Shown here piece after piece: positions 1 through 27,590 of a stretch of 27,590 bases of DNA (position 1 is the first letter of the stretch; each line of letters begins with the position of its first letter). The stretch is taken from assembly GCA_001800095.1 (NCBI GenBank), contig MGUT01000037.1, forward strand, positions 1,019-28,608. The letters are read 5' to 3'. The notes under the pieces are model-generated. The model was not told the origin of the DNA, searched no databases, and saw nothing but the letters and a program-made list of their open reading frames with translations. Both the position numbers and the translations under genes were made by a program. Source of the DNA: Elusimicrobia bacterium RIFCSPLOWO2_01_FULL_64_13 (GTDB lineage Bacteria > Elusimicrobiota > Elusimicrobia > 2-02-FULL-39-32).

Positions 1-353
1 CTGACGGCCGTGCGGGTCGAGTCGGAGTCGGTGAACTTGATCTCGAGGGTGTTCGAGTTGCCCGTCGCCTTGTAGCGGAAGCGGAGGGCGTTCCCTCCTT
101 CTGCCGCGAGGTTGATCTGGCTGTAATCCTTGATGAACTGCGCGAAGTTCCCGGTATCGATGTTGTAGAGCATCTCGACCGCGTTGCCTTCGGTCCCGGC
201 GACGGACTGCAGGAGAGCGGTGGAGCCGGCGTCCGTGGAGATGGTCATGGTGAACGTGGAGGAATAGGCGTCCAGAACGAGGGCCCGGGCCTTTCCCCAA
301 GGCGCGAAGAGGAGGACGGCGAGAAGGACGGACGCGCTCTTGGATCTCATCAT
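1..353 (-). CDS. Secreted protein with a CBM11/CIA30-like beta-sandwich (partial, runs off the window start)
   Basis: Not in the ORF track; translated by hand from ATG at 353, which overlaps the upstream TGA: MMRSKSASVLLAVLLFAPWGKARA|LVLDAYSSTFTMTISTDAGSTALLQSVAGTEGNAVEMLYNIDTGNFAQFIKDYSQINLAAEGGNALRFRYKATGNSNTLEIKFTDSD. Signal peptide ends in A-R-A. The ALRFRYK...TLEIKFTD pattern resembles CBM11-like domains. Confidence 0.65.
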   Translation of the reverse strand, partial: MMRSKSASVLLAVLLFAPWGKARALVLDAYSSTFTMTISTDAGSTALLQSVAGTEGNAVEMLYNIDTGNFAQFIKDYSQINLAAEGGNALRFRYKATGNSNTLEIKFTDSDSTRTAV

Positions 354-1282
354 CAGAACTCCAGACCGACCGTGGCCCGGTGCGACCCGGCGGTCTTTTC
401 GATCTTCAAGGGCCAGAGGAAGCCGTAATCGACGGCCACGGCGATCCTTCTTGTGATCGGGAAGCCGATGCCGAACCCGGTCCCGACCTGGTCGAGGTCG
501 CTGCCCACCCTGGCCTTGAAGCTCTTGTCGAGGAATTCCGCTTCCAGGCCCATGTGCGGGGTGATCTCATTGGCTCGCAGGGTCACGTCCACGGGAAGGG
601 CGTAGCGGTCCCAGCGGTAGAGGAGGCCAGCCGCCACTTCCTTGGGCAGGCGCTCCGTCTGCCTGTAGCCGAGGTTGGGCTGGTTCAGGGACCGCAGGGA
701 CAGCCCCAGGGACAGGCCTTCCAGTTGCTCCGGGTCCGGCGCGGCGTAGATGTGGGCGTCCACCGTGTAGGCCTGGTTCCTGCCGCCGTTGATGAATACC
801 GGGTCCCTCCTGGTCCGCTCGTCCAGATGGAAGGCCTGCGTCAGATACCGCACGGAAACGCCCAGGGAGAACTCTCCCTTGTAGCCGAAGCCGGCGAGCC
901 AGTCCTCCAGGCGCCTGGCGTAGGTGAGGACGCCAGTGTCCTCCCTGTAGAGGTCCTTGGTCTCGAAACTGGCCCAGGCCAGGCCGAAGGCGGCCTTGGC
1001 GCTGACGGGATGGACGTAGCCGAATTGGCTCAATGAGAGGGTCGCCTCGTCCAGGCCCTGGAAAAGCCGGGCGTAAGTGAAATGGACCTTGGGCCTCTTG
1101 ACCTTGACGGTGGCCGCCGCGTTGTAAAGCGTCCCGGCGGGATCGTCGGAGAGGGCCGTGAACGCGCCGCCCAGGGCCGCGACCCTGGCCGACCAGTAGG
1201 GGTCCAGGAACGCGCTCCGGGCTTTCGAGGGCAGGGCGGCGGCCAGGAAAAGAAGGCAGAGAAGCGCGCGGGAACGGGTCAC
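353..1282 (-). CDS. PorV/PorQ-like outer-membrane beta-barrel protein
   Basis: 309 aa with a signal peptide. The N-terminal motif SARVAALGGAFTALSDDPAGTLYNAA matches the FadL/PorV/PorQ-type pattern; alternating beta-strands follow; C-terminal Phe (GLEF). GTG start overlaps the upstream stop (GTGA at 1279-1282). Confidence 0.8.
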   Translation of the reverse strand: MTRSRALLCLLFLAAALPSKARSAFLDPYWSARVAALGGAFTALSDDPAGTLYNAAATVKVKRPKVHFTYARLFQGLDEATLSLSQFGYVHPVSAKAAFGLAWASFETKDLYREDTGVLTYARRLEDWLAGFGYKGEFSLGVSVRYLTQAFHLDERTRRDPVFINGGRNQAYTVDAHIYAAPDPEQLEGLSLGLSLRSLNQPNLGYRQTERLPKEVAAGLLYRWDRYALPVDVTLRANEITPHMGLEAEFLDKSFKARVGSDLDQVGTGFGIGFPITRRIAVAVDYGFLWPLKIEKTAGSHRATVGLEF

Positions 1283-4200
1283 TTCGCCACCCCGATGGTC
1301 CCGGAAACGTTCAGCCGGCCCGATTTCACGTTATAGACGTAGACTCCGTTCTCCGCGACCTGGCCGTCGTCGCGCCTGCCGTCCCAGATGTTGAGGTTGA
1401 CGAGCTTGCGGATCCGGCGCCCCCTGATGTCGAAAATGAATATCTCGAAATCCCCCGTGATGCCGAACTGGGCGAAATCGTTGATCCTGTCCCCATTGGG
1501 AGTGATGATCTTCTCCCGGGGGCGGACGTCCGCTTCGGCGGGCAGTCCTCCGGAGAAGAGGCCGAACGTGCTGAAATGGGCTATGGTCCCGCTCACGGTA
1601 TTGACGGAAGCGTTGACCGTTCCTCCGAGGTTCCTCCAGGCGAAACCGTCGTGCCAGAAGAGCTTCAGGGTCGTCTCGTCGATCGAGGCGCCGTCCACGA
1701 GCCCGTCCTGGTCCTTGTCGGGATAGACCATGGTCAAAGTGACCGGCTTGGCGAAAGTGAGGCCGGTCGGGCCGAACTCGTACGCCGCGGCGGGCGAGTC
1801 GTTCCCATTCTTGGGAGCGGCCGCGGGGGAAACGGAGCGGGCCGTCACCTGGACGCCTCCCGCCACGGCGCCGGCCGGGATCACCAGAGAGGTCTCCCCG
1901 TCGGACGGGTCGCCGTCGTTCACGGTCACGGTGCCTCCGCCGGGGCCGATCTCGGGCGATGTGGTCGTTTCGCTGACCGTCACCGTGTGGACGCCCGTGG
2001 CGGGGCTGGAGGACGTCCTCTGGCCGTCGTAGGCCCTGATGACGTATTCGAACCCGCCGGCGGAGGCGCTGTCCGTCACGAAGGCGGAGGGGACCGTCCC
2101 GGAGCCGGAATAGCTCGTGCCGGAGACCGCGGGCGAGAAGTCCGCGCCGGTGAAGGCCGATTCTCCGATCTTCCTATAGCGGAGCGTCACGGATTGGAGG
2201 GTCCTGATGCTCGAGACCACGGCCGAGAGCACGATGTCGTTGCCGAGGAAGCCGATGGAGGTCAGGGCCGTGTGGACGATCTCGGGGTCGTCGCTCGTGA
2301 CGAACCTGAAGGACGGGGATGGGTCCGCGGCGACCAGGTCGCCGTTATAGCCCACGACCAGGTACCAATAGGATGTGTTGCCCTGGAGGCCGGTGTCCTC
2401 ATAGGTGAACGTGTTGCCGGTCAACGTGGAGACGACGACGAACGTGCCGGAGGCGGCCGAGACCTCGGGGGCGCGCTTGAGGACGAACTGTCCGTTGCCG
2501 CCGGTCGCGGTGCTCCAGGCGACCGTCAGGGTGCTTGTGGTCCTGCCGGACAGGGTCATGGAAGGGACGGGAAGCGAGAGGGTGTAGCGGGCGACCGTGG
2601 CGGAGTCGGCGAATTCGAGAGGGGTCTTGAACGGACGCACGAAGCGCCCGTATTGGGTGTTGGGGGAGAGGCCGGTCTCGATCCAGAACGTGGTGTCCGC
2701 CGCCAGGTCCGGAGATACCTTGCCCGTGGTCGAGGAATAGACCCGGAAGCCGGCCTCGTTGGAGGAGTTGTCGAACCAGTTCCATTGGATGGAGCCGGTG
2801 GAGACGGCGGCCCCGGCGAAGCCCGTGGCCGGCGTGATGAGGGTCATGATGACGCCGGTGATGGCGCTCATCACGCCCTTGTTGCCGGCGAAATCCTCCG
2901 CCACGGCGCGGATCTGGTAGGAGCTTCCCGGCGTCAGGGTGTTGAAGTTCTCCAGCTCGGACGTGTAGGCGCCGTCCGCCGTGTCCGTGTCCACCCCCAG
3001 GATAAACCAGTTGGCGCCGCCGGAGAGGCCGTCGTGCTCGAATGAGACGCGCTCGATGGTGCCGTCCGCCTGGGATGCGAAGGCGGTCACGTTCAGAGTG
3101 TCCGTGGATGAGAGGGACATGCCGGAGGCCAGGGAGATGCTTCCTTTAAGGAGGGACGTGGGCGCGGACGGGGTGCTCGAGTCCACGAATCGGATGTTAT
3201 CGACGTAGAAGGTGACGGGCGTGGCCAGGTCGATGGGCGGCCCTCTTCCCGTCGAATCGTTTATCATCCAAAAATTGACTTTGGAAAGACTGGACATCGC
3301 GACGGCGAACGCGCCCGTGGATATGGAGATTTCCTGGTAAGATGTGGTCAATGTGATGGAGCTGGCGCTGATCTTGTCCGAACTGACCTCATCGTCCAGG
3401 CCGATGCCTATGATCTCCGTTTCAGCCGTGACGTCCACGTTGGCGTCTCCCTTCAGTTGGAATGTGAGCTTGTCCGTTCCCGTGACATCCACGCCTATCC
3501 CGACCCCCCCTTCGACACCCGTGGTCTGCGAATCGATTTGTATGCCTGTGACCGCGGCGGACGGCAGGGTCGTGCCTGTGCCCCAGAACACCCTGTAGGA
3601 TTGCGCGCTTCCGCCGAAAGGATTGGCGCTGTCCAAACCGCGCAGAAAACCGGCGTTCGTACCTCCGATTAAGAAATCAAAAGGATTATCCCCGTAGGCC
3701 GATGATATCCCCAGCTCAAAGTTGGATATCATCACGTTCCCCGGCTCGGACGTGAACATGACGTCATCCAGATATAGGGTCTGTATCTGGGAAGAACCAG
3801 TTTCAGAGGTAAAGTTGAGGACGATACCGTCGATACTTGATAAGGATTCATAATGCTCAACGAGAAATTCCCGGAATAATGTCTTGATGGGAATATTCAC
3901 TTTCTGCCAATCCGTCGTGATTCCCGAGACCATGAATTCTTTGACATTGGGCCGCGTGGAGGGTTGTTGCCCTGGCACTATCACCGAACGTAGGGTAAGG
4001 GCGAAAGATTCCCCTCCGGCCGCGCCCCGCACCCAAAATGACAGGCCGCGCATGCCGCGGATGTCAGCTGCGGTAAATTCAAAAAGTAAGAAGGCGTTAG
4101 CGGTATCCGGGTGATTGATTCTTAAGGAATATCCCCGATTGCCAACTGCTGTTTCTGAAGATAGATGGGTTTTAAAAGATGACGTGATATTATTGACCGT

Positions 4201-4395
4201 TGTGAGAAGGCCGCCGGAGCCGATGCTTAAGGGAATGGCTCCGCTGTTGAAGTCGGCGACTACGAGGGTCTGGGCGGGAAGCAATTGGACTGACAGGAAG
4301 AGAGAGGCGGCGGCCGCCGAAAGCCATGCCGCGCTACGATGGGACGATACGATTGGATCTTCGCGATCCCGGCCGTTTTCTCTATTTTGCCTCAT
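1279..4395 (-). CDS. Large secreted surface protein: two CBM11/CIA30-like domains, Ig-like and FN3 repeats, ZU5-like domain, gliding-motility-associated (T9SS type B-like) C-terminal domain
   Basis: ATG at 4395 (TTG at 4398 is possible), 1038 aa, signal peptide ending LLPA|Q. CBM-like motifs LSFWVRG...WQKVNIP...LYLDDVMF and LTFQLKG...FYVDNIRF; FN3 motifs IQWNWFD...GLSPNTQY and LTVAWS...GLQGNTSYWY; ZU5-like IGPGGGTV...LVIPAGA...YEFGPTGLTFAKPVTL; DKDQDG Ca-loop; C-terminus IITPNGDRIND...IFDIRGRRI...WDGRRDDG...GVYVY. Confidence 0.8.
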   Translation of the reverse strand: MRQNRENGRDREDPIVSSHRSAAWLSAAAASLFLSVQLLPAQTLVVADFNSGAIPLSIGSGGLLTTVNNITSSFKTHLSSETAVGNRGYSLRINHPDTANAFLLFEFTAADIRGMRGLSFWVRGAAGGESFALTLRSVIVPGQQPSTRPNVKEFMVSGITTDWQKVNIPIKTLFREFLVEHYESLSSIDGIVLNFTSETGSSQIQTLYLDDVMFTSEPGNVMISNFELGISSAYGDNPFDFLIGGTNAGFLRGLDSANPFGGSAQSYRVFWGTGTTLPSAAVTGIQIDSQTTGVEGGVGIGVDVTGTDKLTFQLKGDANVDVTAETEIIGIGLDDEVSSDKISASSITLTTSYQEISISTGAFAVAMSSLSKVNFWMINDSTGRGPPIDLATPVTFYVDNIRFVDSSTPSAPTSLLKGSISLASGMSLSSTDTLNVTAFASQADGTIERVSFEHDGLSGGANWFILGVDTDTADGAYTSELENFNTLTPGSSYQIRAVAEDFAGNKGVMSAITGVIMTLITPATGFAGAAVSTGSIQWNWFDNSSNEAGFRVYSSTTGKVSPDLAADTTFWIETGLSPNTQYGRFVRPFKTPLEFADSATVARYTLSLPVPSMTLSGRTTSTLTVAWSTATGGNGQFVLKRAPEVSAASGTFVVVSTLTGNTFTYEDTGLQGNTSYWYLVVGYNGDLVAADPSPSFRFVTSDDPEIVHTALTSIGFLGNDIVLSAVVSSIRTLQSVTLRYRKIGESAFTGADFSPAVSGTSYSGSGTVPSAFVTDSASAGGFEYVIRAYDGQRTSSSPATGVHTVTVSETTTSPEIGPGGGTVTVNDGDPSDGETSLVIPAGAVAGGVQVTARSVSPAAAPKNGNDSPAAAYEFGPTGLTFAKPVTLTMVYPDKDQDGLVDGASIDETTLKLFWHDGFAWRNLGGTVNASVNTVSGTIAHFSTFGLFSGGLPAEADVRPREKIITPNGDRINDFAQFGITGDFEIFIFDIRGRRIRKLVNLNIWDGRRDDGQVAENGVYVYNVKSGRLNVSGTIGVAK

Positions 4396-4465
4396 CAAGG
4401 TTGAGCCGCGCGCCCGGGGGCGTGGCGCTTGTCTGCTCCATTAAACCAGAAAGAACGACGGAACG

Positions 4466-4494
4466 CTTCAACAAATTGTAAAGTCTTTGTAACA
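4466..4494. promoter_or_regulatory. Direct-repeat array A (11-bp period), putative OmpR-family operator
   Basis: CTTCAA-caaat-TGTAAA-gtctt-TGTAAC; 23 of 29 nt identical to array B at 15496-15524; 70-100 bp upstream of the surface-protein start. Confidence 0.6.
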
Positions 4495-4505
4495 ATTTTT
4501 CCTCT

Positions 4506-4514
4506 TGTGGATAA
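4506..4514. promoter_or_regulatory. Single perfect DnaA-box sequence
   Basis: TGTGGATAA is the reverse complement of TTATCCACA. One copy, in an intergenic region; function unproven. Confidence 0.3.
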
Positions 4515-4561
4515 CTCGCCGGACTCCTTTGATCGGCCGGGCCAGTCCGCGGGTTCCGCCA

Positions 4562-5122
4562 TTATTCCGGGTCTTCGGTCTGGTTTTCCTTGCGGTTGGA
4601 CTGCTCGAGGGTCTCCTTCCATCTCGCCGAGTCCCACTCGGAGACCTCGCCGGGAAGGGGCCCGGTCTCCCTGGCCTTGGGGATGGAAGCGTCGCGCGGG
4701 GCGGATACGACGGGGGGCCTTTCGCGGTTGAATTTGACGCCGAACTGGAAATGGATGCCTTCGTCGGCCATCTTGAACCAGACGACCTTGCCGAAGACGT
4801 TGCTTTCCTTCTCCCAGCCGGGAACGTGGTCCAACCCCTGTATCTGCACCCAGCCGGAATTGAGGAGGACGTTATGTAATTTTCTGTAGGGACAGGCGGG
4901 GTCGGAGCAGGAAAGGTCGCGAACGAGGGACCGGCATACGGGACATTCCTGGGACAGGGAAGAGAACGTCCATTCCAGGCCGACCCCGCCGGAATGGATG
5001 TCGCTCGTCCGGAGGCGGACGTCGTGTTCGTGCGGATCCACGGAACCCAGAGGGTGGCATCTGACCGCGAGATTCATCGCGGTTCTTTTTGAGGACCTTT
5101 TGTCTTCGCTGCCCCGGTTGAT
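4562..5122 (-). CDS. PilZ-like domain protein with an inserted four-Cys motif; start uncertain
   Basis: The frame continues upstream of the ATG at 5077 and contains DKRSSKR (RxxxR). It also has SDIHSGG (variant of D/NxSxxG), GKVVWFK...FGVKF (typical PilZ C-terminal strands) and an inserted CPVC-x8-C-x4-C. Coordinates assume an ATC start at 5122; the conservative call is 4562..5077. Confidence 0.6.
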   Translation of the reverse strand: MNRGSEDKRSSKRTAMNLAVRCHPLGSVDPHEHDVRLRTSDIHSGGVGLEWTFSSLSQECPVCRSLVRDLSCSDPACPYRKLHNVLLNSGWVQIQGLDHVPGWEKESNVFGKVVWFKMADEGIHFQFGVKFNRERPPVVSAPRDASIPKARETGPLPGEVSEWDSARWKETLEQSNRKENQTEDPE

Positions 5123-5174
5123 CCAAGCACCCCCGCAAAACGACTAAGAAATGAGACAATTCCGCGTCATCGCT

Positions 5175-5204
5175 ATCCTATAAAAATAGGACAGTTATTG
5201 TCAA
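5175..5204 (-). promoter_or_regulatory. Putative sigma70 promoter of the PilZ-like gene, overlapped by a palindrome
   Basis: Minus strand reads TTGACA-N18-TAGGAT. The palindrome TCCTAT-N4-ATAGGA (5176-5191) covers the -10 element and spacer. Confidence 0.45.
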
Positions 5205-5244
5205 GACGCGCTAATGTAAGGAAGGTCAGTCCTGAAGATTTTTG

Positions 5245-5835
5245 TTATGGGAGGGGGGTTTTCCGCGAGAACGGCGCTTTTTTTTGGACCGGGTGCTCCA
5301 AGCGGTAGGATTTCCAGATGAGCGCGCCGCCCAGCCCTGCGAACAGGAGGAAGACGATCAGCCCGACCACGAGCTCCGTGCGGACGTAGGAAGCGTCGGC
5401 GTGGAAAAGGACGACGGCGGCCTTCGGGCCTTCGACCCCGATGGGATAATCAGCGGAGAGGATGTATCTGCCTTTTTTGTCGACGATGAATTCGAAGATG
5501 GGTTCCTGGGTCCCGGCGGAATCCGAATAATAGGAGCGGGGAGGGAACTTGGCGACCTTGAAATATTCCTTCTCTTCCGCGTCTGAAAGGTAATAGGAGA
5601 TGGAGGAGAGCTTCTTCAGGTCCGCCGGTTCGACGCCCGCGGGGTTGTGCACGGCGACGTAGGTCCCGGGAAGGCGGAGGTCGAGAGAGGTCTGTCCGGG
5701 GACCTCGAACGCCGCCGGCCGGTTGAAGAAACTGGCCGCCAGGGGAACGAGGCCCACTGACAGTGCCAGAAGCCCCAGGAGACAAAACGCCCCCCCGGTC
5801 CAATAGCCCCAGGGAGCGCGGGCGCCGCGGGTCAT
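5245..5835 (-). CDS. Hypothetical membrane protein (N- and C-terminal TM helices, soluble domain between)
   Basis: 196 aa; hydrophobic segments GAFCLLGLLALSVGLVPLAASFF and LVVGLIVFLLFAGLGGALIW; ATGA overlap with the regulator stop. Confidence 0.65.
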   Translation of the reverse strand: MTRGARAPWGYWTGGAFCLLGLLALSVGLVPLAASFFNRPAAFEVPGQTSLDLRLPGTYVAVHNPAGVEPADLKKLSSISYYLSDAEEKEYFKVAKFPPRSYYSDSAGTQEPIFEFIVDKKGRYILSADYPIGVEGPKAAVVLFHADASYVRTELVVGLIVFLLFAGLGGALIWKSYRLEHPVQKKAPFSRKTPLP

Positions 5836-6521
5836 TTCCTTTGGTCGAAGCGGTAGCCCACGCCGGGAACGCTCTTGATCTTGACGCCGTAGGGAAACAG
5901 TTTCTTGCGCAGGCGGTCGATATGAGTGTAGACGGTCGATATGAGGGAATTGCAGTTGGCTCCCCAGACGTGGTCGAATATCAATTTGTCGCTCAAGACC
6001 CGCCTCCGGTTCTTGAAAAGAAGCTCCAGTATCTCGAATTCCTTGGGAGTCAGGTGGACGTCCTTCTGGTCGGCCTGCACGACGCGTCTGCCGAAGTCTA
6101 TGGTCAGGATGGGGCTCTTGACCACGTTGAACGTCGGATGCTGCATGGCGGCGTAGCGCCGCAGGACCACGTTGACCCGGGCGATGAGCTCCTTCGGCCG
6201 GAAGGGCTTGGTGATGAAGTCGTCCGCGCCCAGGTTCAGCCCGGAGACCTTGTCGATCTCCTGGTCCCGGACCGTGACGAATATGATGGGGATCTGCTGC
6301 GTGGGCTCCTTTTCCTTGATCTCCCTGCAGAACTCGAGGCCCCCCTTCAAGGGAAGCTCCACGTCCAGGAGGATCAGGTCCGGCCGGATGGACAGCACTT
6401 TCTCCCAGGCGTCCTCCGTGGTCTTGGCGGTCGAGACCCGGAAATGGTCGTTCCGCAGTATGTCGGTCAGGAGGTCGCAGATCTTGGGGTCGTCGTCCAC
6501 TATGAGGATCTTGCCTTTCAT
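5832..6521 (-). CDS. OmpR/PhoB-family response regulator
   Basis: REC domain (ILIVDDD, LLDVELP, DDFITKPF) plus winged helix (LTPKEFEILELL, TVYTHIDRLRKKL, VPGVGYRF). Confidence 0.92.
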   Translation of the reverse strand: MKGKILIVDDDPKICDLLTDILRNDHFRVSTAKTTEDAWEKVLSIRPDLILLDVELPLKGGLEFCREIKEKEPTQQIPIIFVTVRDQEIDKVSGLNLGADDFITKPFRPKELIARVNVVLRRYAAMQHPTFNVVKSPILTIDFGRRVVQADQKDVHLTPKEFEILELLFKNRRRVLSDKLIFDHVWGANCNSLISTVYTHIDRLRKKLFPYGVKIKSVPGVGYRFDQRK

Positions 6522-7384
6522 TTTGTCGTCTCCTTGTTTTTCCGGTCCGGGGTTGTCCAGTCCGCCCGGTCGATACGAAGGATAACTTGTCCTTCGGGAT
6601 TTTTCAAGTCCACCGCCTCGGCCCAGGGGGTCCCCTCCGGCATGAAGCGGCCGTACTTTTTTTCCGCCAGGGCCGCCTGCTCGACGATGGATTCGCGCAG
6701 GAGCCCCGAGACCGCCGTCACAGTGGAGACGCCCGCCGCGTATCCCGCTCCGCTCACGGTGAGGGAGAGCGTCTTCCGCTCCTGGTCGTAATCCGGCTCA
6801 ACCTCGCCTATCCCCAGGAGGACCCCGAGGAAGGGATTGGCCCGCGCGCCCATGTTGATGCGCGAGGCCATCCACCGGCCCAGGTATTCCTGCAGGGAAA
6901 GGTCCCGCCAGTCGTCCCCGGAGAGCGCGCTCCCGGGAGGGACCTTGCGCATCTCGAGGACCAGGCGTTCATCGAAATCGGGTTTGGATATCCTCCAATA
7001 GAACAGGTCCTTCAAGTCCTGCATCTTCCGGACGATCCGCGTCTCCACTCCCCAGACGGGGTCCCGGGCCTCGATCACGGTGTAGTCGATCTCGGCGTCG
7101 GTGGACAGGGATATCCTGGAAATGGAGAGCATGGCGTCTTCCAGCTTTTTCAAGGCGTCCTTGGGCAGGTCCAGGTCGGGGGACACCATGTTGTCTATAT
7201 CGAGAGAGACGTACAGGGTCTTCCCCACGAGTCCGGTCCGGACTTCCGCCCCCAACTCCTTGCGGAACAATTCGCGGATGGACCCCTCCAGGTCCTTTTT
7301 GGGATAGGAGGGTCCGCAGCCGGCCAGGATGGCGATGAAGGCCGCCGCGGTCAGGGCGCGCGCCAGAGTTTCTGGCTCCCTCAC
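6518..7384 (-). CDS. Hypothetical lipoprotein
   Basis: 288 aa; hydrophobic signal followed by lipobox LAG|C; overlaps the ftsH-like stop (GTGA) and the regulator start (ATGA). Confidence 0.7.
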   Translation of the reverse strand: MREPETLARALTAAAFIAILAGCGPSYPKKDLEGSIRELFRKELGAEVRTGLVGKTLYVSLDIDNMVSPDLDLPKDALKKLEDAMLSISRISLSTDAEIDYTVIEARDPVWGVETRIVRKMQDLKDLFYWRISKPDFDERLVLEMRKVPPGSALSGDDWRDLSLQEYLGRWMASRINMGARANPFLGVLLGIGEVEPDYDQERKTLSLTVSGAGYAAGVSTVTAVSGLLRESIVEQAALAEKKYGRFMPEGTPWAEAVDLKNPEGQVILRIDRADWTTPDRKNKETTK

Positions 7385-9003
7385 GCCCCGGGCGGCTGGA
7401 AGAGCCTGACTTTGCCGTGTTCGCGGAAAAATTGGTCGATCTCATCGTATTCCATTTCCTCCTTCTTAAGGAGGACCCGCGCGAATTCCTCAAGGAGGGG
7501 CCATTCCTTTTTAAGGGTCCCCTCGACGTCCGTCATGCAGGTCCGGAGGAGCTCCTGGGTCTGCCGGTTCAGGGAGGCCTTGATGTCCTCGGAAAGCTCA
7601 TTGTCGGGGATGGCCGAAAAATCCCCGATGTGGCCGTCGGTCCCCATGCCCAGCCGCCAGACCATCTCGTGCGCCATCTGGGTCGCTTTCTGGAAATCCG
7701 AAGCCACGCCGCTGGTGGTGACGCCGTACTTCATCTTCTCGGAAACGTAGCCGGCGAGGGCCACCTTGATGTCAGCCAGTATCTTTTCCCGGTCGATGGT
7801 GTGGTACTCCTCCCGGGGCTGGTGGTGGACCATGCCGAGCGCTCCCCCCCGCGATATGATGGAGGCCTTGAAGACGTCGTCGGTGGGATGGAGGAAATAG
7901 AGGATGATGAGGTGCCCGGACTCGTGATAGGCGATGAGCTCCTTCTCCCTGTCGGACATGGACAGGCGGTGGGCGATGCCCAGGTCGATGCGGTCCATGG
8001 CCTGGGAGATGTGGTCGAACCCGACCTGTTCCGTCTCATTCCGCGCGGCGATGAGGGCGGCCTCCTTGACGATATTTTCGATGTCGGCGGGCGTTTTCAT
8101 CACCGCCTTGCGCGCGAGGCGGCCCACGTCGATGGAGGGATCGACCTTGACCTTGGAGAGGTAGTAATGGAAGAGGGCCTCCCGTTCCTTCAGGTTCGGG
8201 CGGCCGATGTAGATCTTGCGGTCGAACCGGCCGGGCCGCAGGAGGGCCTTGTCCAGGACGTTCTCATCGGCGTTCGTGGCTCCGATGACCACCACGTTCT
8301 CGGGCCGGTCGCCCAGGCCGTCCATCTCCACGAGGAGCTGGTTCTGGGTGCTGTTGGTCTCCTCGCCGCCGCCCATGAAAGAGAAGGTGCGCCCGCGGCC
8401 CACCACGTCCAGCTCGTCGATGAAGATGATGCAGGCGCCGTTGGCGTAGGCCTCCTGCCGGGCCTTCTGGAAAAGCTTGCGCACCCTGGAAGCGCCCACG
8501 CCCACGAATATCTCCACGAATTCGCTGCCCGCCATGGAGAGGAAGGGGATGCCGGACTCGCAGGCGATGGCCTTGGCCAGCAGGGTCTTCCCGCAGCCGG
8601 GCGGCCCGACCATGAGCACGCCCTTGATGACCTTCCCCCCGATGCGCTTGAGGCGGGCGCGGTCCCGCAGGAGCTGGACCACCTCCCAGGCCTCCTTTTT
8701 CGCGTCCTCCAGGCCCACCACGTCGCGGAATCGGACGTTCACGTCCTGGGCCTTGATGCGGCCCTTCTTCATGGAGGCGAACCCGCCGCGGAATACCGTC
8801 ATGTAGAAATAGACGAAGATGAGCGCGCTCAAGGCCGTGAGGAATATCTGGAGCGGGATCTGGGCGAGGGTGATGTTCCTGTAGAAGGATTCAAGCGAGG
8901 CCAGCCCGATGACCATCAGGATCAGCACGAGGATGGTCGTGACCGTGATCAGAATGGCGGCCTTGTTGACCATCCAGAATATCTTTATCTTCCTTAGGAA
9001 CAT
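7381..9003 (-). CDS. ftsH: FtsH-family ATP-dependent zinc metalloprotease, short form lacking the periplasmic domain
   Basis: Two N-terminal TM helices; Walker A GPPGCGKT; pore loop FVG; Walker B IIFIDE; SRH ATN...LLRPGRFDR; HESGH zinc motif; third ligand in SDFQKAT. Confidence 0.9.
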   Translation of the reverse strand: MFLRKIKIFWMVNKAAILITVTTILVLILMVIGLASLESFYRNITLAQIPLQIFLTALSALIFVYFYMTVFRGGFASMKKGRIKAQDVNVRFRDVVGLEDAKKEAWEVVQLLRDRARLKRIGGKVIKGVLMVGPPGCGKTLLAKAIACESGIPFLSMAGSEFVEIFVGVGASRVRKLFQKARQEAYANGACIIFIDELDVVGRGRTFSFMGGGEETNSTQNQLLVEMDGLGDRPENVVVIGATNADENVLDKALLRPGRFDRKIYIGRPNLKEREALFHYYLSKVKVDPSIDVGRLARKAVMKTPADIENIVKEAALIAARNETEQVGFDHISQAMDRIDLGIAHRLSMSDREKELIAYHESGHLIILYFLHPTDDVFKASIISRGGALGMVHHQPREEYHTIDREKILADIKVALAGYVSEKMKYGVTTSGVASDFQKATQMAHEMVWRLGMGTDGHIGDFSAIPDNELSEDIKASLNRQTQELLRTCMTDVEGTLKKEWPLLEEFARVLLKKEEMEYDEIDQFFREHGKVRLFQPPGA

Positions 9004-9071
9004 GGGATCCTTAAAATGAAAGCGGACGCCTTGATTTTTTGGATGTTTCCGACAGGGTCATGCTGCGAGAT

Positions 9072-9100
9072 TTGAATTGGCATTCCATCTATTCTATAGT
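9072..9100 (+). promoter_or_regulatory. Putative sigma70 promoter
   Basis: TTGAAT-N17-TATAGT, 18 nt before the ATG at 9119. Confidence 0.55.
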
Positions 9101-9118
9101 TAGTATAACGGTCAAAAC

Positions 9119-10342
9119 ATGAAAAGTCAATCCTCCAGCGAACCCCCGGCCGAGGGACAGGGGTCCCCCAAGCCCAGGAGCAAGGTCCTCATCGTTGACG
9201 ACGAGGTCAACCTGGGAGGCATGCTCGAGGACATCCTGGGCGAATACGATTTCGAGACGGCCTTCGCGCCGGACGGCGGCCGGGCCGTGGAGCTCATGAA
9301 GTCCTTCAAACCCACCGTGGCGCTCGTGGATTTCAAGCTGGGCAGCGTCACCGGGCTGGAGCTGGCCGACACGTTCCGCTCCATCGATCCCGACCTGCCC
9401 GTGATCCTCATGACGGCCTACGCGTCGCTCGACCTGGCCGTCAAGGCCATCCAGAACGACATCTATGACTTCATCGCCAAGCCCATCGACCGCAGCCACC
9501 TCCTGCGCAGCATCGCCAAGGCGGTGGAGAAGAGGTCCCTGACCGAGGAGAACAAACGCCTGATCAGCTTCCTTAAAGAAAGCAACGATTCCCTGGATCG
9601 GCTGAACCGGATGAAATCCAAATTCCTGTCCATCGTCACCCACGACCTGCGCACCCCCCTCACCAGCATCCGCGGCTACAGCGAGATGCTCAAGCTTTCC
9701 CAGGACATTTCCAAGGCGGACAGGGAGAAATGCCACGGCGCCATCGACCGGTCCGTGGACCGCATGAACGGCCTGATCGCCAACCTGCTGGACATGGTCA
9801 GCATCGAGGCCGGGAAGCTCCGCGTGGAGATGGCCCCGCTCGACTATCGCGCTCTCTGCGAGGAGATCCGCGAGACCTTCGCACCCGTCGCGGCCCAGAA
9901 CAAGGTCAAGCTCGAATGGACCGTGCCCCAGGGTCCCATCCCGGTGATGGGCGACTCCAGCCGCCTGGCGCAGGTCCTCACGAATTTCATCACGAACGCC
10001 TTCAAGCACACTCCCGAAGGCGGCCGGATCGGCGTGACGGTCAAGGACCGGGTGTTCCTTAAGGACAAGTCCGACCCCGGCGGTCCGGGATCCATCCGCG
10101 CGGTCCTGACCGAGGTCGCGGACAGCGGGGAAGGCATTTCGGCGGAGCACCTTCCCCGGCTCTTCGAGCAGTTCTTCCAGGTGGAGACCTCCCCCACGCG
10201 GCGCCAGGGCCTGGGTCTCGGGCTGACCATCACGAAGGAGATCATCGTCGCCCACCAGGGCGAGATCGGCGTCCACAGCGAAGGACCGGGCCGCGGCAGC
10301 ACGTTCTGGTTCTCCGTCCCCCTCCTCCCCGAAGGCGAATAG
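9119..10342 (+). CDS. Hybrid REC-HisKA-HATPase histidine kinase with no sensor or TM domain
   Basis: VLIVDDE, LVDFKL and FIAKP in REC; H-box THDLRTPLT; N-box QVLTNFITNAFK; DSGEGI; GLGLGL. Confidence 0.9.
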   Translation: MKSQSSSEPPAEGQGSPKPRSKVLIVDDEVNLGGMLEDILGEYDFETAFAPDGGRAVELMKSFKPTVALVDFKLGSVTGLELADTFRSIDPDLPVILMTAYASLDLAVKAIQNDIYDFIAKPIDRSHLLRSIAKAVEKRSLTEENKRLISFLKESNDSLDRLNRMKSKFLSIVTHDLRTPLTSIRGYSEMLKLSQDISKADREKCHGAIDRSVDRMNGLIANLLDMVSIEAGKLRVEMAPLDYRALCEEIRETFAPVAAQNKVKLEWTVPQGPIPVMGDSSRLAQVLTNFITNAFKHTPEGGRIGVTVKDRVFLKDKSDPGGPGSIRAVLTEVADSGEGISAEHLPRLFEQFFQVETSPTRRQGLGLGLTITKEIIVAHQGEIGVHSEGPGRGSTFWFSVPLLPEGE

Positions 10343-10352
10343 CCCTCGAACG

Positions 10353-11312
10353 ATGTCCTGCAGGATCTGCGGCAACGACGACGGGAACAGGACCCACTCG
10401 GCCCGGGAGATGATGTTCGGCACCCGGGAGGAGTTCAACTACGTCGAGTGCGGCGGGTGCGGCTGCGTCCAGATCGAGCCCATCCCGGGAGACCTCTCCA
10501 GGCATTATCCCGAGGGATATTATTCCCTGCGGAATTTTCCCGGCCTATGGGAGAACCGGGTCCGCTCTCTCGCCAGGCGCCTGCGGGCGGACTATTGCCT
10601 GACAGGCAGGGGTTGGCTCGGGCGTTTCCTGGCCCTGAAGCTCGGCGTGCCGGATTATTACGCCTGGCTGCGCCGGTCCGGAGTGGGCTTCGATTCCAGG
10701 ATACTGGACGCCGGCTGCGGCACGGGCCGCCTGCTCGAGGTCCTGCGCCGGGAGGGTTTTTCCGACCTGACGGGGGCGGACCCGTTCATCGAAAAGGACC
10801 TCCTCTACGCGAGCGGGGTCAAGGTCCTGAAATCCGACATGTCGCGGCTGGAGGGCGGATTTGATTTCATCATGATGAACCACGCTTTCGAGCACATGCC
10901 GGACCCCGCCGCCACTCTCGGACAGGTCCGGCGGCTGCTCCGTCCGGGCCGGGCCGCCATGATCCGGATACCGGTGGCTTCTTCCCACGCCTGGCGGAAA
11001 TACGGCGTGAACTGGGTCCAGCTGGACCCTCCCAGGCACCTCTACCTCCACACCGTCGAAAGCATGGAACGGCTCGCCCGGGATTCCGGCCTGGTCCTGG
11101 AGGACGTCGTCCATGATTCGGATGATTTTCAGTTCTGGGGCAGCGAGCAGTATGTCCGGGGCATCCCCTTGACGGACCAAAGGTCGCTGTTCGTGGATCC
11201 CGGCAGCGATCTCTTCTCCAAGGAAGACAGGGGCCGCTTCCTCCGGGAAGCGGAAGAGCTGAACCGCCGGAAGGAAGGAGACCAGGCCGCTTTCTGGCTC
11301 CGCAAGGCGTGA
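10353..11312 (+). CDS. Class I SAM-dependent methyltransferase with an N-terminal Zn ribbon
   Basis: CRIC...ECGGC; motif I ILDAGCGTG; MNHAFEH; PPRHL. This type is often found in surface-glycan loci. Confidence 0.85.
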   Translation: MSCRICGNDDGNRTHSAREMMFGTREEFNYVECGGCGCVQIEPIPGDLSRHYPEGYYSLRNFPGLWENRVRSLARRLRADYCLTGRGWLGRFLALKLGVPDYYAWLRRSGVGFDSRILDAGCGTGRLLEVLRREGFSDLTGADPFIEKDLLYASGVKVLKSDMSRLEGGFDFIMMNHAFEHMPDPAATLGQVRRLLRPGRAAMIRIPVASSHAWRKYGVNWVQLDPPRHLYLHTVESMERLARDSGLVLEDVVHDSDDFQFWGSEQYVRGIPLTDQRSLFVDPGSDLFSKEDRGRFLREAEELNRRKEGDQAAFWLRKA

Positions 11313-12619
11313 CCATGAGGCGCCTTGCCCGGTCCCTGCCGGACGCGGATTCCGCGGGCCGCTGGCTTTTTCTTTTCGGCGTATTCCTGCTCGTGTCGGG
11401 TGATTTCCCCCGCTTTCCGTTCGGCGTAGCGGAGAGGAAGCTCGTTCTGCTCGTCTTCTCATGGCCCAAACTCTACATGGTCTGCGTTTGCTCGGCCCTC
11501 CTGCTCCGGTTGATGACCCGCGGCGCCGATCTCTCCCGGCTCACTCTCGCCAGGCCTCTCTACGTTCCATTCGGGATCGTCGCCGCGGCGTTCCTCTTGT
11601 CCGCCTTGTTTTCCGATCGAAGGGTCCTGGCCCTGGCGGGATTCCTGTATTTCGCGGAGATCCTTTTCTTTATATTCGCGTTCTCCGTCTTCCTTGACGA
11701 CGACGGGATGCCGCGGAGATGCGTCCGGGCGGTGATCGCCGCCGTGTTCTTCTTGGCCGCGCGGGTCATGGCCTGGCGGTGGGGCGAGGGCCTGGACGTG
11801 GGCGCCTACCACGTGATGAACAATTCCTGGGTCGGCAAGCTCCAGATCTCCTGGGCGCTCAATCTCTTCGCCCCGATCGTTTTCACGGCGTCCCTCGGGT
11901 CCGGGGACCGGCCATGGCGCTGGGGAGCGGGTCTGGCCTGGGCGGCGGCGGCCGGGGCGGTCTTCATACTGTTCTCCAGGGCCGGGATAACCGCATTCGC
12001 CGCCGGGACGGCCGCGATTTTGATATTCCGCGCCAGGGACTGGAGGCGGTGGGTCTGGCCGGCGGCTTTGTCCGTCATCCTGGTCCTGGGGGTCGCGGCG
12101 AAGAGCCGGTTCATGACCGGGTACGTGGCGCGGACGACGGGCCGCTTTTACGAGGACTTGGGATTCATCCGCCGGGTCAGCATCTGGAAGGAGACTCTGG
12201 GCATGATCCGGGACCGGCCTATTTTCGGCATAGGCCTGGGGACGTATGACGACCTGGCCTACACGCGTTACCGCACGGTCAACGACGAGGCGTCCGGCCG
12301 CAGATATTTCCGCGGCGGCTGGAGCGCCCACAACCTGCTCCTCCACGTCTTGAGCGAGACGGGGTTCGTGGGTCTGGCGGCCTGCGTCTATCTTTGGTTC
12401 CGCGTCGCGCGGCTTCTTCTGGCGGGAGGTCCCGGCGGAGCGCCTCCTGAAGGCCGGCAATGGAGCCGGGCGGCCCTGGCGGGCCTGGCGGCGTTCTTCA
12501 TGCTTTCTCTGACGGAAAACCCCATGGCCGCGCGGGTCCACGAAAGCTTGAGGATGAACCTGGCCCTGTGGCTGATGGTGCTGGTGTGTCTAGCTATGCG
12601 GAAGGAAGAAGATGTCTAG
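11309..12619 (+). CDS. O-antigen ligase (Wzy_C/WaaL-like) family membrane protein
   Basis: Many TM segments; FSRAG; RVSIWKETLGMIRDRPIFGIGLGTY; AHNLLLHVLSETGFVG. GTGA overlap with the methyltransferase. Confidence 0.82.
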   Translation: MTMRRLARSLPDADSAGRWLFLFGVFLLVSGDFPRFPFGVAERKLVLLVFSWPKLYMVCVCSALLLRLMTRGADLSRLTLARPLYVPFGIVAAAFLLSALFSDRRVLALAGFLYFAEILFFIFAFSVFLDDDGMPRRCVRAVIAAVFFLAARVMAWRWGEGLDVGAYHVMNNSWVGKLQISWALNLFAPIVFTASLGSGDRPWRWGAGLAWAAAAGAVFILFSRAGITAFAAGTAAILIFRARDWRRWVWPAALSVILVLGVAAKSRFMTGYVARTTGRFYEDLGFIRRVSIWKETLGMIRDRPIFGIGLGTYDDLAYTRYRTVNDEASGRRYFRGGWSAHNLLLHVLSETGFVGLAACVYLWFRVARLLLAGGPGGAPPEGRQWSRAALAGLAAFFMLSLTENPMAARVHESLRMNLALWLMVLVCLAMRKEEDV

Positions 12620-12630
12620 AATGAATGATA

Positions 12631-12669
12631 TTTACATTTTTGTTACAAAAAGTTTAAGAAATGTTTAAC
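12631..12669. promoter_or_regulatory. Direct-repeat array C (four units, 11-bp period), putative OmpR-family operator
   Basis: TTTACA-ttttt-GTTACA-aaaag-TTTAAG-aaatg-TTTAAC. The reverse complement, extended 1 nt to 12630, matches array B at 28 of 40 nt. Ends 28 bp before the cyclase ATG. Confidence 0.6.
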
Positions 12670-12697
12670 CTGGTCGTGTTATGTAAGGAACGACGGA

Positions 12698-14824
12698 ATG
12701 TTGACAATAAATCTATTTTCCCTCCTGCCTTTTATGTCCGCCCTGATTATATTGGGGTTGGGGATCTATGTCCTTACGATAAACCACAGGTCCCCTATCC
12801 ACAAGTCCCTGACAGTTTTCTGCCTTAACCTTTCGTTCTGGCTTCTTTCCTTCACCATCATGTACAACGCCCCAGATGCGGCCGTGGCGTACCGATGGGC
12901 TCGCGTCGGTTTTTCGGCGGTCGCATTCATTCCTTTCGCTGGTTTCCTTTTCATCCTCAAGCTGCTCAAGAAGAGAGATAAAAACTGGATCCTTTTATCT
13001 ACCTGCATCGCTTCGGCCGCATTCGCCGCTTTCGGACAAACTGACCTACTCTACAGTCACGTCAGGAGGTTTTTCTGGGGATACTACCCGATGGCTGGCG
13101 TCCTCTATCCGTTATTCATCATATACTGCAGCTGTATATGGGTTTACGGATTAGTTCTTCTGTATAAACACATGACGCAACTCAAGATGAACAGGGATTT
13201 TCTTCTTTATAATCAGACCAAGTATATTTTCTTCGCGTTTTGCGGAGGCGCCGTGGGCGCCGTAGACGCTGTCGCAAAATCCGGCTTGCCCATGTACCCT
13301 TTTTCGTATATTTGCGCCCTGTATTGGGCGATTATTGCAAGCGTTTCCATCACGCGATTAAGAATCCTGACGGATTTCTCATTTCTATCACGAAGGATTT
13401 TGATTGTCTCGGTGGCGCTCGCCACGATTGCGATTTTGGCGGGGGGCGCATATACTCTGTCCATCCATACTCCGTTGGGTTCGCTCTTAAGCAATGAATG
13501 GGGTTTAACCATCTTTTCAGTCGCCGGAGGGTTATGTATCCCGCCGATTTTCAGAACCGTCAAGGAGCGGCTTGACGAAAAATTCTTCCAAGAGTACCAC
13601 GAAAGAAAGGAAAAATTAATTAGTATCGAGCAGGAGATCCTCTCCTCTCGCAACCTTGACGAGTTTAATCGTGTGGTTTTGGAGAGCCTATTTAGCGCAT
13701 TCAATATCACCCATGGCGCTGTTTTTATCTGGGATGAAAAAGAAAAAGTCTACATGATGACTGCCGCGTCAGGATGGTCGAGCGACCGTCGAATGCAACA
13801 CTTAATGCGACTATCCGATAAACATCCTATCCCCGCATCACTTTCTCAATTGAATCTGATCGATTTTAACGACATCAGACGGGACGTACAGAGCATATCA
13901 GGGTCATACCGTGATCTGATATTGTCCATGTTGGAACTTGATGCGGCTCTGTGCATGCCCATCAGAAACGGCCGCCTTTTGGGTTTTCTCGTCCTTGGAA
14001 ACAAGGAGTCTGGCATCCCTTATGCCTCGGAGGATTATCGAACGCTCCATACATTGACGCGGCATATCGTGCGAGTCCTCGAGAGTCTTGATCTCCTCGC
14101 CGTTTGGCAAAACAAGGTGGCCGAAGGGAATCTGCTGAACCGACAGCTCCAAAAATACCTTAGCCCAACTGTTGCCGATGAGATCCTTCGGCGTGTCAAT
14201 CATGCGCAAACCTGGAAGGGCGACCGCCGTCATGTAAGCATTCTCATCACGGACATCCGCGGATTTTCATCGATATCCGTCAATAACGACCCCGAGGATG
14301 TGGTTCAGTGGCTGAACGAATATCTCACCGAGATGGTAGAGATCGCGATCTCTAACGGCGGTACGGTTGATAAGTTCATGGGCGACGGCATTTTGGTGGT
14401 TTTCGGTGCACCGGTGCCGTTGGAGAATCATGAGTACAATGCCTCTAAGTGCGCCTTGGAGATGATGGAAGCAGTGAGAAAATCCAACAAGAGGAGACTG
14501 GACAGAGGATTGGTGCCTTTGGAGATAGGAATCGCTCTAACGGCAGGGGACGTCATTTCCGGCAACATCGGATCGGACAAACGCATGGAATACACCGTCA
14601 TCGGGGACCCGGTCAACCTTGCCGCCAGGTTGCAGTCCTTGGCCGCTTCAAACCAAATTTTAACGACTCGAAGAGTAGCTGATAAAGTTGCGGACAAAAT
14701 CAACCTGAACAAAATCTCTCCTGTGACTATCAGGGGTAAAATGGAAAAAGTTGAATTGTATGAAATAACGGGGTTTAAAGGTCTAAATGCAGTTACGGAA
14801 GTGAGAGCCGCCGGGATCACCTAA
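12698..14824 (+). CDS. Membrane-bound class III adenylate cyclase (7TM-type sensor, GAF, cyclase)
   Basis: N-terminal multi-TM region resembling HisKA_7TM; GAF-like LCMPIRNGRLLGFLVLG; catalytic motifs TDIRGF, DKFMGDG, EYTVIGDPVNLAARLQ. The K and T specificity residues indicate ATP. AAGGA Shine-Dalgarno 8 nt upstream. Confidence 0.9.
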   Translation: MLTINLFSLLPFMSALIILGLGIYVLTINHRSPIHKSLTVFCLNLSFWLLSFTIMYNAPDAAVAYRWARVGFSAVAFIPFAGFLFILKLLKKRDKNWILLSTCIASAAFAAFGQTDLLYSHVRRFFWGYYPMAGVLYPLFIIYCSCIWVYGLVLLYKHMTQLKMNRDFLLYNQTKYIFFAFCGGAVGAVDAVAKSGLPMYPFSYICALYWAIIASVSITRLRILTDFSFLSRRILIVSVALATIAILAGGAYTLSIHTPLGSLLSNEWGLTIFSVAGGLCIPPIFRTVKERLDEKFFQEYHERKEKLISIEQEILSSRNLDEFNRVVLESLFSAFNITHGAVFIWDEKEKVYMMTAASGWSSDRRMQHLMRLSDKHPIPASLSQLNLIDFNDIRRDVQSISGSYRDLILSMLELDAALCMPIRNGRLLGFLVLGNKESGIPYASEDYRTLHTLTRHIVRVLESLDLLAVWQNKVAEGNLLNRQLQKYLSPTVADEILRRVNHAQTWKGDRRHVSILITDIRGFSSISVNNDPEDVVQWLNEYLTEMVEIAISNGGTVDKFMGDGILVVFGAPVPLENHEYNASKCALEMMEAVRKSNKRRLDRGLVPLEIGIALTAGDVISGNIGSDKRMEYTVIGDPVNLAARLQSLAASNQILTTRRVADKVADKINLNKISPVTIRGKMEKVELYEITGFKGLNAVTEVRAAGIT

Positions 14825-14921
14825 GAGCAACGCTACTGGAGACGGACGAATTTCCGGAATCAATCGAAGAGCATCGGACTACTTGGCGATCGAGTCATTG
14901 TGGGAAGCGGAGGCCTGCCCT

Positions 14922-15293
14922 TTACTCCTGGCCGAAGGTCTTGCGGACCTCCCGTATGAAATGTTTGGTGTCCAGGGGCTTCTTGAAGACCCCCTGGGCC
15001 TGCTTGAGCTTCTCCGCAACCTCCTTGTTGGAGGCGATGACCGATATGATGAAGATGGGGATGTGGGCGGTGTCGGGGTCGTTCTTGAGGAGCTGGAGCA
15101 CTTCGAGACCGTCGGGGGAAGGCATCATGATGTCGAGCGTGATCAGGTCGGGCCGCCATTCCTTGGCCGTGGAGAGCACGTGTGTCCCGCTGGTCAGGAC
15201 CTTGGAGTCATAACCCAGCATCTGGATCATGTCGGTGATGAAGTTCGCGATGGACAGCTCGTCCTCGACCACCAGTATCTTTTTCATCGTCAT
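14922..15293 (-). CDS. Single-domain response regulator (CheY-like)
   Basis: KKILVVEDE, TLDIMMP, FKKP. Start moved to 15293 (or 15287) because a promoter lies inside the longer ORF-track extension. Confidence 0.85.
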   Translation of the reverse strand: MTMKKILVVEDELSIANFITDMIQMLGYDSKVLTSGTHVLSTAKEWRPDLITLDIMMPSPDGLEVLQLLKNDPDTAHIPIFIISVIASNKEVAEKLKQAQGVFKKPLDTKHFIREVRKTFGQE

Positions 15294-15321
15294 GGGCCGG
15301 CCATGCGCCGGAGCCCACGCC

Positions 15322-15350
15322 ATTTTATTATATTGAGGCCATAGAGTCAA
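15322..15350 (-). promoter_or_regulatory. Putative sigma70 promoter
   Basis: Minus strand TTGACT-N17-TAAAAT; the same hexamers as the lexA promoter. Confidence 0.6.
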
Positions 15351-15484
15351 TTTCACTCTTTTTAAAATATCGGATACGGTCTTGCCAAGCATTTTTAGCG
15401 GTTTTCGCATTTTATTTTCAAGGCGCAATAAATCCCGGATGGGCAGAGGATCCGGGAGCTTTGCTTTCATGATACAGGGGAAGA

Positions 15485-15524
15485 CTTAAATAAATCTTCA
15501 ACTTTTTGTAAATATTTTGTAACA
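15485..15524. promoter_or_regulatory. Direct-repeat array B (four units, 11-bp period), putative OmpR-family operator
   Basis: CTTAAA-taaat-CTTCAA-ctttt-TGTAAA-tattt-TGTAAC, ending 8 bp before the ATG of the OmpR-family gene. Confidence 0.62.
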
Positions 15525-15531
15525 TGTTGCC

Positions 15532-16239
15532 ATGGCCGACAAGCCGACCGTCCTGATCATCGAGGATGAGCCCAACATCAGGAGCCTCATCGAGACCGTC
15601 CTGTCGAAGAACGGCTACGTCACCGTCGGCGCCGATTCCGCCGAGTCCGGGCTGAAGAAGATCCCGAACCTCAAACCCGCGCTCATCCTCCTGGACATCC
15701 AATTGCCCAACATGGACGGCCTGGAATGCTGCCGGAAGATCCGCGAGGACCCCCGCTCCAAGGATATCCCCCTCATCCTGGTGAGCGTGCAGTCCTCCGA
15801 CATCCATAAGATCATCGGCCTGGAATCGGGCGCGGACGACTTCATCACCAAACCGTTCAATCCCGGCGAACTGCTCGCCCGGGTGAACGCGGTCCTGCGC
15901 CGGTCCCGTCAGGCGGAATCAGCCCCCGTTCCCCCCCAGCTCAGCGACGGATTCTTCGTCCTGGACCTGGACAACCATGAAGCCGCTCTCAAAGGCCGCA
16001 AGCTGAAACTGACCCCCAAGGAATTCACTCTCCTGGTCTTCTTCCTGAAATCGCGGGAAAAAGTGATCAGCCGGGACGTGATGTCCACCCACATCTGGGA
16101 GCGGGAGAACCTGGACACGTCCCGCACCATCGACGTGCATATCGGCAGGTTAAGGAAGAAACTGGGGAAGTATCACTGGGTGATCCAGACGGTGGGGAAG
16201 GTGGGCTACCGCTACAGTCCCGAGGGGGAGAAATCCTGA
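15532..16239 (+). CDS. OmpR/PhoB-family response regulator
   Basis: VLIIEDE, LLDIQLP, DDFITKPF; LTPKEFTLL; SRTIDVHIGRLRKKL; TVGKVGYRY. Confidence 0.93.
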   Translation: MADKPTVLIIEDEPNIRSLIETVLSKNGYVTVGADSAESGLKKIPNLKPALILLDIQLPNMDGLECCRKIREDPRSKDIPLILVSVQSSDIHKIIGLESGADDFITKPFNPGELLARVNAVLRRSRQAESAPVPPQLSDGFFVLDLDNHEAALKGRKLKLTPKEFTLLVFFLKSREKVISRDVMSTHIWERENLDTSRTIDVHIGRLRKKLGKYHWVIQTVGKVGYRYSPEGEKS

Positions 16240-16243
16240 CGGG

Positions 16244-16654
16244 TCAGGGTTTCTCCTGTTTTTGCAAATAAAGCGCGAGGATGGTCTCCACCAATTCCTG
16301 CATCTTGAAAGGTTTGGTCATGTATTTTTTGGCCCCTAGGCCCAGGCCTTTCTTGATGTCTTCCGGCTGGGCGTAGGCCGACAGCATCAATATCACGGGC
16401 ATCCTGCTCGTGTCCGTGTTCCGCCGGATCTCCTGACAGACCCTCCACCCGTTCAGTTTGGGCATTTCCACGTCCAGGACCACCACGTCCGGTTTTTCCT
16501 TCATGCACTTCTCCAGGGCGTCCTCCCCGTCCACGGCGGCGCTCACGCGGAACCCCTGCTCCTCCAGATTGTCCTTGAGGAGGGTCAGGAGATTGACCTC
16601 ATCGTCGGCGATGAGGACGAGGATCTTTTTCCTGTCAATGGCGCCGGTTTCCAA
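16244..16654 (-). CDS. Single-domain response regulator (CheY-like)
   Basis: VLIADDE, VLDVEMP, YMTKPF; TTG start preceded by GGAG. Confidence 0.88.
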   Translation of the reverse strand: METGAIDRKKILVLIADDEVNLLTLLKDNLEEQGFRVSAAVDGEDALEKCMKEKPDVVVLDVEMPKLNGWRVCQEIRRNTDTSRMPVILMLSAYAQPEDIKKGLGLGAKKYMTKPFKMQELVETILALYLQKQEKP

Positions 16655-16657
16655 TCG

Positions 16658-17866
16658 TCACTCCTTTGCCGGGGTCTGGAAGGGCACGGTGACCACCACC
16701 GCGCAGCCGGACCGTCCGGTGATCTTCTGGGCCAGCTGGATGTCGCCGCCCATGTTATTGACGATGCCGCGGGAGATGGTGAGCCCCAGCCCCGCGCCGG
16801 GGTTCTTCCGGTTGACGTTGTCCATGGACCTGAAGAACGGCTCGAAGACCTTCTCCTGGAGTTCCCTGGGGATGCCCGGACCGTCATCCTCGACGCGTAT
16901 GGCGCATCGGTCTCCCGTCCGCTCCGCGAATATGAGGATATGGCCTTCGGGCGGAGTGTACTTGACGGCGTTGGAAAGGATATGGTCGAGCATCGTCTTG
17001 AAGTAGCCGGGATCCACCCGGGCGGCCATGGAGTCGGAACGGAGGTGGAATCCGAATGATATCTTGGGATGCCGTCCGCGAAAATCGTCCACCACCTCCT
17101 TCACCAGTCCGCCCAGGTCCGCGCTCTCCGGGTGCAGCTCCAGCTTCCCTTCGTGGATCCTGGAGATCTCGAAGATCTCCGACATGAGCGTGACCATGCG
17201 GCTGGACTCGACGCTGATGATGTTGAGGTAATCCTGGATCTTCTCCTTGGAGAGGTGGTCCCAGCCGGTGCGGAGCGTCTCCGCGAAACCGACGAGGGCC
17301 GTGGTCGGGGTGCGGAGCTCATGGGACATGATGGACACGAACTGGGAACGCATCTGGTAGAGCGTCTCGAGCTTCCGGTAGGAATCCCGCAGGGCCACCG
17401 TGCGGCGGAAGACCTCGTCCTCCAGCTTCTCGTTCCATTTTTTGAGCTTCTCGGTCAGCTCCCGGTTCTCCTCGATCAGCTTCTGCTTTTCGGTCAGGCG
17501 GCGGATGGTGCGCTTGATGTCGTCGAACTGGTAGGGCTTGAGGAGATAGGCGTAGGCGCCGGCGTTCACGGATTCGATGGCGCTGGTCATGTCCGGGTTG
17601 CCGGTCAGCATGAGGATCTCGGTCTCGGGAGAGACCGCCTTGATCTTGTGCATGACTTCCACCCCGTCGATGTCCGGGAGGCGCAGGTCCACGAGGGCCA
17701 GGATGGGGCGGGATCGCGGCGCCTCTTTCTCGGTAAAGGCGACTATTTCCCTGCCGTTGGGGAATCCATGGACGGTGTAACCCTCGTCGCGGAGGATGGT
17801 CTCGAGGGATCTCCGCACGCCCTCCTCGTCGTCCACCAGATAGATCAGCTTCTGGTCCAGATTCAT
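16658..17866 (-). CDS. Hybrid REC-coiled coil-HisKA-HATPase histidine kinase
   Basis: IYLVDDE, LVDLRLP, YLLKP; H-box SHELRTP; ILSNAVKY; DDGPGI; GAGLGL. ATGA overlap with the upstream kinase. Confidence 0.9.
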   Translation of the reverse strand: MNLDQKLIYLVDDEEGVRRSLETILRDEGYTVHGFPNGREIVAFTEKEAPRSRPILALVDLRLPDIDGVEVMHKIKAVSPETEILMLTGNPDMTSAIESVNAGAYAYLLKPYQFDDIKRTIRRLTEKQKLIEENRELTEKLKKWNEKLEDEVFRRTVALRDSYRKLETLYQMRSQFVSIMSHELRTPTTALVGFAETLRTGWDHLSKEKIQDYLNIISVESSRMVTLMSEIFEISRIHEGKLELHPESADLGGLVKEVVDDFRGRHPKISFGFHLRSDSMAARVDPGYFKTMLDHILSNAVKYTPPEGHILIFAERTGDRCAIRVEDDGPGIPRELQEKVFEPFFRSMDNVNRKNPGAGLGLTISRGIVNNMGGDIQLAQKITGRSGCAVVVTVPFQTPAKE

Positions 17867-19605
17867 TCAACGCCCGCCTTTGCCGCGACCGGCAGGGAGA
17901 CCGTGAATTCCGCGCCCCGGCCCAGTTCGGTCCGGAGCGTGATGGTCCCAAGATGGGTCTCCACGATGGTGCGCACGATGCTCAATCCCAGGCCGGTCCC
18001 CTTGGCCTTGGTGCTGTAGAGCGGTTCGAATATCCGCTCGCGGTCTTTTTCCGGGATCCCGGGCCCGTTGTCCTTCACCCGGACCGTGACGCGGCTGGTC
18101 TCATTATAACATGATTCCACCAGAACTTCTCCCCCAGCCGTCATGGCCTCGAAAGCGTTGTTCAGGAGGTTCATGAAGACCTGGCGCATGCGCTCCGGGT
18201 CGATATTGACGGGAGGGAGGCCCTCGCCCAGGCGCTTGACGAGATGGACGTTCTGCGGAGTGGACACGGTGTTGAAGACGTACGTCAGAATGGAATTGAC
18301 GTCCTGCACGCTGGGATTGATGCGGACGGCGCGGGAGAACTCGAGCAGGTCGTTCGAGATCTTCACGGTCGAGCCGATCTCTTTTTCGGCGATGTCCAGC
18401 ATTTCCCTCACGGCGGGGTCCCGGGCGGGGTCTTTCATGAGCTTGCCTTTCACGAAATAGATGGCGTTCCGGATCGCGGCCAGGGGGTTGCGGAGCTCAT
18501 GGCCCACTCCCGAAGCCATCTGCCCGATGGCGGCCAGCCGCTCCGAGCGGACGAGGCGTTCCTGGTCCTCCTTGAGCCGGACCGCCATGGCGTTGAAGGC
18601 GTGCGAGAGGAAGCCGATCTCGTCGCGGGAAGCGACCGGGACGCGGGTCTCGAGATTCCCATTGCCGACCTCTTCGGCGGCCCGCGTGAGCGTCCGGACC
18701 GGCGCCATGAGGCGGCTGGAGAGGAGAAGAGCGAGGAGCGCCGCGATCCCGAAACCGGCGAGTCCCGCCAGGGCGATCGAGACCGTGGCCTTCCTTTTCG
18801 CCGCCGCCGCGTTCCGGGACGACAGCAAAGCGGCGAGCTTGAGGTCCGCGCCGGCGATCCCCATGTCCTTAAGAGCCAGGACGTAGGGCTCCCCGCCGAT
18901 ACGGGTCCTCTCCGCGAGGGGACGGCCGGAGGCGTTCTCCAGCCGCACCAGGGGATTGGAGAGCGCGCGGGCGACTTCTTCCCGGTCCGCCTCCAGGGTC
19001 TGCGCGACGATCAGGCCTTTGGAGAAAAGACAGAAGTCCGACCGCATGACTTCCTTAATATCGCCGAAAAATTTGTCGTCCAGGTAGAATCCCATGACCA
19101 CGACGCCGGAAAAGGGGCCGCGGAGGCTGGGCAGGAGCGTGGCAACTTCAACGGCCACCTTCCCTTCCATGATCTCCAGGCCGAGGAGCGACCGCCGTCC
19201 GCTGGCCGCGGCCTGGCCGAACGCCTTCCCGACGATCGGCGAAGGGATCCCCCGGCGCCCTTCCGCGCTGTAAAGAAGCCCTCCCCTGGAATCCGCGATC
19301 TCGAGGAGGTCCAGATTCAGGCCCTTTTCAATGGAGCCGGCGACGGAGGCGATGAGCTCCGGGCTCTTCTTTTCTATGGCGAGAGGCAGGGCCGGGTTCC
19401 CCATCACGAGGAAAGAGTAGGAGAAGATGGATTCGATGCGTTCCTCGGTCAGCTTGCCGACCTGGTCGAGGATGCCCAACCCCTTCCCGCTCAATTCCGT
19501 TTCGATGGATTCGGAGATGGTCCTGGCGGACCAGTAGGTGGATAACATCGTGGGCAGGAAAGCGCAAAGGGCGGCGAAAAGGATCAGTTTGGTCCGGAGG
19601 AGCAT
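17863..19605 (-). CDS. Membrane sensor histidine kinase (Cache-like periplasmic domain, HAMP, HisKA, HATPase)
   Basis: Probable start MLLRTKLILF at 19605; two TM helices; HAMP motif PVRTL...SRDEIGFLSHAFNAM; H-box GHELRNP; QVFMNLLNNA; DNGPGI; GTGLGL. Confidence 0.9.
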   Translation of the reverse strand: MLLRTKLILFAALCAFLPTMLSTYWSARTISESIETELSGKGLGILDQVGKLTEERIESIFSYSFLVMGNPALPLAIEKKSPELIASVAGSIEKGLNLDLLEIADSRGGLLYSAEGRRGIPSPIVGKAFGQAAASGRRSLLGLEIMEGKVAVEVATLLPSLRGPFSGVVVMGFYLDDKFFGDIKEVMRSDFCLFSKGLIVAQTLEADREEVARALSNPLVRLENASGRPLAERTRIGGEPYVLALKDMGIAGADLKLAALLSSRNAAAAKRKATVSIALAGLAGFGIAALLALLLSSRLMAPVRTLTRAAEEVGNGNLETRVPVASRDEIGFLSHAFNAMAVRLKEDQERLVRSERLAAIGQMASGVGHELRNPLAAIRNAIYFVKGKLMKDPARDPAVREMLDIAEKEIGSTVKISNDLLEFSRAVRINPSVQDVNSILTYVFNTVSTPQNVHLVKRLGEGLPPVNIDPERMRQVFMNLLNNAFEAMTAGGEVLVESCYNETSRVTVRVKDNGPGIPEKDRERIFEPLYSTKAKGTGLGLSIVRTIVETHLGTITLRTELGRGAEFTVSLPVAAKAGVE

Positions 19606-19678
19606 ACCAGTGAAAATATAGCTGATAAATGGCGTTTTTACCAGTGCGGAGCTCCAAAGTTCGCAAAAAATGGAAAGG

Positions 19679-19707
19679 TTGACAAATCTGCGGATTGGTG
19701 CTATACT
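19679..19707 (+). promoter_or_regulatory. Near-consensus sigma70 promoter with extended -10
   Basis: TTGACA-N17-TATACT with TG at the extended -10 position. Confidence 0.7.
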
Positions 19708-19778
19708 CACGAACCAAAGGCGATTGGCACGGATTTTGTAAGCGGTCAGCCAAAAATACAAAGGGAGGAACCTAGAGC

Positions 19779-20045
19779 ATGGAAGATACAGACAAAATAG
19801 GCGGCAAGCTGAAACTCGTCTTTCGGATATTCGCCTGGATCTCCGCGGGATTTGGGGTCGTCTTCTTCTTCATCATCCTGATCGGCGGCGGAACCCCGGA
19901 AGCCCCGAGATTGACCTCCCTGCTGGCCTTGGCGCTGGGCTTGTTCTACTTCGTGTTCTTCTACTTCATCGCGGAGATCCTGCGGCTCCTGACCAACATC
20001 GACCTGAACACGAGAAAGAAGGGCCTGGGCTCGATGCCGGACTGA
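19779..20045 (+). CDS. Small hypothetical membrane protein (2 TM)
   Basis: 88 aa; GGGAGGA Shine-Dalgarno; two hydrophobic helices; host-like codon usage. Confidence 0.7.
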   Translation: MEDTDKIGGKLKLVFRIFAWISAGFGVVFFFIILIGGGTPEAPRLTSLLALALGLFYFVFFYFIAEILRLLTNIDLNTRKKGLGSMPD

Positions 20046-20095
20046 CCCCGCTCCATCCAACCCGCCGTCGGGGTCAGCGAAAGACAGGATGAACC

Positions 20096-20479
20096 TTGGC
20101 TAATAAAACAGTCCTGGCCATTGGCGGCATAGCCCTATGCGCGTTCCTGTCTTATATCGGCCTTCAGCATAAATCCGCGATCTTCTCCCTCTTTGGGAAG
20201 GTCCTGCCTTCCAAGGTCAAAATGATCCGTGGCATCGCAGGGAAATCTCAAAGCGGGGAGGGGAACGCGGAGTCCGGCCTCCGGATGGAAAAGCTCCAGG
20301 ACCAGCAGGAAAAGATAGCCAGGACCCTCGCCGAACAGCAGGCCATCGCCCAGCAGATCCAGCGCGCATCCATGCAGTCCGTGAACGACACGCAAAGGAC
20401 CCTGCGCGCCATCCAGGAGATCAACCGCATGAACCGCGCCAACCAGGAACTCCAGCGCCAGGTCGCCCCGCCCCGCTAG
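20096..20479 (+). CDS. Hypothetical membrane-anchored protein with a Gln-rich coiled coil
   Basis: 127 aa; AGGA before a TTG start; N-terminal hydrophobic helix; Q/E/R-rich heptad C-terminus. Confidence 0.6.
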   Translation: MANKTVLAIGGIALCAFLSYIGLQHKSAIFSLFGKVLPSKVKMIRGIAGKSQSGEGNAESGLRMEKLQDQQEKIARTLAEQQAIAQQIQRASMQSVNDTQRTLRAIQEINRMNRANQELQRQVAPPR

Positions 20480-20505
20480 ACCCGGACGGCTTGTCGCGGC
20501 GCGCC

Positions 20506-20536
20506 ACCCCCGGCTTCCAGAGGGGGTTTTTTATTT
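20506..20536 (+). terminator. Rho-independent terminator
   Basis: ACCCCC-N10-GGGGGT followed by TTTTTATTT, downstream of the 20479 stop. Confidence 0.6.
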
Positions 20537-20545
20537 ATGGATGGC

Positions 20546-22417
20546 TTATCGAACGAGGGAGAGGCCCACGGCTTTTTCAAGCGCGGCCAGGGAGATGAGA
20601 TAGAAAGCGGTGGCCTCTTTGACCCCTGTCCGGGCCTCGGTGAGGCCGGCGATGGTCTGGAGGTATTGCGGCGCCTCGACCTGGTGGAGACGGTCCTTGA
20701 CGGTGGCGATGGCGGCCTCCTTTTCCCGGTAAACGAGCTCTTTTTTTGCGGACTCGATCTGGACCTTGGCCTTCTCGTAGTTGAAGAAGGCCTTTTTCAG
20801 CTCCAACGCGACGTCCTTGACGGCCTTCCTTTCTTCCTCCCCCGCCTTGGCCTCATCGATCCTGGCCTGGTAGAAGGCGGAACGCGCCGCCAGGGAATCC
20901 AGGAACCCGGCGGTGATGGATTCCGCCCTGGTCTCGGTGCGGCTGGTGGAGCCGAGGTCCGGCGCGGTCTTTTCCTGGGACAGGGTGGGGCTGACGGAAC
21001 TGCCGCCGAAATACAGGACCCCCTTCACTCCCAGGGAATAGCTGTCCTTCATGGTCAGGGTCTCGTTCCTGAAGGCGGCGCCGGACTGGCCCAGGAACCC
21101 CGAAGCGTCCACTTTGAAAAGATATTCGGCCCGCGCCACCTTGCGGCCGTATTCCCGGAACTGGCTCGTGAGGCGGGCGATCTTGATCTCGGGCCGGTTG
21201 GCCAGGGCCGCGTTCAGGAGGTTGTCGAGGGAAAGCTTCTCGCGGGGCTGTCTGCGGGCGAGCTCCCGGGCCAGGTCGATATTGACCGTGCCGGGGATCG
21301 TCTCCACGTTCAGCTTCCCCATGAGGGACGTGCGCGCCAGTTCGAGGTCCTTCTCCTGGGAGAGGGTCTTGTAGGCGATCTGGTTCCCCCCTGACAGGAC
21401 CCCCAGGTATTCCGATTCGGACGCGACGCCGATCTCCTTTTTCCTCCGGGTCGTCTCCATGATCTTATCGCTTTCGGCGGACAGTTTCTTCCTCAATTCC
21501 AGCGATTCCCCGGCCTGGACGAGGTTATAGACGGCTTCGATGATGTCGAAGGTGGTCTCCTGCGTCAGGCGGGAGATCTGGAGCTCGGCGATGGATTTTT
21601 GGGCCTTGGCCTGCTTGTCCGCGTACAGGAGCCGCCCGCTTTGGAATATGGGTTGGCCGAGCTCGATGCCCAGCTCCTTCCTTTCGAAATCCGCGCGCGT
21701 GGAAGGGTCGTTCGGGTCGCTCAAGGTCGCTCCGCGGGAGCGGGTGACCCTTCCGGCGACGGCGGGAAAGAAGTTCCTCCGGGACTCGAAGAGCTTGTGT
21801 TCGGCCAGGTCCAGCTCCATCCGGGCGATCTCGAGCGGCTCGTGGTTGGACAATCCGACCTGGACGAACTCCTCCAAAACGGGATCGGCGGAAAGGCTCC
21901 GGCGGGCCGGCCCGCCCTGGGAGGAGACCGAGTAGGGAACGGCAAGCCCCGCGGAGGTTCCTCCGCCCGGTCTCGCGGCTCCGGCGGCATCGGCGGCGGC
22001 CTTGAGCTGGACGGATTTTTTCAGGTCGATGGATATGATCCAGTCGTTCTGGGACAGGTTGTAGGTGAACCCTTCGCCGAGGGCCAGAGAGATGGACCGC
22101 AGTTTCCGGTCCGGCTCCTGACCGCCGCAGTCATAGCTGATATTCCCCACCACGTTCCTGCCGGCCTTGGGAAGGGCCGCCCGGGGGCAGGCCACGTCCT
22201 CCTCCATGCGCAGGGTCAGGATCGAGGGATCGCCGGAGTCCGGGACGGAATGTTTGAGCTTCCGGGCCGCTTCGATCACGAGAACGGCGGAGTTCCCGGA
22301 GGCGTCTTCCGTAAGGGCGACGTTCTCTATCTGGTTGGGCGCGGCCAGAACGGAAGACGGAGAGAATTGGGACAGGGCGAGGGCGGCGGCCAGGACCGGC
22401 CAGGATCTATGGCGCAT
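20546..22417 (-). CDS. TolC-family outer-membrane protein with an extra N-terminal AMIN-like domain
   Basis: 623 aa; signal peptide; about 135-aa beta-rich domain (IENVALTE...AVLVIE...DPSILTLRM); Ala/Gly linker; two OEP-like repeats (GLSNHEPLEIARMEL...FFPAV; ALANRPEIKIAR; LAALEKAVG). Confidence 0.75.
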   Translation of the reverse strand: MRHRSWPVLAAALALSQFSPSSVLAAPNQIENVALTEDASGNSAVLVIEAARKLKHSVPDSGDPSILTLRMEEDVACPRAALPKAGRNVVGNISYDCGGQEPDRKLRSISLALGEGFTYNLSQNDWIISIDLKKSVQLKAAADAAGAARPGGGTSAGLAVPYSVSSQGGPARRSLSADPVLEEFVQVGLSNHEPLEIARMELDLAEHKLFESRRNFFPAVAGRVTRSRGATLSDPNDPSTRADFERKELGIELGQPIFQSGRLLYADKQAKAQKSIAELQISRLTQETTFDIIEAVYNLVQAGESLELRKKLSAESDKIMETTRRKKEIGVASESEYLGVLSGGNQIAYKTLSQEKDLELARTSLMGKLNVETIPGTVNIDLARELARRQPREKLSLDNLLNAALANRPEIKIARLTSQFREYGRKVARAEYLFKVDASGFLGQSGAAFRNETLTMKDSYSLGVKGVLYFGGSSVSPTLSQEKTAPDLGSTSRTETRAESITAGFLDSLAARSAFYQARIDEAKAGEEERKAVKDVALELKKAFFNYEKAKVQIESAKKELVYREKEAAIATVKDRLHQVEAPQYLQTIAGLTEARTGVKEATAFYLISLAALEKAVGLSLVR

Positions 22418-23810
22418 CGGATGCGGCTCCTTTTTTCTCCGCGACCTTGTTCAGGGCGCGCATCGCGGGCACATGGTTGGGATCGATCTCGAGGGCCTTC
22501 TGCCATTCCCGGATGGCTTCGACCATCTTCCCCTGGGAATAGGCCACGGTGCCGGACTGATAACGCTCCGAAGCCAGGCGCTTCTGTTCATCGCGGACCT
22601 TGGCCAGCCATTCCCCCGCGGCCGCGTCGCCGGGGGACCGCTCCGCCCGGTTGAGGAAGAATTCCACGGCGGACCGGATATCCCCCCGGTTGAAAGCCGC
22701 GATCCCTTCTTCGTTGGGATCGGACTCCGGCTCCGGGGCGGGAACGGGCGTTTCCTGACCGGCTCCGGGCAGGACCGCCGGCTCCGGTCCCTTGACCGCC
22801 TCCGGTCCCTCAACCACCGCCGGTTCCGGCGGCGCCGCTTGCTCCGGGGCCGGGGCGGCCCCGGGCGCGGGAGGGACGTTCACGCCCTTCTCCCGGATCT
22901 TTTCGACGTAGTCCAGGGCGACCTCGTTCTCGGGATCGATGGAGATGATGCTCTGCCACTCCGCCAGGGACTCCGCGAACCTGCCTTCATTGAAGAGCGA
23001 GAGCCCGCGGTCATAATGCTCGCCGATCCGGCTCTTCCGGTTCTGCCGCTCCAGCATCTCTTCGGCCCGGGTCAGCTCCCGGCGGGATTCCTCATCGGAC
23101 GGGTCGAAATCGAGGATGCTTTTCCAGAGCGAGACGGCCTCCTCATAATTGCCGGCCGCGCTGGCGGCGCGGGCCCGGGTGCGGCCCACGACGAGCACGT
23201 CGTAGCGGCGGCTCTCCCTGAAAAGCTGGTCGGCCCGCTCCGCGTAGATGGAAAGTTTGAAATCGTCCGGACGGAGGGTGAGGGATTCCTTCCATAGGTC
23301 GGCCGCTTCGTCGTAGCGCTTTTCCATGTACAGGAGGAGCCCCTGGTAGGCCTGGCGGGTGCCCGGCGGGGCGGGTGTGACGGACATTTTCCTGGTGAAG
23401 AGCTCGCGCAGTTCCTTTTGGATCTTCAGGGCCTCGAACTCGTTCGGGGCCCTGCCCAGGATCTCGTTCAAGACGTCCATGGCGTCCAGCCATTTTTCCC
23501 TGCGGACGAAGCCCTTGACCTTCTTGAGGTTCTTCTCTTCGCGCTCGGCCATGAGCTTCCTTTCATTTTCAACCTTTTTCTGCGCGTGCTTGAGGCCCTG
23601 CTGGGCGGTCTTGTCCTTCGGGTCGATCTGCAGGACTTTCTGGAAATTCTCGATGGCCCGGTCGAAGTTCTCATCGACGTAGGCCTCGAACGCCTTGTCC
23701 AGAAGCTCATTGACGATCTTCTTGTCCCCCTCGACGGCCCAAACCGGCGCGGGCCGGCACAACAGTCCGGCGCAGACCAGGTACGCCAGCCGGACCCTGG
23801 TCCGGGTCAA
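22407..23810 (-). CDS. Exported tetratricopeptide-repeat protein with a Pro/Ala/Glu linker
   Basis: Probable TTG start at 23810, overlapping the upstream TGA, with GGAG 10 nt upstream; signal peptide ...PVWA|; multiple TPRs (AIENFQKVLQIDP; AVSLWKSILDFDP; AIREWQKALEIDP). Confidence 0.8.
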   Translation of the reverse strand: MTRTRVRLAYLVCAGLLCRPAPVWAVEGDKKIVNELLDKAFEAYVDENFDRAIENFQKVLQIDPKDKTAQQGLKHAQKKVENERKLMAEREEKNLKKVKGFVRREKWLDAMDVLNEILGRAPNEFEALKIQKELRELFTRKMSVTPAPPGTRQAYQGLLLYMEKRYDEAADLWKESLTLRPDDFKLSIYAERADQLFRESRRYDVLVVGRTRARAASAAGNYEEAVSLWKSILDFDPSDEESRRELTRAEEMLERQNRKSRIGEHYDRGLSLFNEGRFAESLAEWQSIISIDPENEVALDYVEKIREKGVNVPPAPGAAPAPEQAAPPEPAVVEGPEAVKGPEPAVLPGAGQETPVPAPEPESDPNEEGIAAFNRGDIRSAVEFFLNRAERSPGDAAAGEWLAKVRDEQKRLASERYQSGTVAYSQGKMVEAIREWQKALEIDPNHVPAMRALNKVAEKKGAASDAP

Positions 23811-24424
23811 GGGCGCAGGCTCCCGAGGGCTTCCTTGACGGCTTTTCGGGGCAGGGCTCCCGCCTGGCCCCTGGCGATGGAGCGCACGAATTTTTCGGAC
23901 CACTCCATCGACGCGGAGCCGCGGATGGGGATCTTGACCTCGCCTTTCCCTTCCACCTCCACGGTCTCGCTCCAGAGGATCCGCCCGGTCTGCGTCAGGA
24001 TGAAAGTGAAATCGGCTTGCAGCGCCTTTCGGGATTCCCCGGGCTGCTGGGAGAATCTGCGCAAGGTGGACTGCACGACCCCGTCGGCCTCAAGGGTCTG
24101 GCCGGCGTACTGGATGTTGCCCTGGGAGAGCTGGGTGCCGTCCGTGATCCCGATCTGCCGGAGGCGGCGGTCGACGTCATTGGAATCGGCGGTGAGCACG
24201 AACCCTTTTCCCGCCAGCCCCCTTTCCAGGAAATAGCGGAGAATGACTCCGGCGCCCACGTCGTTGGTCAGGTTGGCCGTGGGCAGAACGGCGATCCTTC
24301 TGGGGAATCCCCGCTTGCTCTCCCCCTTCCTGCCGAACTTCAGGAGGGCGCAGGAATCCAGGGTCAGGACGCAGGCGGCCAGTCCCAGGTAAAGAACGGC
24401 TTTGGACGATCTATGACCGGACAA
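23807..24424 (-). CDS. Lipoprotein, GNA1162/DUF799-like (CsgG-like fold suspected)
   Basis: TTG start 8 nt after GGAGGAG; candidate lipobox Cys (LAAC or LDSC); RIAVLPTANLT...ADGVVQSTL...GRILWS pattern. Confidence 0.6.
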   Translation of the reverse strand: MSGHRSSKAVLYLGLAACVLTLDSCALLKFGRKGESKRGFPRRIAVLPTANLTNDVGAGVILRYFLERGLAGKGFVLTADSNDVDRRLRQIGITDGTQLSQGNIQYAGQTLEADGVVQSTLRRFSQQPGESRKALQADFTFILTQTGRILWSETVEVEGKGEVKIPIRGSASMEWSEKFVRSIARGQAGALPRKAVKEALGSLRP

Positions 24425-24465
24425 TGCTTCATCTCCTCCGCTCTTCCGATGGAATCAGATAAAAA

Positions 24466-24494
24466 ATTGTAGCAAGTTTGCGTGAAAGAAGCAA
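24466..24494 (-). promoter_or_regulatory. Putative sigma70 promoter of the lipoprotein-TPR-TolC operon
   Basis: Minus strand TTGCTT-N17-TACAAT with extended -10 TG. Confidence 0.6.
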
Positions 24495-24498
24495 AAGC

Positions 24499-24527
24499 TT
24501 GACTTTAGGACAATTGTCCTATAAAAT
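24499..24527 (+). promoter_or_regulatory. lexA promoter with a perfect 16-bp palindrome (candidate LexA operator) in the spacer
   Basis: TTGACT-N17-TAAAAT; the spacer contains TAGGACAATTGTCCTA (24506-24521). Confidence 0.72.
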
Positions 24528-24536
24528 AGAAAAGGC

Positions 24537-25145
24537 ATGAGACCCCTGAAAGAACGCGAAAAGAAGGTCCTGGGAGAGCTGTCCCGCTTTATAAGGGAAA
24601 GGGGCTACGCGCCCTCCCAGAGGGAGCTGGCGAAAATGGTCGGGGTGAAGTCCCCCAACACCATCGATTATTACCTTGAAAAACTCGAAAGCAAGGGCTG
24701 GCTCCGCTGTCATAAGAACCGCTTCCGCGCGGTGGAGCTGGCCGGCTCCGGAACGGGGATCCCCCTTCTCGGCAGCGTGCCGGCGGGCCCTCCGAACCTG
24801 GCCGCGGAGGACCGGGAGGAATGGAGCGGCGTCGACCCCTCCTGGGCGATACCGGGCGGGGCCGGGACCTTCGCCCTGCGGGTGAAGGGAGACAGCATGA
24901 AGGACGCGGGGATATTGGACGGGGACATCGCCGTCGTCCGGGTCCAGGCGACGGCGGAGAACGGCGCGGTCGTCGTGGCCAGGGCCGGGGACGAAACGAC
25001 GGTAAAATTCCTCAAACGCCGGGAAGACGGCGTCTGGCTCGTGCCGGCCAACCCGCGCTACCAGCCGGTCCAGCTCCGCAAGGGAGAGGACGGAGACGGC
25101 GCCGGCATCGCGGGCAGGGTCATCGCGGTCATCCGCAGATTGTAG
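24537..25145 (+). CDS. lexA: SOS repressor LexA
   Basis: N-terminal wHTH (GYAPSQRELAKMVGVKSPNT); Ala-Gly cleavage site (VPAG); catalytic Ser (GDSM) and Lys (TVK). Confidence 0.92.
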   Translation: MRPLKEREKKVLGELSRFIRERGYAPSQRELAKMVGVKSPNTIDYYLEKLESKGWLRCHKNRFRAVELAGSGTGIPLLGSVPAGPPNLAAEDREEWSGVDPSWAIPGGAGTFALRVKGDSMKDAGILDGDIAVVRVQATAENGAVVVARAGDETTVKFLKRREDGVWLVPANPRYQPVQLRKGEDGDGAGIAGRVIAVIRRL

Positions 25146-25160
25146 GAGGGACTTTCCCCC

Positions 25161-25412
25161 GTGAAGATCAGCGAGGTCAACGAAAAAATCAAGGTCGCGG
25201 CCGTCTTCGACGGGGACGGCGTCTTCCCCCGCTGGTTCTTCTGGGGAAAGCGCAAGCGCGCCGTCACCAAGGTGGAGCACGTCTGGCGTTCCCGCGAAGG
25301 GGAGGCCCCTCTCCTCTTTTTCGCGGTGAGCGACGGGTGCAACGTCTACGAGCTCCGCTTGAACCAGAAGACCCTGGAATGGCGGCTGGAGAAGGTCTAT
25401 ATGGAGGGATGA
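25161..25412 (+). CDS. Small beta-rich protein, DUF6504-like (resembles the ImuB C-terminal module)
   Basis: 83 aa; GGAGGA then GTG; pattern P.WFFWGKRKRAVTKVEHVW...FAVSDG.NVYEL......W.LEKV. Family assignment is from memory. Confidence 0.55.
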   Translation: MKISEVNEKIKVAAVFDGDGVFPRWFFWGKRKRAVTKVEHVWRSREGEAPLLFFAVSDGCNVYELRLNQKTLEWRLEKVYMEG

Positions 25413-25421
25413 CGGCGGTTT

Positions 25422-25430
25422 TGGTATAAT
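25422..25430 (+). promoter_or_regulatory. Extended -10 promoter
   Basis: TGgTATAAT, 22 nt before the ATG at 25453; no clear -35. Confidence 0.55.
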
Positions 25431-25452
25431 GGGACCCAAGGAGATTGCGCCT

Positions 25453-25872
25453 ATGGAGAACGAACCGAAGCCCAGGAATATTTTAGTCATAGACGACGAC
25501 CGGGAGACCTGCGCTTTCTTCGAAGGCATCCTCGAACGCCAGGGTTTCAAGGTCGCCGTCGCCTACGACGGCAAAAGCGCCCTGGACCTCCTGGCGGCGG
25601 AAGCCGCGGGCGGCATCGACCTCATCATCCTGGACTTGATGATGCCGGGCTACGGCGGTTACGAGGTCTTGAAGGAACTGAAGCCCACGCGCCACGCCGC
25701 CGTCCCCATCTTCGTCGTGACGGCGCGCGTCCTCGATTCCGGGACCGTCCAGCTCATCCGCGCCGAAGCCAACGTCCGGGAGTTCTGGACCAAACCCGTC
25801 GACATCAAGAAATTCATCGACAAAACCCACGCCCTGTTCGGGACCCAGCCGCCGAAAAAAAAGCAGCCGTAG
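25453..25872 (+). CDS. Single-domain response regulator (CheY-like)
   Basis: ILVIDDD, ILDLMMP, WTKP. AAGGAG Shine-Dalgarno supports 25453; the ATG at 25429 overlaps the -10 element. Confidence 0.88.
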   Translation: MENEPKPRNILVIDDDRETCAFFEGILERQGFKVAVAYDGKSALDLLAAEAAGGIDLIILDLMMPGYGGYEVLKELKPTRHAAVPIFVVTARVLDSGTVQLIRAEANVREFWTKPVDIKKFIDKTHALFGTQPPKKKQP

Positions 25873-25879
25873 GCCGTCC

Positions 25880-26722
25880 ATGATCGATTATCGCTGCCCC
25901 TGCGGGACCCTCTACGAGGTTTCCGACGGGCACGCCGGGCGGGCGGTCGAGTGCTATAAGTGCGGCCGGACGGGCATCGTCTCCCCGCACAAAGTCCTGA
26001 CCCTGGCCGGAGTGGTCCTTTCCGGCGGCCTTCTCTTCATTCTCTTTCCGGTCCTGTCCTTGAGCGCGGGCGCGGCCCTTTCCATGACGATCCCCGGCTA
26101 CGAATATCTGGCGATGATCGGTCTCGGGCTCCTGGGAGCGGCCGGGGCCGTCGTCATCGCGGCATGGACCCGGGCCGCTTTTTCCATAGCCGCGGCCGGA
26201 GACGGCGCTGGATTGAAAAGCGCGTTCTCCCTGGCCCGGCGCGAGACCTCCTCTTTCCTTTGGACCGGGGTCCTGGCGGTCGGGACCGCGGCGGGCGGGG
26301 TCCTGCTCCTCGTCCTCCTGGGCTCCTTTTCGGACCGGGTCAAGGTCAAGTTCTCCGCCGCCCTATCGGACCTGGCGGCCCCGCCGGGTCCCGGAGATTC
26401 GTTCGAGGAGCTCTCCGCCGCGGTCCGGGACCGCGGACGCCCTCCCGAAGAACGCTGGTCCGCCCTGGGGCGCCTGGCCGGTTCGAAGGATCCCGGATTA
26501 TTGGACCTCCTGATCGAGGCCCTGGGATCGGATCCCGACAGCTACTTGAGGGAAAAAGCGGCGGTCCTTTTGGGAGAAACGGGCGACCGGCGCGCGGCCG
26601 GACCTCTGCGGCAAGCCCTCTCCGACGACGCGGTGGTCCTGGGCCCGGGTCCGGACGGCGGGATGACGAAAAAACGGCCGGTGGCGGAAGCGGCCGGATC
26701 GGCCCTCAAGAAGCTCCCTTGA
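25880..26722 (+). CDS. Membrane protein with an N-terminal Zn ribbon and C-terminal HEAT repeats
   Basis: CPCG...CYKCG; three hydrophobic segments; HEAT-like ERWSALGRL...LIEALGSDPDSYLREKAAVLLG...AAGSALKKL. Confidence 0.65.
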   Translation: MIDYRCPCGTLYEVSDGHAGRAVECYKCGRTGIVSPHKVLTLAGVVLSGGLLFILFPVLSLSAGAALSMTIPGYEYLAMIGLGLLGAAGAVVIAAWTRAAFSIAAAGDGAGLKSAFSLARRETSSFLWTGVLAVGTAAGGVLLLVLLGSFSDRVKVKFSAALSDLAAPPGPGDSFEELSAAVRDRGRPPEERWSALGRLAGSKDPGLLDLLIEALGSDPDSYLREKAAVLLGETGDRRAAGPLRQALSDDAVVLGPGPDGGMTKKRPVAEAAGSALKKLP

Positions 26723-26725
26723 CCC

Positions 26726-27253
26726 ATGCAGTCCCGCTGCGCGGTCCAGTTCGGGAACGACCGCAAAAAACTCATCCTGACCGGCCAGGACAACGAGACT
26801 CTTGAACACCTGGCCCTCAAGCTCGCGGGATTCGTTCTCTTCTTCGGCTGGGACCCCGTGGTGGAGATCAGCCCGAAGCATCCGGCCTTGAACGGCCAGG
26901 AATTCAGGCCGGACCTGGCCGCGTTCAATTCCGCCGGGGAGATATTCCTCTGGATCGAATGCGGGAACGTGACCACGCACAAACTCGACAAGATCATCCG
27001 CCGCAACCGCCAGGCCCGCATCGTGGTCCTCAAGGGAACGGAGCGGGAGGCCCATAACCTGCGCCGCGCCCTCGAAAAGAACGAGGTCACGGACGCCGGA
27101 CGCGTGGAGATCCTGGCCTTCCCGGAAGGGCGGATCCGGGAATGGGCGGGCATCCTCGACGATTCCGTCGAGGTCTACGGGGAGGTCTCGGAAAGGAGCT
27201 TCAACCTGGTGGCCAACGCCGTTCCGTTCGACTTCGATCTCATCGCCGTCTGA
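26726..27253 (+). CDS. yaeQ: YaeQ-family protein (PD-(D/E)xK nuclease-like fold)
   Basis: ETLEHLALKLAGF, RPDL, LWIECG and KLDKI match the YaeQ pattern. Confidence 0.78.
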   Translation: MQSRCAVQFGNDRKKLILTGQDNETLEHLALKLAGFVLFFGWDPVVEISPKHPALNGQEFRPDLAAFNSAGEIFLWIECGNVTTHKLDKIIRRNRQARIVVLKGTEREAHNLRRALEKNEVTDAGRVEILAFPEGRIREWAGILDDSVEVYGEVSERSFNLVANAVPFDFDLIAV

Positions 27254-27257
27254 CGCC

Positions 27258-27590
27258 ATGAACCTGAACGAAAGATTTCCCGTGACTCCGGCCAAGGCGG
27301 CGGCCCTCTGCGAGCGCATGCGGCGGCTGGGCGTCCGCGCGGCGGACATCGAAGAGACTTTCACCCGAGGGGGCGGCCGCGGAGGGCAGAAGATCAACAA
27401 GACCTCCAACCGGGTCGTCCTTTCCTATGCCCCCCTGGGGCTCGTGGTCCGGACGCAGAGGGAGAGGCAAAGGTCCCTCAACCGGTTTTTGGCCCTGCGC
27501 GAGCTGGTCGACCGAATCGAGATGCGGACCTCTCCCGGCACCTCCGCCCGCCTGAAGGAAATGGAGCGCGTCCGCAGGCAGAAGGCCCGC
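27258..27590 (+). CDS. Codon-independent peptidyl-tRNA hydrolase / release-factor-like protein (ArfB or mtRF-R type), partial at the window end
   Basis: Not in the ORF track; translated by hand: MNLNERFPVTPAKAAALCERMRRLGVRAADIEETFTRGGGRGGQKINKTSNRVVLSYAPLGLVVRTQRERQRSLNRFLALRELVDRIEMRTSPGTSARLKEMERVRRQKAR. GGQ motif, no codon-recognition domain, basic tail beginning. Confidence 0.85.
   Translation, partial: MNLNERFPVTPAKAAALCERMRRLGVRAADIEETFTRGGGRGGQKINKTSNRVVLSYAPLGLVVRTQRERQRSLNRFLALRELVDRIEMRTSPGTSARLKEMERVRRQKAR

Follow-up and report, generated by a model that had tools for sequence, protein, structure and literature searches.

The question raised by the DNA analyzed here, a 27,590-nt stretch (the window) of contig MGUT01000037.1 from Elusimicrobia bacterium RIFCSPLOWO2_01_FULL_64_13 (G000), is whether a palindrome, TAGGACAATTGTCCTA, that is located just upstream of a lexA gene constitutes the site through which LexA controls its own synthesis. 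A first-pass annotation of the window had proposed that this palindrome is a new SOS box in the classic autorepression position. We addressed this proposal by comparing lexA promoters and LexA proteins among related genomes, by searching the G000 assembly (1.65 Mb, 63% G+C, 83% complete) and those of its relatives for additional sites, and by scanning metagenomes for the same sequence.

A palindrome fills the spacer of the lexA promoter

The perfect 16-bp palindrome occupies 16 of the 17 spacer bases that lie between a TTGACT and a TAAAAT hexamer (Table 1), with a single T at 24505 separating it from TTGACT and with 15 nt separating it from lexA. This promoter matches the consensus at 10 of 12 positions and is the only sigma-70-like promoter that a consensus scan detects in positions 23700-27590. 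Both the sequence and the scan agree in every detail with the palindrome as first annotated, and the autorepression position also holds, given that the palindrome is inside the promoter of what Pfam and NCBIfam identify as a true lexA. Specifically, the encoded protein scores 56.7 bits against PF01726, 94.7 bits against PF00717 and 171.5 bits against the LexA equivalog TIGR00498 (cut-off 110.95), and its full length can be aligned to solved LexA structures, that of E. coli included. In this alignment the Ala-Gly site of self-cleavage is kept (VPAG; VAAG in E. coli), and the dyad residues Ser (GDSMKD; GMSMKD in E. coli) and Lys (TVKFLK; TVKRLK in E. coli) are kept as well. A recA gene is also present in G000.

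Because only 9 nt separate the -10 hexamer from the lexA ATG, the lexA mRNA is probably leaderless or nearly so. A distance of merely 6-9 nt past the -10 hexamer is observed in G000, G005, G009 and G010 (window 24522-24539; L004, L005 and L007 promoters), which suggests a leaderless or near-leaderless lexA mRNA in these genomes. Genus g3, which carries the second operator described below, has a normal AGGAGG leader at lexA.

Table 1. Coordinates of the features discussed in the text. Positions are those of the window unless a locus is named.
Feature	Position	Strand	Evidence and remarks
-35 hexamer TTGACT of the lexA promoter	24499..24504	+	Promoter scan; TTGACA at the same place in 9 relatives
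Candidate LexA operator TAGGACAATTGTCCTA	24506..24521	.	31.1 bits; kept in 10 genomes, flanks not
-10 hexamer TAAAAT	24522..24527	+	Promoter scan and ten-promoter comparison; 9 nt before ATG
lexA, 202 aa	24537..25145	+	Pfam LexA_DNA_bind and Peptidase_S24; NCBIfam TIGR00498
83-aa gene (orf83), probable standalone ImuB-C-like	25161..25412	+	Directly after lexA in relatives; weak DUF6504 similarity
Stand-alone response-regulator receiver gene	25429..25872	+	Domain search; 16 nt from orf83
280-aa protein with Cys-rich N-terminus, hydrophobic segments and HEAT repeats	25880..26722	+	Gap 7 nt
YaeQ-like gene	26726..27253	+	PF07152, 31.5 bits; gap 3 nt
RF-1-domain (GGQ, ArfB-like) gene	27258..27590, continuing 24 nt past the window end	+	Same as L059:1124-1480
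dinB (Pol IV)	Would-be window position 27611 onward, 21 nt beyond the end	+	L059:1477-2385; 4-nt overlap with the ArfB-like gene
Genes of about 82 aa in other loci	L055:1995-2243; L056:2031-2276; L063, L074, L084, L089, L092, L093, L114, L136		Beside lexA
IS91-family transposase (Y2_Tnp and Zn_Tnp_IS91)	L157:9698-11142; L165:2696-4090 (minus strand)		Promoter TTGACAA-TAGGACGTTCGTCCTA-CTATAA

The palindrome is conserved at lexA in the family

A lexA gene was found in 45 of the 60 related genomes that were searched, and reading their promoters revealed TAGGAC-N4-GTCCTA at lexA in nine of the 11 other genomes of the same family, in the same promoter spacer between TTGACA and a TATAAT-like hexamer. 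The motif that had first been read from a single promoter thus recurs at lexA in relatives. With G000 included, the site-bearing genomes amount to ten of the 12 in the family and represent seven genera with LexA proteins that are 45-58% identical, and as related genomes they are non-independent samples. In an alignment of these ten promoters anchored at the operator, conservation in at least seven of the ten genomes is seen at both promoter hexamers and at 14 of the 16 operator columns, but at none of the 38 columns that precede the -35 hexamer. All 12 specified bases are kept across the seven genera, with the neighboring non-promoter bases randomised. Genus g3 additionally has a second operator copy exactly 22 bp downstream, such that its -10 hexamer lies between two operators.

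The Gram-positive type LexA box of Bacillota and Actinomycetota, also called the Cheo box, is GAAC-N4-GTTC. The first-pass description of the Elusimicrobia core as a symmetric one-base variant of this type is borne out, with G in place of A at half-site position 4. Both are inverted repeats with two hexamer-like arms, a 4-nt A/T-rich spacer, an invariant AC-N4-GT core and an overlap with the lexA promoter; they differ at position 4 and in the outer bases, which are TA here instead of CG or TC. Among 26 half-sites from the family, 23 have the variant spelling GGAC in place of the consensus GAAC/GTTC arms, two have GAAC (as TAGAAC) and one has GGAT. The GGAC spelling is not family-wide because G003, which is placed in the same family, has TAGTAC-AAAT-GTACTA as its lexA operator (L140:314-333, G003:C46). 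Its LexA helix region reads KSLNTVRFH as compared to KSPNTIDYH, and G003 is a natural single-position specificity swap. In G004 the search found no lexA ortholog, and the one S24 paralog that was found there (34% identical) has a different palindrome.

Half-site spelling follows the LexA lineage

Other LexA clades of the class have half-sites with GAAC, GTAC, CTAC or ATAC at the same promoter position, and in all of them the AC-N4-GT core is invariant. By family, the arms are TCGAAC in f13 and in a further Elusimicrobia group, CGTAC in f4, CCCTAC in f3, and CATAC and others elsewhere. A maximum-likelihood tree of LexA unites the ten proteins that have GGAC operators in a single clade (support 97/96) whose sister, L018, uses TCGAAC-N4-GTTCGA, and the CTAC users and the GTAC users of f4 each form a clade of their own (support 100/99 each). 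Mapping the half-site labels onto this tree requires 10 changes relative to a mean of 17.4 for shuffled labels, and none of 200 shuffles gave a number as low. Half-sites therefore track the LexA tree, which supports LexA as the protein that binds them. Such agreement between operator spelling and LexA lineage is expected if LexA regulates its own gene, and it would be hard to explain by another regulator.

The recognition-helix region varies together with the arms. It reads KSPNT(I/V)(D/H)Y(H/Y)L in proteins with GGAC arms, SPDT(I/V)QYHL with GAAC, VSVGT(I/V)QDQV with CTAC and SVATVQWHL with GTAC. The first-pass annotation had regarded the helix of the window LexA as unusual. The string KSPNTIDYYL is present as quoted, but it is not very unusual in that it retains the S-P-N of E. 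coli RSPNAAEEHL and is similar to that of its nearest GAAC-type relatives.

The same module is present in metagenomes

The sequence analyzed here belongs to an uncultured groundwater MAG and was found in groundwater metagenomes, all of them DNA metagenomes, with no RNA runs found that carry it. Scanning metagenomes for TTGAC-N2-3-TAGGAC-N4-GTCCTA yielded at least 80 loci. In at least 32 of these (L145-L221; also L275-L280) the site is associated with a 195-aa S24 LexA-like protein that is 28-31% identical to the window LexA and that has a different helix, KSAAEYWIKKL, and an N-terminal domain that Pfam does not recognise. The promoter upstream of this gene reads TCTTGACAA-TAGGAC-N4-GTCCTA-TATAT, and in the loci examined the gene is followed by one coding for a 436-aa Y-family polymerase and preceded by a divergent SRAP gene. 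A search of 300 Elusimicrobiota genomes did not detect the 195-aa protein, and its look-alikes in the atlas are Patescibacteria and Omnitrophota LexA clusters. This suggests that the TAGGAC-N4-GTCCTA spelling arose independently in a second lineage.

At least about 35 further loci among L143-L222 have the module before an IS91-family transposase gene or have a contig end just after the module, and at least four samples contain both the IS91 module and the 195-aa LexA-like gene. The IS91-family transposase may thus be a candidate SOS-controlled transposase. We also raise, as a tentative and rather doubtful proposal, that this LexA specificity arose at least twice, once in the Elusimicrobia family by a G-for-A substitution from a GAAC ancestor (with the TAGTAC operator and SLNTVRFH helix of G003 as a further swap) and once in the unrelated 195-aa lineage whose module also drives an IS91 transposase, with the Elusimicrobia clades constituting an allelic series. 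If this is true, then IS91-family transposition in the second lineage would be inducible by DNA damage, and GAAC, GGAC, GTAC, CTAC and ATAC would be a natural allelic series for reading the LexA helix-to-base code.

LexA as the probable reader of the palindrome

One alternative is that lexA is controlled through this palindrome by a different transcription factor, such as the partner of the receiver protein encoded in the operon or some other dimeric HTH repressor, and that LexA binds elsewhere or nowhere. Such a factor would be compatible with the single site per genome, which provides no regulon link to LexA, and with the same 16-mer design occurring in metagenomes before genes other than lexA, including those of IS91-family transposases. 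With a single site in each genome, it is position and co-variation, and not the content of a regulon, that connect the palindrome to LexA. However, the half-site spelling shifts with the LexA clade, in every case at the lexA promoter and around the LexA-typical AC-N4-GT core, and no other regulator gene is conserved beside lexA in all ten genomes. Furthermore, an unrelated metagenomic lineage has the box before an S24 LexA-like gene that is followed by a Y-family polymerase and has an SRAP gene upstream. We consider control by a different factor to be improbable.

The palindrome is instead very probably the autoregulatory operator of the bacterium's own LexA, as judged from comparative sequence analysis. 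A LexA dimer on TAGGAC-N4-GTCCTA would cover the entire spacer between the -35 and -10 hexamers and would thereby occlude RNA polymerase from the only recognisable promoter of the operon, constituting classical steric repression and negative autoregulation. Damage to the DNA would lead RecA filaments to stimulate the self-cleavage of LexA and so lift the repression of the operon, and the resulting supply of Pol IV and a presumed accessory protein would allow damage-inducible translesion synthesis.

The lexA operon carries a translesion polymerase

The operon that would be under this control comprises lexA, the ImuB-C-like gene, the receiver, HEAT-repeat, YaeQ-like and ArfB-like genes, and dinB. 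Intergenic gaps are 3-16 nt or there is a 4-nt overlap, and co-transcription of the seven genes is predicted, although this 4-kb operon may also contain internal promoters. The polymerase is Pol IV as judged by NCBIfam NF002677 (270 bits relative to a cut-off of 256). In G000, G005, G006, G007, G009 and G010, lexA and dinB share a strand, with dinB downstream, and lexA, orf83 and dinB are adjacent in G005, G007 and G010. Copies of orf83 that follow lexA in relatives are 57-78% identical, and in G008 a homologue of the receiver gene comes after orf83. Control of dinB is not universal, since in genus g3 dinB is located elsewhere in the genome with no detectable site; the constant cargo of the operon is lexA plus the small gene.

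A gene of about 82 aa between lexA and a Y-family polymerase gene was also observed in MAGs from five or more other phyla, with those having the lexA, small gene and Y-family polymerase order labelled as Clostridia, Omnitrophota, Planctomycetales, Spirochaetia and Thermotogae. This gene probably encodes the standalone ImuB-C known from the lexA-imuB-C-polY operons in PMC6511836. The order and sizes of the genes match those of lexA-imuB-C-polY, and the link of orf83 itself is a weak, sub-threshold Pfam match to DUF6504 (E 0.04-0.09).

The YaeQ-like/ArfB-like pair (26726-27590; L059:1124-2385; L058:524-2706; L003:2472-3591) is found together with dinB in G002 and G006 and after lexA in G001. No operator was detected within about 570 bp upstream of the yaeQ-arfB-dinB cluster of G002. 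Because this pair is inside the lexA-dinB operon of G000, a ribosome-rescue-type factor may be damage-inducible together with Pol IV.

The LexA regulon appears limited to little more than the lexA operon

The first-pass annotation had pointed to recA, uvrA, ruvA and dinB as genes that should be searched for the motif. A weight matrix constructed from 13 sites gives the lexA site a score of 31.1 bits, with the runner-up in the 1.65-Mb assembly scoring only 14.2 bits. The 500-nt regions that precede recA, uvrA and ruvA score -7.2, -13.6 and -10.0 bits, respectively, relative to a random-window median of -8.1 bits, so no site is indicated at these genes. dinB has no site of its own but is located in the lexA operon. 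The recA loci of four relatives likewise contain no match with three or fewer mismatches near the gene. Thus the part of the SOS box proposal that stands is a well supported LexA autoregulatory operator; a broad regulon is not observed, and the assembly contains no second strong site. The site is found only at the lexA operon, dinB included, with the proviso that further sites could be missing from an assembly that is 83% complete.

Near-complete relatives present the same picture, with matches having one or no mismatch being the lexA sites plus a few others. As additional regulon members these others were rejected: the matches whose context was read are in coding-like sequence, and neither of the remaining two, G009:C10:321352 and G008:C127:4465, is shared with another genome. 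One of those read, common to G005 and G009, is within a polA-like reading frame and probably owes its retention to the encoded protein. Matches with two mismatches number 15-19 per genome as compared to 63-157 for a reversed-pattern control, indicating no enrichment. Words within two mismatches of the operator are in fact 4-10 times rarer than the reversed control in G002, G005, G007, G009 and G010, and this rarity may reflect either a general avoidance of TAG/CTA or selection against stray LexA sites. Overall, the LexA regulon in this family appears to be little more than the lexA operon, with recA, uvrA and ruvA outside of it.

Other candidate elements at recA were also evaluated. A CGACA-N6-TGTCG box (the WYL-activator box) at recA is unsupported, as the one-mismatch copy that follows the recA -10 hexamer is not conserved in four relatives and does not have the 11-nt geometry reported for this box; the one perfect copy in G000 is in G+C-rich sequence. 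The G000 recA promoter, TTGCAT-17-TAGAAT, is immediately followed by the palindrome GACAG-AAAG-CTGTC (G000:C13:16188-16203, outside the window), which is absent upstream of recA in four relatives.

The first-pass annotation had considered that the same site possibly controls the divergent envelope operon, a lipoprotein-TPR operon; we found no support for this and rejected it. The only readable minus-strand promoter, TTGCTT-17-TACAAT (24494-24466), agrees with the consensus at 8 of 12 positions, too few to pass the threshold of the scan, the operator would be upstream of its -35 hexamer, which is the wrong geometry, and the lipoprotein and TPR genes are beside lexA in no relative.

A second alternative is that LexA does bind the palindrome but does so as a constitutive or differently signaled autoregulator and not as a DNA-damage (SOS) switch. 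LexA proteins of this kind have been reported from some cyanobacteria. The absence of a site at recA, uvrA and ruvA would fit such a role, as would the operon genes that have no obvious repair function (receiver, HEAT-repeat, YaeQ-like and ArfB-like). We judge it very improbable given that the Ala-Gly cleavage site and the Ser/Lys dyad are intact, that recA is present, and that the conserved cargo of an ImuB-C-like gene and Pol IV is a cassette that is damage-induced in Geobacter (PMC6511836). An SOS-responsive LexA autoregulatory operator thus continues to be the preferred reading.

The signal lies in conservation and not in palindromy

The G000 genome contains 102 perfect 16-bp palindromes relative to about 44 expected from composition, and 988 perfect 6-N4-6 inverted repeats relative to about 607 expected. 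A 16-bp palindrome alone consequently means little, and we dropped palindrome rarity as evidence. Loose matches in the window are also at chance level, with six found at three or fewer mismatches versus 6.1 expected from shuffling. The best of the other sites in the window, TTGGACCGGGGTCCTG at 26260, has two mismatches and a G/C spacer, is within the HEAT-repeat gene and scores below 12 bits, and was taken as chance. The signal above chance is instead the sequence-specific conservation at lexA promoters together with the single strong site in the genome. Promoter spacers are normally not conserved in sequence. Chance, or a purely structural spacer feature without a protein partner, which the abundance of palindromes and the chance-level window matches might seem to allow, is an exceedingly improbable explanation given that seven genera share the 12 specified bases amid randomised non-promoter neighbors, that one genus has a second copy 22 bp away, and that the 45-58% LexA identity argues against recent horizontal copies of the ten promoters.

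Two palindromes with A/T-only cores, AATGTATATATACATT (G000:C57:1798-1813) and ATAGTATATATACTAT (1867-1882), were also observed 69 bp apart in this 63% G+C genome outside of the window, and these possibly serve another regulator as paired operators.

Comparison with known LexA systems

The Geobacter sulfurreducens lexA-imuB-C-polY operon is damage-induced and constitutes one transcription unit (Timinskas and Venclovas, PMC6511836). As far as the work of Jara et al. (2003) is related in PMC6511836, the two systems are alike in that an autoregulated lexA heads an operon carrying a small ImuB-C or ImuB-C-like gene and a Y-family polymerase and in that recA is outside of LexA control. The gene order in the portion of that account concerning Geobacter (lexA, a gene of about 82 aa, polY) is identical to that in G005, G007 and G010. 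In contrast, the Geobacter operator, as it is quoted in PMC8565304, is GGTT-N10-AACC, which is entirely different in sequence and length from TAGGAC-N4-GTCCTA, and G000 differs from the Geobacter operon in having four extra genes between the small gene and dinB. Since lexA-imuB-C-polY operons are already published, the circuit described here is a known design with a new operator spelling. It also departs from the core set of SOS genes listed for different phyla in PMC8565304, which includes both lexA and recA, as the regulon here is without recA or uvrA.

Two further lexA-associated motifs bear comparison. In Omnitrophota a lexA-promoter palindrome, CCACAC-N4-GTGTGG (L082, L092, L121, L122, L131 and L132), has the same AC-N4-GT dyad filling the lexA spacer, with a different arm sequence and in another phylum. 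The cyanobacterial LexA box is reportedly RGTAC-N3-DGTWCB. It too is a one-base variant of the GAAC core, with T and not G at position 4, and its GTAC spelling is also found in Elusimicrobia f4 and in G003.

As a separate observation, an E. coli-type box, CTGTATAAATATACAG, is present about 42 nt upstream of lexA in L089 (an Omnitrophota MAG) and L084 (an unclassified MAG), and the helix region of these proteins, KSPNAVTCH, is close to the RSPNAAEEH of E. coli.

Novelty and biological meaning

A full-text literature search found TAGGAC-N4-GTCCTA in no publication, in agreement with the initial impression that the motif is undescribed. The one full text found to mention both 'LexA-binding motif' and 'Elusimicrobia' merely cites an Elusimicrobium genome paper, and no SOS description for the phylum was found in the literature searched. 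LexA is a textbook regulator whose binding motif has drifted widely with its function unchanged (PMC8565304), and a further variant is for that reason expected and not surprising. What is added is an undescribed spelling of an ordinary kind of switch.

One bacterial class in which five or more half-site variants follow the LexA clades provides material for the study of repressor/operator co-evolution. The limited regulon indicates that these bacteria keep only translesion synthesis, and not recA or excision repair, under LexA, which supports the idea that the SOS response has the control of error-prone polymerases as its conserved core. The motif also enables the annotation of SOS genes and SOS-controlled mobile elements in Elusimicrobia MAGs.
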